NCBI GenBank assembly: GCA_018672285.1 | Contig: JABHGC010000183.1 | Span: forward strand, 133-64,132 | From: Methylococcales bacterium | GTDB lineage: Bacteria > Pseudomonadota > Gammaproteobacteria > JABHGC01 | Reading direction: 5' to 3' | DNA: 64,000 bases | Part shown: piece by piece, positions 1-64,000 of the stretch | How the letters are laid out: the number at the start of each line of letters is the position of its first letter | How positions within the stretch are numbered: position 1 is the first letter of the stretch | Translations under genes and position numbers: made by a program | The notes under the pieces: model-generated | The model's input: the letters and a program-made list of their open reading frames with translations, nothing else | Database searches by the model: none | Told to the model about the DNA's origin: nothing

Positions 1-686
<686 letters not shown>

Positions 687-1550
687 TTAAAGTGCCGCAG
701 CGCCGCCAACAATTTCTGATATTTCTTGGGTGATGGCAGCTTGTCTAGCTTTGTTGTAGATAAGCTGTAATTCATCAATAAATTCGCCGGCATTATCTGT
801 TGCAGATTTCATTGCAACCATTCGTGCCGCTTGTTCACTGGCATTGTTTTCAACAACACCTTGATAGACCAATGATTCAACGTAACGTGTCATTAGGCCA
901 TCTAGTACAGATTTTGATTCTGGCTCATAGAGGTAATCCCAGTAATGCTGAAGTTCTTTCTCTTCACCTTTTTTGATTGGAACAAGCTGCTCTATTGTAG
1001 GACTCTGTGTCATGGTGTTAACAAAGTCATTGTAAGCCAGCAAAATTTCATCAATTTCGCCATTTTCATAAGCATCAAGAATCACTTTGACTGAGCCAAT
1101 TAAATCAGTGATTGAAGGTGCGTCACCTAATTGGGTCGATTCAGCAATGATTCTTTTGCCCATAATGCGCTTGAAAAACGATGACGCTTTAGAACCAATA
1201 GTGCACATGCGTACTTCGATTTTCTGCTCTTCAAGCTCAGTCAATTTGGCTAAAACGGGTTTAAATAGATTAATATTTAGACCGCCACAGAGACCTCGAT
1301 CACTCGATATTACAATAATGCCAACACGCTTTACTTCACGTTCAACTAAATATGAGTGTTGATATTCTGTATGAGCTGCTGCTATGTGCGAGATGACACT
1401 TCGAATTTTTTCTGCATATGGTCTTGCAGATGTCATCCGTTCTTGTGCTTTACGCATTTTACTCGCAGCAACCATCTGCATAGCAGAGGTGATTTTTTGA
1501 GTATTTTTAATACTCGCAATCTGTGTGCGAATTTCTTTACCAACTGCCAT
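687..1550 (-). CDS. atpG: ATP synthase subunit gamma
   Basis: [40 protein letters not shown]; operon position. Confidence 0.98.
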
Positions 1551-1556
1551 AATCGC

Positions 1557-3104
1557 TTACCAAGTATGCTTGTCTTTAAAGTCTTTTAGCGCATCATGCA
1601 TTGTTTTTTCAACGTCGTCGTTGTAATCACATGCTTCGTTAATGCTGTCTATCAAAGCTTTTTGGTTATTGTTTAAGTAAGATTGCAAGGCATCTTCAAA
1701 ATCAACTACTTTAGTTGCAGGAACGTCATCTAAATAACCTTCGTTAGCTGCAAATAATGAGAAGGCCATGCCTGCTGTAGATAATGGCGCATACTGAGCT
1801 TGTTTCATTAATTCAGTAATTCGCTGACCACGCTCTAGTTGCTTACGTGTTGCATCATCTAAGTCAGATGCGAACTGAGCAAATGCGGCTAATTCACGAT
1901 ATTGTGCAAGTGCTAAACGAATACCACCGCCGAGCTTCTTAATGATTTTAGTTTGTGCACTACCACCAACACGCGATACCGACAGACCCGCGTTAATTGC
2001 TGGACGAATACCGGCATTAAACAAATCAGATTCTAAGAATATCTGGCCGTCTGTAATTGAAATCACGTTCGTTGGTACGAATGCAGATACGTCACCTGCT
2101 TGTGTCTCAATGATAGGCAATGCAGTCAATGAACCTGTTTTGCCTTTGACTTTACCGTCTGTGATTTTTTCAATGTGTTCTGCATTTACTCGAGCTGAAC
2201 GCTCTAATAACCGTGAATGCAAATAGAAAACGTCACCTGGATATGCTTCACGTCCTGGTGGGCGACGAAGTAACAGTGATATTTCACGGTAAGCCCATGC
2301 TTGTTTGGTCAAATCATCATAGATAATGAGTGCATCTTCACCGATGTCCCGGAAGTACTCACCCATCGCGCAACCTGCATAAGGTGCGATAAATTGCATT
2401 GCCGCAGAATCTGATGCAGAAGCATTGACGATAATGGTGTGATCCATTGCGCCGTGCTCTTCAAGCTTACGAACAACAGAGGCTACTGATGACGCTTTTT
2501 GGCCAATCGCAACGTAAATACATTTAATACCAGACCCTTTCTGGTTAATAATGGCATCAATTGCAACCGCCGTTTTACCTGTCTGACGATCTCCAATGAT
2601 TAACTCTCGCTGGCCACGACCAACGGGCACCATCGCATCAATCGCTTTCAACCCTGTTTGTACTGGCTGATCAACTGACTTTCGAGAAATAACACCAGGT
2701 GCCACTTTCTCAATAGGGGATGAAAATTCGGTATCAATAGGACCTTTACCATCTATCGGTGTTCCTAAAGCATCAACAACACGCCCCATGAGCGCTTCAC
2801 CAACAGGTACTTCTAAAATACGACCCGTACATTTTACTTTGTCGCCTTCAGAAATCTGTAGGTAGTCACCAAGTATAACGGCACCAACTGAATCCCTTTC
2901 GAGGTTAAGTGCAAGACCGTATAAATTGTTTGAAAAATCAAGCATCTCGCCCTGCATTACATCTGCAAGACCATGAATCCGCGCAATACCATCGGTTAAA
3001 CTGACGACAGTACCTTCTGTATGTGCTTCTGAATCCAGGTTGATGTTTTCAATCTTCTTTTTAATCAGATCGCTGATTTCAGACGGATTGAGTTGCGTTG
3101 TCAT
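1557..3104 (-). CDS. atpA: ATP synthase subunit alpha
   Basis: GDRQTGKT P-loop, [23 protein letters not shown]. Confidence 0.99.
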
Positions 3105-3115
3105 ATTTATTTGCC

Positions 3116-3652
3116 TTAAATACCTAAATCTATTGCCATTTGATTCAGTTTTGATTTCACTGAACCATCGATCACCAAGTCACCTGCTTGTATCACAAGA
3201 CCACCAATTAAGGATGAATCTTCTGTTGTCACAATGTTAACTTCTTTGCCGAGACGTTTTTTTAAACTTATCGAGAGAAGCTGTAACTGTTCATCAGTCA
3301 CTGCAAAGGCAGAGGTTATTTCAACATCGACTCTACCTTCATGTTCAACTTTCAAATCATTGAATGCCAGCTGAATCTCAGGTAATACATCAAGCCGTTC
3401 ATTCTCAGCTAAGATCACAACAAAATTTTTAACTTCTTTGTTGAAGTCTTCACTTGCAACTGAGGTTATTAAATCAATTTTGTCAGCTTGATTAATGTTT
3501 GGATTATCTAATGCTTCAGCCATTGTTTCGTTTTCAACAACAGCAGCAAGCAATGTTAATCCATTTGCCCAATCTTCAATGTTATTCTGTTCAACGGCTC
3601 GACTAAATGCAGCATCTGCATAGGGTCTCGCAATTGTTGAAAGTTCAGCCAT
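3116..3652 (-). CDS. atpH: ATP synthase subunit delta
   Basis: [12 protein letters not shown] start, [18 protein letters not shown] end. Confidence 0.97.
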
Positions 3653-3664
3653 GTTAACTCTCGT

Positions 3665-4135
3665 TTAGATTTCTTTTGCAACGTTTGCCAGAATTTCCTG
3701 GTGCGCGTTAGCATCTATTTCTTTCGCTAAAATCTTACTAGAAGCGGCCAAGGTGATGCTTGCAACTTGCTCTCGCAAAGCTTCACGAACTTGGTGTGCT
3801 TGTTGATCTATCTCAGCTTGTGCTGCTGTGATTAAACGAGCACCTTCTGATTTAGCATCGTCTTTCGCTTCTTCGATAATTTCAGCTGCACGCTTTTGAG
3901 CTTGACCAACGATTTCAGAAGCGTTTTCTTTGGCTTCCTTCAGCGTTTCAACGGCTTTTTGTTCAGCAAGTGCTTTCGCATGCCGACCTTTTTCAGCCTC
4001 AGCCAAACCTTCTGCGATTTTGTTTTTCCGTTCTTCCAACATTTGGGTCATAGGATCCCAAAGTAATTGGCGTACGAACCAAACCAAAACAGCAAAAGTT
4101 AAGATTTGCCCGATGATCGTTGCTGTAATATTCAC
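3665..4135 (-). CDS. atpF: ATP synthase F0 subunit b
   Basis: MNITATIIGQ, one N-terminal TM helix, then coiled coil; operon position. Confidence 0.97.
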   Translation of the reverse strand: MNITATIIGQILTFAVLVWFVRQLLWDPMTQMLEERKNKIAEGLAEAEKGRHAKALAEQKAVETLKEAKENASEIVGQAQKRAAEIIEEAKDDAKSEGARLITAAQAEIDQQAHQVREALREQVASITLAASSKILAKEIDANAHQEILANVAKEI

Positions 4136-4165
4136 TCGACTACTCCTAAGTTCACTAGGTTTAAA

Positions 4166-4462
4166 TTAGTGACCAGCAGCTGTTGCTAGAGCTTGTGTCG
4201 CAGCACCAACAAATGGGTTAGCAAATACAAACCACATTGCCATACCGAGTACGATCATTGGAAACGCTTCCATTAAACCACCAGTAAATAGCATCTGGCC
4301 CATTAACTGCGCTCTCATTTCAGGCTGTCTTGCGATGCCTTCAAGATACTTAGAACAGATCATACCCCAACCTAGTGCTGAGCCAAGTCCAGCTGCGGCT
4401 AGGATAATTCCAACACCGATAGCGGTCATACTGTAGATCATTGCGATGGCATTAGCATCCAT
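4166..4462 (-). CDS. atpE: ATP synthase F0 subunit c
   Basis: Two hydrophobic helices joined by ARQPE loop; ion-binding acidic residue in GLMEAFP; between atpB and atpF. Confidence 0.95.
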   Translation of the reverse strand: MDANAIAMIYSMTAIGVGIILAAAGLGSALGWGMICSKYLEGIARQPEMRAQLMGQMLFTGGLMEAFPMIVLGMAMWFVFANPFVGAATQALATAAGH

Positions 4463-4495
4463 TAAAGGATCTCCTTTTTATTAATTAAAATGTAG

Positions 4496-5338
<843 letters not shown>

Positions 5339-5695
5339 TTAACTCTTTGCCATTCCAATCCGTGCAGCAATGATAAAATATGCCATATAAGCTGCACCAA
5401 ATGTTAACAATAATGCAGTCGGTTCTAGTGACAATGCACTCAAACCGACCACCATTAAAACTAAGGTCAGCGCAAAACGCTCGACCGCCCCAAGCATGAT
5501 TTTCATAACATCTTGCTGGGGGTTTTTGGCTAGCTGTTGTTGCATTCTAGCCAATCTAAATCCGTGTAATACTGTATTAATAACTGCAATTAAACCGCCA
5601 TATATTGCAGCAGGCCCCATTGTTATGTCTTTAATTGTAAAAAGGATAGCAAAACACAATACGATGATGAGTTGAGCAATCACAATACTACGCAT
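5339..5695 (-). CDS. atpI: ATP synthase protein I
   Basis: 118-aa four-TM protein as first gene of the atp operon. Confidence 0.8.
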   Translation of the reverse strand: MRSIVIAQLIIVLCFAILFTIKDITMGPAAIYGGLIAVINTVLHGFRLARMQQQLAKNPQQDVMKIMLGAVERFALTLVLMVVGLSALSLEPTALLLTFGAAYMAYFIIAARIGMAKS

Positions 5696-5744
5696 ATTTA
5701 CTTACCTGACAAATTATAGTCACGTCTTTCTCAATGGGAAGCGA

Positions 5745-5774
5745 AGTATACAAGGTATTGTTAAAAGCGGTCAA
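5745..5774 (-). promoter_or_regulatory. Putative sigma70 promoter of atp operon
   Basis: Minus strand TTGACC-N18-TATACT about 50 bp upstream of atpI. Confidence 0.5.
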
Positions 5775-5832
5775 TTGCCTGCTACAAAAAATCTCGTTAT
5801 CACTAATATAAAATTAACTAATAACATTATCT

Positions 5833-6735
5833 TTAATGTATATGGGCTAAGATCCCTTCAAGCTCATCTAAGTTATTATATTGTATAACAAGCTTACCTT
5901 TTCCTTTATTTCCGCTGGATAATGATACTTTGGCGCCTATTTTTTCTGACAAATCATTTTGTAGTTTTCGAATGTTAGGGTCTAGTGCTTTGCTCTTACC
6001 CTTAGCCACTTTCGGGTGATTATACCCTTTGACTAAATTTTCAGTTTCGCGAACAGATAAGTCTTTAGCCACTACTAATTTTGCGGCTTCACTTTGCGTC
6101 CCACCTTTTAGTGTCAGCAGAACTTTTGCATGCCCTAGCTCTAGGTCGCCATTTTCTAATAAGCGTTTAACATCAGAATTTAATTCCAGAATCCTCATTA
6201 AATTTGATACACCACTGCGTGATTTACCGACAGCTTCTGCCATAATTTGATGTGTCATACCAAATTCTTTGATGAGGCGTTGCAACCCCATGGCTTCTTC
6301 AAGTGGGTTTAAATTTTCTCGTTGAATATTTTCAATGAGCGAAATCGCCATAGCGGCTTGATCCGGGATTTCACGGATAATCGCTGGAACTTCGTGCAAA
6401 CCAGCCAGTTGTGATGCGCGCCATCTGCGTTCACCTGCAATAATCTCATACCGATCTTTGCTGATAGGTCGAACAACAATGGGCTGAACCACGCCTTGTG
6501 TCCTGATTGAACTTGCCAATTCTTCAAGTTTTTCAGGGTTCATATCTGTGCGGGGCTGATACTGCCCACGTTGAACTAGGTCAACAGCCAGCTTAGTGAT
6601 TTGAGCATCTAAAGGAATTGCTTTAACCGCCGGCCCTTCATTGCTCTCGTTTGATGGCTCAGCTGCGGTAGCCGTTGCAAATGAGTTTCCTAGCAGGGCT
6701 TCCAGCCCTCGTCCTAATGTTTTCTTTTTAGCCAT
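5833..6735 (-). CDS. parB: Chromosome partitioning protein ParB
   Basis: LGRGLEALL, GVVQPIVVR, IIAGERRWRA, ENIQRENLNPLEEA. Confidence 0.97.
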   Translation of the reverse strand: MAKKKTLGRGLEALLGNSFATATAAEPSNESNEGPAVKAIPLDAQITKLAVDLVQRGQYQPRTDMNPEKLEELASSIRTQGVVQPIVVRPISKDRYEIIAGERRWRASQLAGLHEVPAIIREIPDQAAMAISLIENIQRENLNPLEEAMGLQRLIKEFGMTHQIMAEAVGKSRSGVSNLMRILELNSDVKRLLENGDLELGHAKVLLTLKGGTQSEAAKLVVAKDLSVRETENLVKGYNHPKVAKGKSKALDPNIRKLQNDLSEKIGAKVSLSSGNKGKGKLVIQYNNLDELEGILAHIH

Positions 6736-6740
6736 AATCC

Positions 6741-7547
6741 CTATGCACTTACCCGTTTTTGTTGTTCTTGTTGTTGAGTATTTTTCTGCTGCCTGCGGTG
6801 TATTTCACTTGCTAGCGCAAGGTAAGCAATTGCCCCTTTTGATGCTCTGTCGTATACCGTAGCAGGCAACCCATGTGAGGGTGCCTCTGCCAATCGAACA
6901 TTACGTGGTATCACTGTTCGATAGACCAAGTCGGAAAAATGCCGAATTAACTGTGCTGATACTTCGTTTGCCAAGTTATTTCTTGGGTCAAACATCGTTC
7001 TTAAAATGCCTTCAACAGCTAAATTAGGATTTACAGCAGATTTTATGTTTTCAATCGTCTCCATTAAAGCACTTAAACCTTCCAATGCGAAGTATTCACA
7101 TTGCATTGGAATTAATACACCGTCCGCGGCAATTAATGCGTTTAATGTCAGCATATTAAGTGATGGAGGACAGTCAATAATGATGTAATCAAATTGATCC
7201 ATAACACCATCTAATAACAGTTTGAGTCGTTGTTCTCGTTTTTCTGATGCATGAAGCTCTACATCGGCTGCTGTCATATCTGAATTACTAGGTAAGACGC
7301 TATACCCTGCTGCTTCTGAAAACTGTACAACTTCAGCAAATGTAGCTTCACCAAGCAAGGCATCTAAAGCGGTGTGTTCCAATTCGTTCTTATTGATGCC
7401 TGACCCCATGGTGGCATTGCCTTGAGGGTCGAGGTCAACCAGCAATGCTCGCTGACCTATTGATTGCAATGATGCGGTAATATTGATGCTCGTGGTGGTT
7501 TTTCCAACGCCGCCTTTTTGGTTGGCAATGGCAATTATTTTTCCCAT
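6741..7547 (-). CDS. parA: Chromosome partitioning ATPase ParA/Soj
   Basis: ANQKGGVGKTT deviant Walker A, DLDPQGNAT, IPRNVRLAEAPSHG. Confidence 0.97.
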   Translation of the reverse strand: MGKIIAIANQKGGVGKTTTSINITASLQSIGQRALLVDLDPQGNATMGSGINKNELEHTALDALLGEATFAEVVQFSEAAGYSVLPSNSDMTAADVELHASEKREQRLKLLLDGVMDQFDYIIIDCPPSLNMLTLNALIAADGVLIPMQCEYFALEGLSALMETIENIKSAVNPNLAVEGILRTMFDPRNNLANEVSAQLIRHFSDLVYRTVIPRNVRLAEAPSHGLPATVYDRASKGAIAYLALASEIHRRQQKNTQQQEQQKRVSA

Positions 7548-7576
7548 TGTGATCTCGCTTATTGTTTTAGTGTTTG

Positions 7577-8230
7577 TTATGCGTCGGCACGGGTGACAGG
7601 TTTGAGTATGACTAAATGCCTTGCCCCATCAATATGTGGCACGGTCAATTGCTCAACGTTTGCTATCTCATAGCCTTTTGGTGGTGTTTGTTTTTCTTTT
7701 AACCAATCCCCTTTCATTGCGAGTAATTGTCCATTTTTTTGAAAGAGGCCTGTATCAATAATGAGCATATCAGAAAGGGACGCAAACGCGCGAGTGGTTA
7801 TACTTGAATACTGCCCCTCCTTGGGTAGTTGTTCTATTCTACTGTGTATTGCGGTGACATTGGTTAACCCCAATTCAATCACTGCTTGACGCACAAAGCG
7901 TATTTTTTTGCTATTGCCATCCAGTAACGTGAAGTGCTTTGCTGGATTGGCAATGGCTAGTGGTATTCCTGGTAAGCCTGCGCCAGTACCTACGTCCAAA
8001 ATGTGATCACCATTAATAAATGGCGCAATGGATAAACTATCCAGAAGGTGTTTGATTACCATCTCTTTTGGGTCCCGTATTGCAGTCAGGTTATAAGTTT
8101 TGTTCCATTTTTGCAATAATCCTATAAATTCAATATATTGCGAAATTTGATCTTGACTGAATGACATCGACATTTGGTCTGTGCTAGTTTCAAATAACGA
8201 GGTTAATGCTTCCATGCTAACCGTGCTCAC
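7577..8230 (-). CDS. rsmG: 16S rRNA m7G527 methyltransferase (GidB)
   Basis: WNKTYNLTAIR, HLLDSL, LDVGTGAGLPGIPLA; upstream of parAB. Confidence 0.96.
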   Translation of the reverse strand: MSTVSMEALTSLFETSTDQMSMSFSQDQISQYIEFIGLLQKWNKTYNLTAIRDPKEMVIKHLLDSLSIAPFINGDHILDVGTGAGLPGIPLAIANPAKHFTLLDGNSKKIRFVRQAVIELGLTNVTAIHSRIEQLPKEGQYSSITTRAFASLSDMLIIDTGLFQKNGQLLAMKGDWLKEKQTPPKGYEIANVEQLTVPHIDGARHLVILKPVTRADA

Positions 8231-8232
8231 TG

Positions 8233-8613
8233 TTGAGAATTGAGGTGTTTTTTATGCTAAAACCATTCACACTATTGTTAGCTTTTTTGCTGACAGGTTG
8301 CGGTACTGACCCAAATACCTTAACAACGGGCAAACAGTTATTTGAGCATTACTGTGTTACTTGTCATGGCATCGCGGGCACCGGGGTTTTTTTAAAAGGT
8401 ATTCCGGCCAATATTGTGACGGATAAAAATTTGAGCAGCATTATTGTTCAGATTCAACAAGGGAGCAAACCTAATCGTACCGGAACAAAAATGCCAGCTT
8501 TTCCTAATATTTCAGACAGTGCGGCAAAAAAAATTGCATTACATTTGTTATTGCTAAAAAAAGAATATCTACAGGGTAAACATCGAGATAAGATTCTGCT
8601 TACACCAAAATAA
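8233..8613 (+). CDS. Mono-heme c-type cytochrome, probable lipoprotein (likely start 8254)
   Basis: Lipobox LLTGC, single CVTCH heme motif, distal KMP Met ligand candidate. Confidence 0.85.
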   Translation: MRIEVFFMLKPFTLLLAFLLTGCGTDPNTLTTGKQLFEHYCVTCHGIAGTGVFLKGIPANIVTDKNLSSIIVQIQQGSKPNRTGTKMPAFPNISDSAAKKIALHLLLLKKEYLQGKHRDKILLTPK

Positions 8614-8668
8614 TGTGACCAAGCTGTAAGAGGGTGAAAAAGGCAACTGCAAATAGGTAACCATTCAT
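8600..8668 (-). CDS. Possible 22-aa hydrophobic small protein
   Basis: AAGGA 8 nt before ATG; MNGYLFAVAFFTLLQLGHIILV; overlaps the cytochrome c 3' end by 14 nt. Confidence 0.25.
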   Translation of the reverse strand: MNGYLFAVAFFTLLQLGHIILV

Positions 8669-8781
8669 GAGGCGCGTCCTTGTTATTATTGTTATCAATC
8701 ACTCCTTGTGACTGTTCCCCCTATTGTAATTATTTCAAACTGAAATACCAGTACTAATTATTAGGACATTTCTGAGGTCAA

Positions 8782-9993
8782 TTAGGCCATTCCATGTTGG
8801 GCAATAAGTGCTTCAATTCCTGACAACCGGCGCTGGTGAATGTGCTGCTTAATGTCTAGACCAGACAATTTTAGATAGATGTCTGAATAATCATGTTGCT
8901 CTAGGTGAATTAACCAATTCAGCAGCGCACTTTGTTGTGGGTAGCGTTCATCTTCATATCCGTACCGCCCTCTTGAATCCGCTTTACAGACAAGTAAAAA
9001 AGCTTCAAACCGATCTCGACGACGAAATGCGTCACTTTGTTCAAGTAATGATAAAACGTCCTCTGCTGTTAGTTGAAATAGCCTGTGCACATGAGTGTGG
9101 AAACTGGCCGCAAGTTGTGCAAGCTCAATACATTGATTCGGTGGTTTAAGTCGGTTGCATGCAGCTTTAACCAACTGCACTCCTCGCGCTTCATGGCCAG
9201 GATGTTTCGGCCAGTGCTCTGGTGGCGTTGAGCCTTTGCCTAAATCATGTAAAAGTGCGGCAAAACGAACGTCAATATTGGCTGATAACTTTTCTGCTTG
9301 GCTCAGTACCAATAAGCTATGAATGCCAGTATCAATTTCAGGGTGGCTCGAAGCCGATTGTGGCACCCCGAATAATTTTGAGACTTCTGGCATGATTTTG
9401 GATAAAGCGCCGCAGTCTTGTAACACCTGAATAAAAATGGCGGTGTTTTGCCCTGCTAATGCTTTAGCAAATTCTGCCCATACTCGTTCTGCAACCCACT
9501 TATCAAGATCCCCCTCATCCACCATTGTGGTCATTAACTGCAGGGTACTGCTGGCAATGCTAAACCCTATTCCGTGGTAACGAGCAGCAAACCGAGCTGT
9601 ACGCAATAGGCGAATAGGGTCTTGCCTGAAGCTTGCTGCACTCACATGGCGGATAATTTTATCGTGCAAATCTTGTTGACCAGCAAATGGGTCTATCACA
9701 TGACCGTTTTCATCTTGAGCCATGGCATTGATTGTCAGGTCTCTGCGCGCAAGATCCTCTTCTATTGTGGTATCAGGGTGACTGATGCCTGAGACGTTCA
9801 CCGCTAGGGCATGTTCATCACTGGTTTTTGGGTGTAAAAAAACCGCAAATGATTGACCAACCTGCTGATACCCCTGGGTCAATAAATCGTCTGCTGTGGC
9901 GCCTGTCAGTACCCAGTCTTGATCCACGTTTTTACGCTGCAAAAGTGTGTCACGAACTGCGCCGCCAACTAAGTATTTTTTTATTGAGGCCAT
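8782..9993 (-). CDS. cca: Class II tRNA nucleotidyltransferase with HD domain (CCA family; flexible loop shortened)
   Basis: YLVGGAVRD, DQD, RRDLTINA, DPIRLLRTARF, HPEIDTGIH, LHDLGKG. Family is clear; CCA versus CC activity is uncertain. Confidence 0.9.
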   Translation of the reverse strand: MASIKKYLVGGAVRDTLLQRKNVDQDWVLTGATADDLLTQGYQQVGQSFAVFLHPKTSDEHALAVNVSGISHPDTTIEEDLARRDLTINAMAQDENGHVIDPFAGQQDLHDKIIRHVSAASFRQDPIRLLRTARFAARYHGIGFSIASSTLQLMTTMVDEGDLDKWVAERVWAEFAKALAGQNTAIFIQVLQDCGALSKIMPEVSKLFGVPQSASSHPEIDTGIHSLLVLSQAEKLSANIDVRFAALLHDLGKGSTPPEHWPKHPGHEARGVQLVKAACNRLKPPNQCIELAQLAASFHTHVHRLFQLTAEDVLSLLEQSDAFRRRDRFEAFLLVCKADSRGRYGYEDERYPQQSALLNWLIHLEQHDYSDIYLKLSGLDIKQHIHQRRLSGIEALIAQHGMA

Positions 9994-10009
9994 TGCTACA
10001 CTGAATTGA

Positions 10010-11071
10010 TTGAAGGTGAGAAATTTTATGAAACTAACACGAATAATGGCTGGGATACTATTGCTCTTCGGTGTATTCGCGACGCTCTGCTCTTGTACCG
10101 GATACTACTGGCAATCTGTACAAGGTCAATTAGGGGTGTTTTCAGCCCAGCAGCCAATTGAATCGTTGTTAGAAAATCCACCTACAGATTTGCCTGTTGA
10201 GACTCAAGCTAAACTAGAAACCGTGCTAAAAGCGCGTCAATTTGCGAGTGACTCACTGCAACTACCCAGAAATGACAGCTTTACGTTGTATGCCAATCTC
10301 AAGCGCCCATATGTCGTTTGGTCGGTTATGGCAAGCCCTGCGCTATCACTTGAGGCAACCCAGTGGTGCTACCCTGTAGTGGGTTGCGCGGCATATCGGG
10401 GTTACTTTAAACAGAGTGATGCTGAAGCTTTTGCCTCCGAGCTAAAAGGAAAAGGGTTTGATGTGGTCGTTAGTGGAATCCCTGCTTATTCAACCCTAGG
10501 CTGGTTTGATGACCCTGTGTTTCACCCAGTGCTTTCCTGGCCAGAGACCTCTGTTGTGGGCCTAATTTTTCATGAACTTGCCCATGCTCAACTCTATATT
10601 AAAGGGGATTCGACTTTTAACGAATCTTTTGCAACGGCAGTTGAAATTGCGGGAGTTCGTCAGTGGCTTAAGGTAACTCAGCAGCCTGACTTACTTGAAC
10701 AATTTGAGAAAAAACATGCCCTTAAAAAAGCATTTATCGATTTTGTTTTAAGTTACCGCCGCCAATTTAAAACACTTTATTCAAGTGATGGTGTTGATGA
10801 GGTAAAGCGGCAAGAAAAAGCCAAATTAATGACGCAAATGCAAGCTGACTACCAAAAAATAAAAATTCAGTGGGGCAGTAATGTATACGACCCTTGGATG
10901 GCATCTCTCAATAATGCCAAACTGAATACCCTTTCCACTTACTATAAATACGTCCCTAAGTTGCTGCAAGAAATTGAAAATAAAAAAGAATTTAAACATT
11001 TTTACCGTTATGCAGATACGCTCAGTGATTTTAGTATCGACAAAAGAGCACGAGTGCTTTCATCGGAATGA
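10010..11071 (+). CDS. Putative zinc aminopeptidase lipoprotein (DUF2265-like; ATG alternative 10028)
   Basis: Signal with Cys, IFHELAH zincin motif, downstream TFNESFA, AYSTLGWFDDP. Confidence 0.8.
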   Translation: MKVRNFMKLTRIMAGILLLFGVFATLCSCTGYYWQSVQGQLGVFSAQQPIESLLENPPTDLPVETQAKLETVLKARQFASDSLQLPRNDSFTLYANLKRPYVVWSVMASPALSLEATQWCYPVVGCAAYRGYFKQSDAEAFASELKGKGFDVVVSGIPAYSTLGWFDDPVFHPVLSWPETSVVGLIFHELAHAQLYIKGDSTFNESFATAVEIAGVRQWLKVTQQPDLLEQFEKKHALKKAFIDFVLSYRRQFKTLYSSDGVDEVKRQEKAKLMTQMQADYQKIKIQWGSNVYDPWMASLNNAKLNTLSTYYKYVPKLLQEIENKKEFKHFYRYADTLSDFSIDKRARVLSSE

Positions 11072-11661
11072 TCCAGTTGGCGAGAAAATTGCTTGTTTCC
11101 TACAAGAGAAACGAGGTTACTATGAAATATCCAATATTACTGAGTCTTTTACTGTTATGCCCATTGACGGCGACTGCTTTAGATACCGAGGCAATATCTC
11201 AATCAGCCGAACAAGGGTGGGAAAACATTAAATATGGCACTGGTGTCGCGGCTAAAGAAGTCAGTCATCAGTGGGGTGAACTGACTGAATTCAGTAAGGA
11301 AAGTTACACTAAGACGTCGATTTTACTTGATGATCACATGAACCCAAATCCACCAGAACCTGTGATGCCTCAAAAACGAGACATGCAGAAAAGTTGCTCA
11401 GAATTGTATTATGAATTATCGGGGCTGAGTGTGTACTCTACTGATCCAGGCCCTCAGCTACTCAGTAATCCGTATGATTTTATTACCGACCCTGTTAACC
11501 GTGCCGCTATTGCCGGTGCAATGTATTATTCTAGCGCATTATATTATGTCATACCGGTCAACGGTGTTATGGCAGATAAACGTAACCGTACCGTTAGGGC
11601 ACTAAAACATCGTCAAGAAATGCTTCGCAGCATTCTCGCTCGCAAGCAGTGCTACCAATAA
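11068..11661 (+). CDS. Hypothetical exported protein (likely start 11122)
   Basis: Signal-peptide-like MKYPILLSLLLLCPLTATA; two Cys in the C-terminal half; no family recognised. Confidence 0.65.
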   Translation: MIQLARKLLVSYKRNEVTMKYPILLSLLLLCPLTATALDTEAISQSAEQGWENIKYGTGVAAKEVSHQWGELTEFSKESYTKTSILLDDHMNPNPPEPVMPQKRDMQKSCSELYYELSGLSVYSTDPGPQLLSNPYDFITDPVNRAAIAGAMYYSSALYYVIPVNGVMADKRNRTVRALKHRQEMLRSILARKQCYQ

Positions 11662-11741
11662 AGTCTGAATATTGATTGCAGTGGGCAATATAAGGAAGAT
11701 ATAATGGCGGACTTTCCGTTCCATTATCAAGGCTTCCCAAA

Positions 11742-13556
11742 GTGATCAAAAATCTCAGAAATATTGCCATTATCGCTCATGTCGACCACGGCAAAACAAC
11801 GCTTGTTGATGAGCTTCTTCAACAATCTGGCACATTAGGCGATCGCTCTGGTGAAGTAGAACGTGTCATGGATTCCAATGATTTGGAAAAAGAACGTGGC
11901 ATTACCATTACCTCTAAAAACACAGCCATCAAATGGAACGATTACCATATTAATATTGTAGATACCCCGGGCCATGCCGATTTTGGTGGTGAGGTTGAGC
12001 GTATTTTATCTATGGTTGATTGCGTTTTATTATTGGTTGATGCCGTTGATGGCCCCATGCCTCAAACACGTTTTGTGACTCAAAAAGCATTCGAAAAAGG
12101 CCTTTCGCCAATCGTTGTTATCAATAAGGTTGACCGCCCTGGTGCAAGACTTGATTGGGTACTTGATCAAACATTTGATTTATTTGACTCTCTTGGTGCC
12201 ACAGACGATCAATTAGATTTCCCTGTCATTTACGCTTCAGCAATCAATGGCTATGCCAGTTCTGAGGATTCTGTCACTGAAGGCGACATGACCCCACTAT
12301 TTAAAACCATTGTGGAAAGAGTATCTCCACCAGATGTTGATGAAGACGCCCCATTCCAAATGCAAGTCAGTGCCATTGACTTCTCCTCTTATGTTGGTGC
12401 CATCGGTATTGGCCGTATTAAACAAGGCCGAGTCTTTAAAAATTCCCAGGTCATGATTATTGATATTGATGGTGAGATTCGTAAAGGCCGCGTTCAACAA
12501 ATCTTTGGCTTCTTAGGTTTAGATAAAGTAGAGGTTGAAGAAGCCCAAGCGGGTGACATTATTTCTTTCACAGGCATCGATGGCATTGGTATATCCGATA
12601 CCTTGTGTGACCCAGAGCACGTTGTTGCCATGGAGCCATTAACGGTAGATGAACCAACGGTTACCATGACCTTCCAAGTCAACAAGTCACCCTTTGCAGG
12701 CCAAGAAGGCAAATATTTAACCACTCGCCAAATTAGCGATCGGTTAGACCAAGAGCTGATTCACAATGTGGCATTAAGAGTAGAACCAACACCAGATCCT
12801 GATAAGTTTAAAGTGTCTGGCCGTGGTGAATTACATTTATCAATCCTTATTGAGACCATGCGCCGTGAAGGTTACGAGCTTGCTGTATCTCGCCCAGAAG
12901 TTATTTTCAAAGAAATTGACGGTGTTCGTAGTGAGCCTTATGAGTCTGTGACCATTGATGTTGAGGAGCAGTTTCAAGGTAAGATCATGGAGGCTATTGG
13001 TGAGCGTAAGGGCAACTTACAAGACATGGTTCCTGATGGAAAAGGCCGAGTCCGTTTAGACTACATGATCCCTTCTCGTGGCTTAATTGGTTTTCACACC
13101 GACTTTATGAGCATGACATCAGGCACGGGTTTAATGCATCACGTCTTTGATCATTATGGTGTTGCACATCAAGGCAGCTTAGCGGAACGTAAAAATGGCG
13201 TACTGATTTCAAATGGTGTTGGCAAATGCTTAAGCTTCTCTTTATTTAACCTTCAAAGCCGTGGCAAATTATTTTTAGGCCCTGGTACACAAGCGTATGA
13301 AGGAATGATTGTTGGTTTGCATTCACGGGACAATGACTTAGTTGTTAACCCATTAAAAGGGAAACAATTAACGAACGTTCGAGCATCTGGTACTGATGAA
13401 ATGATCCAACTGACACCCCCCATTATTTTTTCACTTGAGCAAGCGCTTGAGTTTATTAATGATGATGAGTTAGTTGAAGTAACGCCTGAAAGCATCCGGT
13501 TACGTAAAACGTTCTTAAAAGAGCACGAGAGAAAGAAAATTGCTCGTGGCGGCTAG
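11742..13556 (+). CDS. typA: Translational GTPase TypA/BipA
   Basis: [56 protein letters not shown]. Confidence 0.99.
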
Positions 13557-13572
13557 ACTGTATTAGCCTAAT

Positions 13573-13615
13573 AAAAAATACCTTGAGTGATGAAAATCCT
13601 TGAGGTATTTTTTTT
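13573..13615 (+). terminator. Intrinsic terminator of typA
   Basis: AAAAAATACCTTGAG...CTTGAGGTA stem followed by a T run. Confidence 0.8.
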
Positions 13616-13637
13616 GTCTAGAGATTAAATTTTAGAC

Positions 13638-13775
13638 AAAAAAAAGCCCCGATCCTGGGTAAAGGTCGGAGCTACCACCGCTACTGGGTAAAAGTGCCTA
13701 GATCATCCATGCTTGTCGAAATCCTACCGACATTAATCCATCCGTGAATTGATACATCCCTATAACCAAGGCACA
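13638..13775 (-). ncRNA. Csr/Rsm-type (RsmY/RsmZ/CsrB-like) small RNA
   Basis: No ORF; six GGA motifs, several in short hairpin loops; own intrinsic terminator; GATAAT -10 upstream; GacA/LetA-like box about 60 bp upstream. Confidence 0.7.
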
Positions 13776-13829
13776 GGGGATTATCCCATAGCTTCAGGGA
13801 AATTACTGTCAGCTACATACGTAATATCA

Positions 13830-13847
13830 CGTAAGAAAATGCTTATT
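13830..13847. promoter_or_regulatory. GacA/UvrY/LetA-type binding box
   Basis: cGTAAG-AAAATG-CTTAtt resembles TGTAAG-N6-CTTACA. Confidence 0.6.
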
Positions 13848-13928
13848 TAAATGCCACCCTATGAAAGCGTCTTTCCACAGCCTATAATTTTCATATCTCA
13901 GTGAATTTTTTGGCATTTAGGCAGAGTT

Positions 13929-16502
13929 TTGAAAAAAATACTCGTAATAGAAACATCAGCAACATTGCGACACGGGCTCATTAAATCCTTGTCCGATATT
14001 CCGTATGAATTTTTAATCAATAAAAGTTATGAAGACGGATTAAAATCGCTAGAACGGTACCTCGATGCCAATCCCGATGAGCTAGTCGCCGTTATTGTTG
14101 GCTGGCCTGGGCAAACCTCGGATGCCGCAGATGAAGTCATTGCGCTTTTAGGTGAAGACGAATCACTTCGTAAGTTAGCCACACTCGTTATGGCCGTAGA
14201 AGTAGATCGAATCAAGCTTGACTGGGTGGTGCAAAGACATAACTCCGCTTTACTGCTTTGGGAAGACTATATTGATGTCTCAGTATCACTGTCTAAAATG
14301 TTGGAATCAACTGAGCCTAAAGAATCCGCGCCAGCAGTCGTCGAAAAAAAGGTCGAACTGACCGCTAAAGAAGACACTATCCGAGTGTTACTGGTCGATG
14401 ACTCCCCCACTGTTCGAGTGTTTTACAAACGTTTATTCATTAGTAATGGTTACGTCACTGAGGCGGCTTCCGGCTATAAAGAAGCACTTAAAATGGCTAA
14501 AAACAACCATTATGACGTGGCCGTTATTGATTACTTCATGCCCGATATGAATGGTGATGAGCTGGTTAAGCTTTTCAAATCTGAACCGGCTACAAGCCAT
14601 ATCTGGGCTGCCATCTTTACTGGCACATACTTAGATCAAGTCATTAAGGACTCGCTCGATGCGGGTGCTGTGGAATGTATGTTTAAAAACGAAGCCGACG
14701 AATTAGTCGTCGCTCGTTTAGATGCGGTTAGCCGAACCATTCGGGCAAACCGAAATGTCGAAAAAGAACGTAGACGACTTCAAGGCATCTTAAGTTCAGT
14801 GGGTGACGGTGTTTACGGTGTCAATACAGAAGGTTTAATCACCTTTATAAACCCTGCTGCATGTCGAATTTTAGGGCGCAAAGAACAAGATGAATTTATC
14901 GGTAAAACACCACATTCTCTTTTTCATTATGCCCTCAGTGATGGCACACCAAGCAACGAGGAAAGTTGCTATCTACAGCAAGCCTATGGCAAAGGGAAAT
15001 TGTTGCATGCTTGGGAAACCATTTTTTGGAGCGATAACTCCAAGCCGTTGCCAGTAGAATGCACTGTTTATCCGCTACAAATCGACAATCAGCTACAAGG
15101 CTCTGTGGTTGCCTTCAGAGATATATCAGAGCGGAAACTGCTAGAAGAAGAGCTGAAGTGGCAAGTCAACCACGACCACTTAACCAAATTATTAAATCGT
15201 CACTACTTTGATGACGAGCTAAAAAAAGAAGTCCGCCGATTAAAACGCTCAGAAGAAAAAAGCGCCCTGCTCTACATTGATTTAGATCGGTTTAAGTACC
15301 TCAATGATACCGCAGGCCATAGCGCAGGTGATCAGCTACTGGTAGAAGTTGGCCAGCAACTGTCTGCTCGCCTTCGTGCATCAGATATGTTGGCACGCCT
15401 AGGTGGCGATGAATTTGCGGTTATTTTGCGTAATATAAACATTGATATGGTCACAACACTTGCCGATCAATATCGTGAAGTGTTGCACTATTGTACCTTC
15501 CACTTTGAAGGGCAACAGTACAAAATTGACGGCTCTGTTGGTGTTGCCATCATTGATAAAACATCAAAATCACCTGATGAAGTTTTGGCACATGCCGATA
15601 TTGCTTGCCACATGGCAAAACAACAAGGCCGTAACCAGACCCATGTCTATGACATTGTAGAAGATGAAAAAATGTCCATGGACTTGGATTTAGGATGGTC
15701 GGCAAGGCTTCGAGAAGCCCTGTTAAACAATTTATTTGAGCTGCATTACCAGCCCATTTCAAAAATTGCAGACTTAGACTTAAATGAGTTACCGAAAGAA
15801 GGACCCCTATTAGATCCAGAAGTTGAGAGTCCTAGCCTTGTCCCTAGTCATTACGAAGTCCTGATCAGATTACGAATGGATCCTGAGGGACCTTTGATTT
15901 TTCCCAATACTTTTTTGCCAACAGCAGAACGCTTCAATTTAATGCAAGAGATTGATCGCTGGGTAATTGAGCGTGCCATTCAACAACTGGCCTTATCCAA
16001 TAGCACCGGCCAAAAAGCAAACTTTGCCATCAATTTGTCAGGGCACAGCTTAGGGGATGATTCTGTATTACCTTTTGTCATGGAGCTGATCAAAGAATAT
16101 AACGCCAACCCCAAAAACATCATCTTTGAAATCACTGAAACGACCGCTATTTCTAATATGGAATCTGCCCAAAAACTCATTAACGAACTGAGTGCCATCG
16201 GTATTCGCTTCTCTCTAGACGATTTTGGTTGTGGTTTTAGTTCTTTTGCCCACCTAAAACAACTCCAAGCAGACTACATTAAAATTGACGGGATGTTTGT
16301 ACAAGGGATGTTATCTGACCCCATTGACCAAGCAATGGTAAGGTCAATGAATGACATCGCCCACTCTTTGGGCAAGAAAACGATTGCAGAATTTGTAGAA
16401 AATATTGATATTTTGAAAAAACTCGATGAATTTGGTGTGGACTATATCCAAGGGTATTATCTTGGTAAACCCACGACCCATATCTATAAGCACGACGAGT
16501 AA
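13929..16502 (+). CDS. REC(degenerate)-REC-PAS-GGDEF-EAL c-di-GMP enzyme
   Basis: LLVDDS/VIDYFMPD receiver, GVYGVNTEG PAS, RASDMLARLGGDEF, YEVLIR, LDDFGCGFSS, QGYY. Confidence 0.95.
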   Translation: MKKILVIETSATLRHGLIKSLSDIPYEFLINKSYEDGLKSLERYLDANPDELVAVIVGWPGQTSDAADEVIALLGEDESLRKLATLVMAVEVDRIKLDWVVQRHNSALLLWEDYIDVSVSLSKMLESTEPKESAPAVVEKKVELTAKEDTIRVLLVDDSPTVRVFYKRLFISNGYVTEAASGYKEALKMAKNNHYDVAVIDYFMPDMNGDELVKLFKSEPATSHIWAAIFTGTYLDQVIKDSLDAGAVECMFKNEADELVVARLDAVSRTIRANRNVEKERRRLQGILSSVGDGVYGVNTEGLITFINPAACRILGRKEQDEFIGKTPHSLFHYALSDGTPSNEESCYLQQAYGKGKLLHAWETIFWSDNSKPLPVECTVYPLQIDNQLQGSVVAFRDISERKLLEEELKWQVNHDHLTKLLNRHYFDDELKKEVRRLKRSEEKSALLYIDLDRFKYLNDTAGHSAGDQLLVEVGQQLSARLRASDMLARLGGDEFAVILRNINIDMVTTLADQYREVLHYCTFHFEGQQYKIDGSVGVAIIDKTSKSPDEVLAHADIACHMAKQQGRNQTHVYDIVEDEKMSMDLDLGWSARLREALLNNLFELHYQPISKIADLDLNELPKEGPLLDPEVESPSLVPSHYEVLIRLRMDPEGPLIFPNTFLPTAERFNLMQEIDRWVIERAIQQLALSNSTGQKANFAINLSGHSLGDDSVLPFVMELIKEYNANPKNIIFEITETTAISNMESAQKLINELSAIGIRFSLDDFGCGFSSFAHLKQLQADYIKIDGMFVQGMLSDPIDQAMVRSMNDIAHSLGKKTIAEFVENIDILKKLDEFGVDYIQGYYLGKPTTHIYKHDE

Positions 16503-16575
16503 GATCTGAGACAGTTGACCTTAGAAATTATTTAATGAATAGTGAAACGCTCAATGTCTTTCAAAGTGTTTTACT

Positions 16576-17517
16576 ATGCGCGGGCCTTTTCCAAACATAA
16601 AACCCTACCAAACCCATCAGCTTGCCGTCTCTGAAATACACACACTATACATCGAAGAATGTGGCAACCCCGACGGTATGCCTGTGCTTGTATTACAAGA
16701 TGAACCAGGCTTAGGTTGCCAACCCTACCATCGCCAATTTTTTAACCCAGAGCGCTACCGAATTATTTTGTTTGACCAGCGCGGCAGTGGCCGCTCAACC
16801 CCTCAGGGTGAGTTAAAAGACAACCATACCACCGCTTTATTAGACGACATTAGCCACATCCGACAGCACCTTGAAGTCACTCAATGGCTGGTCTTTGGCA
16901 ATTATTGGGGGGCGACTTTAGCGTTACTGTATGCACAAGCCCATCCATTTCATTTATTTGGGCTTGTTTTAAGCAATGTATTCTTAGGTCGAGAAGAAGA
17001 CATCGATTGGATCTTTAGCGAAGGGGCTCACCGCTTTTACCCCGAACAATGGGAAGCCTTTCAAAAAGGGGTCAGAGTCAGTGAACGACATGATTTATTA
17101 CCCGCTTACTATCAGCAACTCACCGGCAATAATGACATCGCCCAGAGACAAGCGGCTAAAAAATGGGCCAATTGGTTAGATACCCTCTCAGCAGAAGAGC
17201 TCAGTAATGACACCGATGTGAGTAGAAGCTCCTTAGGCCAAGCCCGAATTGAAGCCCATTTTTATCATCACCAATGTTTTCTCAAAGGTGACCAGATTAT
17301 GAATAATGTCCACCGATTAGAAGAAATTCCGGGTATTATTTTGCATGGACGCTATAACATTGTCAGCCCGCTCATTAATGCATGGCGACTTAAACGCCAA
17401 TGGGGTGATACCGCGATTTCTGTTTTACCGGATGTTGGCCATAACCTATTTGCACCCGCCATGACAGAAGCCATTTTAAATGCAACGTTCTTTTTTGCCG
17501 AACAATATGGAGCATAG
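16576..17517 (+). CDS. pip: Proline iminopeptidase homologue with substituted catalytic residues
   Basis: HTLYIEECGNPDG, ILFDQRGSGRSTP, QARIEAHF; upstream of dtd; GNYWG in place of GGSWG. Confidence 0.85.
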   Translation: MRGPFPNIKPYQTHQLAVSEIHTLYIEECGNPDGMPVLVLQDEPGLGCQPYHRQFFNPERYRIILFDQRGSGRSTPQGELKDNHTTALLDDISHIRQHLEVTQWLVFGNYWGATLALLYAQAHPFHLFGLVLSNVFLGREEDIDWIFSEGAHRFYPEQWEAFQKGVRVSERHDLLPAYYQQLTGNNDIAQRQAAKKWANWLDTLSAEELSNDTDVSRSSLGQARIEAHFYHHQCFLKGDQIMNNVHRLEEIPGIILHGRYNIVSPLINAWRLKRQWGDTAISVLPDVGHNLFAPAMTEAILNATFFFAEQYGA

Positions 17518-17520
17518 CGA

Positions 17521-17958
17521 GTGATCGCGTTGATTCAAAGAGTCTCATTTGCCAAGGTCGTGGTTAATAGCGAGACCATCGGTGCCATTGACCATGGCAT
17601 ACTCGCCCTGGTGTGTGTGGAAAAAGAAGACACCGATGAGCAACCGCAAAAATTACTCAACAAAGTGCTCAATTATCGAATTTTTGCCGATGATCAAGAT
17701 CGAATGAGTTTAAATGTAGGTAATGTCAACGGCGGTTTATTGCTTGTCCCACAGTTCACTTTGGCTGCCAATACCAGCAAAGGCACAAAACCCAGTTTTT
17801 CTAAGGCTGCGCCCCCTGAAATGGGCAAACGCTTATTTGATAACATGGTGACGTTAGCCCGTGGAACCGATGTTCCTATATCCACCGGGCAATTTGGCGC
17901 AGACATGCAAGTCCAACTACAAAATGAAGGGCCCGTTACCTTCTGGTTACAAGTGTAA
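17521..17958 (+). CDS. dtd: D-aminoacyl-tRNA deacylase
   Basis: ALIQRV, PQFTL, GQFGADMQV, NEGPVT with the GP motif. Confidence 0.96.
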   Translation: MIALIQRVSFAKVVVNSETIGAIDHGILALVCVEKEDTDEQPQKLLNKVLNYRIFADDQDRMSLNVGNVNGGLLLVPQFTLAANTSKGTKPSFSKAAPPEMGKRLFDNMVTLARGTDVPISTGQFGADMQVQLQNEGPVTFWLQV

Positions 17959-17963
17959 CCAGA

Positions 17964-18713
17964 CTATGCAATACACATCCCTGCTTGAGTTAAACAAGCG
18001 GCTTGGGCATCTCGCCACTCTTTAACATTGGCTAAAGCATGTTTGAGTTTATCAACGACTTGCGCGACTGCCGACTTTAAGGATGGCAAAGCGGCTTGGC
18101 TAGAAAGCTCATTGTTGACCAATGCCTGGCTAAGCAACGACTCGATCTTTTCTTCCGTTGTTTGAATATCACTGGCAATATCAAGTAACCCTGTTAAGCA
18201 GTTAAAGGTGCGCTCAGCCCGTTCAATACTATTCACAAAATCAAGTAATTCACGCTGCATATCCATATCAGCATCCATTAAATCATAGCGATTACCTAAA
18301 ATGGTTAATGCACTGGCGTGGCCCTCGTAAACATCATTTAAATCGTGAACTAAGGCTTTAATCAGGTCACCCTGTTGCTGCTCAGTTCCAATTAAATCTG
18401 TAATTTCATGGCGTAAACGCTCTGTTTCTTCTCCAATTTTATCGTATAACGCTTGTTTTTTAGTTTGATGCTCTAAATTGTCCTCATCAAGCTCCGTTTG
18501 TAAAATGAGGATAATCTCTTGTTTCTCTTCGGCTGTTGTAAAAAATTCCAAATTATTAAAAACTGAGTCTGCTAATTTTTCTTGAGCATGTTTAATCAAC
18601 AACAGCTCATTTTTCACCAATCTAAATTCGTTGAGCTTTTGGTACCGGCCATCTGTGTGGTCATTACCAAAATGGATATCAACGTCATTTACAGCGATTG
18701 CTAACCCCATCAC
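17964..18713 (-). CDS. Hypothetical helical/coiled-coil protein
   Basis: 249-aa ORF with GGAAGG RBS; heptad-rich; no family recognised. Confidence 0.7.
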   Translation of the reverse strand: MMGLAIAVNDVDIHFGNDHTDGRYQKLNEFRLVKNELLLIKHAQEKLADSVFNNLEFFTTAEEKQEIILILQTELDEDNLEHQTKKQALYDKIGEETERLRHEITDLIGTEQQQGDLIKALVHDLNDVYEGHASALTILGNRYDLMDADMDMQRELLDFVNSIERAERTFNCLTGLLDIASDIQTTEEKIESLLSQALVNNELSSQAALPSLKSAVAQVVDKLKHALANVKEWRDAQAACLTQAGMCIA

Positions 18714-19230
18714 ACCTTCCCCTTATTGAGTGTGTAATCACTTGCGTTAAATACAGTATTGTTTGCTTTAACCACTAATGAAATCCTCAATCGGTAAAAC
18801 TGAGACTTTGGCCACAAAAAAATCGAAAAAACACCAAAGACATTACAAAATTATTAACTATAAAAACAATGATGGAAAAATTAATTCAATTGAACATCAA
18901 ATGTTTATCAAACTTCAAATAACCAAATAAACTGTTTCAATGAAAACAATTATATCATTTTATCGGCAATTTTCGTCACCGCTAATCAGGCTAAAACCAA
19001 CAGCTTATCTAAAGGCAAATAGATTTAAGTAAGAAAACCAGTATGCCAGTAAGCCGGGTATACCAATGGCTTTAGCCTAGCCTGCAAAAAACAGGTCATC
19101 GCTGAGGGTTAACTCAAAAAATGCCAGAAAACCCACAATTAGAAAATTTTACAGGGTTATCTGAACAGTTACTTTCACATCATGGTTTTGTTATCCTATG
19201 CCGCACAGACACTATATAGATGAGATCAGC

Positions 19231-19821
19231 ATGGCCAGAACAGCCCAGGTAACCCGCAATACCCTCGAAACTCAAATTCAAGTTGAAGTAAACCTCGACG
19301 GTACAGGTAAAACTAATTTTGACACCGGCTTACCCTTTTTAGAGCACATGCTAGATCAAGTCGCACGCCATGGCATGATGGACTTAACCATTAAAGCCGT
19401 TGGCGATTTACATATAGATGCCCACCACACCGTAGAAGACATTGGCATTACCCTCGGCCAAGCATTCAGCAAAGCGGTTGGCGATAAAAAAGGCATTCAA
19501 CGCTATGGCCATGCCTATGTGCCTTTAGATGAAGCATTGTCCCGAGTAGTGATCGATTTCTCCGGCCGCCCAGGCTTAGAGATGCATGCTGATTTTAATC
19601 GCGGCATGATTGGCAATTTTGATGTGGATTTATTTTTTGAATTTTTCCAGGGATTCATCAACCACGCCAATACCACCTTACACATCGATTGTATTCGTGG
19701 TCGTAATGCTCACCACATTGCAGAAACCATCTTTAAAGCTTGGGGCCGAGCATTGCGTATGGCACTAACGGCTGATGAGCGTATGAAAGATGTAATCCCA
19801 TCGACAAAAGGTTCGCTTTAA
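19231..19821 (+). CDS. hisB: Imidazoleglycerol-phosphate dehydratase (monofunctional)
   Basis: [21 protein letters not shown]; start moved to ATG GCC AGA at 19231. Confidence 0.97.
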
Positions 19822-20456
19822 TGTCCTCAATTGCCATCATTGATTATGGGATGGGTAACTTACACTCCATTAAAAAAGCCATTCAGCACGTCACTGACGA
19901 TACCGTCCAAGTAACCGCAGACCACGATGTGATTATGTCTGCTGACCGAGTCGTACTGCCAGGTGTTGGTGCCATTAGAGATTGCATGGGTGAAATGCGT
20001 AAACAAGGTGTGGCTGATGTAGCAATGGAAGCGGCGAAAAGTAAACCGTTCTTAGGTATTTGCATTGGTATGCAAGCACTGCTGAGCCACTCTGATGAAA
20101 ATAATGGCGTGGCGTGTTTTGACCTATTCCCAGGTAATATTCACCATTTTCCGAAGAAAATAGATGATCAATCTGGTGAATTGATGAAAATCCCACACAT
20201 GGGTTGGAATCAAGTGACTCAAAATGGCAGCCATCCTTTATGGGCCAACATCCCCCAAGACAGCCGCTTTTATTTTGTACACAGCTATTACCTACCAACC
20301 GACAATTTTGCACACACTGTGGGCAGTTGTCACTATGCCGCCCCCTTTGTGGCCGCATTGGCTAAGGACAATGTTTTTGCCGTACAATTCCACCCGGAAA
20401 AAAGCCACACAGTCGGCTTACAACTATTAGAGAATTTCACTCAGTGGAATGGCTAA
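19821..20456 (+). CDS. hisH: Imidazole glycerol phosphate synthase glutaminase subunit
   Basis: IDYGMGNL, GICIGMQ, FYFVHSY, QFHPEKS. Confidence 0.98.
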   Translation: MSSIAIIDYGMGNLHSIKKAIQHVTDDTVQVTADHDVIMSADRVVLPGVGAIRDCMGEMRKQGVADVAMEAAKSKPFLGICIGMQALLSHSDENNGVACFDLFPGNIHHFPKKIDDQSGELMKIPHMGWNQVTQNGSHPLWANIPQDSRFYFVHSYYLPTDNFAHTVGSCHYAAPFVAALAKDNVFAVQFHPEKSHTVGLQLLENFTQWNG

Positions 20457-20482
20457 AACGCATTATTGATAAGGAATAATCC

Positions 20483-21229
20483 ATGATTTTAATCCCAGCC
20501 ATTGATCTTAAAGATGGCCTTTGTGTTCGTTTGCGCCAAGGCATAATGGAAGATAACACCGTATTTTCAGATACCCCAGTTGAGGTCGCCAAACAGTGGG
20601 TCGACCAAGGGGCGGAAAGGCTACACATGGTCGACTTAAATGGTGCGTTTGCCGGTGAGCCTGTCAATGCAGCCGTTGTTCATGAAGTGTGTAAACAGTT
20701 CCCTGACCTTATTGTACAAATTGGTGGTGGCATTCGTGATTTTGCCACCATTGAAACGTATCTGAATGCAGGCGTTCAATATTGTATTATTGGCACTAAA
20801 GCCGTGAAAGAACCTGAGTTTGTACAGCAAGCCTGTGAAAAATTTCCTGGCCATATCATCGTCGGTTTAGATGCTAAAAATGGTAAAGTAGCCACCGATG
20901 GCTGGGCTGAAGTATCTGAACTGGATGTGACGGATTTAGCCAAACAGTTTGAAAACCAAGGAGTTTCTTCCATCGTATACACCGATATTGCCCGCGACGG
21001 TATGATGCAAGGGGTTAACATTGAAGCCACAGTGGCACTCGCCAATGCCATCTCCATCCCAGTCGTTGCCTCAGGTGGTATTACCAATATGGATGATATT
21101 CAAGGCCTAGGAGATACCGGCTGTAAAGGCATTACCGCTGCCATTACAGGTCGTGCTATTTACGAAGGTACCTTAGATTTTAAAACCGGTGCTGCACTCG
21201 CCAAGTCTTTTGATGAGCCTAACTCATGA
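20483..21229 (+). CDS. hisA: ProFAR isomerase
   Basis: [33 protein letters not shown]. Confidence 0.98.
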
Positions 21230-21999
21230 GCCTTGCTAAACGCATTATCCCCTGCCTTGATGTACGTGATGGCCGAGTGGTTAAGGGCGTTCAATTTGTC
21301 GATATTCGAGATGCAGGCGATCCTGTTGAAGTGGCTCGCCGCTACGACCGAGAAGGCGCGGATGAAATCACCTTTCTCGACATTACAGCCAGTTCCGATA
21401 ATCGAGACACCATTGTTCATGTGGTTGAACAAGTTGCCGGTGAAGTCTTTATCCCTTTAACCGTGGGTGGTGGCATTCGCTGCACAGATGATATTAGACG
21501 AATGCTCAATGCAGGTGCTGACAAAGTCGGTATCAATACCGCTGCGGTGTTTAACCCTGAATTTGTCAAAGAAGCAGCAGACAAATTTGGCTCCCAATGT
21601 ATTGTCGTCGCCATTGATGCGAAGTGTGTGTCAGCTGAAAGCGAACCTAAAAAATGGGAAATTTTTACCCATGGTGGCCGCAAAGGTACCGGCCTTGATG
21701 CCATTGAGTGGGCACAAAAAATGACTGACTATGGCGCAGGTGAAATTTTGCTTACCAGCATGGACCAAGATGGCACCAAAGTGGGGTTTGATTTAGAGCT
21801 TACTGCCGCTGTTAGCCATGCGGTGAGTATTCCGGTTATCGCCTCTGGAGGGGTGGGTAATCTAGACCACCTTGTTGAAGGCATCACCAAAGGCCATGCA
21901 GATGCCGTACTTGCGGCCAGTATTTTTCACTTCGCAGAGTACAGCGTTGAAGAAGCCAAATTACACATGCAAAAACACGGAATAGAAGTAAGATTATGA
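21226..21999 (+). CDS. hisF: Imidazole glycerol phosphate synthase cyclase subunit
   Basis: [38 protein letters not shown]. Confidence 0.98.
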
Positions 22000-22316
22000 A
22001 CCAAGACGTATTAGCTGAACTTGATAAAATTTTACAATCCCGTAAGCAAGCAGAACCAGATAGCTCTTATGTTGCAAAGCTATACGACAAAGGTTTAGAC
22101 ACCATTTTGAAAAAGGTGGGAGAAGAAGCCACAGAAACAGTGATCGCGGGTAAAGGGGGCAACAAAGACGAAATTATTTATGAAACAGCGGACTTATGGT
22201 TTCATTCTATGATTTTACTCGCGCAGTATGACCTTTCTTCGGATGACATTTTAAAAGAACTAGGCCGTCGATTTGGCCTCTCTGGCTTAGAAGAAAAAGC
22301 CAATAGAACTAAATAA
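21996..22316 (+). CDS. hisE: Phosphoribosyl-ATP pyrophosphatase (monofunctional)
   Basis: [33 protein letters not shown]. Confidence 0.96.
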
Positions 22317-22408
22317 CTAACCTAGATCAACCCTTTGCTTAGATTATCGCGTATAATACTTACTAATATTATAAACATTATCACTTATACAAAAACAGGT
22401 AACACATT

Positions 22409-22600
22409 ATGGGCGGCATTAGCATCTGGCAACTTCTGATTATTTTGGTAATAGTCCTGGTACTTTTTGGCACCAAAAGAATTCGTAATTTAGGCGGAGA
22501 CTTAGGTAGTGCCATCAAAAATTTCAAATCTTCCGTGAAAGATGAGGAAGACAAACCAAAATCCAACATCGAAAATAAAGACAAAAGCGATAACGCATAA
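22409..22600 (+). CDS. tatA: Twin-arginine translocase TatA
   Basis: [24 protein letters not shown]. Confidence 0.96.
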
Positions 22601-22609
22601 AGGCAACCC

Positions 22610-22909
22610 ATGTTTGATGTTGGCTTCTTTGAGTTATTGCTAATTGCTATCGTGGCGCTACTTGTCATCGGCCCTGAGCGAATGCCTGCCTTTGCTCGTA
22701 CTGCAGGCAAGTGGGTTGGACGCGCCAAACGTGCCGTGAACGATGTCAAAACCGAAATCAGCAAAGAAATAAAAGCCGATGAGCTTAAAGAGATCATCAA
22801 AAAACAAGCTCAAGTGCCCAATATCGAAGACATCATTGAATTTGATTACATTATTAAACCTCAACCTAAACTAGATAAAACCGATGAGCCAGACCAACCC
22901 AAACAGTGA
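22610..22909 (+). CDS. tatB: Twin-arginine translocase TatB
   Basis: [20 protein letters not shown]. Confidence 0.95.
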
Positions 22910-23864
22910 TGCATTACCTGAACAACCGATAATGTCTCACTTGCTCGAGTTGCGTAATCGAGTATTAAAAAGTGTTTTAGCCATCAGTTTAATTTTTTTA
23001 CCATTACTGCCCTTCTCCCAAGAGATTTTTACCTTTTTCGCCAAACCCATCATTGACTTGTTGCCAGAAGGCACCTCCATGGTGGCGATTGATGTGACCT
23101 CACCCTTCTTCACCCCGTTTAAACTGGTCATGGTTTTGGCTTTTTTTGTCTCAATTCCTTTTATATTGCACCAGATGTGGGGGTTTGTTGTACCCGCGTT
23201 GTATGCCCATGAAAAACGCTTAATCATGCCGCTGTTGGTCAGCAGCACGTTGCTTTTTTACTTAGGGGCACTGTTCGCATATTGGGTTGTTTTGCCCATT
23301 ATATTAACCTTCATGCAAGCCTTTACGCCTGATGGCGTGGCTATGGCACCGGATATTGCCCGTTATCTGGATTTTGTCCTCACCCTGTTTTTTGCTTTTG
23401 GCATTGCCTTTGAAGTCCCCATCGCCACAATCGTTGCGGTATGGAGTGGCATGACAACACCTACCGCGCTTAGAGAAAAACGCCCATTTGTGATTGTCGG
23501 TGCCTTCATCATTGGCATGTTGTTAACCCCACCAGATGTTGTTTCACAAACGTTACTCGCTGTACCGATGTGGCTGTTGTATGAACTGGGCATTATCTTT
23601 TCTCGTTTTTACATGAAAAAACCAGGTGAAGATGATGAACAAAATGACTACACCCCACCCACAGAAGATGAAGTGGATGCTGAGTTAAACGAAGGCAAAA
23701 CCTTTGAGACGACCGCTCAAACATCGGCTGAGAAAATTGAATTAGCCAAACAGTTCATTCAGCAAGAAGATTATGACAGTGCCAGAGTAATGCTTAATGA
23801 GGTACTAGAAGAAGGTACTGAGAGTGAGAAAGTATTGGCTAAGGCTTTGTTAGAGGTTATGTAA
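22884..23864 (+). CDS. tatC: TatC with C-terminal FimV_C-like domain
   Basis: [26 protein letters not shown]; extra acidic linker plus a 43-aa helical tail. Confidence 0.96.
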
Positions 23865-23891
23865 TACGCAAACCCTGTCTATACTCTTTAT

Positions 23892-24458
23892 ATGAATAAA
23901 ATAATACTATTGGGCTTGCTGAGCCTCTTCATACTGGGCTGTGGAGATAAACCTTTCAACGAAACTGAATCTATCAGTCGAGGTATTACGCTTGAAATGG
24001 TCAAATTAGCCCTCAATGATCGCAGTCACCGATACAGTAAAAAGGTCACTGAAAGTGACGATGGCCTAGTACTCTCTGTTGAGTTTCATATTCCCGCCAA
24101 AAAACCCTATTCCTCTAAAAAAAATACAGAAAAAATTCTAGGCATTAGCTTTAATAAGAAATCTGATGCGATTGATCTCTTGGTCGATGGTTATGCCACG
24201 CAAAAATTGCGTTATATGAAACACGTTAAATTTACAGACATGATTTCTGTTCCTGAATTAGGCGATAATGCGTATGCAAGTATCGTGTTTTTTCACCCTA
24301 ACAAACCCCTCGCCAGCGTTATTTTTACACAAGGAGATATGCTGGTCATCATTGACCTTAGTAGCTTTAAAGACCATACCCGAACCATTAAAGACCGAGA
24401 CCGCGTGATAGAACTTGCTAAGCAAATTAATAACACATTTAATCTTGAGAGCTACTAG
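23892..24458 (+). CDS. Hypothetical lipoprotein
   Basis: Lipobox ILGC at residue 17; stop overlaps the convergent mnmG stop. Confidence 0.75.
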
Positions 24459-26338
24459 GCTGACACCACTTTCAGCTTTTTAAGGTGCACCAATAACAAA
24501 GAGATTGCCGCAGGTGTCACCCCGGCAATTCTCCCCGCTTGGCCAATCGTTTGAGGCTTAATACGGATTAATTTTTCTTCTACCTCTATCGACAAACCTT
24601 TCACTGCCGCATAATCAATCGCCTCAGGGATCTCAGTCGATTCATTTCTCAAAGACTTATCAATTTCCGCTTGTTGCCGTTCTATGTATCCTGCATATTT
24701 GGCTTGAATCGCAATTTGTTCTGCAACTTGTTCATCTGTCACTCCTGGCCCTGCCTGTGGTAGTGACATCAAGGCGAAGTAATCCACATTTGGTCGGCGC
24801 AGTAAATCCAAACAATTGAACTCATGTGTTAATGGCCCCTCTAGCACCCGAGTCGATTGCTCTTCTGATAGTGTATCTGCTTGCAACCATGTGGTTTTTA
24901 AACGTGCTTGCTCTTGCTCAATGGCATTCAATTTTTGCTCAAATTGCTGCCAGCGCACATCATCCACCAAACCCATTTCACGACCTTTTGGCGTTAACCG
25001 CAAATCGGCATTGTCTTCGCGTAATAATAAGCGGTACTCAGCACGGCTTGTGAACATTCGGTAAGGCTCTTTCGTCCCTTGCGTGACTAAGTCATCAATT
25101 AACACACCAATATAAGCTTCATCCCTTCTTGGCACCCAGGCGTCTTCACCTTGGACTTGTCTTGCCGCATTTAAACCCGCCATCAGACCTTGTGCACCCG
25201 CTTCTTCATATCCTGTGGTGCCATTGATTTGGCCGGCAAAAAATAGCCCTTGAATGGCTTTGGTCTCTAACGATTTTTTAAGCCCTCTCGGGTCAAAAAA
25301 ATCATACTCAATGGCATAACCCGGCCGTAAAATATGGGCGTTTTCAAAACCTTTAATACTACGAATAAAAGCCAATTGCACATCAAATGGTAAGCTTGTT
25401 GAAATGCCATTGGGGTACACTTCGTGCGTGGTTAAACCTTCAGGCTCAATGGAAATTTGATGAGAATTGCGATCACTAAAGCGATGAATTTTATCTTCTA
25501 TTGAAGGGCAATAGCGTGGACCTACACCATCAATCACGCCGGTATACATCGGTGAGCGATCTAAACCTTCTCTGATAATGTCATGGGTTTGTTCATTGGT
25601 ATGGGTAATGTAACAACTGATTTGCTTGGGGTGATCAGTACGCTTGCCTAGAAAAGAAAAAACAGGGGTTGGTGTATCCCCTGGCTGTTCTTGTAGCCCG
25701 GTGAAATCAATGGTTCGGCCATCTATTCTCGCAGGTGTGCCCGTTTTTAACCGGCCTACGGGTAAACTTAACTCCCGCAACCTAGCAGAAAGTGAATTCG
25801 CAGGAGGATCACCTGCACGACCACCAGAGTAGTTATTCAACCCAATGTGTATCAAACCACCTAAAAAGGTCCCTGCCGTTAACACAACAGTTTTGGCCAT
25901 AAAGGACAGACCCATTTGGGTGGTCACGCCAGTGACCCGCTCCCCCTCCAGCAAAATGTCATCAACACCTTGTTGGAATAAGTCTAAATTGTCTTGATTC
26001 TCTAAACGCAGACGAACAGCCGCTTTGTATAAAACCCGATCGGCTTGGGCGCGGGTTGCTCTAACCGCAGGCCCTTTTCGACTATTTAAGGTTCTAAATT
26101 GAATGCCCGCTTCATCGGCTGCTTGAGCCATAACACCACCAAGGGCATCAATCTCTTTAACAAGGTGGCCTTTACCAATACCACCAATGGCAGGGTTACA
26201 ACTCATTTGCCCTAATGTTTCGATATTATGCGATAGCAATAATGTTTTTTGTCCCAACCGAGCAGCTGCTAGCGCCGCTTCTGTGCCTGCATGGCCGCCG
26301 CCGACAACAATCACATCATACATTGTGGGAAACTTCAT
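24455..26338 (-). CDS. mnmG: tRNA uridine 5-carboxymethylaminomethyl modification enzyme (GidA)
   Basis: [44 protein letters not shown]. Confidence 0.99.
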
Positions 26339-26568
26339 ATTATTATGCTCTTTAATTTTCTTAAACTAAGTCAAGATCTTACTGTCTTATCTCGGGATTA
26401 AGGTGGCAAAAAGCCGCGATAAGAACTAAATTTGTAAGTACGGGGCAACCTATTAACGGCATATTATAAAGTTTTCTAGTGCTGATTAAACCTAAAACCG
26501 GTAATTGAACCTTAATTCCTGTTTAACCCAGCCCATTCAATCAACCATTTATAGGTCTTGCCACTTCT

Positions 26569-27486
26569 ATGAACGAACCCATTGAGAACATCCTCAAGCA
26601 AGTCAGCCAAATCATTCTTGGTAAAGATGAAATCATCAAACTGGCACTGACAGCCCTTTTAGCCAAAGGCCATATTTTATTAGAAGACGTGCCTGGCGTT
26701 GGTAAAACGACATTTGCGTTAACCCTTGCCAAGGTCTTAGGGCTTGACTATCAACGGGTTCAATTCACCAGTGATATGTTACCTGCAGATATTTTAGGTG
26801 TGTCCATTTTTAACCAAAATGCCCACAAATTTGAGTTCCACCCTGGGCCGATTTTCTCCAATATTGTGTTAGCCGACGAAGTTAACCGAGCAACGCCTAA
26901 AGCACAGAGTGCGCTATTAGAAGCAATGGAAGAAGGACAAGTCACACTCGATGGTGAAACCCGTGCACTACCTGATCCATTTTTTGTGATTGCCACCCAA
27001 AACCCGACAGATCAAATCGGCACCTTCCCGTTACCAGAGTCGCAGTTAGAGCGATTCTTAATGTGCTTGTACATGGGCTACCCAGACAGTAATGCCGAGC
27101 GAGCATTACTCAAAGGCGAAGATCGCAGGCATTTGTTAAAAAGCGTAGAGCCTGCAGTCACACATGATGAGTTATTACAGCTACAAGCACAGGTAGGGCA
27201 AATTCATGCCTCTGATGCATTACTAGATTATGTACAAAACCTCATACACTTTACCCGTAACCAACCCGAATTTTTATTTGGCCTGTCCCCCAGAAGTGGC
27301 TTAGCACTCTTAAGAGCCGCAAAATCGTGGGCATTCATTCATGGCCGAAAAGAAGTGCTACCAGAAGATGTGCAATCGGTATTACCCGCCGTGACTCGGC
27401 ACCGCTTATTTGCCTCTTCAGCAGGACACGCGTCTAATATTGAAAATTTACCCCAATTTTTATTGTCTGAAGTCGCTGTTCCTTAA
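26569..27486 (+). CDS. MoxR-family AAA+ ATPase
   Basis: EDVPGVGKT, QFTSDMLPAD, LADEVNRATPKAQSALLEAM, ATQNP. Confidence 0.95.
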   Translation: MNEPIENILKQVSQIILGKDEIIKLALTALLAKGHILLEDVPGVGKTTFALTLAKVLGLDYQRVQFTSDMLPADILGVSIFNQNAHKFEFHPGPIFSNIVLADEVNRATPKAQSALLEAMEEGQVTLDGETRALPDPFFVIATQNPTDQIGTFPLPESQLERFLMCLYMGYPDSNAERALLKGEDRRHLLKSVEPAVTHDELLQLQAQVGQIHASDALLDYVQNLIHFTRNQPEFLFGLSPRSGLALLRAAKSWAFIHGRKEVLPEDVQSVLPAVTRHRLFASSAGHASNIENLPQFLLSEVAVP

Positions 27487-28407
27487 ATGGCTGAACACGG
27501 CACCACCCTCTCTCACCGAAAAATCTACATCTTGCCAACCAAGCAAGGGTACGCATTTGTCTTGTTACTCTTGTTTATGCTCTTTGGCAGTATTAACTAC
27601 AACAACAATTTAGCTTACTTGCTCACCTTCATGCTCGTTAGCCTCAGCTTACTCAGCATTATTTATGTGTATCGAAATTTATATGCGTTAGAGATTACCG
27701 GTGGTAAATGCGCGCCTGTTTTTGCCGGTGAACAAGCCCGGTTTGTACTCACACTTTACAACCCCAAACCGTTAGATCGCTTTGAAGTTATGTTCACCCC
27801 GAAACAGCGACCTGTATCAAATATTATCCATATTCAAGGATTTCAAACACTGACAATGACATTGCCAGTGCAGACCCATCAGCGAGGCCATTTAACCTTA
27901 CCTGCACTCAAAATCACGAGTAGCTACCCATTAGGGTTATTTGGCGCATGGACTTGGATTAGCTTGGACATTGACTGCCTCGTGTACCCAAGACCCAGTA
28001 CTGAGGCGCCACCCCTTCCAACCCACCAAGCCGAAGGCAAAGGCATGGCAACGCAACCCGGATGTGATGATTTTTTAGGCTTTCGCAAAGCCACACCAAG
28101 TGACCCGCCTCGCCATTTAGACTGGAAATCGTTCGCTAAAGGACAGCCGTTAATGGCTAAGCAATTTGGCCAGCAACTCAACCCACATTTGTGGTTTGAC
28201 TGGTCCCAAATGGACGATGTTAACCCTGAAGACAAACTGGCTAAAATAACCTACTGGGTGTTAGAGGCCGAGCGGCAGCAAGTCAGTTATGGTTTGCAAT
28301 TACCACAAATGAAAATTCAGACAGGGCACGGCTCATATCATAAACATCAGTGCTTAAAAGCACTCGCTCTATTCAACGTTCACCGCACAGGTGATTCTCG
28401 TGAATGA
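27487..28407 (+). CDS. DUF58 domain-containing protein
   Basis: IYILPT, NYNNNL, YPLGLF, LDWKSFAK; follows MoxR. Confidence 0.88.
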   Translation: MAEHGTTLSHRKIYILPTKQGYAFVLLLLFMLFGSINYNNNLAYLLTFMLVSLSLLSIIYVYRNLYALEITGGKCAPVFAGEQARFVLTLYNPKPLDRFEVMFTPKQRPVSNIIHIQGFQTLTMTLPVQTHQRGHLTLPALKITSSYPLGLFGAWTWISLDIDCLVYPRPSTEAPPLPTHQAEGKGMATQPGCDDFLGFRKATPSDPPRHLDWKSFAKGQPLMAKQFGQQLNPHLWFDWSQMDDVNPEDKLAKITYWVLEAERQQVSYGLQLPQMKIQTGHGSYHKHQCLKALALFNVHRTGDSRE

Positions 28408-30385
28408 CCCATTAATCAAACGAAAAACACTGATATTTATCTGCTTATCGATGAGTATGGTGATTCTACCCCACCTGACCCATGTTCCTATATGGTCTAC
28501 AGGCGTTTTTGTTGGCTTATCATTATGGCGCATTTATGGCCACCAAAAGCCTGATTTATTACCGGGCCGATTGTTATTAATTTTGGTCACGCTGGGCTTA
28601 GTTGGCCTACATATTGTTTTTTTTGGCACCTTATTTGGCCAAGATGTGGGCGTGTCACTACTGATTGTGATGTCTGGCCTGAAGATCATGGAAAGTCGCA
28701 GTAAACGCGACAGTTACATGGTCATATTTCTAGGCTTATTTATCGTCATCACCAATTTTCTGTATAACCAAGAAATCATCCTCGCCATTTATTTGTTTGC
28801 CGCCTTATTGGCCTTGCTCGCCTGTATGATAGAACTTTCAGCGCAAGCGCAATCTCCAACCGTTAAACAACAACTGAAGCTCTCCTCCATTTTGCTGTTG
28901 CAAGCATTGCCGCTAACCATCGTTTTGTTTGTGTTTTTCCCCCGGGTGAGTGCTTTGTGGGCAATCCCGGGTGGCAGTTCAGGCAAAACGGGTTTAAGTG
29001 AAGAAATGTCACCTGGGCAAATCAGTAATTTAATGCAAAATACGGACCCTGCCTTTCGGGTCACGTTCCGAGGAGAGATTCCAGAATCTGAGCAACGCTA
29101 TTGGCGGGCCATAATTCTATCCCATTACGATGGTAAAACTTGGCGACCAAACCAACAACGGATTCAATCTTTACGCAGCAATCCTCGTCGAAGATTGGCT
29201 GACCCTAGTTACTACAAAGTGCAATTAGAACCGCACAAAGGCCGTTGGCTGGTCGGTTTAGATTTACCTGCAATTAACCCTGCTGTTGGAGATGCTCACG
29301 CAGATTATACGCTGCGTAGTCGGAACCCGGTGAATGAGCTATTACAATATGAGGCCACCTCATATTTAACCTACCACACGGGTAATATCTCTCGAATTGA
29401 ATACCAACAATCCCTGCAATTGCCGCATAACTTTAGCCCTAAAGTGCGGCTATTGGCCAAAAAATGGTGGCGAACATCTAAAAATAGCCGTGATTATGTT
29501 GATAAAGTGCTTAAACATTTCAACCAAGAGAATTTCATCTACACCTTAACACCTCCCCGGCTAACAGGAGACGCCACTGAACAATTCTTGTTCGACAGTA
29601 AAAAAGGCTTTTGTGAGCACTATAGTTCGGCGTTTACTTTATTAATGCGTGCAGCAGGTATCCCTGCTCGGGTGGTTACTGGTTATCAAGGCGGTGATTT
29701 TAACGAGTTAGGCGGTTACCTCATCGTTCGTCAATCAGATGCCCATGCATGGAGTGAAGTGTGGCTGCCAGAATCCGGCTGGACAAGAGTTGACCCAACA
29801 GCCGCTGTAGCGCCTGAACGTATTGAACAAGCCATCAATTTTGAAGACATTTCAGACACAGGCGAAATTTTATTTACCGCAGGAGAGCTTGGTGCGCTCG
29901 CCGACATGCTCAAACAAATGGGCTACGGCCTAGATGCGATCAATCATGCATGGAATGATTGGTTTATTAGCTATGACTCGGAATTACAGAAAGATTTTTT
30001 AAGCCGGTTTGGAATCAATATTAACCACTGGAAAGATTTACTCTGGTATTTATTTGCGGGCGTCGGACTCGTTTTCGCCTTTATGTTTTATCGCTTATTG
30101 AATCGCTGTGACCGTAAAGTCGCCGAAATTGCACCAAGTTTACGTATTTACCAACAATTTTGTGCAAAAATGGCTGTAATCAACCTCTCCAAACAGGCTA
30201 ATGAAGGCCCTAGTGATTATCAACAACGCATCATTCAGAGATACCCTGAGCTTGATATCTCTGTGTCTGAAATCATGAAACTTTATATCGCATTAAGGTA
30301 CAAGTCACTTCATTCCAAGCCTGTACTACAGCAATTCAAACAACGTGTTGCAGAGTTTCAGCCTAAAAAAATGATAAAACCATAA
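28391..30385 (+). CDS. Membrane transglutaminase-like protein (TgpA type)
   Basis: Multi-TM N-terminus, GFCEHYSS (Cys), DAHAWSEV (His), RVDPT (Asp). Confidence 0.92.
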   Translation: MILVNDPLIKRKTLIFICLSMSMVILPHLTHVPIWSTGVFVGLSLWRIYGHQKPDLLPGRLLLILVTLGLVGLHIVFFGTLFGQDVGVSLLIVMSGLKIMESRSKRDSYMVIFLGLFIVITNFLYNQEIILAIYLFAALLALLACMIELSAQAQSPTVKQQLKLSSILLLQALPLTIVLFVFFPRVSALWAIPGGSSGKTGLSEEMSPGQISNLMQNTDPAFRVTFRGEIPESEQRYWRAIILSHYDGKTWRPNQQRIQSLRSNPRRRLADPSYYKVQLEPHKGRWLVGLDLPAINPAVGDAHADYTLRSRNPVNELLQYEATSYLTYHTGNISRIEYQQSLQLPHNFSPKVRLLAKKWWRTSKNSRDYVDKVLKHFNQENFIYTLTPPRLTGDATEQFLFDSKKGFCEHYSSAFTLLMRAAGIPARVVTGYQGGDFNELGGYLIVRQSDAHAWSEVWLPESGWTRVDPTAAVAPERIEQAINFEDISDTGEILFTAGELGALADMLKQMGYGLDAINHAWNDWFISYDSELQKDFLSRFGININHWKDLLWYLFAGVGLVFAFMFYRLLNRCDRKVAEIAPSLRIYQQFCAKMAVINLSKQANEGPSDYQQRIIQRYPELDISVSEIMKLYIALRYKSLHSKPVLQQFKQRVAEFQPKKMIKP

Positions 30386-30401
30386 GGCAAAGTTCAGCAA
30401 C

Positions 30402-30441
30402 AAAAAAAGGGGCTAAGACTTCCGTCTTAACCCCTTTTTTT
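30402..30441. terminator. Bidirectional intrinsic terminator between the transglutaminase gene and fusA
   Basis: A7-GGGGCTAAGAC-ttcc-GTCTTAACCCC-T7. Confidence 0.88.
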
Positions 30442-30453
30442 ATTCGCTAAAAA

Positions 30454-32544
30454 CTACTTAGCGGCAGCAGCTTCACGCTCCCGAACTTCTTTAATCACGT
30501 CTTCAGCAACATTCGCAGGACATGGTGCGTAATGTGAGAATTCCATTGAGAACTGACCACGACCAGAAGTCATGGTACGCAAGTCACCAATGTAACCAAA
30601 CATTTCACTTAAAGGCACATCCGCTTTAATCCGAACGCCAGTAACACCTGCTTCTTGAGACTTAATCATGCCACGACGACGGTTTAAATCACCAATCACA
30701 TCACCCACGTGATCTTCAGGTGTATAGACATCAACCTTCATCACAGGCTCCATTAACTGAGGACCCGCTTTAGGCATAGACTGACGATAAGCCGCTTTTG
30801 CTGCAATCTCAAAGGCAACCGCTGAGGAGTCAACCGCGTGGAAGCCACCGTCCATTAATGTCACTTTAACATCAACACATGGGAAACCGGCTAATACACC
30901 TTTATCCATGCTCCATTTAAAGCCCTTATCCACTGCTGGCCAAAATTCACGAGGTACGTTACCACCCGTTACTTTTGAATCAAAGGCATAACCTTCACCG
31001 ACTTCATTTGGCTCAATGATGTAATCAATTTTACCAAATTGACCAGAACCACCTGATTGTTTCTTATGAGTGTAGCTATCTTCAATTGGCTTAGTAATGG
31101 TTTCACGATAAGCCACTTGAGGTTTACCAACAATCACGTCTACGCCGTGTGTTCTTTTAAGAATGTCGACTTTAATGTCTAAGTGTAATTCGCCCATGCC
31201 TTTAAGGATGGTCTCGCCACTGTCTTCATCTGTTTCAACACGGAATGATGGATCTTCTTGGATCATCTTGTTGATCGCAATACCCATTTTCTCAGAAGCC
31301 GCTTTATCCTTAGGAGATACAGCGATTGAGATAACTGGATCTGGGAAAACCATCGGCTCTAATGTCGCAGGGTTCTTAACATCACACAATGTATGGCCTG
31401 TTTGTACGTTCTTCATACCAACAACCGCGACAATGTCACCCGCTTGAGCAGATTCTAATTCAATACGCTCTTCAGCATGCATTTCAACGATTCGACCAAT
31501 TCGCTCAGTTTTACCGGTGAAGGTATTTAGAACAGTCGTGCCCTTCTCTAATTTACCTGAGTAAATACGAATAAAGGTCAATGCGCCAAAGCGGTCATCC
31601 ATAATTTTGAATGCTAACGCACGTAATGGCTTCTCAGGATCTACAATCGCAAATTCACCTGTCTCTTCACCCTCAAGATCAACTTCAGGCTGAGGCTTAA
31701 CTTCGGTTGGGCAAGGTAAATAATCAACAACCGCATTCAATACTAATTGGATACCTTTGTTTTTAAACGCTGAACCACAGTAAGTTGGGAAGAAATCTAG
31801 ATTGGTTGTGCCTTTACGGATACAAGCTTTGATGGTTTCAATGCTAGGCTCTTCACCTTCGAGATATTTCTCCATCGCATCATCGTCTTGCTCTAATGCC
31901 ATTTCGATCATTTCGGTACGGTACATTTCAACGTCGTCAAGCATATCGGCTGGTGGCTCAGTGATTTCGTACTTAGTTGGATCACCCGTATCATCCCAGG
32001 TCCAAGCTTTACGGCTTAATAAATCAACCACACCAACAAAATCATCTTCAATACCAATTGGTAATGTCATCGGCATTGCATTTGCACCCAAGACATTTTT
32101 CACTTGGTCTACAACACGGTAGAAGTCAGCACCCATACGATCCATTTTATTCACAAGGATAATACGAGCTACTTCAGATTCATTCGCATAACGCCAGTTG
32201 GTTTCAGACTGAGGCTCAACACCACCAGATCCACAAAATACACCAACGCCGCCATCTAATACTTTCAGAGAACGATAGACTTCAATAGTAAAATCAACGT
32301 GACCCGGGGTATCGATGATGTTCATTCGATGACCATCCCACTCACAGCTGGTTGCAGCAGACTGAATGGTAATACCACGCTCTTGCTCTTGGTCCATGAA
32401 ATCGGTGGTGGCTGCGCCATCATGTACTTCACCAATTTTATGAATTTTACCGGTTAATTTTAGAATACGCTCTGTCGTCGTCGTTTTACCTGCATCGACG
32501 TGTGCAAAGATACCAATGTTACGATATAGGGATAAATCTTTCAT
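30454..32544 (-). CDS. fusA: Elongation factor G (stand-alone copy)
   Basis: [51 protein letters not shown]. Confidence 0.97.
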
Positions 32545-32683
32545 AGTATTAACTCTTTAAAAACGAATGAATATTGAATCTGTCAATGCAATAGGAACCA
32601 TTAGACTTTAGCAAAAAGCCATCATCAAAGGTGGATAATAGTCGTTCTCCAGCACATTGCATAGCACCAGAGACTAGAATTTT

Positions 32684-33163
32684 TTAATGCTCGCATTCAC
32701 CATTATGAGGATGGCCATGTGCGAGCTCATCTTCGGTTGCATCTCGAACGTCAGCAACTTTCACATCAAAATTTAATTGCACACCAGCCAGTGGTGGGTT
32801 GCCGTCTACCGTGATCGTGTCACCTTCAATTTTTGCAACAGTCAACAGTATGGTTTCTTTATTAGGGCCTTCTGCATAAAACTGCATGCCAACTTCAATT
32901 TCAGCATCTTCTGGGAACATATTACGAGGCACATCTTGCACTTTCTCTTCATCGATATGACCGTAACCTTCTTCTGGTTCGATGCTGATAGAAAATTCGT
33001 CGCCCGATGTTTTGCCTGTTAATGCATTTTCAAGCCCAGGAACGATATTGTCTGCACCATGTAAATAGAGAAAGCTTGCATCATCTACTTGGTCAATGAT
33101 TGTCCCTTCGTCATCTTTTAATACATAATTTAGTGCCACAATTTTTTTGGCTTCAATCAACAT
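32684..33163 (-). CDS. slyD: FKBP-type peptidyl-prolyl isomerase SlyD
   Basis: YLHGADNIVPGLENAL, PEEGYG, NPPLAG, short His-rich tail. Confidence 0.92.
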   Translation of the reverse strand: MLIEAKKIVALNYVLKDDEGTIIDQVDDASFLYLHGADNIVPGLENALTGKTSGDEFSISIEPEEGYGHIDEEKVQDVPRNMFPEDAEIEVGMQFYAEGPNKETILLTVAKIEGDTITVDGNPPLAGVQLNFDVKVADVRDATEDELAHGHPHNGECEH

Positions 33164-33310
33164 AACCGCTTTGCCTTTAGTAGATAATTTGATAAGCGCG
33201 GGAGTATAACATGAAATGTTGACAATGTGCTCACATTGATTATTGGCACCCCAATAGAGACACCTTAGGCCTGTTATTATAAGTAGTGATACTGAAACTG
33301 AGTGACCTAC

Positions 33311-36256
33311 CTAGCAGGATTGACTTTTAGCCCATTTAACCAGGATATCCACCAGCACATTTCTCGCTAATGGCTTGCTGACAAAATCCACCATGCCCAC
33401 GTCGAGACATGCTTGCCGCTCATGGGCTAAGGTGGCTGCAGACAAGGCAATAATCGGCACAGAAGACATTTCAGTAATCGCACACGCCGCATCTAGACCA
33501 TTCATGACGGGCATGTGTACATCCATCAGAATAACCTGGTAAGTGTTTTTATCCGCTTTGATTTTATCAACAGCTTGCTGTCCATCACTGACAACATCAA
33601 ATGTCATATTTAATTTTTGCAGTATGGCTTTTATTAATGTTTGGTTCGTCGTGTTATCTTCAGCGACTAAGACATGAACACCCGATAGTTTCGCTTCTTG
33701 CGCCATTCTAAATTGTTTGGAAACGTCGTCTTCTACCTCAAGCTCAGTCACTATCGGTAATAAGACACTGTAGTGAAACTGGCTACCTTCTCCAAGGGTG
33801 CTTTCTATCCCTATTTCACCGCCCATCAAATTCACCAACTGCTGACAAATAGTCAACCCTAAGCCCGTACCACCATATCGACGAGTGGTTGAGTTATCTG
33901 CTTGAGAAAAGGGATCAAACAAGTGTTTTTGCTGCTCTGCGGAGATGCCGATGCCAGTATCTGTCACTACAAATCGCACTATTGCTTCGTCGATAGCCCG
34001 ATAATCAAGCTGTATTTGCACTGAAACTTCACCTTCTTGAGTGAATTTTAAGGCATTACCAACCAAATTATTTAATACTTGGCCCAAACGAGTCGGATCA
34101 CCGACTAAAAATGGCGGTACATTATCATCAATGGATGCAACAAACGCCACACCTTTGCTTTGTCCGGTTGCAAAATACAGCTCTTGAGTTGCTTCTATGA
34201 TGGATTTTATTTCAAATGGGGTTGCTTCAATGGTCATCCGACCAGCTTCGATTTTAGAAAAATCAAGTATCTCATTGAGGATCACCATCAATGATTTAGC
34301 CGATGTTTGAACACTCTCTAAATACGCTCTTTGGTCATCTTTTAACTCGGTTGTTAACACCACATCGGTTAAACCAATGACCCCATTCATTGGTGTGCGA
34401 ATTTCATGGCTCATGTTCGCTAAAAAGCCACTCTTTGCCTTGTTTGCAGATTCAGCCACTTCTTTTGCTTCAATTAGCTCAGCAATCATATTCTTTTTGT
34501 CAGTCACATCGGAAAACATACCAATGTAACCCGTAATATGATCATCGGCACTTTTGATGGCTGAAACTGACAAATTGACTGGCACACGAGCACCCGATTT
34601 AGTGATAAAATCAACATTATACTCTTCAATAACACCCTGATTGGGATAATAGGTAAATGTCTCTGTACCGGGCTCTATCTTGCGTCCTATTTTTTCCGAA
34701 AGCGCTTTTGCTTGTGCTTCTACGTCTTTAGGGTCATGCCATAACGCAGGCGACTGCTTGTCTATTATTTCACTGGCATCATAGCCTAAGATTTTTTCAG
34801 CTTGTGGATTAAACGTCGTTACAACCCCGGATGTATTCATTGAAACAATCCCAACTGATGCCCCATTGAGTAACGCCTGATTAAATTGATGTTTTATGGC
34901 TAAAGAGTGTTCTGATAGTCGCTTAGAAAGTTCAAGGCTGGCACGCTTTGCCGCAAGCTTAAATAAAGTGAGGGTTTCTATCATTTCCTGCCCGGATTTC
35001 TCCTCATCATGCAGTCCCCACAAAATGCCACTTATATTACCACCTTCATCATATAAAGGTTCTCCACAATAACTTTCAGCCCCCATCTCAACAATGAGCT
35101 CATCTTTTAAGAATATCTGTGAAACCGCGCTATGAATGATTGTCGTACTACATTTATCCCTTACAATTTCACACGGCGAATTGATCAATGAATACTGAAA
35201 ATTCGCCTCCAACTTTCCGTCCTGACAAAAACTCTCAACTTGAACTAAATTATCACCAATTAAACGACCTACTCCCGCCCACCGAACATCTAAGCCAATG
35301 CATACTGCTGTCGCAATACTATCAAGTGCATTATCACCCGAGGCCACTGATAACATTTCTAATGCTTTGTTGTGTCTATTACGTGCCGATATGTCTCTAG
35401 CGGTTGCAATAAAGCGGGTAGAGTCATCCTTTAGAACATAGTGTTGAAGTAAAATTTCGACCGGAATGTCGTGCCCATTTTTATGTCGGTGCACTGTTTC
35501 AAAAGCGAGATGTGTCACGCCATCCTCACCCAGAGGCTCAATCATTTCCTCAAAATACGCACGATCCATGGCCGGTTTAATATCCACAGGTGTCATTGAG
35601 TATAACTCATCACGAGAGTAACCTAGCTGTTCAATCGCCGCTTCATTCACATAACAAAACTGTAATGAATCAGTCTCAAACATAAAAACACCATCAGCCA
35701 TTTGGTCCAGTGTTACTTTAAATTCTTCTGCCTCTTTTAACGTTTGCCTATACCGTGTTGATACTTCAAAACCAAAGTACGTGGCCAATGCAACCGCACT
35801 TGTGCCAGAGATCATCGCAAGCCATTGCTGAGCAGACTCATCCATAAACTCGTTTGGAAAAACCACCTGCCATTGAAATAGACCTAACAATCCAATCAGG
35901 GAAACGGAGCAAGCAGCTAACAAAATGGCCATCCACTTATCCAGCAAAAAAATCGTGATTAATGGACCAAGAATGAGCCAGATCAATAACGGTGACTGCA
36001 ACCCTCCACTAAAAAACACACACCAAACAGGTGCTAGCCATATTGAAAGAATCAAAAGCAATAAGGCCGCTCGAGGGTTGTTATAACGGTAAGTCCAAAA
36101 ACCGATCGCACTCAAAATGCTGTGCATCACAGGCCCGACTAAGCACCACCATGCTTCAAAAAAGATAAAAAATGCGGCAAATGATAAGGCTAGAAGAGCA
36201 CTGACTTTAAGATAACGAAGGGCTAAGGCGCTATTAACTTGACTCGTACTCAGCAT
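33311..36256 (-). CDS. Membrane hybrid sensor histidine kinase (TM-PAS-GAF-PAS-HisKA-HATPase-REC)
   Basis: FLANMSHEIRTPMNG, NLVGNALKFT, DTGIG, GGTGLGL, ILMDVHMP. Confidence 0.95.
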   Translation of the reverse strand: MLSTSQVNSALALRYLKVSALLALSFAAFFIFFEAWWCLVGPVMHSILSAIGFWTYRYNNPRAALLLLILSIWLAPVWCVFFSGGLQSPLLIWLILGPLITIFLLDKWMAILLAACSVSLIGLLGLFQWQVVFPNEFMDESAQQWLAMISGTSAVALATYFGFEVSTRYRQTLKEAEEFKVTLDQMADGVFMFETDSLQFCYVNEAAIEQLGYSRDELYSMTPVDIKPAMDRAYFEEMIEPLGEDGVTHLAFETVHRHKNGHDIPVEILLQHYVLKDDSTRFIATARDISARNRHNKALEMLSVASGDNALDSIATAVCIGLDVRWAGVGRLIGDNLVQVESFCQDGKLEANFQYSLINSPCEIVRDKCSTTIIHSAVSQIFLKDELIVEMGAESYCGEPLYDEGGNISGILWGLHDEEKSGQEMIETLTLFKLAAKRASLELSKRLSEHSLAIKHQFNQALLNGASVGIVSMNTSGVVTTFNPQAEKILGYDASEIIDKQSPALWHDPKDVEAQAKALSEKIGRKIEPGTETFTYYPNQGVIEEYNVDFITKSGARVPVNLSVSAIKSADDHITGYIGMFSDVTDKKNMIAELIEAKEVAESANKAKSGFLANMSHEIRTPMNGVIGLTDVVLTTELKDDQRAYLESVQTSAKSLMVILNEILDFSKIEAGRMTIEATPFEIKSIIEATQELYFATGQSKGVAFVASIDDNVPPFLVGDPTRLGQVLNNLVGNALKFTQEGEVSVQIQLDYRAIDEAIVRFVVTDTGIGISAEQQKHLFDPFSQADNSTTRRYGGTGLGLTICQQLVNLMGGEIGIESTLGEGSQFHYSVLLPIVTELEVEDDVSKQFRMAQEAKLSGVHVLVAEDNTTNQTLIKAILQKLNMTFDVVSDGQQAVDKIKADKNTYQVILMDVHMPVMNGLDAACAITEMSSVPIIALSAATLAHERQACLDVGMVDFVSKPLARNVLVDILVKWAKSQSC

Positions 36257-36291
36257 AAAATCGGATACTCATTTATTATTTAAGTCTTAAA

Positions 36292-36873
36292 CTAACGCGT
36301 TTCAACCAGTGCATCAACAAAGCCTATCAATTGAGGGAAAAAGCATAAAAAATCTTGCTCTAACGCTGCATATTGTGTGTGAAAATCATGCATCACATAA
36401 TCAACATCTATACGCCCTTTTGCTCTTTCAGCAATACGGCTAATGGCCGCTTCAATACCCTCTGCTTTTTCATATGCCATTAACCAATTATATTCAATCA
36501 TCGCATCTAGCCTGGTGTTAATGTCTTCTGGCAACAGTGCTGCATGTTGACGAAATAGTGCGTACACATTATCGACAAACTGTTGCAAAGGCATGCCAGT
36601 GAATGTTGACCAATTAACGGCTAAAAAATGATCGTAGAAAATATCAATGTGGACAGGCGCATAACGCCGATTTGCTGGTGACATTCTTCTTTTACTTGCC
36701 ATTACGGTGATATGTTTATCAGTAAACCCATCTATTTTCTGATGACAAAATAGGCCATATTGAAGCGCTTCAGGGTACTCAATGGCATGTTGTTGTTTGA
36801 TGAAATCCCCTAAAAAATTACCCAACTGCTGTAACCCTGGCGGGGATAAATACAAATGTGCCAAATAATTCAT
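36292..36873 (-). CDS. acpH: ACP phosphodiesterase (AcpH/YajB family)
   Basis: MNYLAHLYLS, GNFLGDF, HQKIDGFTD, DIFYDHFLA. Confidence 0.88.
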   Translation of the reverse strand: MNYLAHLYLSPPGLQQLGNFLGDFIKQQHAIEYPEALQYGLFCHQKIDGFTDKHITVMASKRRMSPANRRYAPVHIDIFYDHFLAVNWSTFTGMPLQQFVDNVYALFRQHAALLPEDINTRLDAMIEYNWLMAYEKAEGIEAAISRIAERAKGRIDVDYVMHDFHTQYAALEQDFLCFFPQLIGFVDALVETR

Positions 36874-36908
36874 AATATTGTCATTTTAGTAATGTATGGT
36901 GCAGATAC

Positions 36909-36922
36909 TTGATTTGAATCAA
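36909..36922. promoter_or_regulatory. FNR/ANR box
   Basis: TTGAT-TTGA-ATCAA is an exact match to TTGAT-N4-ATCAA. Confidence 0.75.
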
Positions 36923-37018
36923 ACATTTGTCATTTTTATTCATGTAATGTGTAAGGCTCGAAATCTAACAAACTTTCATTAGCAAGAAGAGCTAACACGA
37001 CTGTCCAGGAGTACTGCC

Positions 37019-37195
37019 ATGTCTCTTTCTCTGCAACACAATCATGCAACAACAAAAACCTGCGCGAATGAACACACAACGTCAGAGCACACTCAAAAAC
37101 CGATCTGCTTTCAAACTGACACTCGCTACACATGCACTAAAGCAAAATGCCAGCATCGAACAAACTGTCGCCAGTTACGCGCCTGTTGGTTATAA
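37019..37195 (+). CDS. 58-aa Cys-rich small protein (missed by ORF track)
   Basis: AGGAG 7 nt before ATG; C-x8-C-x4-C-x5-C cluster; downstream of the FNR box. Confidence 0.65.
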   Translation: MSLSLQHNHATTKTCANEHTTSEHTQKPICFQTDTRYTCTKAKCQHRTNCRQLRACWL

Positions 37196-37202
37196 CGGTA
37201 AA

Positions 37203-38216
37203 TCACCAAAAATCTGGGATGGGGTAATGCTCCATAATATAGCATAAACAGTCTTGACGAATCACTGTACTATCCAAGGTTAGCATTGCCAAAATCATCG
37301 GTTTATTGAGCTTTAATTGATGATTCTCACAGGTAAAATATTTACGGGTGACAACCGCGTCACTTTCGACCTCTGTCACGATAACAGGTACTGGCTCATC
37401 TCCTCGAATAGACGCTAGGAGAGTACCTTTTTTTAAATCTCGAAAATTCAGATGATCAAGATCGGCAATGAAGTCAATTTCAGCCTGTGGGTGTTGAAAA
37501 CCAAAACTGACTTCCTCTGGCACTTTAACGACCGCCACAGTATGAAAAACATCAATTTTGCCAATATTCGAATGATCAGACCAATCCTCTAACAACATAC
37601 AGTCATGTAAAAATGACAATGCACGATCAACCCCTTCAGCATCTCCTGCTTTACCACACTCTAGAGTGACTGCCGGACATAGCTGTGAAAATGCAACAGA
37701 CTGAACACATGTAGGCTCCGTAAAGTAGACGCAAATTTCACTAAACTTAGAGGCAAGGTAAAAGAATTTAGGGTCAATTTTATTCACACATGCATAATGC
37801 GGGTTGTATCCAGTGTTGTTATGAATGTCCACGCTTAAAAACACGTTTCGAACTTTCATCTCATCATAAATATCTTGCATCATCCGTGTTAAATCATTTT
37901 GCTCAGTACAATCAGGCCATACCCGATTATAATCAGGCTGATCTTCTAACCTTCTTAAATTGGCTTCAGCCGCTTCGACATTACCAACAAAAATCACCAA
38001 GTCTCTGGGTAAAATTTTGCCTTGAAAGTTTTTCAATAATTGTTGTATTGCAAGTAGACCTGAGTCTTCATTACCATGCTGCAGCACAGATACAAACATA
38101 GGCTCTCGCTTTAACCCTGAAAGGTTAATTAACGTTGGCCCACCCAATAACCCAAACAACTCACTTGCCCTGGCATCTAAAAAACCTTCCGGTATGGCGT
38201 TAACCGTTCTTAGCAT
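37203..38216 (-). CDS. M14-family (succinylglutamate desuccinylase/aspartoacylase-like) metallopeptidase
   Basis: LQHGNE, DYNRVW, VDIHN, TLECG; start at 38216 overlaps the upstream stop (ATGCTAA). Confidence 0.85.
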   Translation of the reverse strand: MLRTVNAIPEGFLDARASELFGLLGGPTLINLSGLKREPMFVSVLQHGNEDSGLLAIQQLLKNFQGKILPRDLVIFVGNVEAAEANLRRLEDQPDYNRVWPDCTEQNDLTRMMQDIYDEMKVRNVFLSVDIHNNTGYNPHYACVNKIDPKFFYLASKFSEICVYFTEPTCVQSVAFSQLCPAVTLECGKAGDAEGVDRALSFLHDCMLLEDWSDHSNIGKIDVFHTVAVVKVPEEVSFGFQHPQAEIDFIADLDHLNFRDLKKGTLLASIRGDEPVPVIVTEVESDAVVTRKYFTCENHQLKLNKPMILAMLTLDSTVIRQDCLCYIMEHYPIPDFW

Positions 38217-39622
38217 GTAGTTCCCCAAGTATGTACAGGCTGCCCTGTTTGCTGATGGTGGATATAACACTCTGTTAATTGCTGCATGGTTGCCCCGTGT
38301 TGCTGCATAAACTGCCGCTGCCAAGTCGCACCATTTTGTTGCTGCTCTATTCGCTGCTTTATAACATTTAAGTATAGTGTGCTATCCGCCTCTCTCACGC
38401 CTAATTGATTTAACCCTTGTTGGGCATAAGGCAATAAAACATCCGTAACCAGCTCAGACAAGGAAATAGATCGCTCTTGCCAAACAAGTGTTGTGCTCAA
38501 GCCATTTTTGGCACAGTCATAAAAATTGCGCTTTGCTGTCTCAAACGGAATCTGTTCAACAAGTTCTGCAGGCAAGCCTACGATCAAACCATAATAAAAT
38601 GCCGCATTTGCAACTGAGTCTGTGACTGTTGGGCCTGCTGGCACCACTCTGTTCTCTATTCTAAAATGTGGCTGACCACTTCCTGAAAAGCCAATTAACG
38701 GCCTATTCCAACGCCAAACAGTGCCATTATGTAACCGTAAATGCGCCAAGGTGGATTTTTTTTCAGGCATGATATGCGGCAACATAATGGGGTAAAAGGC
38801 CTCATTGGCTTCAAAACATTCAACTAAGGAATCGTGTACATAACGGTTACCAAACGTCACTCGCCGACCATAAGGCGTTGAGCCAACATCAATGCTTTGT
38901 TCAAACACAGGAATGCGGGATTCTGCCCATAAGGATTTACCCATTAAGTAGGGTGAATTCGCTGCCACACCGACTAATGGGCCAGAGATAATTTTAGACA
39001 AATTATAATATTGCGCGGCTTTTTCCAGCCCAACCTGTAAATGAATTTGAAACGATGTTGCCGTCGCCTCCAACATGACATTGTGTTTGTTTAACACAAG
39101 GTGTTCATCCCCTTTAATATCAAATTGAAATGGTTGATTACCTCGCATTGCCAGCACTTGATTGTTCAACGCGATATACCGTTGTTGCCCCGATATTTGC
39201 TTTAAGGTTAAATCTGCATTGGTTACTGTTGGTAAAATACCAACCATCGCCATTTCTAAACCCATGCTTTCAGCTTGTGCTGTGCAGCGATTCCAACGTT
39301 GCTGCAACTCATCCGCCAATGCTGAAAAACAGTCTTCAGTTAACCAGCGGGGATCGCCATTAATTTCAACATTAAACTGGGCAAGCTCTGGCACCACTTG
39401 GTCATCATTTAGACCTTGTAAAAATTCACTGTTTTTTGCAGCCGGACGGCCAGTGTCATCCACTAACCAAGCTTCTAACTCAAAACCAATTCGTAAAGGG
39501 TCATTGGCAAACTCGCCTTGCTCTGTCCAAGTTTTAAGCAGCTGCGTTTCCTGCTTGAGATAGGCTTTAAATCTTGCCTCATCTTCTGCTGTGAATTGGC
39601 TTTGAGCAATCTCTTCGCCCAT
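38210..39622 (-). CDS. Glutamate-cysteine ligase family 2 (GCS2-like) protein
   Basis: IGFELE, ELAQFNVE, TSFQIH, ANSP, WRWNRP, RIENRV; start moved to MGEEI. Confidence 0.85.
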   Translation of the reverse strand: MGEEIAQSQFTAEDEARFKAYLKQETQLLKTWTEQGEFANDPLRIGFELEAWLVDDTGRPAAKNSEFLQGLNDDQVVPELAQFNVEINGDPRWLTEDCFSALADELQQRWNRCTAQAESMGLEMAMVGILPTVTNADLTLKQISGQQRYIALNNQVLAMRGNQPFQFDIKGDEHLVLNKHNVMLEATATSFQIHLQVGLEKAAQYYNLSKIISGPLVGVAANSPYLMGKSLWAESRIPVFEQSIDVGSTPYGRRVTFGNRYVHDSLVECFEANEAFYPIMLPHIMPEKKSTLAHLRLHNGTVWRWNRPLIGFSGSGQPHFRIENRVVPAGPTVTDSVANAAFYYGLIVGLPAELVEQIPFETAKRNFYDCAKNGLSTTLVWQERSISLSELVTDVLLPYAQQGLNQLGVREADSTLYLNVIKQRIEQQQNGATWQRQFMQQHGATMQQLTECYIHHQQTGQPVHTWGTTC

Positions 39623-39717
39623 AGTTGTTATCCTTTTTATGATGCTTGCCTTGTAAAATACCCTCCTTTTCGTACTCATTTCAAGGGTTGAAACAAAGAA
39701 CACCGTCTACGTGTGTT

Positions 39718-39733
39718 TGTGATCTTACTCACG
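39718..39733. promoter_or_regulatory. CRP-like site
   Basis: TGTGA-TCTTAC-TCACG, 9 of 10 consensus positions. Confidence 0.45.
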
Positions 39734-39815
39734 TGGTAAAGCGACTGATTAAAAAGGAGAATATTGAGCAACTAAAGACTGACGTAACCCGTCATAAGGA
39801 GAAAGGAAATACCCG

Positions 39816-40025
39816 ATGAATTATTTGATTTTTGTACTGATATCAACATTCGTTTATTATTTTTTAAGAAGCTTATGGATAAAGTATCCATGCCTTAGAA
39901 CAGACAAAACCCTGATTGGTATTTTCAACACGTTTATAGGTGTAGATCGAGTACTCGGGTTTTTATTTGTCATCAGCGCCATGGGTATTACTAGCATCAT
40001 GCTATATAACAACTTTATTCGCTAA
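39816..40025 (+). CDS. Small two-TM hypothetical protein
   Basis: 69 aa, two hydrophobic stretches, AAGGA RBS. Confidence 0.55.
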   Translation: MNYLIFVLISTFVYYFLRSLWIKYPCLRTDKTLIGIFNTFIGVDRVLGFLFVISAMGITSIMLYNNFIR

Positions 40026-40034
40026 CAGACACCA

Positions 40035-40697
40035 TTAAGCACGGTTAAGCAGCTCATCTAGTTGCTGTAACCGCTCTGGTGTACCGATATCCATCCATTG
40101 ACCTGAGTAACACTCCCCTGTCACCTGTTTTATTGCCATAAATTCTCTGAGCAAAGGCGCTAACGGGAATCGCCCTGCCACACTGTCAGCAAACACGGCA
40201 GGATCATACACGCCAATACCACTAAAGGTCAGTTTGTTATCCCCTTCAGCGCTCACTTGATCATCTTTTAAGTCAAAATCCCCACCGGGGTTATGTGCAG
40301 GGTTCGGAATCAAAACCAAATGGATCAAACCTGTGAGGTTTTTAGGGATACGATTAAAATCATACTCCGTCCAAATATCCCCATTCACCACTAAAAAAGG
40401 CCCCTCTCCTAATTGAGGTAACGCCTTATAGATGCCACCACCGGTTTCAAGCGGTTCCGTTTCGGCAGAATATTCAATCTGCACACCGTATTTTTCCCCA
40501 TGACCCAAGTACGCTTCAATCTGCTCACCTAAATAAGCGTGGTTAATCACTATCTGATTAAATCCTGCCGCTTTTAAATTAAGAATATGATGCTCTATTA
40601 ACGCCTTGCCACCTGCTTTTAATAATGGCTTGGGGGTGTGATCCGTTAATGGCCGCATTCGCTTGCCAAAACCTGCTGCCAAAATCATTGCCCGCAT
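40035..40697 (-). CDS. murU: N-acetylmuramate alpha-1-phosphate uridylyltransferase
   Basis: AMILAAGFGKRMRPLTDHTPKPL, LETGGGI, VVNGDIW, WMDIGTPERL; paired with amgK. Confidence 0.9.
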   Translation of the reverse strand: MRAMILAAGFGKRMRPLTDHTPKPLLKAGGKALIEHHILNLKAAGFNQIVINHAYLGEQIEAYLGHGEKYGVQIEYSAETEPLETGGGIYKALPQLGEGPFLVVNGDIWTEYDFNRIPKNLTGLIHLVLIPNPAHNPGGDFDLKDDQVSAEGDNKLTFSGIGVYDPAVFADSVAGRFPLAPLLREFMAIKQVTGECYSGQWMDIGTPERLQQLDELLNRA

Positions 40698-41696
40698 CTA
40701 TTCGCAACCCAGCTCAATTAATAATGCATGAAATGGCTGTAACGCGTCATAACGTGAACATACATCTAACACATATACCATGGTACGAGGGATGTCGTTC
40801 ATGTAACCCGGCTTCTCATCTCGGTGTTTAAGCCTGGAGAAAATACCAATGGCTTTTAGGTGTCGCTGAACCCCCATCCATTCAAACCATTCAATAAAGG
40901 TTTCAAGCTCAGTTTCCTTAACAATAATGCCAGACTGAATGGCAAGTTCGTGATAGCCCTTTACCCAGTCTAAAATATTTTTCTGTGGCCAGCTGATGTA
41001 ACAGTCTTTTAATAAAGAGACTAGGTCATACGTCACAGGCCCTTGAACGGCATCTTGAAAATCTAGAATGCCAGGGGTTTGCAGGTCACAAATCATTAAG
41101 TTCCGAGAATGATAATCACGGTGAACACAGACACTCGGCTGAGCCAATGCCATCTGCGCCAATTGTTCAAAGCCATCTGCAAGCGTGACAGCTTGCTGTT
41201 CTGCCAGCTCAAGCCCTTTCTCTTTCTTTAAGTACCAATCCCGAAATAAATGCATTTCATCGGCCAGCAAAGCATGGTCATAAGCCGGAATATCTGCCTC
41301 ATGAATACACACTTGAAAACTGGCCAAAGCCCCCATGGCATCACCATACAGTCGCTCTACGGTTAACTCCGTTAATTCAGGCAAATACTGACGATTGCCT
41401 AAATCTGATAACAACAAGAAACCCCTGTCCATATCCCGATCCAGAATTTTGGGCACATGTAAGCCTGCCTGTTGAAACAGTTCTGCGATCTTCACAAATT
41501 CAGGGTTTTTCTCTTTTTCTGGTGGCGAGTCCATCGCAATTTGCGTGTTGTTATCAGGGTAGGTTACCCGAAAATAACGCCGAAAACTGGCATCACCAGA
41601 AGCAGGTCTAATATCAAACTCAGGTTGCCCCGAAACTGTCTTCACCCATTGGGTCAATTGCTCTAGTCGCTCGTCCACGAAAAAACCTTTATTCAT
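40698..41696 (-). CDS. amgK: Anomeric MurNAc/GlcNAc kinase (APH family; GTG at 41678 likely start)
   Basis: SGDASFRRYFR, HRDYHSRNLM, LDFQDA, QRHLKAIGIFSRL. Confidence 0.9.
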   Translation of the reverse strand: MNKGFFVDERLEQLTQWVKTVSGQPEFDIRPASGDASFRRYFRVTYPDNNTQIAMDSPPEKEKNPEFVKIAELFQQAGLHVPKILDRDMDRGFLLLSDLGNRQYLPELTELTVERLYGDAMGALASFQVCIHEADIPAYDHALLADEMHLFRDWYLKKEKGLELAEQQAVTLADGFEQLAQMALAQPSVCVHRDYHSRNLMICDLQTPGILDFQDAVQGPVTYDLVSLLKDCYISWPQKNILDWVKGYHELAIQSGIIVKETELETFIEWFEWMGVQRHLKAIGIFSRLKHRDEKPGYMNDIPRTMVYVLDVCSRYDALQPFHALLIELGCE

Positions 41697-41842
41697 TAAT
41701 TAGCCAAAAAAGGGAATATAGCATGAGTTGCAAACAATCAGCACACATAGAAACTATGCAGTAACTGACTCAACCTTACCGCTGGGTGTTGTCATACTTT
41801 GGTGTTGTTCATCAACCAGAGTGATTTTAGCTAGCAACCGTA

Positions 41843-44800
41843 TCACTGCCAAAAAGTCTCTCGGATATCATCAACAATCAAATACAAACAAGGCAAAACC
41901 AATAAAATCAATAACGTCGCAAATAATAACCCAAACCCTAAGCTCACTGCCATCGGTGCTAAAAATGCCGTTTGCCCAGTCGAGAAAAAGATTAATGGCG
42001 AGACCCCTAAAAAGGTCGTAATACTGGTCAACATGATTGGCCTAATCCGCATTTTACCGGCTAAGATCATCGCCTCCAACCGATCCACACCATTGGCGCG
42101 TTCCCGCTTAGCAAACTCAACCAAAATCAAAGAGTCATTCACCACGACACCCGTTAATGCCAAAAAACCAATCAAGGACAAAAACTGTAAATTCAGCCCT
42201 AAAATCGCATGACCAATAACCACGCCAATAAAACCAAACGGAATCGCAAACATCACCACAAAAGGGTCTAACAGTGATTTAAACAAGGCGCTTAGAATAA
42301 AAAAGATCACCACAATCGCAATCAGCAGCGCATTCAACATGCCACTAATAGACTCAGCAGACTCTTTCTTCTCACCAAGATACAACAGCTCGTAACCAGG
42401 GTGGCTTGCTTTATAATCTCCCATCAACTGCTGAAATTGCTTAATGACCTCATTGGACGTGGTGGACTGATCATCCACGCTCGCTGTGATGGTGGCCAAA
42501 CGAATCCCATCCCGGTGATTAATGGCACTGTAACCACGCGTTAGCTCAATATCGGCCACATCACCCAAATAAACAACGCGTCCATCGTTTAAAGTGATGG
42601 GGATTTGCTTAAAACGGCCAGATTGATGACGGATTTTTTCGTCAAAAATCAAACGTACCGGAATTCGCTGATCCGCATAATTCACCTGCAACACTTCGTT
42701 ACCTAAGAAACCACTGCGAATCACTTGGGCGATATCTGTTTGCGTAATGCCCAGCGATTCACCTAAAGCATTAATCTGATATTGGTACTCCAATTTACCC
42801 GGGTCCATATCCTGTTGAATATCTTGTGTCCCTGGTATTTGCCGAATGACCTCAGCCAGCTCAATCGCATATTCTCGTAACACGGTTGCATCTGTACCCA
42901 AAATACCAATTTCAATATCGGAACCCGCAGGCCCACCTTGTGGCCGTAAGATGGTCAAACGTTGAATGTTGGGGATTTGGGCAAAGCGATCACGGATCGC
43001 ATTCATGACTTCAAGCGTGGTTCGATCTCGCTTCCCTGGCTCATCAAAATTCAGTGACACAACCGGCGACACATAATTTTCAATAAAACCTTCTGGCTTC
43101 CGTTTCTTTAAATCGACAATCAGTTGTACATAATTGCTACCGACTTTAAACCGATGAAAATCGACAAAAGTCACCCCCACGTTGGTTAACAATGACTTCA
43201 GCTCAGTATCCCCGTCCAAGACCTCACTCACCGCATTTTCCAGCTCGATTCCCAACTTCTGTGTATCATTCAAGCTAAAGGTATTAGGGGCTTCAACGTT
43301 AAGAAAAAACTGGCCAATTTCCACTTTGCCAAACAACAAAAACGGTAATCGTGTTTGGGCATACACTAAGGTCACGATCAATACACCAATACTCAAAATG
43401 GTGACAAAATATCGATTAACCAAAGACCAACGCAAACTTTGCAAATAACCTTCTAACAACGTCTTCCAACGTCGGTGTTTAGGCTTTTTACTTAAACGCA
43501 TCATCTCTGCTGCATGTGACGGTAGCACGGCAAAAGCCTCAAAATATGAGCCGATTAATGCGGCACTCACAACCACAGGAATGACGACAATAAATGCGCC
43601 CATGGTCCCGGTAATGGCAAACATGGGGGCAAAAGCAGCGATACTCGTCGCGGTAGAGGCCACCACTGGCCAAAACACCTCTTTTGCGCCTCGCTCAGCT
43701 GCCTCTGTGGGAGACAGCCCATTTTCGATATGTCGATAGATGTTCTCCGTCACAATAATGGAGTCATCAACAATCAAACCAAGGCACAACAAGAAGGCAA
43801 AGAGCGACACCATATTAATGGAGTAACCCAAATGATGCAGAACAATAATGGCAAATAAAATAGAAACAGGGATGCCTAACGCGGTAATCGCCGCCACCCT
43901 AAAGTTTAAAAATACATACAATGATAACAAGACAAAAATAAGGCCAATAATGCCCGATGACTTCACTGTATTTAAACGAACTTTGACGTACTCAGATAAA
44001 TCACTGTGCATCCCAACATTGACATCACCAGGCAAGGTTGGCTGTAACTCGGCAATAAATGCCTGTACTTTTTCGGCCACCACAATTGAAGATGCATCCG
44101 CTGTTTTTGAGACCGTTAGGTTAACTGCGCGCCCCCCGTTATAGCGGCCAATCGTTGTCGCCTCTTCTAACTTTAAAGACACAGTAGCAAGGCTACCTAT
44201 ACGTAACCGACCACCTTTCGCGTTGGTTTTTATGACGAGTGCTTTAACCTGCTCAGGCTCTGGTGCAATACCACGCCCTCGCAACAGAATATCACCTTCT
44301 AACCCTTTTAAAGAACCGCCCGGTAAATCAGCCAAACCCGTTCTCAGTGCCGTACTAATTTGATCTAAAGAAACCCCTGAGGCAGCCAACAAAAAAGGAT
44401 CAACCTCAACCCATAATTCCCAATCTTGAATACCTGCTGTGCCCACATTGCCAACACCAGGTAATTTTAATAGCTCCCGCTTAGTCTCTTCAGCAAGATC
44501 AAACAACATGCCGGGTGCAACATCACCGTAAACACTGACACTGATCACAGGGAACCGGGTCTTTAATCGGCTGACCTTAGAATCTTCAGCCTCTTCAGGA
44601 AAATCTTTAATTTGATCAATGGCCGATTCAACTTCACGAAAAATATCATCCACGTCAGCTTCAGATTTTAACTTAAGGGTCACTTGCGACACCCCTTCAT
44701 TACTCACTGACGTTATTGCATCAATGTCTTGAAGCGTTTCCAACGCTTCTTCTAATGGCAGGGTAACCTGCAACTCAACTTCTTCAGGGGAGGCACCTTC

Positions 44801-44953
44801 AAAAATAGTTGTCACTTGAATTTTATCCAACGCGACCACAGGAAACATTTCTTGAGGCATCGCTTTCCAGGTGCCATATCCGACAATCACCACCAAGATC
44901 ATCAATAAATTGGTTAGCAGCGGATTCTTGATTGAGAAATGAATTAAAAACAT
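41843..44953 (-). CDS. RND-family efflux transporter permease
   Basis: 1036 aa, two TM halves, LIVDDSIIVTENI, RIRPIMLTSITT. Confidence 0.95.
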   Translation of the reverse strand: MFLIHFSIKNPLLTNLLMILVVIVGYGTWKAMPQEMFPVVALDKIQVTTIFEGASPEEVELQVTLPLEEALETLQDIDAITSVSNEGVSQVTLKLKSEADVDDIFREVESAIDQIKDFPEEAEDSKVSRLKTRFPVISVSVYGDVAPGMLFDLAEETKRELLKLPGVGNVGTAGIQDWELWVEVDPFLLAASGVSLDQISTALRTGLADLPGGSLKGLEGDILLRGRGIAPEPEQVKALVIKTNAKGGRLRIGSLATVSLKLEEATTIGRYNGGRAVNLTVSKTADASSIVVAEKVQAFIAELQPTLPGDVNVGMHSDLSEYVKVRLNTVKSSGIIGLIFVLLSLYVFLNFRVAAITALGIPVSILFAIIVLHHLGYSINMVSLFAFLLCLGLIVDDSIIVTENIYRHIENGLSPTEAAERGAKEVFWPVVASTATSIAAFAPMFAITGTMGAFIVVIPVVVSAALIGSYFEAFAVLPSHAAEMMRLSKKPKHRRWKTLLEGYLQSLRWSLVNRYFVTILSIGVLIVTLVYAQTRLPFLLFGKVEIGQFFLNVEAPNTFSLNDTQKLGIELENAVSEVLDGDTELKSLLTNVGVTFVDFHRFKVGSNYVQLIVDLKKRKPEGFIENYVSPVVSLNFDEPGKRDRTTLEVMNAIRDRFAQIPNIQRLTILRPQGGPAGSDIEIGILGTDATVLREYAIELAEVIRQIPGTQDIQQDMDPGKLEYQYQINALGESLGITQTDIAQVIRSGFLGNEVLQVNYADQRIPVRLIFDEKIRHQSGRFKQIPITLNDGRVVYLGDVADIELTRGYSAINHRDGIRLATITASVDDQSTTSNEVIKQFQQLMGDYKASHPGYELLYLGEKKESAESISGMLNALLIAIVVIFFILSALFKSLLDPFVVMFAIPFGFIGVVIGHAILGLNLQFLSLIGFLALTGVVVNDSLILVEFAKRERANGVDRLEAMILAGKMRIRPIMLTSITTFLGVSPLIFFSTGQTAFLAPMAVSLGFGLLFATLLILLVLPCLYLIVDDIRETFWQ

Positions 44954-46134
44954 CAGTGCGCCTCAATCGCTGAGGTTTGCAAAACGGCTCTTTGGTTATC
45001 AGACAAACGTTCTAAATTACCCGAAATCACTTGCTCGCCCGCTTTAAGGCCTAACACAATTTCCTGCCAAGCACCTTGGCGAATACCCAGTTGCACTTCC
45101 TGGCGGTGTACTTTGCCATCACCATAAGTAAAGACAAAGTGATCACCAAAACGACTTTGGACAGCACCAGGCGGCACCACTAACATTTCTCTTTCTTGTA
45201 GAAGCAATTCCACTTTAGCGACAGAACCTGGCAAAAATTTTGCTCCTGGAATACGTATTTTCACAGGATAAGTATGAGTGTCTTCTTTAGCCGCCATCTG
45301 TAGAGAATAAAGGTAACCCTGCAACGTCTCGCCTAAAACGTGTACCTCAACTGGTTGGCCAACCTTGAGCTGACTCGCGACCATTTGGCTCACTTCTATG
45401 CGTAAATCCAATGCAGAAATATCAATTAACTCTACTGCGACGGTATTCGCGGTGACGTAATCTCCAACGTCAGCATGAATAATATTCACAACACCATCAT
45501 AAGGTGCGATCAATTGTGTTCGTTCTGCATTTCGTTGCGCCCGAGACACAGCTGACTGCTTTAATGAGATCCTTTGAGCTGCCGTATCACTTTTTTGTTG
45601 TAATAACGCCTGATCTTTTTCTAAAGAGATGAGCTTTTGCTTGGCTTCGTCCACTGACGTTCTAGAGGCCATTGCGCTTTTCTTTAGGCGAACTAACCGC
45701 TCAACTTCAGCCGCCTGTAAGGCAGAATGCTGCTTAGCCAGTTTCAGCAGAACCCTATCCTTCGCTATTTCGGTATATTCTAATTTGATTTGAGATTTCG
45801 CATCGACTAAGTTATCATCAACATCGTAGCTATCAAGCATAAGCAGAGTATCGCCTTGCTTGACAGACTGACCAGGTTTAATCTTTTTAGTGTTTATTTT
45901 ACCGGCCAATTCAAAGCTAAGCTTGGCCACTCTCGCAGGCTGCAAACGCCCTGTAATTGGCGCTGTCACTCGAATGACTTGCTCCATCGCTAAAAAAACT
46001 TGGACCTGAATCGGTGGCTTTGGTTGCAGGACTAGCTCAGATTTCTCTTGAGTTTTTACCAAAAATGCTACAATTAGCGTAAGAACAACAATGACAATAA
46101 TCGTATACCGTTTTGGAATGGATGGGGTAGGCAT
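44953..46134 (-). CDS. RND periplasmic adaptor (membrane fusion protein)
   Basis: N-terminal anchor, lipoyl halves (GQSVKQGDTL; APYDGVV), helical hairpin. Confidence 0.93.
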   Translation of the reverse strand: MPTPSIPKRYTIIVIVVLTLIVAFLVKTQEKSELVLQPKPPIQVQVFLAMEQVIRVTAPITGRLQPARVAKLSFELAGKINTKKIKPGQSVKQGDTLLMLDSYDVDDNLVDAKSQIKLEYTEIAKDRVLLKLAKQHSALQAAEVERLVRLKKSAMASRTSVDEAKQKLISLEKDQALLQQKSDTAAQRISLKQSAVSRAQRNAERTQLIAPYDGVVNIIHADVGDYVTANTVAVELIDISALDLRIEVSQMVASQLKVGQPVEVHVLGETLQGYLYSLQMAAKEDTHTYPVKIRIPGAKFLPGSVAKVELLLQEREMLVVPPGAVQSRFGDHFVFTYGDGKVHRQEVQLGIRQGAWQEIVLGLKAGEQVISGNLERLSDNQRAVLQTSAIEAH

Positions 46135-46276
46135 AAAAACTTATCTCGAAAAGTAGGGGCGAAAGGTCTTTTTCTGGCATGACCTAACTCGTGTATCAGC
46201 ATATCAATAACATGCTTTTTGACACAAGCGCCACCCATATTAATAGCCAAACCATAATGGAACAGGGGTGTAGTAC

Positions 46277-48766
46277 GTGGCGAACAATAAAAAAAGATTA
46301 CCAAGAATCATTACAGGGATTCTTCTGACAACAGCAGCAGCTGATGTTTATGCAGCAACTAGCCCATGGGACTGTCGCCCAAGCGCTGATGGTTCCGGAT
46401 GGAGTTGTGCTCAAGATGGTGGGGAGTATGAAGCCCCAATTAAGCCTGCCACCCCTAAAGCGATCCCCCAGTCATTAACCTCAGAGCAGCCAAGCAGCAC
46501 GGATGCGGTAGCAGACGACGGTTTGGCTTACGAGAATGTGCCGAAATCCATGCGCTGGATCAACCCTGAGTTTTTAGCCAACGATAAAATCTGGAACCAT
46601 TGCTCCACCCAAGAATACAACAAGCCCTACGTTCTCCCAATAAACAAACCGAACAGAGCAAATGCGAAAGTTGGCATCGTCTCAGACCATGTTGAAATGG
46701 ACAAAAACGATGGCATTACCCATTTTGTAGGTAACGTTGCCATCACTCGGGCTGACCAAAGAATCCAAGGTAGCCGCATCTCCTACGACAACCAAGAGAA
46801 TTCAGTCTCTGTTGTTGGTGATGTGACCTATAAAGAAAGTGGCTTACTGTTCACCAATGGTAAAGAAGCCTTTTTCAACTTAGACAACAATACCGGCAGC
46901 ATGGACGAAGTCAGTTACACCCTCGACTCTGTTCCTGCTCGAGGCGCAGCAAGCCATGTTGAAGTTGAAAACCAAGACATTACCCACTTCACCAACCTAA
47001 ATTACACATCTTGCAGACCTGGCAACCAAGATTGGCAACTAGATGCAGAAGCACTCACCCTTAACAAAGACACCGGCGTTGGTGAAGCAAGACATGCCAC
47101 CTTACGCTTTTTAGGGCTGCCAATTTTCTACTCTCCTTACTACAGTTTCCCACTGGATGAACGCCGTAAATCGGGTTTCTTAGCGCCGATTGTGGGTAAC
47201 TCTGATGACAATGGTTTTGACTTAAGCGCCCCCTTCTACTGGGACATCGCTGCAAACTTAGATGCAACCATTACCCCAAGAATTTTATCGAAACGTGGTG
47301 TACAACTTGCCGGTGAATTCCGTTATTTGCTGCCAGAGCACAATGGTCGAGTCTATGCTGACTTCCTTCCTGGTGATGACTTAACCGATTCCAATCGGGG
47401 CCAATTTAGCTTGCAACACAGCACCTCATTCTCAGAAAATTTAAGCGGCAGACTTGATTTAAATTACGTGTCTGATGAAGAGTTCTTTGAAGATTTTGGT
47501 GGTTCAGTCGCGTTTGATAGTATTTCAAGCGTACAGCGACTTGCAGAATTATCTTACCAAGATGAATACTCTACAGCCCTTGCCCGTGTGCAATATTTCC
47601 AAACTGTCGATGACACCATCAACAAAGCCGACCGCCCTTTTCAGCGTCTACCACAAGTACAATACAACTATGAGCGTGGTGACCGTCAGCTTGGTTTAAC
47701 CCATCACTTAAACAGTGAAGTGGTCTACTTTGATCACAGCAGCAACCAACGTGAATCAGGCGCCCGTGTTGACCTACAACCTGGTCTGAGTTTACCAATA
47801 TCAACCTTAGGTTGGTTTGTCACACCAAGATTAGATGTCCGCCATACCTATTACGACTTAGATTCAAAAGGCGCACTAAACGACGACAACTTTACTCGAA
47901 CATTGCCCATTTTCAGTGTTGATAGTGGCCTATTCTTCGAAAAAGAAACCAGCTTCTTTGGCACCGACTACATGCAAACACTAGAACCTCGGTTGTTCTA
48001 CTTATATGTACCAAATGAAAACCAAGACGACTTCCCAAATTTTGATACCACTGAATTTGATTTTTCATTCTCACAAATGTTCAGAACCAATCGGTTTAAC
48101 AGTGCAGATCGTCAAGGGGATGCCAATCAAGTCACTTATGCATTAACCTCGCGCTTACTAGACGACGACAATGGCCGTGAAGTAGTTACTGCCAGTATTG
48201 GCCAGATCATCTTCTTTGAAGATCGTGAAGTCACCTTAGGTGGTGTACAACTTGATGACGACAAAGATCCAACATCCCCCATCATCGCAGAATTAGGATG
48301 GAACATTACTCGAGCCTTTAGCACTGGCTATACTGTTCAGTTTGATCCACATGAAGAATTTACCTCTCGAAATGAATTCCGCGTACGCTATCATCCAGAC
48401 CAAAGTCATTTGATCAACTTTGACTACCGCCAGCGACGTGGTATTCTCGAAGAGACAGATATTTCGTTTCGATGGAAACTCCTACCACAATGGCATGTCC
48501 TAGGTAGAAATCAGTATTCATTAAGAGACAACCATGTAATTGAATCATTTGCAGGTCTTGAATACGAAAGCTGCTGTTGGGTTGGTCGAGTACTAGTCCA
48601 GCACTCTGTAAACGATGTTGAAGACATAGATAACAATGGTGACCACGACGCAGATACCGCCATTTTCTTCCAGTTAGAACTGAAAGGATTTGCCAGCATA
48701 GGCGACAAAATTACTGATCGTATTCAACAAGGGATCATTAACTACAATTCATTCCAAGACAAATGA
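46277..48766 (+). CDS. lptD: LPS assembly protein LptD
   Basis: YTSCRPG, KSGFLAP, FRTNRFNSADRQGDANQ, YESCCW. Confidence 0.96.
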   Translation: MANNKKRLPRIITGILLTTAAADVYAATSPWDCRPSADGSGWSCAQDGGEYEAPIKPATPKAIPQSLTSEQPSSTDAVADDGLAYENVPKSMRWINPEFLANDKIWNHCSTQEYNKPYVLPINKPNRANAKVGIVSDHVEMDKNDGITHFVGNVAITRADQRIQGSRISYDNQENSVSVVGDVTYKESGLLFTNGKEAFFNLDNNTGSMDEVSYTLDSVPARGAASHVEVENQDITHFTNLNYTSCRPGNQDWQLDAEALTLNKDTGVGEARHATLRFLGLPIFYSPYYSFPLDERRKSGFLAPIVGNSDDNGFDLSAPFYWDIAANLDATITPRILSKRGVQLAGEFRYLLPEHNGRVYADFLPGDDLTDSNRGQFSLQHSTSFSENLSGRLDLNYVSDEEFFEDFGGSVAFDSISSVQRLAELSYQDEYSTALARVQYFQTVDDTINKADRPFQRLPQVQYNYERGDRQLGLTHHLNSEVVYFDHSSNQRESGARVDLQPGLSLPISTLGWFVTPRLDVRHTYYDLDSKGALNDDNFTRTLPIFSVDSGLFFEKETSFFGTDYMQTLEPRLFYLYVPNENQDDFPNFDTTEFDFSFSQMFRTNRFNSADRQGDANQVTYALTSRLLDDDNGREVVTASIGQIIFFEDREVTLGGVQLDDDKDPTSPIIAELGWNITRAFSTGYTVQFDPHEEFTSRNEFRVRYHPDQSHLINFDYRQRRGILEETDISFRWKLLPQWHVLGRNQYSLRDNHVIESFAGLEYESCCWVGRVLVQHSVNDVEDIDNNGDHDADTAIFFQLELKGFASIGDKITDRIQQGIINYNSFQDK

Positions 48767-50067
48767 CACGATTATTAATTAAAGCAGTCTCTTTCGCCGC
48801 CCTAATAAGCTGCTCACTGATTTCTCCAGTGAGCTTTGCAGACATCGAAGAAATCGATGAGATCATCGCCATTGTCAATGACGATGTGATCATGCGTAGT
48901 GAGATGGACGCAAAAACCCGAGAAGTCATCCGTAATCTACAAAAGAAAGGGGCCTCTGTTCCACCCCAAGGCCTTTTGCAAAAACAAGTTTTAGACCGCC
49001 TTATTCTCAACCGTTTACAACTTGAGGTTGCTGAACGTGCAGGAATTCATGTCGATAACAGCACCATCAACCGATATATCCAACGGCTTGCTAAAAACTC
49101 TGGTATTTCAGTCGAAAAATTCCAAACTATTTTAGAGCGGGACGGCTATAACTTTGCAGCCTTCAGAGAAAATTTACGCAAAGAAATCACCATTCGCCAA
49201 GTACAAAATCGCCAATTAGCCAGCCGCTTGAAGGTTTCAGACCGTGAAGTGAAACGATACTTAGCCAAACAAGCAGTCTCTGGTGGGCGTTCAGCATTTC
49301 ATCTAGCCCATATCTACATCGCTTCCCCAGAAGCAGCATCCCCTGATGAACTGAATACACTCGAACTGAAAGCCAATGGCATATTAGCAGAGCTTCGCAA
49401 AGGCACAGATTTTTCTGAGCTGGCCATTGCCTACTCTAACTCACCTCAAGCACTTGAAGGTGGTGACTTAGGATGGAGAGCGGCTGAACAAGTGCCGAGT
49501 TTATTCGTAGACGCTGCCAGCAAGTTAGAACGTGATGAAGTCAGCGAAGTACTCAAAGCACCTAGTGGTTTTCATATCATCAAAATGCTTGACTACAAAG
49601 GCGAAACCAAACACGTCGTTTCTCAAATCAAAGCACAGCATATTTTAATTAAAACCAATGACTTAGTCTCTGATGATGATGCCATTACCCGGTTAGAACA
49701 ACTTCGTGAGCGGATCATCACTGGCAAGGAAGATTTTGCGTCACTAGCCCAAGTCCACTCGGATGATAAGGCCACCTCAACAAAAGGCGGTGACTTAGGG
49801 TGGGTAGGCCCTGGAGAACTTGTGCCTGCTTTTGAAAAAGAATTAAAAGCATTAAAAGATGGCGAAGTCAGTGATATTTTCCGAACCCCTTTCGGCTGGC
49901 ACGTACTACAAGTCTTAGGCCGTAGAGATCATGACAGTACTGATGAAGTTCGTCTATCTCAAGCCAAAGTCGCACTGAAGAAAGCCAAACTTGAACGGGA
50001 GAAGCTCTTATTTCTAAGGCGGTTGCGAGACGAGGCCTACGTTGAATATCAAGTCGACAAATACTAA
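48763..50067 (+). CDS. surA: Periplasmic chaperone SurA
   Basis: IAIVNDDVI, two parvulin domains (GGDLGW twice), LRDEAYVE. Confidence 0.97.
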   Translation: MTRLLIKAVSFAALISCSLISPVSFADIEEIDEIIAIVNDDVIMRSEMDAKTREVIRNLQKKGASVPPQGLLQKQVLDRLILNRLQLEVAERAGIHVDNSTINRYIQRLAKNSGISVEKFQTILERDGYNFAAFRENLRKEITIRQVQNRQLASRLKVSDREVKRYLAKQAVSGGRSAFHLAHIYIASPEAASPDELNTLELKANGILAELRKGTDFSELAIAYSNSPQALEGGDLGWRAAEQVPSLFVDAASKLERDEVSEVLKAPSGFHIIKMLDYKGETKHVVSQIKAQHILIKTNDLVSDDDAITRLEQLRERIITGKEDFASLAQVHSDDKATSTKGGDLGWVGPGELVPAFEKELKALKDGEVSDIFRTPFGWHVLQVLGRRDHDSTDEVRLSQAKVALKKAKLEREKLLFLRRLRDEAYVEYQVDKY

Positions 50068-50119
50068 GCCTCACTCTATACTCACCTCACAAACTTCCTT
50101 TTTGTTGTAAAGGCTAAAC

Positions 50120-50455
50120 ATGACTACACTAGACCTCGCTGTATTTGAGGAGCTCAAAGACCTCATGGATGGGGATATGAGCGACATCCTTGAAATGTAT
50201 GAAGTTGACTCTGCCGAGCAAATCGATGGACTCAAAACCTCCATCAGTGGTGATGATCTCACCAGCACGATAGCCATTGCCCACACACTTAAATCTAGCT
50301 CAGCTAACTTAGGTGCCATGGATTTAGCCAAACTGTGTAAAAAAATGGAGCACGATGGCCGTGAAAACACACTAAGCAACCCTGCTGAATTACTAGAAAA
50401 AATTATTGCTGAACTCGCCCGTGTTCAGACCGAACTCACCACTAACAACAGTTAA
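50120..50455 (+). CDS. Stand-alone Hpt phosphotransfer protein
   Basis: AHTLKSSSANLGA with the phospho-His in a four-helix context. Confidence 0.9.
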   Translation: MTTLDLAVFEELKDLMDGDMSDILEMYEVDSAEQIDGLKTSISGDDLTSTIAIAHTLKSSSANLGAMDLAKLCKKMEHDGRENTLSNPAELLEKIIAELARVQTELTTNNS

Positions 50456-50460
50456 TATTC

Positions 50461-51465
50461 ATGATTCCACGTATAGCCATCACACCAGGTGATTTAGCTG
50501 GTGTCGGCCCAGACTTGTGCCTTAAAATGGCGCAACAATCTAGCCCAGCCCAATGGGTTGCCTATGCCGACATCAACGCGTTAAAAGCCAGAGCAGAATA
50601 TTTAAATATCGATCTTTCTTGGCACATTTTTGAACCCGAATCACCCCCTGTTGCCCACCAAGCGGGGTGCATACTCGTTCACCCGGTCAAAAATACTGAA
50701 GCCACCACACTGGGAAAACCCAATACCAAACACGCACCCTATTTAATCGACAGCTTAATCCAAGCCGTTAACGCCTGCCAAAATGGGATATGTGATGCTC
50801 TATTAACTGGCCCTGTGAGCAAAGGCGTTATCAATGATGGTGGCATTCCCTTCACCGGTCACACAGAATTTATAGCCGAGTTAACTCAAGCACACCCGGT
50901 CATGATGCTTGCATCAAAAGCCTTAAGAGTGGCCTTAGTCACCACCCATTTACCTTTATCTAAAGTCAGTGAAGCCATTACCGAAGCCCGCATTAGCAAA
51001 GTCATACGTATTCTTCACCAAGATTTAAAAACACGCTTTGGCTGCACAAAACCCAACATCTTAGTCACTGGGTTAAACCCCCATGCCGGAGAAGACGGGC
51101 ACTTAGGTATGGAAGAAATTGAGACCATTATTCCCACCCTGAAAAAATTACAACAAGAAGGTATCCAGTGCGAAGGCCCCTACCCTGCTGACACTATTTT
51201 CTTACCAAAATATTTAGACAAAGCCGATGCTGTGCTCGCGATGTACCATGACCAAGGTTTACCTGTACTCAAATATTCAGGCTTTCACGAAGCCATTAAT
51301 ATTACCTTAGGCTTACCAATTATTCGCACCTCAGTAGACCATGGCACTGCATTTGATATTGCCGGTACTGACCAAGTCGATATGGGTAGCATGTTAATGG
51401 CTTATGAAACTGCAGTGATGTTAGCGCTCAATAATCTGCAACAAGAGAATCAGAATGGCGCATAA
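50461..51465 (+). CDS. pdxA: 4-hydroxythreonine-4-phosphate dehydrogenase
   Basis: FTGHTEF, GLNPHAGE, AMYHDQGL, IRTSVDHGTA. Confidence 0.97.
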   Translation: MIPRIAITPGDLAGVGPDLCLKMAQQSSPAQWVAYADINALKARAEYLNIDLSWHIFEPESPPVAHQAGCILVHPVKNTEATTLGKPNTKHAPYLIDSLIQAVNACQNGICDALLTGPVSKGVINDGGIPFTGHTEFIAELTQAHPVMMLASKALRVALVTTHLPLSKVSEAITEARISKVIRILHQDLKTRFGCTKPNILVTGLNPHAGEDGHLGMEEIETIIPTLKKLQQEGIQCEGPYPADTIFLPKYLDKADAVLAMYHDQGLPVLKYSGFHEAINITLGLPIIRTSVDHGTAFDIAGTDQVDMGSMLMAYETAVMLALNNLQQENQNGA

Positions 51466-52234
51466 AGCACGTAAACGATTTGGCCAAAATTTCCTACAAG
51501 ATCAATATTACCAATTCCAAATTGCAGACTCATTACAATTACAACAACCAGACCACTGGGTTGAAATTGGCCCAGGGCAAGGCGCGATTACTGACCACAT
51601 TGCAGGCCAGTGTGACCTGCTTGAACTCATCGAGTTAGACCGAGATTTAGTCGCCATGCTAGAAAAACGTTACTATGGTAACGACAGCATTAAGATTTAT
51701 AGCCAAGATGCACTGAGTGTTGATTTTTGCGCCTTAGTCAAAACTAATCCTGTACGCTTAGTTGGCAACCTGCCATACAACATCTCAACACCACTGATTT
51801 TTCACTTTCTAAAACAGCGGGAATGCATTCAAGACGCCCACTTTCTGCTGCAAAAAGAAGTGGTCGACCGAATGGTTGCTGTACCTGGTGAAAAAGCTTA
51901 CGGCAAGTTATCGGTCATGATTCAACAAGCTTTCCAAGTACTCTCACTCTTTGACATACCGCCTGAAGCATTTCACCCTGCGCCCAAAGTACAATCTAGT
52001 TTTGTCAGGCTCACCCCTCATTTAAGCCCAATTGTTGATGTTGATGACCAAGCGGTTTTTGCCGATTTGGTTAAAATGGCGTTTGTACAAAAACGTAAAA
52101 CACTACACAACAACTTAAAAACCATCATCTCTGATGACGCCTTGAAATCCATTGATATCAACCCGAGTTGCCGAGCAGAAACCCTCACACTAGAACAATT
52201 TGCAGCCATTTCAAACTTACTTGGCAAACAATGA
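51455..52234 (+). CDS. rsmA: 16S rRNA dimethyltransferase KsgA
   Basis: ARKRFGQNFL, EIGPGQG, GNLPYNIST, PAPKVQS. Confidence 0.97.
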   Translation: MAHKARKRFGQNFLQDQYYQFQIADSLQLQQPDHWVEIGPGQGAITDHIAGQCDLLELIELDRDLVAMLEKRYYGNDSIKIYSQDALSVDFCALVKTNPVRLVGNLPYNISTPLIFHFLKQRECIQDAHFLLQKEVVDRMVAVPGEKAYGKLSVMIQQAFQVLSLFDIPPEAFHPAPKVQSSFVRLTPHLSPIVDVDDQAVFADLVKMAFVQKRKTLHNNLKTIISDDALKSIDINPSCRAETLTLEQFAAISNLLGKQ

Positions 52235-53670
52235 ATGCCTATCAACAAGGCCAAGGGTTTCAGCAGCTTGGCCTAATAGACGAGGCATTTCAGCAGTATT
52301 ACCAAAGTATCCAAGATGGCAAACACGTTGCAGAAAGCTATTTAGGATTAGCCCAATGCTGTACCCAATTAAAGCAAACGGATACAGCAATACAATGTTA
52401 CCTAACCTACCTTGATAGCCAACCAGGTGATTGGCAAGCCCGGCACGAACTCGCACTGTGTTATGAGGCGCTTAATCAAGCTGAGCTTGCATTAGCCCAA
52501 CTTGAACTTGTGTGCAAACAACACCAAGATTCAGCCACAATATGGAATAATTTAGGCAACCAATACGTTCATGCAGGCCAAATCCAACAAGCCAAAGCAT
52601 GCTTTCACAAAGCAATCGCACTACAACCTGGGCTCGCTGCGAGTTACCAAAATTTATGCAATTGCAGCACTATTTTGCCAGACGACCCACTCATTCAAGA
52701 CATTCAACATCAACTAGAGCAACCCAATTGTAGTGATGAAAATAAGCTCTACTTTGAATTTACACTCGGCAGTATCTACCTTAAACAAAAGCAACATAAG
52801 CTTGCCTTTCAGCACTTTTTAGCAGGCAACAATCTACAACAAGACAACCTGCAAAAATCATTTAACTGGCAACAACATCAGTTTAATTTAGATCACCTAT
52901 TAGGGTGCATGCCTAACGCTGAAAAAATACCCTGTGAAGCACCCTCCTCCTCGCCACAGCCTATTTTTATCGTTGGCATGCCACGCTCGGGCACCACTTT
53001 AGCAGAGCAAATACTTGCTAGGCACCCTAAAATCACAGGCGCAGGAGAGCTGAGTTGGATCAGGGATATTGCTTTAGACATTATGCGGGTACATCAAACA
53101 CCGCAACAAGCATTACAAAACCTGACTAAAGCTGAAATCAACCATTTTGCTGAGCAATATCGACAAGGGCTCACACAAATAGATGATCAAGCCATCTATA
53201 TTGTTGATAAAATGCCTCATAATTTTGAACAGCTGTGGCTCATCAACTTACTGTTTAACAAGCCTAAAATTATTCATTGCACGCGTAATGCAATCGATAA
53301 CTGCTTATCTTGTTTCTTCACTTTATTCACAGAAAGCCATTTTTACAGCAATGACTTACCCACACTAGGGCGTTACCACAAAAGCTATCAACAACTCATG
53401 ACCCATTGGCAGCAAACGCTACCCTGTGACATTCACACCTTGCCATATGAAGACATCGTCGCCCAACCCGAGCAAACAATCAGAGCATTGCTACAGTACT
53501 GCGAACTAGATTGGGACGAAAAATGCCTGTCTTTCCACAAAAACCGACAACCCGTACAAACGGCCAGTAAAATACAAGTAAGACAACCTCTATATTCTTC
53601 ATCTGTTAATCGATGGCAACCATTTGAACAGCAACTGCAACCATTAATATCGGCTTTGAAGGATGGATAG
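52231..53670 (+). CDS. TPR-repeat sulfotransferase family protein
   Basis: N-terminal TPRs; IVGMPRSGTTL PAPS-binding loop, VDKMPHN, VQTASKIQVRQP; ATG overlaps rsmA stop. Confidence 0.88.
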   Translation: MNAYQQGQGFQQLGLIDEAFQQYYQSIQDGKHVAESYLGLAQCCTQLKQTDTAIQCYLTYLDSQPGDWQARHELALCYEALNQAELALAQLELVCKQHQDSATIWNNLGNQYVHAGQIQQAKACFHKAIALQPGLAASYQNLCNCSTILPDDPLIQDIQHQLEQPNCSDENKLYFEFTLGSIYLKQKQHKLAFQHFLAGNNLQQDNLQKSFNWQQHQFNLDHLLGCMPNAEKIPCEAPSSSPQPIFIVGMPRSGTTLAEQILARHPKITGAGELSWIRDIALDIMRVHQTPQQALQNLTKAEINHFAEQYRQGLTQIDDQAIYIVDKMPHNFEQLWLINLLFNKPKIIHCTRNAIDNCLSCFFTLFTESHFYSNDLPTLGRYHKSYQQLMTHWQQTLPCDIHTLPYEDIVAQPEQTIRALLQYCELDWDEKCLSFHKNRQPVQTASKIQVRQPLYSSSVNRWQPFEQQLQPLISALKDG

Positions 53671-53675
53671 ACGCT

Positions 53676-54281
53676 CTATTTACCAAATTTATTTTGATAA
53701 TCCCGCTGCGATGCTAAAATGACTTTTTTTGCCATTTCATGGTCATATACACCTGTAATTTTGGCTGTAGACTCATGCCCTGGAATCATTTTATAGGTCT
53801 CAAAATAATGTGTTAACCGCTCAACAAAAATGCCAGGCAGCTCTGCAATATCGTTTATTTCAGACCACAAGTTATCATTCTCAAGCACAGCAATGATCTT
53901 ATCATCCGCTTCACCGCCATCAATCATGTGCAGACCACCCACCACTTTTGCATTTAAAATCACCTCACTATGGTTAATCGGGCGCTCACTAATCACACAA
54001 ATATCCAACGGATCTAAATCACCTTGGTCCGCATGCTCAGACATCAACGCGACCTCTTCACCACAGTAAGTTTGAGGAATAAAGCCGTATAATGTTGGCG
54101 GTTGAGATGTTGCACGATGTGGCCTGTCGACCCGAAGGTAACCCGTTTCTTTATCAATTTCATACTTCACAACATCAAACGGGGTGATTTCAATATACGC
54201 ATTCACCACATTAGGTGAATTCTCACCAGCATCTAACCCATGCCATGGGTGAGGTCGCCAAGTTGAAAACGACTCAGACAT
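53676..54281 (-). CDS. ppa: Family I inorganic pyrophosphatase
   Basis: [33 protein letters not shown]. Confidence 0.93.
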
Positions 54282-54452
54282 ACCAATCTCCTTATTAAAT
54301 TAATCATAATATATTGCAGCAAGTATATGACAATACGAAATATTTAAGCAACTGCCAATACGGTACAATAAACTGATTCAGCAAATATTAATTCAAAATT
54401 AACATTCACTTAAGACATAGTATTTTGACTAAAATTTCGTCACAATGCATCA

Positions 54453-55988
54453 ATGAACTCACCCGCCGAACATCGTCTCCGCTCAAACGCACTCATTATG
54501 CACTCAGTATTGGCTGAGCAATATGAAGTCATTGACGTATTAGGGGAAGGTAGCTTTGGTATCACTTATTTAGCTTATGATGTTCGCATAGAAAATCTTG
54601 TTGCCATTAAAGAATACCTCCCACTTGAGCTTGCAACAAGACATCAAGACCGCATACAGCCTTTATCGCAAGAACATTCAGAATTATTTCATAAATTTAA
54701 ATCCCGCTTTTGCGATGAAGCCAAAGCATTGGCTAAGTTTAAACACCATGCTTTAGTCAGGGTACTCAATTACTTTGAAGCCAACGATACCGGCTACCTC
54801 GTCATGGAATATGAACAAGGGCAAAGTTTAAAGCAGTATCTACAACAGCATGGAAAACTCGGTGAAGCCAAAACTTGTCAGCTCATCTTACCATTGCTCG
54901 ATGGCCTCGAAACAATGCACCAAGCAGAGCTCATTCATCGAGACATCAAACCCAGTAATATCTACATCCGCGACAATGGCAACCCCGTATTGTTGGATTT
55001 CGGTTCAGCCAGACCATTTCTAAAAGAACACTCAGGCAGCCTAACAGCACTGTATACGCCCGGTTATGCCCCATTAGAACAATACAATACGGACTCAACC
55101 GGGCAAGGGCCTTGGTCTGACATCTATGCCATGGCTGCTGTCATGTATAAAATGATTACTGGTGACCGCCCAGCAGAAGCGCACCAACGCGCACAAGCCA
55201 TACTGTCTGGCAAAAATGACATCATGCCTAGCGCACAAAGCTTTTCTTGTGATAAGTATTCCCGCCACTTTCTGCAAGCGATAGATCACGGACTGGGTGT
55301 CGTGCCTGCACTACGACCTCAATTGGTTCAACCCTGGAAACAAGCCATTATTCAATCTGAACTTGCTGAAGTGACCAACCTGCGGAAAAATATTGCGTTA
55401 CTCCAACAAGAAAACAAACAACTGCAAAGAGAGAACACCACAACCTTTACCCAAGCCACTAAACCTCGCCCTATCGCTAGTGACTATGATTTAGCTGTTT
55501 CACATGCGCTAACAGCCATTGCCCCGCCAACATATTCCAACAAAAAAGCCTACTCAGCCATTATTGGAATTACACTCACAGCCATTGGGATATGGGCAGC
55601 AGCCCTTGAATACCACCACCAGACAATAGTCTTTAAACCGTCACTCATTGAAGCCAAACAACAGTGGCAAGACCCAAGTACCGGCATGACCTTTATGTGG
55701 GTACAAAAAGGCTGCTACCAATCGACCCACAACCCAGATAAAAGCACTGCACCTACTTGCATTGACGGCTACTGGATTAGCAAACAACCTATTAATAAAA
55801 GCCAATGGCAACGACTGATGGATAAAACATTGGTTTCTGAATTAAATATTAGCCAAGCCGAAGCCTTCATTGAAAAACTCAATCGCCTATCTGGTAAGCG
55901 CTTTCGCCTACCTTCAAAACAAGAACAAGAATGGGCCGTTACCCAACAGCTACTCACCACACCAAACCAATTTAACATTGTACTATGA
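54453..55988 (+). CDS. Hanks-type Ser/Thr protein kinase with TM helix and truncated FGE/SUMF1-like C-terminus
   Basis: LGEGSFG, VAIKEY, HRDIKPSN, DFG, GYAPLEQ; C-terminal FRLPSKQEQEWA. Confidence 0.9.
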   Translation: MNSPAEHRLRSNALIMHSVLAEQYEVIDVLGEGSFGITYLAYDVRIENLVAIKEYLPLELATRHQDRIQPLSQEHSELFHKFKSRFCDEAKALAKFKHHALVRVLNYFEANDTGYLVMEYEQGQSLKQYLQQHGKLGEAKTCQLILPLLDGLETMHQAELIHRDIKPSNIYIRDNGNPVLLDFGSARPFLKEHSGSLTALYTPGYAPLEQYNTDSTGQGPWSDIYAMAAVMYKMITGDRPAEAHQRAQAILSGKNDIMPSAQSFSCDKYSRHFLQAIDHGLGVVPALRPQLVQPWKQAIIQSELAEVTNLRKNIALLQQENKQLQRENTTTFTQATKPRPIASDYDLAVSHALTAIAPPTYSNKKAYSAIIGITLTAIGIWAAALEYHHQTIVFKPSLIEAKQQWQDPSTGMTFMWVQKGCYQSTHNPDKSTAPTCIDGYWISKQPINKSQWQRLMDKTLVSELNISQAEAFIEKLNRLSGKRFRLPSKQEQEWAVTQQLLTTPNQFNIVL

Positions 55989-56088
55989 GGCTTACGACCG
56001 TAACCGAGCTTGGTACTTTGTCCATCGATGTTCTATAGTATAAAGCGCTTGAGCACGATTCGCGCCCAATCAAACTAAGGGAGATATA

Positions 56089-57111
56089 ATGCTAAAACGT
56101 TATTTAAGGGGGCTGGCAGGATTTTGGATCGGACTGATTGTTCTATCCATATTAGTGTCATCCTGCTCCTCTTCAAAAGAAGATCGAATGAAGGAAGCTG
56201 TAGAGCAAGAGCTCAAAGCAGCTGATATTTCAGTAGGGTACTTAGGCAAAGCAATTGCCGACGGCAATTTACATAATGCCAATAAGCTCAAAACGTATGC
56301 CAAACAACTGAAAATCCAAAAACCAGATTTGGCACCTCTTATTGATGAAATTGCCAAAGATGCAACTAAAGAGGGGCCTTTATATAAAAGCCTGGTCTCA
56401 CGTTTAGACTACGTGAAATCAAAACCGGAGGCCTTCCCTGCCGTTGCCGAACGATTGGACGAAGTTAAAACCGTACGCCAAGCCGCATCAACCAGCTTAT
56501 TTAATGATGCTTTATCCGATTCGGTCAACGTATTAGCCGATATGTCGGATGGCAAATTGCCTCGGGTAAAAGCCATGAGCAAACAGGCTGAACAAAAAAG
56601 CAATCGTTCTAAAGATTATGGAGCGGGCAGTCAATATATTGGCAACCCCAGTTATGGTCATTGGCAGCAAAACTCCAGCGGTACTAGCTTTTGGGCATGG
56701 TATGGCATGTACTCCATGTTTAATAATTTATCTCGCCCCGTCTATTACGGAAATTGGTCATCAAACCGGGGTTACAGTTACTACAACGATTATGGCCGGA
56801 GCCGCTACACCAGCCCTACGCAAAGAACCTCTCAGCAAGCAACGTATAACCGAACTAAAAAATCGTTTGCGAGTAAAGGCAAAAGCTTCTCTAGCCCGTA
56901 CTCAAAAACAAAAACGGGTTCCAGCTCACTTAGCCTAGCGAGTAAAACGCCAAGCAAATCTTCGTCGTATAGCTCTGGTCGATCTTCCTACAGTTCAGGA
57001 AAATCTTCTTCAAGTTATGCCAGCTCTAGCAGCCGTTCAAACTCCAGCTATAGCTCATCCTCTCGAAGTGGCTATTCTCGTTCATCGCGTAGTTACAGCG
57101 GCGGCAAATAA
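56089..57111 (+). CDS. Lipoprotein with aromatic-rich core and Ser/Arg/Tyr-rich tail
   Basis: Lipobox VSSC; SFWAWYGMY segment; low-complexity tail ending SYSGGK; GGGAG RBS. Confidence 0.8.
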   Translation: MLKRYLRGLAGFWIGLIVLSILVSSCSSSKEDRMKEAVEQELKAADISVGYLGKAIADGNLHNANKLKTYAKQLKIQKPDLAPLIDEIAKDATKEGPLYKSLVSRLDYVKSKPEAFPAVAERLDEVKTVRQAASTSLFNDALSDSVNVLADMSDGKLPRVKAMSKQAEQKSNRSKDYGAGSQYIGNPSYGHWQQNSSGTSFWAWYGMYSMFNNLSRPVYYGNWSSNRGYSYYNDYGRSRYTSPTQRTSQQATYNRTKKSFASKGKSFSSPYSKTKTGSSSLSLASKTPSKSSSYSSGRSSYSSGKSSSSYASSSSRSNSSYSSSSRSGYSRSSRSYSGGK

Positions 57112-57151
57112 CTTTATTTTTACGATAAAAAGACATTAAGGAACGTTAACC

Positions 57152-58060
57152 ATGTTCGAATTTGATTTTAACAGTTTAGATATTTGGAAATTCCAAGCGT
57201 CGGCCATTAGTTTCCTCATCATACTTCTACTTTTCATTAGCTTGCGCCTATTAAAAGGGTTTATTGCGAATGTCAGTACCAGTGACGAAATTGCAGAAAA
57301 AGACAACGCCGCATTTGGTGTATCATTTGCAGGTGGCATCACGGCTCTTGCCATTATGTTAACCGGTGCCAGCTCTGGTGAATATGCAGATTCAATGCTG
57401 CAAGATGCCATTAGCATGTTGGTATTTGGCGCCATCGGTTTGGTCATGATTACCATTGGCCGCTTCATCCAAGATAAAGTCGTGATGCGTAATGTGGCTA
57501 TATTAGAAGAAATTAAAAAAGGTAACCTAGCCGCAGCCTTTGTTGATATTGGCAATGTGATTGCTGTTGGTATCGTCATTCGCGCCTCAATGATCTGGGT
57601 TGAAACTGAAGGTTGGATTGCAATTCCCATTATCTTTGCCGCTTTTATCGTATCCCAAGTCGTTTTAGTGGGTGGTGCGATCTACCGCATTAACTTATTT
57701 AAGTCCCGCAACAACGGATCAGACTGTAACTGCATGCAACAAGCGCTTGAAGATGGCAACCACGCACTGGGCATTCGTTATGCCGGTTACATGATTGGCC
57801 TCTCTCTAGCCATCACAGCAGCTTCTGGCATGGTGGCTTATTCTGCTGAAAACATCATTGGCTGTGTCATTAGCTGGGCGATTGCCGCTTTAGTCTTTAG
57901 CATTGCTTTTATGGTTTTTGTCGCTGTTGCAAGAATGGCCATTTTACCCGGTATCAAGGTATCGGATGAAGTCGACAAGCAAAAAAATGCCAGTGTTGGC
58001 GTCATAGAAGCGGCTATCGCAGTTGCTATTGGCCTCACCTTTGTTTCTTTGTTTGGCTAA
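57152..58060 (+). CDS. DUF350 (YjfL-like) membrane protein, tandem domain
   Basis: Repeated motifs EIAEKDNAAFG, EIKKGNLAAA, EDGNHALG, DKQKNASVG each preceding TM helices. Confidence 0.8.
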   Translation: MFEFDFNSLDIWKFQASAISFLIILLLFISLRLLKGFIANVSTSDEIAEKDNAAFGVSFAGGITALAIMLTGASSGEYADSMLQDAISMLVFGAIGLVMITIGRFIQDKVVMRNVAILEEIKKGNLAAAFVDIGNVIAVGIVIRASMIWVETEGWIAIPIIFAAFIVSQVVLVGGAIYRINLFKSRNNGSDCNCMQQALEDGNHALGIRYAGYMIGLSLAITAASGMVAYSAENIIGCVISWAIAALVFSIAFMVFVAVARMAILPGIKVSDEVDKQKNASVGVIEAAIAVAIGLTFVSLFG

Positions 58061-58072
58061 AGCAATACAAGC

Positions 58073-58100
58073 TAACCCCCTGAGGCAACAAAGGGGGTTA
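58073..58100 (+). other. Intergenic stem-loop without U-tract
   Basis: TAACCCCC-N12-GGGGGTTA. Confidence 0.6.
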
Positions 58101-58149
58101 TCTCTATTCCAACAAGCACGCTGTTATACCTCTGAAGAACCAAAAATTC

Positions 58150-59871
58150 ATGCCCACACCTAGCACTCCAAGCTCGGCACAGAAAAAACAACTCCGCCTG
58201 CACGACATTACCCTCATTGGTATTATGGGCGTGTTAGCTATGTGTGGCCTCATATATGAGTACCTACTCTCACATTATGCAGCCAGAGTATTAGGTGCCG
58301 TTGAATCCACCATATTTGCCATGATCGGCATCATGATTGTTGCTATGGGCATTGGCGCCTATAGTGCTCGCTGGTTTAAAGCCCCCTTCACCGCATTTGC
58401 ATGGCTTGAAGCCATTATCGCGTTTATTGGCATGACCATGATTCTGGTGATCGCAGGGCTCATTGCACTCAGTGAAGGTTTGCCCTATATCCTCAGCCAA
58501 GTATTTAACTTACCCCCTGACTTCATTCTCGATGGCGACATCCTGCAAACCTTACAAACACTCGCTGCCACCACACCCTACATTGCAGGCTTTCTACTCG
58601 GTGCCTTTATCGGCATGGAAATTCCGCTCATCGCCAGAGCCAGACAATCGTTATATGAGACCCATTTAGAAAATAACATTGGAACCATTTACGGCGCAGA
58701 TTATATTGGCGCCGGTATAGGCGCGGCAATCTGGGTACTGTTTTTACTCTCCATGGAAATCACCACTGCGGCACTCATCACAGCTTCAGTGAACATCATC
58801 GCTGGCTGGATCTTCATTCTGCGCTACCATGAGCGCATCAGATACCGTACAGCACTCATTATCGTACATATTGTATTGATGATTATTGCTTTGATTTTAG
58901 CAAAATCCAGTAGTGGCTGGATGACTAAGCTGACTAACATTCTCTATCAAGACCAAGTTGTTTACAGTACCCAAACCCATTACCAACACATTTCAGTCAC
59001 AGAACGGCAGCGCGCCAATGGCCAACCCAGTGTGGTTGACCTTTATTTAAATGGACGTTTACAATTTTCAAGCTTGGATGAGCACATTTACCACAACATG
59101 CTGGTCTACCCTGCCATGGCAGCCTCTCGCAGACATGACAACATTCTCATCATAGGTGGTGGTGATGGCATGGCACTACGCGATGTACTACGCTGGAAAC
59201 CACAGCATGTCACTCTAATAGACCTAGACCCAGAAATGATCAAACTGTTCTCAGGCCAGGGTGATGACCCATTGTCCAAACGCTTTGCCCAGCTCAACGA
59301 ACATGCTTACCAAGATCCTAGAGTCAAAACCATCACTGGTGATGCTTTTATAGAAATTGAAACACTATTGGCCGAAAATCAACGGTTTGATAGTATCATT
59401 GTTGACTTGCCAGACCCCAACCACCCAGATTTGAACAAATTATACAGCGTGCACTTCTATGAACGTCTAAAGTTACTGCTACAAGGTGATGGCGCCATGA
59501 GCATTCAATCCACCTCCCCTTACCATGCAAAACATGCCTTTCAGTCCGTAGGGAAAACGACATCCGCTGCAGGGTTCGCTCATGTAGAGCAATACCGACA
59601 AAATATCCCCTCTTTCGGTGAATGGGGATGGACATTGGCCACCAAAAAAGGGAAAAGCGGCAAAGTAAGACTTTCTGAATTAACTGAATTACCCGTAGAA
59701 AACCCTTGGGTTAGTAAAGCATTATTATTAGCAGCTTTTGAATTCCCTGCTAATTTTTACAGTAATATCAAAAAGATAAAGATAAACCAATTAGGTTCAG
59801 GCCAATTATATCAATACCATCATAGGGCTTGGGCAACTGATCAAGGTGTATTTAACACCAAAGAAGATTGA
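58150..59871 (+). CDS. speE: Membrane-fused polyamine aminopropyltransferase (spermidine synthase-like)
   Basis: Multi-TM N-terminal half; QTHYQ, LIIGGGDG, IDLDPEM, GDAF, IVDLPDP. Confidence 0.85.
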   Translation: MPTPSTPSSAQKKQLRLHDITLIGIMGVLAMCGLIYEYLLSHYAARVLGAVESTIFAMIGIMIVAMGIGAYSARWFKAPFTAFAWLEAIIAFIGMTMILVIAGLIALSEGLPYILSQVFNLPPDFILDGDILQTLQTLAATTPYIAGFLLGAFIGMEIPLIARARQSLYETHLENNIGTIYGADYIGAGIGAAIWVLFLLSMEITTAALITASVNIIAGWIFILRYHERIRYRTALIIVHIVLMIIALILAKSSSGWMTKLTNILYQDQVVYSTQTHYQHISVTERQRANGQPSVVDLYLNGRLQFSSLDEHIYHNMLVYPAMAASRRHDNILIIGGGDGMALRDVLRWKPQHVTLIDLDPEMIKLFSGQGDDPLSKRFAQLNEHAYQDPRVKTITGDAFIEIETLLAENQRFDSIIVDLPDPNHPDLNKLYSVHFYERLKLLLQGDGAMSIQSTSPYHAKHAFQSVGKTTSAAGFAHVEQYRQNIPSFGEWGWTLATKKGKSGKVRLSELTELPVENPWVSKALLLAAFEFPANFYSNIKKIKINQLGSGQLYQYHHRAWATDQGVFNTKED

Positions 59872-59896
59872 CATATTATGTCAGTCGCACTATTCT
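59868..59896 (+). promoter_or_regulatory. sigma70 promoter upstream of yjfI-pspA
   Basis: TTGACA(59868)-N17-TATTCT(59891). Confidence 0.75.
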
Positions 59897-59918
59897 AAAC
59901 CCATGACACGTTATGTCA
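59869..59918. repeat. Two palindromic operator-like sites TGACA-N5-TGTCA
   Basis: TGACAtattaTGTCA (59869-59883) and TGACAcgttaTGTCA (59904-59918), 13 of 15 identical. Confidence 0.8.
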
Positions 59919-59945
59919 TACATCTAACATAAAAGGTGACACTTA

Positions 59946-60344
59946 ATGGACTTACAAGCACTTTCAATCAAACTTGCTAATCACGACCAAGAAGGCATGA
60001 CCTTTGAATCCATCTTCATTACAGATGATGTATTACAAGTGGTTGTTGATCAAAACGAAGAACTACCGATTTACGTGACGGCAACAGAAGAGCAAATGCT
60101 CTGCATTACCTACCTTTTTGATGAAAAAGAGCTAAAAGACAACGTTACAGCAGAACTAAATGCATCATTACTGAAACTTAACGTACCGGTGCCTTTAAGC
60201 GCATTTGCCATCATTGAAGGCAAATATGCAATCTACGGATCATTGTCAGTAAGTTCAGCTTTCGATGACATTGCACACGAATTAGTCACCCTTGGCGACA
60301 ACGCAATCGAAGCATTAGAGACACTAGAAGACTATTTGGCGTAA
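59946..60344 (+). CDS. YjfI family (DUF2170) protein
   Basis: ELPIYVTATEEQMLCITYL, VPLSAF, YAIYGSLS; immediately upstream of pspA. Confidence 0.78.
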   Translation: MDLQALSIKLANHDQEGMTFESIFITDDVLQVVVDQNEELPIYVTATEEQMLCITYLFDEKELKDNVTAELNASLLKLNVPVPLSAFAIIEGKYAIYGSLSVSSAFDDIAHELVTLGDNAIEALETLEDYLA

Positions 60345-60372
60345 GCACTTAAACTACATAGAGGTTACAAAC

Positions 60373-61068
60373 ATGGGTATTTTATCAAAAATTTTTACCG
60401 CAATCCGTGGTGGTGCAAGAGAAGTTGGCGAAACAATCGTTGACGCAAACGCCCTACGTATTTTCGAGCAAGAAATTGCGGATGCAAAAAATGCATTAAA
60501 CAAAGCCAAAGGCAGCCTAACCGAAGTGATGGCTAAAGAAATGCAAACTAAACGCAAAATTACAGCGGTTGAAAACAACATCGCTGAACACGAAGGTTTT
60601 GCAGGTGAAGCTTTAAACAAAGGCGACGAAGCATTAGCACTTGAAATTGCTGAAAAAATTGGCGAATTTGAAGTAGAACTTGCAGAGCAGCAAGCGATTT
60701 TAAGCACCTTTGTTGGTAGCGTTAAAGCGCTTAAGCAACAAGTGAAGCAAGCTGAGAAATCAATCAAAGAAAACCAGAGACAATTAGTGATGGTTAAAAC
60801 GACTGATAGCGTACAGAAAGCAACAATGGCTGTTAACGACAACTTAGTGAATAACAACTCAACCATGAGTTCTGCTAAAGAGTCTTTAGATCGCATTAAA
60901 AAGCGCCAACAAGATCGCCAAGATCAAATGGCAGCTTCGCAAGAGCTGTATGATCAAGATACCGGTGCTGATTTAAAAGCGAAAATGGCAGACGCTGGCA
61001 TTGGCGGCTCTCCAAAAGCGAAAAGCGACGACATCTTAGCTCGAATTAGAGCCAAGCAGTCTAGCTAA
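60373..61068 (+). CDS. PspA/IM30/Vipp1 family protein (YjfJ-like)
   Basis: MGILSKIFTAIRG amphipathic helix, long coiled coil, DDILARIRAK end. Confidence 0.92.
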   Translation: MGILSKIFTAIRGGAREVGETIVDANALRIFEQEIADAKNALNKAKGSLTEVMAKEMQTKRKITAVENNIAEHEGFAGEALNKGDEALALEIAEKIGEFEVELAEQQAILSTFVGSVKALKQQVKQAEKSIKENQRQLVMVKTTDSVQKATMAVNDNLVNNNSTMSSAKESLDRIKKRQQDRQDQMAASQELYDQDTGADLKAKMADAGIGGSPKAKSDDILARIRAKQSS

Positions 61069-61085
61069 ACACCCCCTTCCCTTTT

Positions 61086-61112
61086 AGGCGCACAGTGATG
61101 TGCGCCTTTTTT
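61086..61112 (+). terminator. Intrinsic terminator after the PspA-family gene
   Basis: AGGCGCAC-agtgat-GTGCGCCT followed by a T run. Confidence 0.85.
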
Positions 61113-61146
61113 GGTTTGTCAGAAACCGTTTTAAGGACACATAATT

Positions 61147-61791
61147 ATGGGCTGGTTTTCGAAAGAGAAAGAAACGACCCGCAGCATCGAACACCCTCGC
61201 AGCTTACAAAAGGGCGACATGATTCAAATGCTAGACTCATTCTCCCTACCACCTGAACTCAAAGGAGAAGCCTTAACCGTAGTTGCCGTCAATAGTTACC
61301 AATATGACGATGGTGACAGTTATGAGCTCACCTTAAAAGGCAGTATGAGCGACCCCGTATTTCTCACCGTTGAAGAAGAAGATGGTACAACCTGGCTTAA
61401 CTTTAGCCTGAAAATTCAACGCTCAGATGTCGACAAACTGTTTACGCTTGATCAATTTGCCATGATTTTTGATAGCGACGACTTAGTCACGATAGAACGT
61501 ACAGGTGACATTGATGGCTTAGAAAGATGGGTTTCTACGCGTTATACCCAAACAGAACAACCATATGTCGGCTATTATTATGAGAACCAAGATTTTCGTG
61601 GGCAAAAAATCTCACGTTATGACGAAGACGATAATGGTGAACAATTTGAAACGTTAGCACTAGCAGACCCAGATGAAGATTATTACATCAATATTGAAAT
61701 TTGGGATGGTGGCGAAACCGATGTGAGCTTAACCACATGTAGGCCATTAAGTGACATCACTGAAATGTACCCAGGAAAAGATGATTCGTGA
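61147..61791 (+). CDS. YjfK/DUF2491/DUF4178-like acidic beta-rich protein
   Basis: MGWFSK start, acidic and beta-strand rich, follows pspA as yjfK follows yjfJ. Confidence 0.6.
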   Translation: MGWFSKEKETTRSIEHPRSLQKGDMIQMLDSFSLPPELKGEALTVVAVNSYQYDDGDSYELTLKGSMSDPVFLTVEEEDGTTWLNFSLKIQRSDVDKLFTLDQFAMIFDSDDLVTIERTGDIDGLERWVSTRYTQTEQPYVGYYYENQDFRGQKISRYDEDDNGEQFETLALADPDEDYYINIEIWDGGETDVSLTTCRPLSDITEMYPGKDDS

Positions 61792-62114
61792 GTATAGAAC
61801 CACCTAAAAAGTGGGAAAAACAGCAAAAGGCCATACGCGCAACCCAGTTGGCGTTTGACCTCAGCACAACAGTACAAAAAATCATCAAAAAAAGTGCCAT
61901 TGATGAAGATGTAACCCCACCCGATATGATCCGAAAGATACTAGGGCTTGCGGTAAAGTCAAAGAAGACCCGGCAAAGATTAACCTTTAATTTAAATGAC
62001 GATGAACTGGTAGCGCTAGCCGATCAATTTCAGCTAGAAAAGGATGATAAAGCCGCCATTAAGCAACGAGTTGCAGAGGAGTTGATTGCATATGCACAAA
62101 AGCACGAGGCATAA
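61788..62114 (+). CDS. Putative tandem ribbon-helix-helix DNA-binding protein
   Basis: Two strand-helix-helix patterns: TQLAFDL-STTVQKIIKKSA-PPDMIRKIL and RLTFNL-NDDELVALA-KAAIKQRV. Confidence 0.55.
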   Translation: MSIEPPKKWEKQQKAIRATQLAFDLSTTVQKIIKKSAIDEDVTPPDMIRKILGLAVKSKKTRQRLTFNLNDDELVALADQFQLEKDDKAAIKQRVAEELIAYAQKHEA

Positions 62115-63215
62115 ATGCATATATTACATAAGCTACTACACCATAAAAGACGCAGTAAGTTTGCAAACCCCCGCCTAGCAAAGGGTCGCAAACGACTATT
62201 TCAGCTATCCGCCTTATTATTTGGCATCATATTGCTACACACACTCGGCATGGTGATCTTCGAAAAAGACATTGGCTGGTGGGATGGCTTCTGGCTCAGC
62301 TGGACAACCGCGACCACAGTTGGTTACGGTGATTTATCCGCCTCAACCCCATTAGGCAGGCTCACAACCCTCATTTTAATGTACTGTGTGGCCATATCCT
62401 TACTAGCACAACTGGCTAGCGAATACATAGAATACCGAATAGATTCACGCGAACGTAAAATCAAAGGCCTCTGGGAGTGGAAAAAAATGCAAGACCATAT
62501 TCTCATCATCAACACCCCACAAAAAGGGGCGGAACGTTATTTAAACCGACTGATAAAACAAATACGCTTAACACCCAGCTTAACTGGTTGTCCCATACAA
62601 ATATTAACAAGGCGATATGAACATGGACTGCCACAAACATTAAATGACCAAAATGTGGTGCATTATCATGGCCACTCAGAAAACTCAGATGCACTACGAG
62701 CCGTGCATGTTGATACCGCAAAATATGTCTATTTAGTTGCTCGTGATGAGGACGACAGCATGTCCGACAGCTTAACCTTTGATGTATTGACCCGAATCAA
62801 AGAAATTGGCTGTACAGCCACCATAGTGGCCGAAGCGGTTGAAGATGCAAACCGAGCACGGTTTGAAACCTATGGTGCAGACTCTGTGATTAGACCGATC
62901 AGAGCCTACCCTGCCCTTGTTGCCAGAGCGATGGATTCACCAGGTACAGAGAAAGTGCTAGAAAATTTATTTTCCCACAAAGGTGATCACCCTCACCGCT
63001 TCGACTTAAATTTTGATTGCCCCGACTGGAAATCACTGGCTTGTAAAATCATGATGGCCAACATAGGCACACCGATGGGTTACATCAATACTGAAGGCGA
63101 GGTCATCACTAACCCAAAACCAAACAAACCAGCAAAAGGTGCCTCTTTACTCATCTTAATTCATCAGGACAATTTACCTGAAAATGATGTATTAGAGTCC
63201 TGTATCAATTCATAA
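62115..63215 (+). CDS. Two-TM potassium channel with RCK/TrkA-N domain
   Basis: TTVGYGD selectivity filter; cytoplasmic DHILII...DALRAVHVDTAK RCK domain. Confidence 0.92.
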   Translation: MHILHKLLHHKRRSKFANPRLAKGRKRLFQLSALLFGIILLHTLGMVIFEKDIGWWDGFWLSWTTATTVGYGDLSASTPLGRLTTLILMYCVAISLLAQLASEYIEYRIDSRERKIKGLWEWKKMQDHILIINTPQKGAERYLNRLIKQIRLTPSLTGCPIQILTRRYEHGLPQTLNDQNVVHYHGHSENSDALRAVHVDTAKYVYLVARDEDDSMSDSLTFDVLTRIKEIGCTATIVAEAVEDANRARFETYGADSVIRPIRAYPALVARAMDSPGTEKVLENLFSHKGDHPHRFDLNFDCPDWKSLACKIMMANIGTPMGYINTEGEVITNPKPNKPAKGASLLILIHQDNLPENDVLESCINS

Positions 63216-63231
63216 CGACAAGGAAATCATT

Positions 63232-63345
63232 ATGTTAACCAATATTTTTAGATCTCTATCGATGATGTACAACGACATGCCCAAAGGCGTTCAAATCATT
63301 TTTTGGGTATTTATTGCAGCCATCTTATTGTGGATCATTTTCTAA
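63232..63345 (+). CDS. 37-aa single-TM membrane peptide (missed by ORF track)
   Basis: AAGGA RBS; MLTNIFRSLSMMYNDMPKGVQIIFWVFIAAILLWIIF; stop overlaps the next RBS. Confidence 0.65.
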   Translation: MLTNIFRSLSMMYNDMPKGVQIIFWVFIAAILLWIIF

Positions 63346-63355
63346 GGAGAACACT

Positions 63356-63805
63356 ATGCCACACAGCGGCGCAGGTGGATCAGACGGCGGAACAGGTCGT
63401 TTTTTAATGGGCTTACTGATGATGTGTATCGGAGGCTACCTATTTTTAAACCACATCCAGGTCACCAGTGGAATGCGTATGGGCTTTGGCCACAGCATGT
63501 ATTCTGGCAGCATGGGCGGTTTTAACTACAGCGTCACGGGCGGTATGATCTTTGTCCCCTTCATATTTGGTGTTGGCATGATTTTCTGGAACAGCAAAAA
63601 CACCTTAGGTTGGTTACTCACACTCGGCTCCTTAGCGGCATTTTCCATTGGCATCATCGTCAGTATTCGCATGCACATCAAACCCATGAGTGCTTTTGAC
63701 CTGATTACGGTATTGGTATTACTGGCCGGTGGCATAGGTATGTTTGGCAGCTCACTCAGAAATTTCAACAAACAAGAACAAAGCCAAGAAAATAACCGGC
63801 AATAA
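63356..63805 (+). CDS. Gly-rich four-TM membrane protein
   Basis: AAGGAG RBS before ATG 63356; GAGGSDGG start; four hydrophobic segments. Confidence 0.78.
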   Translation: MPHSGAGGSDGGTGRFLMGLLMMCIGGYLFLNHIQVTSGMRMGFGHSMYSGSMGGFNYSVTGGMIFVPFIFGVGMIFWNSKNTLGWLLTLGSLAAFSIGIIVSIRMHIKPMSAFDLITVLVLLAGGIGMFGSSLRNFNKQEQSQENNRQ

Positions 63806-63883
63806 AAAAACATTTCAGTCAGCGTTCAGAAAAAACGGTGTATGGTTAATCCATTGCAATTCAAACCAATAGGATTAACCATG

Positions 63884-63906
63884 AAAAAAGCCCTACTGAT
63901 TCGGGC
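63884..63906 (-). terminator. Possible minus-strand intrinsic terminator
   Basis: Minus strand GCCC-gaatcagta-GGGC-T6, probably ending a gene that enters from beyond the window. Confidence 0.45.
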
Positions 63907-64000
63907 GCATTCCCAAAAAGTAGGCAGATTTATAATACAACAGGAAGCGTCGCCCAAGTATTCAGCATACCCCAGCGACCTGCTTTATAGTAACAACGCA

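Follow-up and report, generated by a model that had tools for sequence, protein, structure and literature searches.

A Cca-type tRNA nucleotidyltransferase gene without its flexible loop in a Methylococcales bacterium: a candidate CC-adding enzyme accompanied by a loop-bearing paralog

A textbook example of a template-independent polymerase being re-programmed by a small deletion is found in split CC-/A-adding systems. Among bacteria, such systems are on record for Aquificota, Deinococcota, Cyanobacteriota, some Bacillota and Thermodesulfobacteriota. A stretch of 64,000 nucleotides from a Methylococcales bacterium (hereafter the window) carries a gene for a Cca-type protein in which the flexible loop appeared to be missing. 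The original prediction, made from this DNA alone, took the protein for a candidate CC-adding enzyme of a split system, or else for a repurposed paralog that keeps its phosphatase domain. We wondered if the loop is truly lost, if the genome offers a second enzyme to add the terminal A, and if the same arrangement occurs elsewhere in the class.

The window protein scores 507.2 bits on NF008137 ("multifunctional CCA addition/repair protein", NCBIfam; cut-off 451). It also matches PF01743 in the head (65.8 bits), PF12627 in the RNA-binding neck (36.2 bits) and PF01966 in the HD domain (41.8 bits, E = 1.5e-10). Its whole-length alignment with E. coli K-12 Cca (b3056) gives 47% identity. Motifs A-E of class II enzymes (pol beta superfamily) are all present, the sole change being replacement of E in EDxxR by Q. 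Direct reading and alignment bear out that the DxD (D24-Q-D26), RRD (R83-R84-D85) and HD (H249-D250) motifs are intact; E60 would be the third catalytic carboxylate. The C-terminal HD domain, typical of the E. coli-type Cca family (NF008137), has invariant ligands, and retention of the phosphatase domain holds fully both here and in the loop-less relatives described below. No new domain is present. Neighbouring genes code for cytochrome c, RsmG (rsmG), ParA (parA) and a putative aminopeptidase, and give no functional hint. Coordinates of all features are listed in Table 1.

Table 1. Features of the loop-deleted Cca-type gene, in positions of the window
Feature	Position	Strand	Basis
HD-domain class II tRNA nucleotidyltransferase gene, E. 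coli Cca type, flexible loop deleted	8782..9993	-	ORF, 403 aa
Motif A: G10-G-A-V-R-D15 and catalytic D24-Q-D26	9916..9966	-	invariant alignment columns
Strand E60-H-A-L-A64 with putative third catalytic carboxylate E60	9802..9816	-	alignment; model strand at 60-63
Remnant V65-N-V-S-G-I-S-H72 in place of B/A motif (R-T-E) and flexible loop	9778..9801	-	E. coli Cca alignment
Motif B: D80-L-A-R-R-D-L-T-I-N89, intact	9727..9756	-	alignments
Motif D nucleotide template Q124-D-P-I-R128; templating D and R kept, E replaced by Q	9610..9624	-	alignments
HD phosphohydrolase domain, H217...H249-D250...H264, H267, H299, D339, conserved residues all intact	8965..9345	-	PF01966

Between E60-H-A-L-A64 and P73-D74, the window protein has only eight residues (VNVSGISH), compared with 18 in E. 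coli. The b3056 sequence agrees over these 18 residues with the one given in the original prediction, and the alignment of the window protein with it reads ...DEHALA-VNV-(10-residue gap)-SGISH-PDTTIEEDLARRD. Exactly ten residues are missing, those equivalent to E. coli R65-F74, and R62-T-E64 is replaced by V-N-V. The anticipated loss of about ten residues including RTE was thus read correctly, and so was the template motif, QDPIR instead of EDxxR (Q124). In this alignment the loop is absent, leaving a 10-residue gap, and not merely divergent. Since the deletion preserves the reading frame between diverged flanks, and the same protein has been recorded from 2 contigs, it does not represent a frameshift or an assembly artefact.

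The 120 best matches out of 5.8 billion proteins are gammaproteobacterial Cca-type proteins with HD domain. In 109 of these 120 a strict pattern finds 28 residues from E-x-ALA to RRD, versus 18 in the window protein. Nine further homologs missed by this pattern have the loop intact by eye, and short spacing is confined in this set to the window protein and P0005, which carries a larger deletion. Conservation was then audited in the 145 columns for which 118 canonical homologs agree to 95% or more: 121 are unchanged in the window protein and 24 are changed. The changed columns are clustered. The B/A (basic/acidic) motif and loop have lost every one of R, E, R, G, Y, G and F, D48S and P50A fall into the "KDFPVF" segment, and E124Q affects the first residue of EDxxR, which is E in 100% of the 118 canonical homologs. 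Further changes at otherwise invariant sites are L166W and R192Q.

Consequences of such a deletion have been studied in E. coli Cca. The delta65-74 variant shows a 1200-fold decrease in kcat for A addition, with CC addition left (PMC2532741), and each of the substitutions G70D, G70A and Y71A nearly abolishes A incorporation (PMC2910056). A deleted flexible loop is regarded as the hallmark of bacterial CC-adding enzymes (PMC7014341, PMC2910056, PMC3925840). Together with loss of the B/A motif, which precedes the loop and sets the 3' end of tRNA-CC in place for A addition (PMC7014341), it is accepted as their marker (PMC7014341, PMC3925840). The first acidic residue of EDxxR is thought to be the contact point of the loop (PMC2910056). 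The premise that loop deletion turns class II CCA enzymes into CC-adders is therefore supported by published work (PMC2532741, PMC2910056, PMC7014341). What distinguishes the E. coli-type Cca in this region, i.e. R65-F74 with G70 and Y71 and the R-x-E, is gone from the window protein, and its combination of deleted loop and kept core motifs is that of CC-adding enzymes (PMC2910056, PMC7014341). Loop length is a hallmark, not a proof, and this is to be kept in mind for any assignment of CC-adding activity. CC-adders that receive a transplanted loop do not always turn into CCA-adders (PMC3925840), and activities of eukaryotic paralogs are not predictable from motifs (PMC7014341).

An AlphaFold2 model of the window protein (pLDDT 95.3, pTM 0.91) shows the strand of residues 60-63 linked to a helix of residues 77-81 via a short ordered connection. 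Class II tRNA nucleotidyltransferases came out as its best fold matches, and one of these is the CC-adding enzyme of Aquifex (3wfr, TM 0.67). This fold search confirmed the class II fold and did not separate CC-adders from CCA-adders; a sequence search of solved structures found no HD-bearing E. coli-type structure.

Analysis of the host genome (4.17 Mb in 304 contigs, 97% complete, estimated contamination 1.95%) revealed three PF01743 genes. These are the window gene, the poly(A) polymerase gene pcnB (509 bits on TIGR01942) and a gene for a CCA-type paralog of 375 aa that has no HD domain. The last one is located on another contig than the window gene (G000:C120:1647-2774; locus L002 1495-2622), and its product has an intact loop, ALARKEQKTAAGYRGFELIYTPD, and the template DDPIR. 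A second, loop-bearing class II enzyme, as expected beside a CC-adding one, is thus encoded in the same genome, and the paralog count matches what a split system predicts. Both contigs appear to be native to the genome: GC content is 0.431 for the contig of the window gene (C303) and 0.436 for that of the paralog (C120) versus 0.431 in the whole genome, and their tetranucleotide correlations (0.99 and 0.98) are within normal range. ARAGORN detected 35 tRNA genes, 31 of which encode CCA. Three or four do not (Thr-CGU, Leu-CAG, Leu-UAA and one Met-like gene), and synthesis of full CCA including A76 is therefore needed in this cell.

Distribution of the two enzymes was examined in a sample of 400 Gammaproteobacteria genomes (GTDB sense). 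A Cca-type gene is present in 382 of them and two matches are found in 17. The statement that one CCA enzyme is typical of gammaproteobacteria thus stands, about 10 of the 400 sampled genomes having two. HD-bearing and HD-less enzymes are paired in nine genomes, and in eight of the nine the loop of the HD-bearing copy is deleted or scrambled (the window genome G000, G002, G034, G245, G391, G216, G346 and G164). The degenerate segment in these eight has 18-26 residues; GY.GF is gone and R-x-E usually so. Both loops are intact in the HD-bearing and HD-less pair of G134. G167 carries two copies that are both HD-less, and 16 residues are deleted from one of them; G140 has two intact HD-bearing copies and is a 69%-complete MAG that may be a mixture. 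The remaining genomes with two matches contain split genes or unrelated domains.

The pair is frequent in Sedimenticola and its relatives, a family that includes symbionts of Solemya and Thyasira: two copies were found in 24 of 61 genomes. Among 20 HD-bearing partners read in this family, 18 are loop-degenerate, one (in G413) has an in-frame stop and one is intact. On the other hand, nine out of nine sole HD-bearing enzymes read there are canonical with intact loop. In total, about 30 genomes of gammaproteobacteria, many from relatives of Sedimenticola, show the same pair, and the HD-bearing loop is degenerate in nearly all, in counts that are not phylogenetically independent. These include complete single-contig genomes, e.g. 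G443 and G409. Besides the pair of G134, that of G452 keeps both loops intact. About 110 sole enzymes, HD-bearing or not, were also read, and ARTERK..GY.GF is kept in all with one exception, in an 80%-complete genome. The loop remnant differs among lineages, being 12-30 residues long and variable in sequence. Split CCA addition, as originally proposed, is supported by this recurrence of the pairing, as far as sequences can tell.

Loss of the loop could simply mark a gene on its way to decay. We compared 89 loop-less HD-bearing proteins, about 55-99% identical to the Sedimenticola query. D/E24, D26, R84, D85, N89, D125 and R128 are kept essentially without exception, as are the neck arginines and every HD ligand, and E60 is kept in 88 of the 89. 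Since all catalytic residues are preserved, these enzymes do not seem to be decaying. Only two positions vary, and both are near-invariant in canonical enzymes: the E of EDxxR is found as E, D, Q or R, and the RRD motif opens with R, Q, H or L. Such a pattern is what would be expected if polymerase activity were selected and the loop-lever mechanism gone.

In our trees, which were built with quick searches, the window protein is placed among canonical gammaproteobacterial enzymes. It groups with P0005 (SH-aLRT 98-99) on a stem of 0.48 with tips of 0.40-0.62. A quick tree indicated many independent losses of the loop. This was rejected, as AU tests do not reject grouping of the window protein with P0005 and the G002 protein, or of all nine loop-degenerate proteins together, and such single groupings even score better. 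We therefore claim no number of independent origins; the differing remnant lengths would fit several losses or continued erosion after one loss. The order that holds the window genome comprises only three genomes, and there is no synteny of the HD-bearing gene among G000, G002 and G001, a related genome whose copy keeps the loop. The two 10-residue deletions found within this order are therefore no more than putative orthologs.

We wondered if the HD-less partners are related to each other as well. In a tree of HD-less enzymes, all nine partners fall into one clade together with two enzymes that seem to be the sole ones in their genomes (SH-aLRT 94), and clustering of partners to this extent was matched in none of 500 label shuffles. 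The clade has a signature. The G of "VGKDFPVF", present in 100% of 83 other enzymes, is replaced by D, N, E or H in 11 of 11 members, and it is absent from all of about 20 further clade members in the Sedimenticola-like family. The residue at the start of the loop, R65, has changed in 10 of these 11 and in 16 of 19 further ones in that family. A search of the 400 class genomes with the C-terminal 212 aa of the partner did not pick out the clade by that domain: best non-self matches have about 35% identity and many of them are sole HD-less enzymes, which are common in the class. Since the C-terminal domain is not discriminating, clade membership was assigned by means of trees plus signature residues. 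Synteny at the partner locus is seen between the window genome and the related G002 (ABC transporter, paralog, sensor kinase).

The motif sRxxxExxxhh, with a small residue before R, marks A-adding enzymes and is common to poly(A) polymerases (PMC2910056). By this measure of classical A-adding enzymes (PMC2910056), the motif is missing from the partner, where the sequence is P-E-R-L-W-Q-E-T-E-R-A-L and R follows an E, as it does in CCA-adding enzymes. PcnB of the same genome has P-A-R-M-F-D-E at this site. In G187 (99% complete) and G126, the clade member is the only CCA-type enzyme, and because of these two the partner clade is perhaps a full CCA-adder and not an A-only one. The clade can probably produce whole CCA, at least ancestrally. 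If the partner does the whole job, polymerase activity of the window protein would be redundant.

The deletion, the conserved catalytic and HD residues, the loop-bearing paralog, the recurring pair and tRNA genes that need CCA are directly observed; from these we infer CC-only activity of the window protein and division of labour between the two enzymes. Our preferred reading, to which we give somewhat better than even chances, is that the window protein is a CC-adding and phosphohydrolase repair enzyme and that A76 is supplied by the HD-less paralog. The window enzyme would add C74 and C75 to trimmed tRNA 3' ends, and its HD domain would still remove 2',3'-cyclic or 3'-phosphates. It would halt before A76, the CTP-to-ATP switch of the pocket and positioning of tRNA-CC having been lost with the loop as well as the B/A motif. 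A76 would then be added by the loop-bearing HD-less paralog, which may itself make whole CCA.

Under relaxed selection the window gene could be a redundant copy whose HD domain is the main reason for its retention, with the paralog making full CCA and the loop simply decaying in the absence of any division of labour. This seems unlikely to us, though several observations are consistent with it. Members of the partner clade are sole CCA-type enzymes in G187 and G126, sole HD-less enzymes are common, the remnant varies in length and sequence like an unconstrained segment, the G413 partner has an in-frame stop, and an analogous decaying CC-adder has been reported from Acanthamoeba (PMC7947759). 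Against it stand the carboxylates, motif B, templating D and R and neck residues, invariant across the 89 loop-less proteins; decay would not spare a whole active site for so long, or 121 of 145 conserved columns. The opposite suggestion, that the window protein is still a full CCA-adder in which the shortened connection or other residues compensate and that the paralogs are plain duplicates, is rather improbable. All five core motifs are present, the NF008137 score exceeds its cut-off and a short loop is not the sole determinant of specificity (PMC3925840). However, removal of the same ten residues from E. coli Cca is what caused the 1200-fold drop in A addition (PMC2532741), and with the B/A motif the window protein has lost both G70 and Y71, on each of which A addition depends. 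Moreover, loop loss occurs almost only beside a loop-bearing paralog, which would not be expected of a dispensable loop.

Substitutions at sites that are otherwise invariant (D48S, P50A, L166W, R192Q) and the long branch shared with P0005 might also reflect a new function, with a substrate other than ordinary tRNA 3' ends, such as C-tailing or repair of other RNAs, or a phosphohydrolase coupled to C addition. CCA enzymes do act on some substrates other than tRNA (PMC4477674). We regard such neofunctionalisation as quite improbable, as neck, HD and C-terminal regions align over their whole length with canonical Cca, the neighbourhood is uninformative and no domain was gained. As to an artefact, i.e. 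paralogs of different organisms binned in one MAG or a deletion produced by assembly, the number of contigs and the estimated contamination are the only points in its favour and its probability is minute. Composition of both contigs is normal for the genome, the same pair occurs in complete single-contig genomes, the partner locus is syntenic in G002, and the deletion is in frame with diverged flanks in a protein recorded from 2 contigs. Chimerism of the MAG was rejected because of contig composition together with recurrence of the pair.

The reading of the window protein as CC-adder with a separate source of A76 may be extended, tentatively, and we would not put this at even odds. Gammaproteobacteria might have evolved a two-enzyme CCA system of their own, separate from the classical ones, in which an HD-bearing loop-less CC-adder and healer and an HD-less clade of dedicated A76-adders (VG changed to x-D/N, R65 lost) are inherited or transferred together. 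In that reading, many Sedimenticola-like sulfur oxidisers and chemosynthetic symbionts carry the pair, which is also present in the rare order of the window genome. If true, end healing and CC addition would be physically apart from A addition, creating a checkpoint for tRNA 3'-end repair.

What is new here is the same deletion in an HD-bearing lineage of E. coli type, in a class thought to rely on a single enzyme, as well as its recurrence in dozens of genomes and a recognisable clade of partners. Sites that co-vary with the loop (E of EDxxR, the R that opens RRD, and the residue numbered D45 in E. coli) could be used to map loop contacts. Cultured carriers, e.g. Sedimenticola, make it possible to ask why repair and CC addition are kept apart from A addition. 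NCBI names such loop-less proteins "multifunctional CCA addition/repair protein", an annotation that probably over-states their function.

Compared with E. coli Cca (b3056), the window protein has the same class II head, neck and HD domain, motifs A-E and HD ligands. They differ in that E. coli Cca has R65-F74 (with G70 and Y71), R62-T-E64 and EDxxR, for which the window protein has a 10-residue gap, V-N-V and Q. In E. coli, Cca is the sole CCA-adder; in the window genome an additional HD-less paralog is present. The E. coli delta65-74 laboratory variant lacks the same ten aligned residues, and the window protein can be viewed as its natural counterpart. Beyond what is missing in that variant, the B/A motif and the E of EDxxR are gone from the window protein, which has had time to adjust to its shortened connection.

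Bacterial pairs of CC-adders and A-adders are those of Aquifex aeolicus (AaS/AaL), Deinococcus, Synechocystis, Bacillus halodurans and Geobacter/Thermodesulfobacteriota (PMC7014341, PMC2910056, PMC3925840). Like the window protein, classical CC-adding enzymes have kept core motifs and a deleted loop, with a loop-bearing class II paralog in the genome. In contrast to them, the nearest relatives of the window protein are canonical gammaproteobacterial Cca proteins (50-57% identity) and not the classical CC-adding clade. According to a 2026 preprint, this clade, or the subfunctionalised pairs, fall within a cluster that comprises other phyla and diverged early (10.64898/2026.05.29.728689). Descent from this clade (Aquificota, Deinococcota, Cyanobacteriota and others) is not what our data indicate, and CC-adding enzymes in the PDB are only 18-21% identical to the window protein. 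The partners differ as well: classical A-adding enzymes carry sRxxxExxxhh, whereas the HD-less partner does not.

Full-text searches, in which subscription journals are thinly covered so that their weight is small, returned no report of loop-deleted HD-bearing CC-adding candidates in Gammaproteobacteria. Eukaryotic counterparts are Ntr3 of Acanthamoeba castellanii and the CC-adders of S. pombe and Salpingoeca, in which loop as well as B/A motif have likewise been lost or scrambled and other tRNA nucleotidyltransferases occur alongside (PMC7947759, PMC7014341). These evolved independently, have no HD domain and are unrelated in descent to the window protein. By sequence, the window protein is therefore a member of the Cca family without the functional hallmark of this family; it has the sequence features of CC-adding enzymes and an origin outside their clade. 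Two enzymes probably share CCA addition in the window genome, as has until now been described from other lineages of bacteria.

Since Methylococcales genome GCA_018672285.1 carries a mixed set of tRNA genes, CCA addition is necessary in this organism: the 3' CCA is encoded in 31 of its 35 predicted tRNA genes and absent from the remaining four. The GTDB order to which the genome belongs comprises only three species genomes.

The loop-less, HD-bearing candidate CC-adding enzyme is encoded next to parA, an rsmG/gidB-like gene and a small cytochrome c-like ORF (window 6741-8613), a neighbourhood that is typical of a chromosome origin region. The curve of cumulative GC skew dips to a local minimum at about 8-10 kb of the window. 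On the other side, the gap between the annotated ATG of the cca-like gene and the TTG start of a divergently oriented ORF, for a PF10023 putative aminopeptidase, is just 16 bases long (window 9993-10010). The true start of at least one of these two reading frames probably lies further in; the Cca-like protein is 400 aa long in its database copy, as against 403 aa from the window ORF.

The loop-bearing, HD-less paralog resides on contig C120 of the same genome. Its start codon, ATG, shares bases with the stop codon of the gene before it (positions 1495-1498 of locus L002), which encodes an ABC transporter with fused permease and ATPase; a gene for a GAF/HisKA_3-type sensor comes after the paralog. 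The same gene order surrounds the HD-less paralog in the related genome G002 (L035, contig C34).

Features and their locations
Feature	Location	Strand	Remark
parA	window 6741-7547	-	downstream of cca-like gene
rsmG/gidB-like	window 7577-8230	-	downstream of cca-like gene
small cytochrome c lipoprotein-like ORF	window 8233-8613	+	just downstream of cca-like gene
CCA-less tRNA genes (Thr-CGU, Leu-CAG, Leu-UAA, Met-like)	contigs C22, C45, C281, C217		outside window
L063	G207:C15:19831-20412		stand-alone neck + HD protein
L064	G363:C1:62268-62849		stand-alone neck + HD protein
L065	G098:C4:35219-35887		short Cca-like protein
L066	G215:C21:51612-52250		short Cca-like protein
L196	G413:C85:139400-140950		loop-less HD-bearing partner

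Altered relatives of these proteins occur in other genomes. L196, the loop-less HD-bearing partner from one genome of the Sedimenticola-like family, has a TAG stop in frame within its N-terminal part and is possibly a pseudogene. Two short proteins of about 265 aa (L065, L066) have degenerate motif A, reading GKPVRD or GTAVRD, with SNE and PDPE where DxD is missing, and RDLTIH in place of RDLTIN; they are probably catalytically dead relatives. Both are found alongside a canonical Cca. Proteins L063 and L064 lack the nucleotidyltransferase head, their similarity to the window protein (37% identity) being confined to its residues 160-353, that is, neck plus HD domain; here too, both genomes also encode a canonical Cca.

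Follow-up and report, generated by a model that had tools for sequence, protein, structure and literature searches.

A candidate lineage-specific Csr/Rsm-type small RNA in the typA/GGDEF-EAL spacer of an uncultured gammaproteobacterium

A segment of about 138 nt on the minus strand, window positions 13775..13638, probably encodes a lineage-specific small RNA of the Csr/Rsm type, independently transcribed, RsmY/RsmZ-like and outside the curated families, that would titrate CsrA. We put the probability of this reading at about 0.55. The window is the whole stretch of DNA that was analyzed, 64,000 nucleotides long, and its source assembly comprises 4.17 Mb in 304 contigs with 43% G+C. The sequence features reported for the locus in an initial annotation were confirmed, and they lie on the minus strand at the coordinates given below. 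The same annotation had concluded that this is a lineage-specific Rsm sRNA, and this conclusion is favoured by the motif statistics, the quality of the sites, an orphan promoter and terminator, and a CsrA/UvrY(GacA)/BarA-like cascade encoded in the genome, but not by the fold, by the accessibility of the GGA motifs or by an upstream box matching at 9/12 positions. Transcription of the candidate RNA, its binding by CsrA and its control by the Gac system are what we infer from the sequence.

The candidate RNA (UGUGCCUUGGUUAUAGGGAUGUAUCAAUUCACGGAUGGAUUAAUGUCGGUAGGAUUUCGACAAGCAUGGAUGAUCUAGGCACUUUUACCCAGUAGCGGUGGUAGCUCCGACCUUUACCCAGGAUCGGGGCUUUUUUUU) is housed in the 372-nt spacer between typA and a GGDEF-EAL gene, an intergenic location of the kind sought by Kulkarni et al. 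(2006, PMC1488887). The features of the locus are as follows.

13638..13775, minus strand: body of the candidate sRNA, with 5' domain, linker and terminator and six A(N)GGAU motifs
11742..13556, plus strand: typA/bipA, flanking gene (NCBIfam TIGR01394, 932 bits)
13929..16502, plus strand: REC-PAS-GGDEF-EAL response regulator gene, flanking, divergent from the sRNA promoter
13579..13615, plus strand: typA terminator (hairpin and T-run), convergent with the sRNA terminator and outside the sRNA
13780..13788, minus strand: extended -10 TGgGATAAT (TG at 13788-13787), read by eye; predicted start at about 13772-13775
13638..13673, minus strand: intrinsic terminator, a 29-nt bulged hairpin (-15.2 kcal/mol) and U8, holding GGA site 6
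13830..13847, no strand assigned: GacA/UvrY-box-like AATAAGcattttCTTACG, 9/12 to TGTAAG-N6-CTTACA, 44 nt upstream of the -10
13818..13833, no strand assigned: imperfect palindrome TACGTgATATtACGTA, read from the sequence, overlapping the right half of the box

With typA and the GGDEF-EAL gene both encoded on the plus strand, the candidate locus is an orphan transcription unit, and the minus-strand terminator can only serve an independent minus-strand transcript. The promoter and terminator elements claimed initially are both present, namely the GATAAT -10 at 13785-13780, as part of an extended -10 that lies 5 nt ahead of the 5' stem of the RNA, and the GC-rich hairpin at 13673-13645 followed by T8 (13645-13638). 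This Rho-independent terminator is specific for the minus strand, as there is no T-run on the plus strand. The consensus promoter scan did not list the extended -10, which has no good -35, and the consensus terminator scan did not call the terminator because of its bulge and of the loop rule. Lack of a good -35 is expected of a promoter that has an extended -10 or depends on an activator.

The arrangement of these elements bears on two other explanations, both of very low probability. One is that the locus works at the DNA level or in cis on the plus strand, belonging to the regulatory region of the REC-PAS-GGDEF-EAL gene, from which it lies 150-290 nt upstream, or to its 5' leader, with the 9/12 box and the palindrome placed between two divergent promoters. 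However, the typA terminator precedes the locus on the plus strand, the sole promoter-like site for the GGDEF-EAL gene (ATGAAA-16-TATAAT, 13861-13888) lies downstream of it, the hairpin and U8 work on the minus strand only, and the GGAT/ATCC motifs, spaced by 16-19 nt, do not keep the helical phase that an array bound as DNA would need. The other is that the transcript serves, alone or besides another function, as a short mRNA for the 19-codon ORF MYQFTDGLMSVGFRQAWMI (window 13757..13698, minus strand). This ORF is indeed present between the promoter and the terminator, but its Shine-Dalgarno spacing is not usable, the GGG abutting the AUG; moreover, 19 open codons in 138 nt are unremarkable, the minus strand of the locus has no ORF of at least 30 aa, and the ORF is probably not translated.

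The box upstream of the promoter offers weak evidence for a GacA/UvrY site of the candidate, matches of at least 9/12 occurring at 3.6e-4 per position in the genome. The palindrome TACGTgATATtACGTA is a candidate alternative operator, although five-bp arms with a fixed spacer are statistically not unusual. Boxes of at least 10/12 were tried as pointers to sRNA genes and rejected, as they precede protein genes. The best boxes of the genome, matching at 11/12, number 20, of which 16 lie outside the long ORFs that cover about 90% of the genome; 15 of these 16 were examined, and they share no flanking sequence and are found close to the predicted starts of protein genes, not ahead of GGA-rich sequence. 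In each of the 15, a predicted protein gene starts 25-285 nt away on at least one strand. The palindrome TGTAAG-N6-C(C/T)TACA is itself strongly enriched in non-coding DNA (for instance at C6:78575-78614, C7:20456, C99:52184 and C222:3639, the letter C denoting contigs of this assembly), with one pair of boxes in tandem, and it looks like a transcription-factor regulon that does not mark GGA-rich loci. Nothing significant was found as a shared upstream motif among the three GGA-rich loci of the genome described below. Because the box at the candidate locus is weak and the best boxes lie elsewhere, Gac control of the locus is putative. A more specific version of the sponge reading, which we regard as decidedly improbable, is that of a genus-specific CsrA sponge, recently born inside the conserved typA/c-di-GMP-enzyme junction, which measures 30 nt in one relative and contains unrelated filler in two others. 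The sponge and the REC-PAS-GGDEF-EAL gene, transcribed away from each other, would have a bidirectional operator (GTAAG-N6-CTTA / TACGT-N6-ACGTA) in common, and a single signal would thereby control both CsrA titration and c-di-GMP turnover.

The count of six GGA motifs in about 138 nt of the minus strand proved correct, with motifs at RNA positions 17, 33, 37, 52, 68 and 121 (position 1 being window 13775). Each of them has the form A(N)GGA and continues with U (GGAU); at the genomic GGAT/GGA ratio of 0.355, the probability that all six sites are GGAU is 0.355^6 = 0.002. The genome is poor in GGA (0.0076 per nt), so that 1.04 would be expected per 138 nt where six are observed. Among all 138-nt segments of the genome, just 0.12% contain at least six GGA and just 1.6e-5 contain at least six GGAT. 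Six GGAT per 150 nt are found at four loci genome-wide, two of them coding, with the candidate locus as the maximum, and it is also the densest GGAU segment of the genome. The GGA enrichment at the locus thus exceeds chance.

We also re-implemented the CSRNA_FIND screen (Kulkarni et al. 2006, PMC1488887), measuring AGGA/ARGGA density on both strands of 1779 intergenic regions. With window sizes of 120 and 150, the candidate ranks second to third among 3558 intergenic strands, and the three loci that top the screen, the candidate included, stand above a remaining background that stops at 5 motifs. Its concentration of six motifs per 120-150 nt is high and equals the strict cut-off without exceeding it (Nm = Nc), this cut-off being satisfied by the top locus alone. 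The GGA density of the candidate, 4.3 per 100 nt, is below that of CsrB and CsrC (5.7-6.0).

These frequencies weigh on the reading, in our view quite unlikely, that no functional RNA is made and that the locus is a fast-evolving GGA-rich spacer whose hairpin and T-run merely shield typA against antisense transcripts coming from the divergent promoter region. The locus was picked after the fact from a whole-genome read, and its promoter was assigned by eye with no call from the consensus scan, both of which favour such a spacer; yet the Poisson expectation is well under one locus per genome with at least six GGAT per 138 nt, and far lower still in the non-coding 10% of the genome, and the two intergenic loci that reach this density both carry terminators.

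Site quality is also enriched beyond the GGA core, a further point against a mere spacer. We scored site quality against the CsrA SELEX consensus RUACARGGAUGU (PMC7652899), and the six sites obtained 10, 9, 6, 6, 8 and 6 of 12; scores of 10, 9 and 8 are reached by 0.5%, 2.7% and 11% of genomic GGAs, respectively. The sites and the stem that encloses the first five are located as follows.

13769..13774, minus strand: 5' arm GUGCCU of the closing stem, enclosing GGA sites 1-5, in the MFE and centroid structures
13757..13759, minus strand: GGA site 1, in UUAUAGGGAUGU, SELEX 10/12, P(unpaired) 0.64/0.88/0.41
13737..13743, minus strand: GGA sites 2 and 3, in AUUCACGGAUGGAUUA, SELEX 9/12 and 6/12
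13714..13732, minus strand: GGA site 4, in the 7-nt loop of the hairpin UGUCGG-UAGGAUU-UCGACA (-5.1 kcal/mol alone)
13706..13708, minus strand: GGA site 5, in AAGCAUGGAUGA, mostly single-stranded, SELEX 8/12, P(unpaired) 0.99/0.99/0.05
13694..13699, minus strand: 3' arm AGGCAC of the closing stem, in the MFE and centroid structures

The sixth site sits inside the terminator hairpin. Neighbouring sites among positions 17, 33/37, 52 and 68 of the RNA are about 15-19 nt apart, a spacing that fits the range of 10-63 nt over which one CsrA dimer can bridge two sites and lies near its optimum of about 18 nt (PMC7652899).

Folding predictions were less favourable to the sponge reading. The long-range stem of the initial annotation is recovered, GUGCCU (13774-13769) pairing with AGGCAC (13699-13694) in both the MFE and the centroid structures. 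The claim that several GGA motifs sit in hairpin loops fared only in part: complementary arms exist, but just one of the three hairpins is stable when folded alone. This is the hairpin of site 4, which competes with other pairings in the MFE, while UAUA-GGGA-UGUA (0.0) and AAUUCA-CGGA-UGGAUU (-0.9 kcal/mol) are both marginal on their own, and an architecture with the closing stem and all three hairpins is 10.8 kcal/mol worse than the MFE. The MFE itself, -42.3 kcal/mol, is no better than that of shuffled sequences (z = -1.59; 13 of 200 shuffles fold equally well), a point that also favours a functionless spacer. None of the six GGA sites is fully unpaired in it, 3/6 are mostly unpaired, and parts of all six are sequestered. 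Accessibility was calibrated with one script on CsrB and CsrC of E. coli and on a second locus of the same genome, linked to fdxA. The mean probability of being unpaired over GGA was 0.80 for CsrB (0.44 overall), 0.61 for CsrC (0.42 overall), 0.78 for the fdxA-linked locus (0.36 overall) and 0.52 for the candidate, against 0.39 for the whole candidate RNA. The predicted exposure of the GGA sites in the candidate is thus only modest. High-affinity SELEX hairpins mostly have stems of 4 bp or less, very stable stems being thought unfavourable for CsrA binding (PMC7652899), and this preference for short stems mitigates the modest exposure. Counting the GGAs that lie in loops of hairpins with 4-bp stems gave no discrimination, since a third of all GGAs qualify.

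A real, independent sRNA that is not a CsrA sponge, such as a base-pairing RNA of the Hfq/ProQ type or another RNA in which GGAU is incidental or serves another partner, is unlikely, and the modest accessibility, with parts of every site sequestered in the MFE, is one of the points in its favour. Others are the missing clear GacA box, a repeat in the 3' half of the RNA that has no role in the sponge model, and the orphan promoter and strand-specific terminator, which argue for a transcript whatever its function. On the other hand, such an RNA would hardly explain the highest GGAU density of the genome, the A(N)GGAU form of all sites and three strong SELEX-like matches, and the spacing of the sites is that of dual-site CsrA binding.

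The twice-repeated 9-mer described in the initial annotation, TTTACCCAG, is present at 13692-13684 and 13663-13655 on the minus strand. The two copies (UUUACCCAG) are 29 nt apart, one of them in the loop and stem of the terminator, and a repeat of some 9-mer would arise by chance in about 3% of stretches of 138 nt. The 9-mer could pair alternatively with GGUGGUAG (13671-13678), in competition with the terminator.

Partners for a CsrA sponge are encoded in the genome, where the check for csrA and gacA/uvrY suggested at the outset found both. CsrA, of 66 aa, scores 118.6 bits with the NCBIfam equivalog model (cut-off 73), is encoded downstream of alaS and an aspartokinase gene (alaS-lysC-csrA), and is nearly identical to E. 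coli CsrA across the RNA-binding region. For UvrY/SirA/GacA, the equivalog model gives 288.6 bits (cut-off 280) to a protein that shares 53% identity with E. coli UvrY and whose gene precedes uvrC and pgsA, as it does in E. coli. A BarA/LetS-like tripartite kinase is the clear best match for the sensor, at 666.6 bits, below the equivalog cut-off of 890. CsrA and a BarA/UvrY (GacS/GacA) pair are therefore both represented. The GGDEF-EAL protein encoded beside the candidate is not CsrD (123 bits vs a CsrD cut-off of 663).

Searches for homologues found no member of a known family. No Csr/Rsm match was obtained with Rfam at the gathering score over the whole window, nor at E<=10 over 13300-14100, where the matches were at chance level only; one of these, NsiR1 on the typA terminator, was discarded as arising from a hairpin and T-run. 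The expectation that Rfam would fail was thereby borne out (no match to CsrB, CsrC, RsmX, RsmY or PrrB_RsmZ). This places the candidate outside these families without excluding its function, for which the Rfam result is uninformative because the fdxA-linked locus was missed as well.

BLAST of the locus against 40 related genomes found nothing. The host family is isolated within the gammaproteobacteria: a set of 199,900 species representatives contains only two further genera of it, whose TypA proteins are 63-67% identical to that of the host. The typA/GGDEF-EAL junction is kept in the genomes G001 (374-nt spacer) and G002 (30 nt) and in the metagenome contig L106 (about 200 nt), whose neighbour protein is 67% identical to the GGDEF-EAL protein of the window. 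No alignable or GGA-rich element was found in these three syntenic spacers, and the want of conservation in every relative that keeps the synteny is the remaining point for a spacer devoid of functional RNA. Conversely, a spacer of 30 nt in one relative and of 372 nt here indicates that the spacer in the window holds extra content. Metagenome contigs of the same species were found (Ga0233435_1020612 and Ga0233436_1027322), the sRNA being 100% identical in a same-species contig, and a search of 5.8 billion proteins returned nothing between 67% and 100% identity to the protein of the neighbour gene. Outside the species itself, public data contain no relative closer than these. A search of G001 for a three-site GGAT pattern found no intergenic Rsm-like locus. 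An ACGGAU hairpin in the G001 spacer was rejected as an sRNA homologue; it is part of a long hairpin of ACACGGAU(G/A)GAC units (L091:3140-3200 (-); G001:C369:8037-8070) that recur elsewhere in that genome, and these units are a dispersed REP-like repeat.

Linkage of Rsm sRNAs to typA as a general theme was also rejected, as no enrichment was found over 80 typA loci. Two GGA-rich intergenic stretches with textbook hairpins were seen just downstream of typA in distant Gammaproteobacteria, namely in Aquisalimonas lutea (L036:5040-5200 (+)), where the hairpins are GGCCGCA-GGGA-UGCGGCC and CAGCACA-GGGA-UGUGCUG, and in a Sedimenticola MAG (L025:5020-5180 (+)). Neither cluster of GGA hairpins has an Rfam match, and both stretches, two anecdotal cases, may be unannotated Rsm-type sRNAs.

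Besides the candidate, the density screens pointed to two further loci of the same genome, on contigs C158 and C290, and no sequence similarity was found between the candidate and these other loci. The first, on the minus strand of contig C158 at about 13925-13745 (L147:1245-1425 (-)), has a dsbC-like gene on one side and fdxA, with which it is convergent, on the other. Of its seven GGA motifs (six GGAU), four or five are presented in the loops of stable hairpins such as GAACA-AGGA-UUGUUC and GGGGUA-AUGGA-UACCCU. It also has an 11-bp terminator with U8 and a fold z of -3.06, and it is a more canonical Rsm-type candidate than the locus in the window. Its 9/12 box lies 45 nt upstream of TATAAA, one of two candidate -10 elements; a second plausible promoter, TTGAAT-17-GATAAT, would break this coincidence of box distance with the candidate. 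Pseudomonas rsmZ likewise lies convergent with fdxA (table in PMC1488887). The locus shares with the candidate its GGAU bias and its profile of site quality, and we used it as an internal positive control. It is not detected by Rfam and is absent beside fdxA in both family relatives, so that missing conservation and negative Rfam results carry little weight for the candidate at such distances, including as arguments for a functionless spacer. The presence of a second, more canonical Rsm-like locus also indicates that the lineage uses such RNAs. Sponge sRNAs usually occur in sets of two or three.

The other locus, on the minus strand of contig C290 at about 1835-1690 (L148:1690-1835), packs nine GGA into about 140 nt, with several of them in the loops of short hairpins, and exceeds every other intergenic region of the genome in AGGA/ANGGA density. 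It continues without a break into the start codon of a 188-aa ORF whose N-terminus resembles a signal peptide (secreted or lipoprotein-like), and the locus is probably a 5' leader under heavy CsrA control or a sponge derived from such a leader. In addition, the first ~130 nt of contigs C173, C294, C287 and C167 are an identical repeat with four copies of TTATACGATG-like sites, terminating in ...GTGTTGGAAACAACA; this resembles one end of a Tn7-like transposon present in several copies, with the sites as an array for transposase binding, at which the assembly is broken.

If the candidate is a CsrA sponge, it would work as follows. Transcription would start from the extended -10 promoter, presumably activated by the UvrY/GacA orthologue through the upstream GTAAG-N6-CTTA element. 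The 5' domain, shut by the GUGCCU/AGGCAC stem, would display five A(N)GGAU sites spaced by ~15-19 nt, and would be followed by the Rho-independent terminator with the sixth GGA site. CsrA dimers would each occupy a pair of sites and so be drawn away from the ribosome-binding regions, with their GGA motifs, of the target mRNAs; to judge by the rest of the family, this titration should relieve CsrA control. Mechanism, partners and architecture are those expected for the sponge class and would not surprise a specialist. A real sponge at this locus would extend the Csr/Rsm class to an uncultured, deeply branching gammaproteobacterial family that has no catalogued member and in which Rfam models detect nothing, and would give the genome a likely set of two sponges, the candidate and the fdxA-linked RNA, that would help in reading its post-transcriptional regulation. 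It would also mean that a simple screen for motif density can still succeed when covariance models do not, and that within one family such sponges are wholly replaced from genus to genus.

The sRNAs found with CSRNA_FIND were judged by intergenic location, AGGA/ARGGA density, a terminator, GGA motifs that the predicted structure leaves in loops or otherwise free, and a conserved activating site upstream (PMC1488887). Judged in the same way, the candidate clearly shows the first three, but its structure (0.52 for GGA unpaired) and its upstream site (9/12) are not clear. Compared with CsrB and CsrC of the Enterobacteriaceae (RF00018, RF00084), it is much shorter, with 6 sites vs 22 in CsrB and 14 in CsrC, it has a lower GGA density and predicted accessibility, and it does not adjoin a CsrD-type turnover factor, the GGDEF-EAL neighbour falling far from that family by the scores given above; the partners BarA, UvrY and CsrA and a multi-site titration of CsrA would be common to both. 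Its closest likeness is to RsmY, RsmZ and RsmX of Pseudomonas (RF00195, RF00166, RF02144). Unlike these, the candidate matches no covariance model at any threshold tried, its GGA sites are less clearly exposed in loops, its upstream box matches at just 9/12, and it has different neighbours (typA and a c-di-GMP gene); in this genome it is the other locus that lies beside fdxA, as rsmZ does. Like them, it falls in the size class of ~110-140 nt, has a number of A(N)GGA motifs within their range of five to eight, and would be an orphan intergenic gene, one of its GGA motifs lying within the Rho-independent terminator. It further resembles them in a weak -35, in a palindromic activator site ~65-75 nt upstream of the start, putative in the candidate, in the CsrA/RsmA and GacS/GacA partners, known here from their genes, and in the presence of several non-homologous sponge genes, here candidates, in one genome.

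Follow-up and report, generated by a model that had tools for sequence, protein, structure and literature searches.

The window analysed here is a stretch of 64,000 nucleotides from the genome of a marine Methylococcales bacterium. It contains a gene for a homolog of prolyl aminopeptidase (proline iminopeptidase, PIP) without the catalytic triad of the family. What does such a protein do, and why has its gene been kept? The sequence-only reading of the locus had described the product as a pseudoenzyme selected for a non-catalytic role such as ligand sensing or scaffolding, possibly linked to the adjacent dtd gene or to the upstream c-di-GMP enzyme. The features discussed below are listed in Table 1.

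Table 1. Positions of the pip-like gene, its altered active-site elements and its neighbors in the window
Feature	Position	Strand	Basis
REC-PAS-GGDEF-EAL gene, syntenic neighbor, ends 73 nt upstream of pip	13929..16502	+	
Promoter-like sequence (TTGACC-17-AATAGT) between the GGDEF-EAL gene and pip	16515..16543	+	Consensus match only
Pseudo-PIP, triad-less prolyl aminopeptidase homolog, 313 aa	16576..17517	+	ORF, TIGR01249, 1AZW, AF2/Foldseek
Former oxyanion loop, Q41-D42-E43-P44-G45 replacing HGGPG	16696..16710	+	Alignments; ortholog PDQPG
Nucleophile elbow, G108-N109-Y110-W111-G112 replacing GGSWG; Ser to Tyr (TAT)	16897..16911	+	Alignments
Leu201, aligned with Glu204 of 1QTR, which anchors the substrate	17176..17178	+	Alignments
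Asn261 replacing the triad Asp (G258-R259-Y260-N261 for GRYD)	17356..17358	+	Alignments; ortholog also Asn
Kept triad His289 (G288-H289, H289 at 17440-17442), then clade-specific Asn290	17440..17445	+	
dtd (D-aminoacyl-tRNA deacylase), GTG start 3 nt past the pip stop	17521..17958	+	TIGR00256, 187 bits

Fold and active site of the PIP homolog

The gene starts with ATG, and its frame contains no internal stop codons. The product, called pseudo-PIP here, scores 304.2 bits against the NCBIfam equivalog model of prolyl aminopeptidase (TIGR01249), the cut-off of which is 259.75 bits. It aligns from end to end with PIP from Xanthomonas (1AZW, E 9.8e-85), prolyl aminopeptidase (PAP) from Serratia (1QTR, E 1.2e-72), and also the yeast structure 5YHP. 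The open reading frame and these alignments agree with the earlier description of a full-length homolog with an intact frame. The AlphaFold2 model of pseudo-PIP, computed from a 76-sequence alignment, has a pLDDT of 94.1 and a pTM of 0.93, and Foldseek superimposes it on 1AZW with a TM-score of 0.95 and an rmsd of 1.5 Å. The confidence of the model is lower only in the cap loop formed by residues ~201–220, where the Glu204 region is shortened. The alpha/beta-hydrolase core and the helical cap domain are both present in the predicted structure. Pseudo-PIP is 42% identical to 1AZW in the structural alignment, and resembles canonical prolyl aminopeptidases (MEROPS S33.001; 1AZW from Xanthomonas, 1QTR and 1WM1 from Serratia) in its length, in its core and cap, and in the slot of its gene upstream of dtd. 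The source genome is 96.8% complete and contains neither another TIGR01249 match above the cut-off nor a TIGR01250-type enzyme; a second active pip, for which the sequence-only reading had advised a search, was thus not found.

The catalytic triad of PAP is composed of Ser113, Asp268, and His296, and the substrate is recognized by Phe139, Tyr149, Glu204, Glu232, and Phe236, of which Glu204 and Glu232 anchor its N-terminal imino group (PMC9147577). Ser, Asp, and His occupy the triad columns in 242 of the 269 fetched homologs, indicating that pseudo-PIP, with Tyr110, Asn261, and His289, is a real departure from the norm of the family. The GxSxG elbow is missing together with the triad, and the small residues at the Nu-2 and Nu+2 positions of the elbow are retained. 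In the 242 canonical homologs, the His and the two Gly residues of the oxyanion loop are 99–100% conserved, whereas pseudo-PIP has lost the HGGPG motif. Residue correspondences outside the triad were counted along the 1QTR alignment, in which Leu201 takes the place of Glu204 (the MAFFT alignment has a gap in this column; the sequence there is NW-L), Glu232 is retained as E226, and Tyr149 and Tyr150 of 1QTR are replaced in the window protein by Ile and Phe. In total, pseudo-PIP differs from canonical PIP in the nucleophile (Ser to Tyr), the acid (Asp to Asn), the oxyanion loop (HGG to QDE), the loss of Glu204, the replacement of Arg-Gly at positions 136–137 of 1QTR by Ser-Asn, and that of Cys271 by Ser.

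The alignments to 1AZW and 1QTR confirm each of the motif changes that had been noticed in the sequence (GGSWG to GNYWG, HGGPG to QDEPG, and GRYD to GRYN, with His alone left), and the loss of Glu204 adds to them a change that had not been reported. As predicted from its residues, pseudo-PIP cannot employ the Ser-Asp-His peptidase mechanism, and it lacks the electrostatic anchor for an N-terminal proline. In the Ser-Asp-His sense, with the triad and the oxyanion loop lost, its designation as a pseudoenzyme stands.

Conservation of the altered active site in a second lineage

One diverged ortholog of pseudo-PIP is known, P0002, which is encoded on Logan contig L048 from a different metagenome and has 59% sequence identity. 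The motifs of the ortholog are (L)PDQPG in the oxyanion loop, GNFWG in the elbow, where Phe is encoded by TTC, and GRFN at the former acid. The triad His is kept. Glu204 is absent from both the window protein and the ortholog, so that neither has the complete Glu204 and Glu232 anchor of the imino group, and Glu232 is replaced by Gln in the ortholog. The contig L048 is syntenic with the window: it also contains a convergent 251-residue gene that is 63% identical to the one at positions 17964..18713 (-) of the window, and the start of hisB at its end. Because the ortholog has the same losses, the substitutions are not private to one strain.

The changes common to the two proteins are concentrated at the former active site. 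Positions were considered family-conserved if they were at least 85% conserved in the canonical homologs, and there are 71 of them. Both the window protein and the ortholog retain 53 of these (75%), and both have changes at another 11. Of the latter, at least nine belong to active-site elements: three to the oxyanion loop, two to the elbow, two to the Arg-Gly pair 136–137 of 1QTR, one is the acid, and one is Cys271. The new residues at family-invariant positions are identical in the two proteins in five cases (D42, N109, N134, N261, and I281) and similar in four (Y/F110, E/Q43, S/C133, and S/T264), so that the simplest assumption is a loss in an ancestor shared by both lineages. Catalysis would have been lost there once. 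Among the residues that the two proteins share and that occur in <5% of canonical PIPs are D42, N109, N134, N261, N290, and L291, all of which sit in loops of the former catalytic center. The loss of catalytic residues combined with the retention of the fold and of scaffold residues, as predicted by the alignments and the model, is the pattern of a pseudoenzyme.

The pip-like genes of the window and L048 differ with a dN of 0.32 and a saturated dS, and the neighboring gene of the same pair of genomes has a dN of 0.26 and also a saturated dS. Neutral drift over such a distance would erase the similarity and the open frame. The values thus indicate that purifying selection has acted on the frame from the split of the two lineages onward, and that the divergence of the frame is far below neutral, in agreement with the dN/dS ratio below one expected in the sequence-only reading. 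Pseudo-PIP therefore appears to be maintained by purifying selection, as judged from a single pairwise comparison of two lineages.

Closer copies of the gene are present in two assemblies. Positions 89-1030 of L049, an ENA assembly of the same organism with a coverage of 2.7x, match the window sequence except for three SNPs, and the flanks are identical. The SNPs result in the differences S74A, T75A, and N261S, so that three are nonsynonymous and none is synonymous; they may be errors, real polymorphism, or a sign of weak constraint. The JGI metagenome contig L052 is identical to the window over 2461 nt, and may share its source data with the window genome. An estimate of dN/dS within the species was discarded because three SNPs at 2.7x coverage are too few and possibly errors, and L052 does not differ from the window.

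It could be argued from the three nonsynonymous differences in L049, and from the complete loss of pip in genomes of the same family described below, that the gene was inactivated recently and is drifting to a pseudogene, or that its sequence is a sequencing or assembly artefact. However, frameshifts and stops are absent from the window, L048, L049, and L052 copies, which is not the state of a decaying pseudogene. The same sequence was recovered in L049 and in L052, with the above reservation about the origin of the latter. Furthermore, the substitutions are common to a deeply diverged ortholog and are clustered at the active site instead of being scattered. This explanation is already largely refuted, and we consider it extremely unlikely.

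The ortholog also bears on whether pseudo-PIP might have remained a peptidase or esterase, with an unconventional residue serving as the nucleophile. The retained His, and the fold and cap that are intact in the predicted structure, would be compatible with such an activity. However, the elbow provides no conserved nucleophile, since the residue is Tyr in one lineage and Phe in the other, and the hydroxyl of Tyr110 is therefore not a replacement for that of Ser. The acid is missing as well, as are the oxyanion loop and the Glu that anchors the substrate, and hydrolysis by pseudo-PIP is hardly credible.

The window clade is rare, and two lineages of it are known. When 1.84 billion representatives were searched with a profile, the clade was retrieved only as its own cluster (675 bits), and the next match scored 321 bits. 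Scanning of metagenomes for further members provided only the 100% identical L052. Relatives in the scanned genome contigs are at most 45% identical, and the triad of Ser, Asp, and His is present in every one examined.

Gene neighborhood

Homologs of pip adjoin dtd in ten other loci, nine of which contain canonical pip genes and one the Ser-less gene of L050. The occurrence of nine canonical pip genes followed by dtd indicates that the window gene occupies the ancestral pip slot, and it would be the positional ortholog of pip in the gammaproteobacterial pip-dtd pair. A terminator-like site was not found between the GGDEF-EAL gene and pip. The dtd gene of the window is the only one of the genome, and the GGAG sequence upstream of its start is located within the 3' end of pip.

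The small distance between the two genes, the position of GGAG inside pip, and the presence of a single dtd copy could indicate that the frame is a relic that stays open solely to serve dtd, for which it would supply a promoter, a ribosome-binding site, or translational coupling, and that the protein is functionless. The strong constraint on the amino-acid sequence (59% identity with saturated dS, and 75% of the family-conserved positions kept) speaks against such a relic, as do two other loci. In L048, pseudo-pip is present and is not followed by dtd. Conversely, in the same-family genome G001, dtd comes immediately after an ortholog of the GGDEF-EAL gene (59% identity) and overlaps it by 4 nt (L069, G001:C280, 3279-6268), and no remnant of pip is detectable between them. 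A function limited to the support of dtd is therefore very unlikely.

The arrangement in G001, where the c-di-GMP enzyme and dtd look like parts of one operon, is also informative about the requirement for pip. Another genome of the same family, G002, has neither pip nor dtd. The absence of pip from both genomes indicates that its role is dispensable in some relatives. Pseudo-PIP is thus not universally needed in the family, and one sister genus has deleted pip cleanly.

A required link of pseudo-PIP to dtd or to the c-di-GMP gene, both of which had been put forward from the sequence, is not supported by L048 without dtd and G001 without pip. The proposed connection to dtd is weak, as the two genes occur apart in these loci, and a literature search found no report of a functional link between pip and dtd. 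The proposed connection to the upstream c-di-GMP enzyme fares no better, as G001 keeps the GGDEF-EAL gene and dtd without pip. In G003, the nearest canonical relative, the order of genes is GGDEF, HAD hydrolase, pip, and dtd, and the architecture of the GGDEF protein differs from that in the window. A functional tie to the GGDEF-EAL gene is not supported by these two genomes, and the order GGDEF-EAL, pip, and dtd looks like inherited synteny instead of evidence for a functional link.

The gene at positions 17964-18713 (-) of the window encodes a 249-residue protein that is probably a coiled coil and has no match in Pfam, NCBIfam, or the PDB. It is still convergent to pseudo-pip in L048 (63% identity), although the dtd gene that separates them in the window is missing there.

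Ser-less homologs and the possible role of pseudo-PIP

About 6% of the fetched PIP homologs are without the nucleophile Ser, and 16 full-length ones have Gly, Ala, Asp, or Arg at this position of the elbow. Glu204 is also replaced in nearly all of the 16, with WE changed to WQ, WH, WL, WR, or WK. One clade, formed by P0043, P0058, P0083, P0117, and the protein of genome G038, is characterized by the motifs HSGPG, GG[AG]WG, and WQ, the last of which reflects the change of Glu204 to Gln. In two of its members, P0058 and that of G038, the triad Asp is replaced by Asn. The genes of this HSGPG clade are found in various surroundings: the gene of L050 (4001-5403) is in a pip-dtd-mlaA-spoU position, the same slot as that of the window gene; that of L051 (2988-3947) is among Legionella_OMP neighbors; and that of G038 (L010) is the only pip-family gene of its genome. 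Scattered lineages with Gly in place of Ser also occur, such as the cluster P0128; it has 124 members, and public records list several of them as 'prolyl aminopeptidase' or 'proline iminopeptidase'.

The HSGPG and Ser-to-Gly homologs resemble the window clade in that they belong to the same family and have lost Ser, and usually also Glu204. In contrast to the window clade, they have retained His41 as well as the second Gly of the oxyanion loop, and their elbow residue is small, Ala or Gly. The window clade alone has lost His41 and both oxyanion glycines, and alone carries a bulky aromatic residue at the elbow. In a quick tree, the majority of the Ser-less sequences formed one weak group. In a careful tree calculated without the active-site columns, the window clade is not joined to these homologs and receives no firm position, its stem is long (0.82), and the Ser-less state requires at least eight changes; in an AU test, joining the window clade to the HSGPG clade was not rejected (p 0.67). 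A single origin of all Ser-less PIPs was discarded, given the weak grouping in the quick tree and the number of changes required in the careful one. The loss of Ser is treated here as recurrent and the window clade as a probably separate and most extreme case of it.

Three side observations concern members of the family. The P0128 cluster (e.g. MAI53706.1 from Gammaproteobacteria bacterium TMED95) is abundant and marine, and has FGGGFG in the elbow while HGGPG, Glu204, Asp, and His are kept. P0165 has Asp at the nucleophile position (GCDWG) and, by analogy with epoxide hydrolases and dehalogenases, may have switched to Asp-nucleophile chemistry. A canonical pip homolog in a genome of the same class (L018; G018:C6:66003-66944) contains one in-frame TGA within an open frame of 464 residues.

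Proteins that have retained the alpha/beta-hydrolase fold without catalysis are known. [quoted passage not shown] They are similar to pseudo-PIP in their retained fold, the loss of catalytic residues, the frequent presence of the His, and their maintenance by selection. However, they are mostly eukaryotic adhesion or receptor proteins of the cholinesterase branch, whereas pseudo-PIP is a cytoplasmic, bacterial derivative of an S33 peptidase. Given the ESTHER examples, the retention of His289 is not evidence of activity.

The main rival to a non-catalytic role is a new Ser-independent chemistry. Pseudo-PIP would then be a neofunctionalized enzyme catalyzing a reaction of the decarboxylase, lyase, or isomerase type, or activating water by His, with the use of His289, Asp42, and Asn residues. 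His289 is invariant, and the two lineages share D42, N109, N134, N261, and N290, which are located in active-site loops; together, they would fit a new catalytic site equally well. The fold also provides a precedent, since methylketone synthase 1 (MKS1) from tomato has Ala at the position of the nucleophile and is nevertheless a 3-ketoacid decarboxylase (PMC3531081). MKS1 is like pseudo-PIP a Ser-less member of the fold, and shows that such proteins can remain enzymes, but it is a plant protein from a hydroxynitrile-lyase-like subfamily, and nothing at the window locus indicates a ketoacid substrate. More generally, no metabolic genes in the neighborhood hint at a substrate. Bulky acidic residues replace the glycines of the oxyanion hole, and the variation between Tyr and Phe at the elbow indicates that a hydroxyl is not essential and that the residue probably fills the pocket. 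The frequent presence of His in non-catalytic members of the fold further weakens the argument from His289, and we regard new chemistry as a somewhat unlikely explanation.

Since the catalytic residues were lost and selection nevertheless kept the gene, pseudo-PIP very probably does a different job from the cutting of peptides. The best explanation, to which we assign a probability of roughly 0.55, is that it has lost its peptidase chemistry and is kept by selection for a non-hydrolytic binding or structural role. In the mechanism proposed for this role, the aromatic residue of the elbow would fill the old proline pocket, and D42, N109, N134, N261, and N290 would, together with His289, either fix the loops in place or create a new polar site. 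The ligand or partner of the protein would not be the former Pro-peptide substrate. Sensing of this substrate appears unlikely, because both proteins have lost Glu204 and the ortholog has Gln instead of Glu232. Thus, the part of the sequence-only reading that proposed a non-catalytic role gains support from purifying selection, whereas the sensing it mentioned would probably not be that of the old substrate.

A broader possibility is that PIPs of the pip-dtd type have a second, non-peptidase role, and that in the window clade the former pocket was remodeled into an Asn-rich polar site (D42, N109, N134, N261, H289, and N290) that binds a small ligand or metal or performs a new Ser-independent reaction. 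We consider this rather improbable. If true, a second role of PIP would explain why Ser-less copies arose repeatedly (at least eight changes) and persist as the sole pip of a genome, as in the window genome and G038.

The lost active site has consequences for annotation. A pipeline that uses the TIGR01249 cut-off would presumably call pseudo-PIP a prolyl aminopeptidase. Its score above the cut-off, and the Ser-less relatives that already bear this name, indicate that genomes such as that of the window are probably credited with a peptidase activity that they lack. No description of a catalytically dead prolyl aminopeptidase was found in a literature search, and, to our knowledge, bacterial pseudoenzymes with the alpha/beta-hydrolase fold have been little studied. 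A conserved clade that has no triad and whose pocket has been rebuilt lends itself to the study of the fate of proteins after the loss of catalysis, and could reveal whether PIP has a moonlighting role.

Follow-up and report, generated by a model that had tools for sequence, protein, structure and literature searches.

FimV/HubP proteins locate the cell pole by means of their periplasmic LysM/Ig-like part and become spread along the membrane when this part is missing (PMC12918733, PMC7033161). Client proteins are believed to bind chiefly at the C-terminal FimV domain (PMC12918733). Polar anchoring is placed in the LysM part and client docking on the FimV domain (PMC12918733, PMC9061725, PMC7033161, bioRxiv 10.1101/116954). 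In Shewanella HubP, the FimV domain uses a negatively charged face to bind the GGDEF domain of PdeB on a positively charged face, and this binding activates PdeB (PMC9061725). [quoted passage not shown] The FimV domains of P. putida FimV and Shewanella HubP are not interchangeable, and deleting the domain causes only a minor swimming phenotype (PMC12918733). It follows that partner specificity is not transferable from the model organisms.

TatC, the subject of the locus described here, is normally seen as a bare membrane receptor. Its topology is N-in/C-in, so that a C-terminal tail lies in the cytoplasm. The additions to TatC that are covered by a 2026 review of Tat evolution are transmembrane only, namely the 10- and 14-TM forms of halophiles, and no cytoplasmic interaction domain is among them (PMC13673990). 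In the cryo-EM structure of Myxococcus xanthus TatBC (PDB 9E03), the TatC chain has 377 residues, beyond the usual 250.

We analyzed a stretch of 64,000 nucleotides from an uncultured marine Methylococcales bacterium (the window) in which a tatC gene continues into a FimV-like 3' end. The original prediction, made from the sequence alone, knew of no described TatC-FimV_C fusion. We likewise found no description of one in the literature searched on TatC together with FimV, where the matching papers name neither in title or abstract and mention TatC twice at most.

The fusion protein is a bona fide TatC

The window carries tatA, tatB, and tatC as a string that comes after hisA/hisF/hisE, with tatC third (Table 1). 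If the ATG at 22884 is used, tatB overlaps the start of tatC by 26 nt. A second in-frame ATG at 22932 (MSHLLELRN) is a candidate start that would yield a TatC of 310 aa and no overlap with tatB.

Table 1. Features of the tat locus, in positions of the window
Feature	Position	Strand	Description
tatA	22409..22600	+	ORF, 63 aa; PF02416 TatA_B_E match on identical gene
tatB	22610..22909	+	ORF, 99 aa; PF02416 match
tatC-fimV_C fusion gene	22884..23864	+	ORF, 326 aa plus stop
TatC core	22935..23567	+	aa 18-228 by Pfam PF00902; six TM helices
Acidic linker	23625..23729	+	aa 248-282, 35 aa; between last TatC helix and FimV_Cterm domain
Conserved acidic tail motif	23655..23690	+	aa 258-269; overlaps predicted short helix aa 261-274
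FimV_Cterm domain	23724..23858	+	aa 281-325; predicted TPR-like helix pair plus capping helix
Putative lipoprotein, 188 aa	23892..24458	+	ORF, lipoprotein-type signal; neighbor gene

Two TatC profiles match the fusion protein far above their cut-offs: PF00902, over aa 18-228, with 208.7 bits (cut-off 25.1) and TIGR00945 with 221.1 bits (cut-off 132.7). The AF2 model of the full-length protein has a pLDDT of 83.7, and Foldseek matches it to E. coli TatBC (9E01/9DZZ; E 3e-15, with 54% identity in the core) and to Aquifex TatC (4HTS/4B4A; E about 1e-9). Residues E22, F101, and E110 fall in invariant columns of the TatC alignment. We take them to be the counterparts of E15, F94, and E103 of E. coli TatC, which bind the signal peptide. 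A profile search of the genome returned the fusion protein as its single TatC match and no second tatC. We conclude that the fusion protein is a bona fide TatC: profile, fold, signal-peptide-binding residues, and the operon with tatA and tatB all fit.

Database records show precisely this 326-aa protein on 17 contigs. DNA was retrieved for nine of them, which come from different projects, samples, and assemblers, and the fusion ORF is identical at all 981 nt in these nine independently assembled contigs. The contigs compared include JGI 3300024243 and 3300024260, four assemblies from ENA (including two HAWL17 scaffolds), NCBI GCA_018661205.1, and Logan SRR7618777. Neither the window ORF nor the six-frame genome scan has an in-frame stop between the TatC core and the FimV-type tail.

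The putative lipoprotein ORF starts 27 nt 3' of tatC and adjoins it in every contig that reaches that far; no Pfam match is on record for the lipoprotein.

The tail matches the FimV C-terminal domain in profile and predicted fold

Beyond the last TatC helix, the original prediction had described an acidic linker followed by a FimV-like C-terminus, and the 326-aa ORF reads as it was quoted there. The tail (aa 248-326) comprises 79 aa, with 23 D/E versus 6 K/R residues. Model confidence is low to medium in the linker (pLDDT 53-72, and below 50 at aa 271-277). The FimV_Cterm domain that follows ends 2 residues short of the stop codon. That the tail sits on a cytoplasmic C-terminus, as had also been proposed, agrees with the established topology of TatC.

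We searched the protein with TIGR03504 (NCBIfam FimV_Cterm; 44 positions, curated cut-off 30.65 bits), the profile named in the original prediction. The whole protein passes the cut-off at aa 284-324 with 38.0 bits (E 1.3e-9), and the isolated tail passes it with 41.8 bits (E 8.3e-11). Scanned in six frames over its full 4.17 Mb, the genome gave only two matches to the same profile: a FimV encoded on contig C114, as a gene separate from tatC, with 66.9 bits, and the TatC tail with 42 bits. Since nothing in the genome but a true FimV and the TatC tail matches, a chance match is excluded. When the tail was compared by phmmer with all PDB chains, it matched 4MAL/4MBQ, annotated as "Motility protein FimV" (E 6.6e-6), and no other PDB chain fell below E 0.03.

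Structure prediction gave the same picture. AF2 places helices at 281-293, 297-310, and 313-325 with pLDDT values of 94-97, and this three-helix tail is confident whether the full-length protein or the tail alone is modeled. The top six Foldseek matches of the tail model in the PDB are all TPR3 of P. aeruginosa FimV, at 41-43% identity, with TMt values of 0.70-0.91 and an rmsd of 0.3-1.9 Å (mostly 0.3-0.5 Å). Because the domain is short, their E-values are only 0.008-0.018; those of the next matches, IpgC and designed TPRs, are about 50-fold worse. Judged by HMM, by sequence match in the PDB, and by predicted fold, we conclude that the TatC tail is a genuine FimV C-terminal domain.

The genome's own FimV, on C114 (2765-5893), has an open frame of 861 aa, LysM-type in its N-terminal part, with a single TM helix and a long acidic region. 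Its N-terminus is cut by the contig end. Long imperfect acidic repeats (…DLSGSDD.L.G.G.ID…) precede its FimV domain and are more HubP-like than P. aeruginosa FimV-like. The genome also encodes FlhF and PilQ, so that the usual polar-organelle genes are there. The fusion protein itself has no LysM or other periplasmic domain (TatC is its only Pfam match), and where FimV/HubP proteins have a single TM helix and a long acidic cytoplasmic region, it has six TM helices and a 35-aa linker. Short FimV-like proteins, in frames of 319-393 aa, occur in three class relatives with small genomes (L125 in G040, L131 in G028, and L128 in G007); they start with a signal or a LysM-like part, followed by a single TM helix, a short spacer, and the FimV domain. 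In the search set, G028 and G040 gave no TatC match at all.

TatC proteins with FimV-type tails recur among sulfur oxidizers

Is the fusion a peculiarity of one lineage? The GTDB order of the window holds three species genomes only, and the other two have a 253-aa TatC that ends just after the core. Tat function in close kin thus does not depend on the tail. Among 40 relatives at class level, no TatC gave a FimV-type match. A word-indexed search of 5.8 billion clusters with the window tail alone, a search of limited sensitivity, found only the tail's own protein. At that sensitivity, the window's tail type appears to be without close relatives in the 5.8 billion clusters and to belong to one species-level lineage.

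The architecture itself is another matter. Using aa 196-326 as the query in an exhaustive phmmer comparison with 1.84 billion representatives, we retrieved TatC proteins or fragments with long acidic tails. TIGR03504 matched the extreme C-terminus in all 10 tailed representatives that were scanned (22.7-38.5 bits), four of which exceed the cut-off. The tailed TatC proteins share the consensus KLxRVxxLRxxxDxxxARxLLYEVLxEGDExQxxVARNILxQLD. We then scanned one genome per species, from 185,579 species, with a pattern derived from 7 close tails, and confirmed this tail subtype at no fewer than 238 loci, each in its own species genome; the count is a lower bound for one subtype, as other subtypes would be missed. 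The best 80 of the 238 loci belong to Chromatiaceae, Sedimenticolaceae, Sedimenticola, Ca. Thiodiazotropha, and unclassified gammaproteobacterial MAGs, and include the complete genome CP037918.1. At 76 of these 80 loci the tail lies in one open frame with the TatC core; of the other four, three are cut by contig ends and one is a 70-aa fragment. Every one of the 83 database proteins retrieved with the subtype tail matches PF00902, and their source names say just "TatC." In two complete genomes with a related tail type, the tailed TatC is the sole TatC.

Hence, the idea of a one-off TatC-FimV_C fusion has to be corrected: the architecture is present in at least 238 other gammaproteobacterial species. 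On this sequence evidence, in no fewer than 238 species genomes of the sulfur-oxidizer clade, the normal form of TatC is one that ends in a FimV_C-type tail.

As the window's tail type comprises one species-level lineage, selection on the tail was measured in the Chromatiales clade only. Within the tailed sulfur-oxidizer clade, the core has a mean pairwise identity of 71%, compared with 61% for the FimV_C tail and 29% for the linker. A tail that is kept while its linker drifts argues that this class of tail is functional. By these identities, the tail of the sulfur-oxidizer clade is clearly a constrained domain on a drifting spacer.

Two tailed TatC proteins carry unexpected taxonomic labels. 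One (L059, JAIVTC010000237.1) comes from a MAG named "Candidatus Bathyarchaeota archaeon" and hardly differs from its counterpart in a gammaproteobacterial MAG (L055), the tree branch lengths of the two being 0 and 0.005. The other (L045, JAKISI010000029.1), labeled Ca. Polarisedimenticolaceae and read as Acidobacteriota by the tree tool, groups with a Sedimenticola MAG. Both placements look like bin contamination or label problems.

Part of the linker is also shared. A short acidic motif follows the pattern P-x-[ST]-[DE]-x-E-[MLV]-[DE]-A-E-L-[DN], typically PLSDEEMEAELDRIE; Chromatiales-type tails carry it in the form P[LM][ST][DE]EEMEAELD, and the window has a local form. Among 80 tailed TatC frames, 50 have the motif, as do 32 of 68 database representatives that bear a tail (the motif loci being the window, L004, L006, L008, L012, and most of L024-L103). 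Several untailed gammaproteobacterial TatC relatives, which have no FimV domain, carry it too. We know of no described function for it.

Origin of the window tail

Does the window tail descend from the tails of the sulfur oxidizers or from a canonical FimV? An HMM built from 30 genuine FimV domains of related genomes scored the window tail at 48.4 bits, against a mean of 86 for those domains. On an HMM built from 80 TatC-type tails, the window tail reached 30.1 bits, where the subfamily itself has a mean of 93.1 and genuine FimV domains one of 30.2 bits, so it is no nearer to the TatC-tail subfamily than FimV domains are. Its best identity, 44%, is to a real FimV domain, and its mean identity to TatC-type tails is 34%. 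The Chromatiales subfamily is marked by the signature LLYEVLxEG ... VARNILxQLD together with a high subfamily-HMM score, and the window tail has neither. HMM scores and best identities favor a canonical-FimV origin for the window tail.

Trees gave a less uniform answer. The domain tree unites the TatC-type tails in a clade with 100/100 support that does not include the window tail. An AU test nonetheless did not reject a sister position of the window tail to the Chromatiales tails (p 0.58). In the tree of TatC cores, the window lies outside the main tailed clade, on a long branch that is joined to another long branch. Untailed relatives nest among tailed TatC proteins in the same tree, which points to several gains or losses of tails. 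On the side of a shared origin stand this AU result, the long window branches in both trees, and the same order of parts, including the acidic motif. Taking scores and trees together, we judge an independent and a shared origin of the window tail and the Chromatiales tails to be about evenly balanced. A recent copy of the 3' end of the genome's own fimV was rejected as the source of the tail, as identity to it is only about 34-41%.

The tail as a proposed tethered docking module

How might a FimV domain serve a Tat receptor? In FimV/HubP, the pole is found by the LysM part and clients dock on the C-terminal domain; we therefore read the tail as a docking module and not as a pole-targeting signal. 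Our preferred reading, to which we assign a probability of about one half by analogy with FimV/HubP, is that the window tail may be a tethered docking module on the Tat receptor, a small copy of the FimV/HubP cytoplasmic arm. The TatC core, in which the residues that bind the signal peptide are intact, would work as a normal receptor. The cytoplasmic linker, which is flexible, strongly acidic, and marked by a short conserved helix motif, would be the spacer. The FimV-type domain at the end of TatC would provide the docking surface, anchored to the Tat receptor complex rather than to a LysM-anchored pole protein. Once docked, the tail would keep one specific cytoplasmic or membrane partner beside TatBC, or TatBC beside that partner, and several TatC copies per TatBC complex would make docking multivalent. 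The candidate partners would be the client classes that dock on FimV/HubP.

FlhF was considered as a partner of the FimV domain and rejected from the literature: its binding site on HubP is residues 860-1033, outside the TPR domain (PMC11236974).

Gene neighborhoods of tailed tatC, at 62 loci and in the window, offered no consistent partner candidate. At 31 of the 62 loci of the tailed clade (e.g., L030, 2331-4172), the next downstream gene on the same strand encodes an exported thioredoxin-like protein of roughly 610 aa. This protein, a conserved neighbor of tatC in that clade, has a CHWCH thioredoxin-like motif and by eye resembles the DUF255/YyaL type; the window is without it and has an unrelated lipoprotein instead.

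Alternative readings of the tail

A serious rival to the docking module is a role for the tail within the Tat pathway itself. The tail might gather the basic twin-arginine signal peptides ahead of export, offer a docking site to a substrate chaperone, or modulate how TatB or TatA binds on the cytoplasmic face, and the FimV fold would then be a generic small TPR. The charge of the tail, with its 23 acidic and 6 basic residues, is consistent with such a role. So is the acidic motif: it is found widely in the TatC tails of gammaproteobacteria, whether or not they have a FimV domain, and its occurrence where that domain is lacking hints at a Tat-intrinsic role for at least part of the tail. The fold matches that rank after FimV are TPR-type secretion chaperones, IpgC and SycD, but only at E >= 0.5. 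However, the domain scores above the curated FimV_Cterm cut-off and shares 41-44% identity with real FimV domains, a match far more specific than a generic TPR would give. Moreover, the 2026 Tat review shows no experimental link of TatC tails to substrate handling (PMC13673990). We consider this reading rather unlikely.

Perhaps the tail puts Tat at the pole? It could bind a protein that FimV/HubP holds there, or the cytoplasmic part of FimV, and so concentrate TatBC near the flagellum and the type IV pilus, where folded substrates would be exported. The genome does have FimV, FlhF, and PilQ, and the tail mirrors the FimV/HubP layout of an acidic spacer plus a FimV domain. Two studies reported E. 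coli TatBC complexes close to the poles (Berthelmann 2008; Rose 2013; both as cited in PMC13673990). Yet E. coli TatBC is reported there without any such tail. Furthermore, FimV/HubP proteins find the pole by their periplasmic LysM/Ig-like part and not by the C-terminal domain (PMC12918733, PMC7033161), and self-association of the FimV domain with FimV is not documented in the FimV/HubP literature that we searched. The original prediction, in which the tail may place Tat at the pole, is not supported as it stood, for the LysM part that anchors FimV/HubP is absent. By analogy with FimV/HubP, it is possible that the tail brings Tat to the pole, only by way of a partner that is already polar, and coupling to pilus or cAMP partners of the FimL/PilG kind is possible as well. 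As a whole, we regard a polar Tat as doubtful.

A passenger without function, that is, a fimV-like 3' end that was captured at the end of tatC and has simply persisted, is improbable. The tail type does occur in one species-level lineage only, and both order-level relatives are without a tail. Against this, the domain is about 34-44% identical to every FimV domain compared, the genome's own included, and it still passes the family cut-off with its core residues kept and a pLDDT of 95-97. A tail that has diverged and is nonetheless intact is unlike a neutral fragment of that age, in which decay is expected. The parallel Chromatiales tail type, moreover, is clearly under constraint.

An assembly or frameshift artefact that joined tatC to a separate small gene, the danger that the original prediction had raised, is very unlikely and hardly credible in view of nine contigs from different samples and assemblers that are identical over 981 nt, 17 contigs with the exact protein, and a fusion ORF without an in-frame stop.

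Implications and comparison with known systems

We conclude that tailed TatC is a recurrent and apparently undescribed variant of TatC, and that the form in the window is divergent and specific to its lineage. Hundreds of species whose only TatC ends in a folded, conserved docking domain would imply a new partner of the Tat receptor complex, and the 45-residue domain could be the bait for finding it. The use of the FimV domain is widened as well, since the module occurs outside LysM-anchored hub proteins. If the partner of the docking module is a client of the pole hub, this would be the first hard-wired link of Tat export to the organization of the cell pole.

A more far-reaching proposal is that FimV-type domains were added to the TatC C-terminus at least twice independently, once in the sulfur-oxidizer ancestor and once in this marine lineage, and that both additions plug Tat into the FimV/HubP client network. 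We offer it tentatively, as an outside chance. If it is true, Tat export would be sited at, or regulated from, a signaling hub at the cell pole; for example, a c-di-GMP enzyme or a FimL/PilG-type partner would dock on the translocon. Tat would then be a spatially or second-messenger-controlled machine in these bacteria.

How does the fusion protein compare with described proteins? It shares with E. coli TatC a core at 54% identity, the tatABC operon, and the signal-peptide-binding residues. Ordinary gammaproteobacterial TatC has about 250-260 aa, compared with 326 in the window, and the difference from ordinary TatC, such as that of E. coli or Aquifex, is an extra, predictedly folded accessory domain on the C-terminal tail. 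The tailed TatC proteins of Chromatiaceae, Sedimenticolaceae, and Ca. Thiodiazotropha (about 340-470 aa) have the same order of parts as the window: the core, an acidic linker with an EMEAELD-type motif, and a terminal FimV_C-type domain. In these Chromatiales-type proteins, however, the linker is far longer, and the tail region spans some 100-200 aa versus 79 in the window. Like the window tail, the C-terminal domain of FimV (TPR3 of P. aeruginosa FimV, 4MAL/4MBQ, and Vibrio and Shewanella HubP) sits at the extreme C-terminus, follows an acidic spacer, and has a three-helix fold. In FimV/HubP, that domain is carried by a hub protein built of LysM, TM, and acidic parts, whereas in the window it is carried by a six-helix TatC.

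Follow-up and report, generated by a model that had tools for sequence, protein, structure and literature searches.

The window analysed here is a 64,000-nucleotide stretch of a contig from a Methylococcales bacterium. Two minus-strand genes in it are separated by a 329-nt gap (36874-37202), which contains an uncalled gene of 58 codons plus a TAA stop, hereafter ORF58 (37019-37195); all of its features lie on the plus strand. Divergent from ORF58 is acpH, encoding an ACP phosphodiesterase (36292-36873, minus strand; Pfam PF04336, ACP_PD, E 8e-60). On the other side is an AstE/AspA-like deacylase gene (37203-38216, minus strand), which is convergent with ORF58, the two stop codons being 8 nt apart. 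A GCS2-type glutamate-cysteine-ligase-like gene (38210-39703, minus strand) overlaps the start of the AstE/AspA-like gene by 7 nt, and these two look like a translationally coupled pair.

A perfect FNR box with palindromic half-sites, TTGATTTGAATCAA, is located at 36909-36922 (centre 36915.5), and boxes of the same type are present upstream of homologous genes. In E. coli and other Proteobacteria, class II FNR promoters carry a TTGAT-N4-ATCAA box centred near -41.5. Here, a -10 hexamer, TAATGT (36945-36950, plus strand), lies 22 nt past the box without a -35 match, which is expected because class II promoters are activator-dependent. From this geometry (box centre plus 41.5 nt, and the position of the -10 hexamer), transcription is predicted to start at 36954-36957 on the plus strand. 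A start near 36957 would place the box centre at -41.5 and give a leader of ~62 nt (36957-37018), in which the Shine-Dalgarno sequence AGGAG (37007-37011) stands 7 nt before the ATG at 37019. The box, the -10 hexamer with its class II-type spacing, the ribosome-binding site and direct repeats around the box had all been picked out in an earlier, sequence-only reading of this DNA, and each is present as described. The repeat TTGTCATTTT has its sole two plus-strand copies in the window here, and they flank the box: copy 1 (36878-36887) is followed by AG-TAATGT, and copy 2 (36927-36936), inside the spacer between box and -10, is followed by TATTCATG-TAATGT. The similarity extends imperfectly beyond the repeat (36878-36895 versus 36927-36950), so that the -10 hexamer has a TAATGT twin upstream of the box. 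Genome-wide, this 10-mer occurs 47 times on both strands, versus ~13 expected from composition.

No other perfect FNR box occurs in the window. Shuffled sequence contains 0.24 perfect boxes per 64 kb, with at least one in 23 of 100 shuffles, so the box taken alone is suggestive but not significant. What places it beyond chance is that the same arrangement of box, 22-nt spacer, TAnnnT hexamer and gene precedes homologous genes in other genomes, as described below. The predicted leader folds no better than shuffled sequences (z 0.67). Searches for terminators and structures downstream of ORF58, including between it and the AstE/AspA-like gene, gave nothing significant, and an Rfam scan of 34000-40000 with E values up to 10 returned only noise, with no known sRNA or riboswitch.

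The interval 37019-37195 translates exactly to the 58-residue peptide quoted in the sequence-only reading, with six Cys (residues 15, 30, 39, 44, 50 and 56) and five His. The exact peptide is absent from a collection of 15 billion proteins, on which grounds we regard ORF58 as unannotated, in keeping with that earlier description; a 71-residue paralogue from the same genome is present in the same collection. A word-based protein search and a Pfam search with ORF58 gave no match. phmmer against 1.84 billion representative proteins gave two matches only, one of them a repetitive 2186-residue protein. The other, P0002 (96 residues, E 8.6e-4), shares CFQTDTR..C....CQ.R..CR.L.A.W with ORF58 and has the C-terminus LCFQTDTREQCKESKCQWRSECRKLIASW, versus ICFQTDTRYTCTKAKCQHRTNCRQLRACW in ORF58. 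In the CFQTDTR stretch common to the two, the DNA differences are mainly synonymous. A profile HMM built from 52 relatives of the type to which ORF58 belongs (type B, below), with ORF58 itself left out, scored 36.1 bits (E 2e-12 over six frames) and matched in the ORF58 frame only. The match covers a conserved four-cysteine (Cys4) tail at residues 30-57 (37106-37189, plus strand), C-F-Q-T-D-T-R-Y-T-C-x4-C-x5-C-R-Q-L-R-A-C-W, identified by both alignments and the profile. ORF58 retains all six invariant columns of the family (four Cys, an Ala and a Trp). Its Cys spacing (C30-F31, C39, C44, C50) follows the family pattern, in which the first Cys is followed by an aromatic residue, and the C-terminal helix motif L-x-A-x-W is present as L53-R-A55-C-W57. 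The profile match and the invariant columns together establish that the C-terminal half of ORF58, its last 30 residues, is homologous to a real protein family.

A homologue search with the peptide, which the sequence-only reading had suggested, therefore does find relatives, and the idea that there might be none can be set aside. The Cys spacing that it had proposed, CF.T-x5-C-x4-C-x5-C, was right, as judged by the match to P0002, the profile score and the presence of a type A paralogue in the same genome. Its comparison with small SAP-like proteins is borne out in the Cys tail and fails for the rest of the protein, since ORF58 has no SAP-like part. Residues 1-29 contain no SAP/Rho_N-like helix-extended-helix and lack the nearly invariant I-[RW]-x-x-Q motif (the Gln is missing). 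They are instead polar and of low complexity, rich in Thr, His and Asn, and encoded by an A+C-rich stretch of DNA. ORF58 thus appears to be the shortest and most reduced form seen of an uncharacterised family of small Cys4 proteins.

Typical members of this family have ~66-142 residues and consist of a Rho_N/SAP-like helix-extended-helix followed by the tail C-[FY]-x7-C-x4-C-x5-C-x4-A-x-W. An iterated profile search collected 34 proteins, most of which have 125-142 residues and combine the Cys4 tail with a DUF2934 domain and a SAP-like segment. Two types can be distinguished. Type A follows the pattern M..EIR.IA...GIK....K..LIR.IQ..EGNF.CF.TA....CDQ..C.WR.DC and has no terminal L-x-A-x-W-x-R; its Rho_N-like N-terminus matches PF07498 in 15 of 19 members, in each case below the cut-off. 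Type B, which includes ORF58, follows C[FY].T[DE].R[YH].C....C.WR.EC..L.A.W.R-stop. A profile-profile comparison shows that types A and B are homologous (hhalign, 99.2%, E 2.8e-19). A six-frame search of 400 genomes of the class found matches with E up to 0.001 in 59 genomes, and types A and B together are present in at least 15% of this 400-genome sample. The 71-residue paralogue in the genome of ORF58 (C122:30396-30611) is of type A, with a Rho_N-like N-terminus and CFNTASDGQCDQTNCLWREDC; it is annotated in public databases, and no FNR box precedes it. Type B relatives include DUF2934-SAP-Cys4 proteins (P0002-P0034, from Methylococcales and metagenomes) and short W-x-I-W forms (from Halieaceae, Nevskiales, Salinisphaera and others). 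Short forms that lack SAP helix 1 are common in the family, as are short members whose polar N-termini are disordered. P0002 and P0014 (L006 and L066), to which ORF58 is most closely related, come from low-GC metagenome contigs. There they lie within V-type ATPase operons but on the opposite strand, and each, like ORF58, stands alone and converges with the adjacent gene. Searches of Pfam, NCBIfam and the PDB with ORF58, its relatives and whole alignments returned no entry covering the Cys4 tail, and a literature search returned no paper on the family or its link with FNR.

Evidence that the promoter belongs to the gene comes from comparison of family loci. The 40 nearest genomes gave no DNA match to the region, which left no orthologous intergenic region to align, and an AcpH-based search for syntenic loci in genome and metagenome contigs found nothing close. 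A collection of species-representative genomes was scanned with the back-translated tail pattern, which returned 80 loci, 53 of them clear family members. These derive from Halieaceae, Methylococcales, Chromatiales, Nevskiales, Steroidobacteraceae, Salinisphaera, Rhodanobacteraceae, Lysobacteraceae, Acidiferrobacteraceae and unclassified metagenome-assembled genomes. Counting boxes with at most one mismatch in the 131-nt window upstream of the first Cys codon, a box is present at 15 of the 53 family loci, versus a background of 0.010 per 131 nt elsewhere in the same loci; the binomial P of ~4e-18 is overstated, because the family loci are related (several are from Haliea) and not phylogenetically independent. 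A TAnnnT hexamer lies exactly 22 nt past the box on the side toward the gene in 12 of these 15, and on the side facing away in none. An initial set of type B loci from high-GC Gammaproteobacteria likewise has FNR-type boxes with a -10 hexamer 22 nt further on: L016 (box TTGATTTCAATCAA, -10 hexamer TACCCT), L039 (TTGATTCCGATCAA, TAGCCT), L034 (TTGATCCACGTCAT, TAGGCT) and L037 (TTGACGGATGTCAA, TATGTG). The arrangement is seen at 53-71% GC, a composition in which A/T-rich boxes are rare. In separate whole-genome searches, a box was found at 5 of 13 loci. Upstream regions in Halieaceae have diverged, with only the box, the -10 hexamer and a short CTAATCT element conserved. The first Cys codon lies 190.5 nt from the box centre in ORF58 and 187.5-286.5 nt from it in the relatives; the ATG of ORF58, 103.5 nt from the box centre, is also placed inside the range of the relatives.

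The boxes are unevenly distributed over the family and cluster in its short forms, which are the ones similar to ORF58. They precede 11 of 17 short W-x-I-W forms (13 of 17 if two mismatches are allowed), 3 of 16 SAP forms and none of 10 DUF2934-type members, and they are not enriched before type A genes (3 of 19, compared with background). The relatives closest to ORF58 in sequence, P0002-type and DUF2934-type proteins, are mostly without them. Clustering of the genes neighbouring the 53 loci identified no conserved partner gene, and the top clusters consisted of shadow ORFs in high-GC sequence. The conserved box and -10 hexamer can be read as the phylogenetic footprint of a class II FNR promoter directed toward the Cys4 gene. 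The class II geometry proposed in the sequence-only reading also fits this wider setting: several gammaproteobacterial lineages conserve it upstream of the Cys4 gene, in the orientation that faces the gene. ORF58 has the architecture seen in its relatives, with a perfect box. One locus, L039 (genome G205, 71% GC), has two FNR-type boxes, at locus positions 1308 and 1372, 64 nt apart, with a -10 hexamer in register only at the proximal box, a layout suggestive of control by tandem sites in this lineage.

The genome also encodes a regulator that could read the box. An FNR orthologue (C80:3561-4250) reaches 276 bits with NCBIfam model NF008365, whose cut-off is 228, and its N-terminus, C-S-L-C-N-L-S-E-I-C, has the form C-x2-C-x5-C. 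The 4.17-Mb assembly contains 22 perfect FNR boxes, 14 inside long ORFs and 8 intergenic. One of the intergenic boxes, TTGATCTATATCAA (C80:3461-3474), is shared by fnr and hemN, which diverge from it, the hemN start being 67 nt away. Such a placement is canonical for FNR targets and indicates an active regulon in this organism. A second protein of the Crp/Fnr family (C1:9204-9875) is FtrB/Dnr-like, with FtrB as its best match below the cut-off, and this paralogue could recognise the same box as FNR.

The AlphaFold model of ORF58 is unreliable (pLDDT 51), and that of a typical 69-residue member (pLDDT 76) has an N-terminal helix pair followed by a helix-loop-helix bearing the four Cys. The helix pair resembles SAP and Rho N-terminal domains weakly and below significance (rmsd 1.4-2.9 Å over 36-42 residues). 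A PDB sequence search and Foldseek gave no significant match, and none to the fold of the Cys4 tail. The family proteins lack a signal peptide, and the presence of four invariant Cys in proteins of the cytoplasm implies that they bind a metal centre, which the ORF58 product most likely holds on these residues. A C-x5-C element recurs in Fe-S sensors. Given this element, the lack of a CxxC pair and the apparent restriction of the gene product to times when oxygen is scarce, we infer that an oxygen-labile Fe-S cluster is more likely than Zn. ORF58 has further candidate ligands, namely two extra Cys and five His (H-N-H, E-H...E-H), which could add to the coordination.

Taken together, we consider it probable that ORF58 is a genuine, missed gene of the Cys4 family, transcribed from a class II FNR-dependent promoter and encoding a product that likely bears a metal. 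When oxygen is low, FNR with its [4Fe-4S] cluster, or possibly the second Crp/Fnr paralogue, would bind TTGATTTGAATCAA ~41.5 nt upstream of the start and recruit RNA polymerase to the weak TAATGT -10 hexamer, which has no -35 partner. The resulting mRNA would carry the leader of ~62 nt with its AGGAG ribosome-binding site and then the 58-codon frame. The product would be a Cys4 tail only, behind a polar His/Thr-rich N-terminus, and its four invariant Cys would hold the metal centre, with Fe-S favoured over Zn. FNR would thus turn ORF58 on as oxygen runs out; this switch, like the transcription start and the translation of the frame, is deduced from the DNA sequence.

The main rival to this reading, given the missing SAP part and the atypical codon usage, is that ORF58 is a relic, the decaying 3' remnant of a longer SAP-Cys4 gene, whose FNR promoter may still fire while its product is non-functional or absent. 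The N-terminal 29 residues are of low complexity and have no conserved feature of helix 2 (I-[RW]-x-x-Q), and the codon-usage log-odds of ORF58 are -6.9, versus +21 +/- 8 for native 58-codon windows (5th percentile +8), which makes this test uninformative or mildly negative. A 67-codon ORF (37044-37247, plus strand), which overlaps ORF58 in the +1 frame and starts ATG-CAA-CAA-CAA-AAA-CC, a stretch rich in A, R and N, scores +7.3, versus -6.9 for ORF58, and probably arises from the T-poor composition of the sequence. At the position that holds Trp in ~90% of members (C-x-W-R), ORF58 has His (C-Q-H-R), and its C-terminus is W-L-stop in place of W-x-R, one residue short, so that the terminal Arg is lost. 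Two genomes of the same family contain no copy of it. However, the frame is open, AGGAG is well spaced and the six invariant columns are intact, and a perfect box and -10 hexamer kept in exact register would be unexpected after loss of function. Other frames of the region hold no remnant of the N-terminal domain. Nor are the deviations peculiar to ORF58: other members too have disordered polar N-termini, and some accepted ones depart from C-x-W-R or from the terminal W-x-R (L025, L026, L045 and P0020, the last of which also ends without Arg). We therefore judge decay to be unlikely, while taking it more seriously than any of the other alternatives.

Those alternatives assign the box, or its transcript, to something else. 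The box could serve acpH, FNR activating or repressing the divergent promoter there, with its position relative to ORF58 being incidental. The acpH ATG, 42.5 nt away from the centre of the box, lacks a Shine-Dalgarno sequence, and a TAAAAT hexamer on that side lies 20 nt from the box and ends 10 nt upstream of the ATG (36873-36888, minus strand); from these two features, the acpH mRNA may be leaderless or nearly so, and its FNR dependence is conceivable. But the 20-nt spacer, which would put the box centre at about -39.5, differs from the 22 nt that separate box and -10 hexamer on the ORF58 side and in 12 of the 15 boxed relatives, and in the relatives, whose neighbouring genes differ, the -10 hexamer never faces away from the Cys4 gene. 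The exact 22-nt register, this rule of orientation and the lack of a conserved neighbour point to ORF58 as the primary target, and we see only a slim chance that the box belongs to acpH instead; that acpH is a second target, the box being used by both genes, is a conceivable, weaker form of the same idea. It is slighter still that the FNR-driven transcript acts as a regulatory RNA, antisense to the 3' end of the AstE/AspA-like gene or as an Hfq-binding sRNA, with the ORF secondary. Stop codons 8 nt apart and the lack of a detectable terminator would allow read-through into the neighbour, and the sequence is A/C-rich with an AAC-AAC-AAA-AAC stretch, but there is no Rfam match and no significant structure, and conservation of the tail as protein, with synonymous changes in the DNA, argues for a coding function. 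We give least credence of all to the box being a random palindrome in A/T-rich intergenic DNA that no regulator binds. Perfect boxes do arise in 23% of shuffled windows and 14 of the 22 in the genome are inside long ORFs, yet the same box, spacer, -10 hexamer and orientation recur before homologues in unrelated high-GC genomes.

If ORF58 is an FNR-dependent Cys4 gene, as we favour, it combines features of several known systems. With class II FNR promoters it shares the perfect box, the 22-nt spacer to a TAnnnT -10 hexamer, the lack of a -35 element and a genome with an FNR orthologue that has an N-terminal Cys cluster; it differs in that the gene is not a known member of the FNR regulon and that its start is predicted from geometry. 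The FNR-activated enterobacterial sRNA FnrS is likewise a short intergenic transcript, as is predicted for ORF58, from a class II FNR promoter, but the ORF58 region has no Rfam match even at E up to 10 and encodes a conserved peptide. Within its own family, ORF58 has the C-F-x7-C-x4-C-x5-C spacing of type A proteins, which differ from it in their clear Rho_N-like N-terminus, another C-terminal end and the lack of FNR-box enrichment. It matches type B relatives in the tail C-F-Q-[ST]-..R..C....C.WR.EC..L.A.W at all invariant columns, and the short forms among them share the FNR promoter; unlike them, it has just 58 residues, no DUF2934 domain, SAP helices or W-x-I-W/Q motif, and a His in place of the conserved Trp.

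A more distant parallel is with the WhiB-like (Wbl) proteins of Actinobacteria, small transcription factors whose four Cys, spaced C-xn-C-x2-C-x5-C, bind a [4Fe-4S] cluster sensitive to O2 and NO. The likeness is one of analogy only: both kinds of protein are small and have four conserved Cys, two of them spaced C-x5-C, a conserved Trp after the cluster region and a link with oxygen and redox physiology. The Cys4 family shows no sequence or fold match to Wbl proteins, has a different Cys spacing, lacks the G[VI]WGG turn and occurs in another phylum. It is tempting to speculate that the C-x8-C-x4-C-x5-C tail is a new Fe-S or redox-switch module labile to oxygen or NO, that SAP-bearing members are nucleic-acid-binding redox sensors of Gram-negative bacteria, and that short FNR-induced forms such as ORF58 are stand-alone modules made only in hypoxia, for example partners or decoys of a longer paralogue in the same genome. 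We regard this whole scheme as a long shot. If it were true, the SAP-bearing Cys4 members would have a function comparable to that of WhiB-like proteins in Actinobacteria.

The mechanism of control proposed here is textbook FNR; what is new is the conserved association of FNR with these small, uncharacterised Cys4 proteins, and the interest lies in the protein and not in its mode of control. The Cys4 module has no Pfam, NCBIfam or PDB counterpart despite its frequency in the class, and gene callers miss the shortest members of the family. Cultured carriers of boxed homologues, suitable for tests of function and cofactor, include Haliea sp. E1-2-M8, Kineobactrum sediminis F02 and Salinisphaera sp. 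SPP-AMP-43. The lineages with FNR-linked Cys4 genes include Halieaceae, Nevskiales, Salinisphaera and Steroidobacteraceae-like groups, making this gene a conserved and so far unrecorded candidate member of the FNR/ANR low-oxygen regulon of environmental Gammaproteobacteria.
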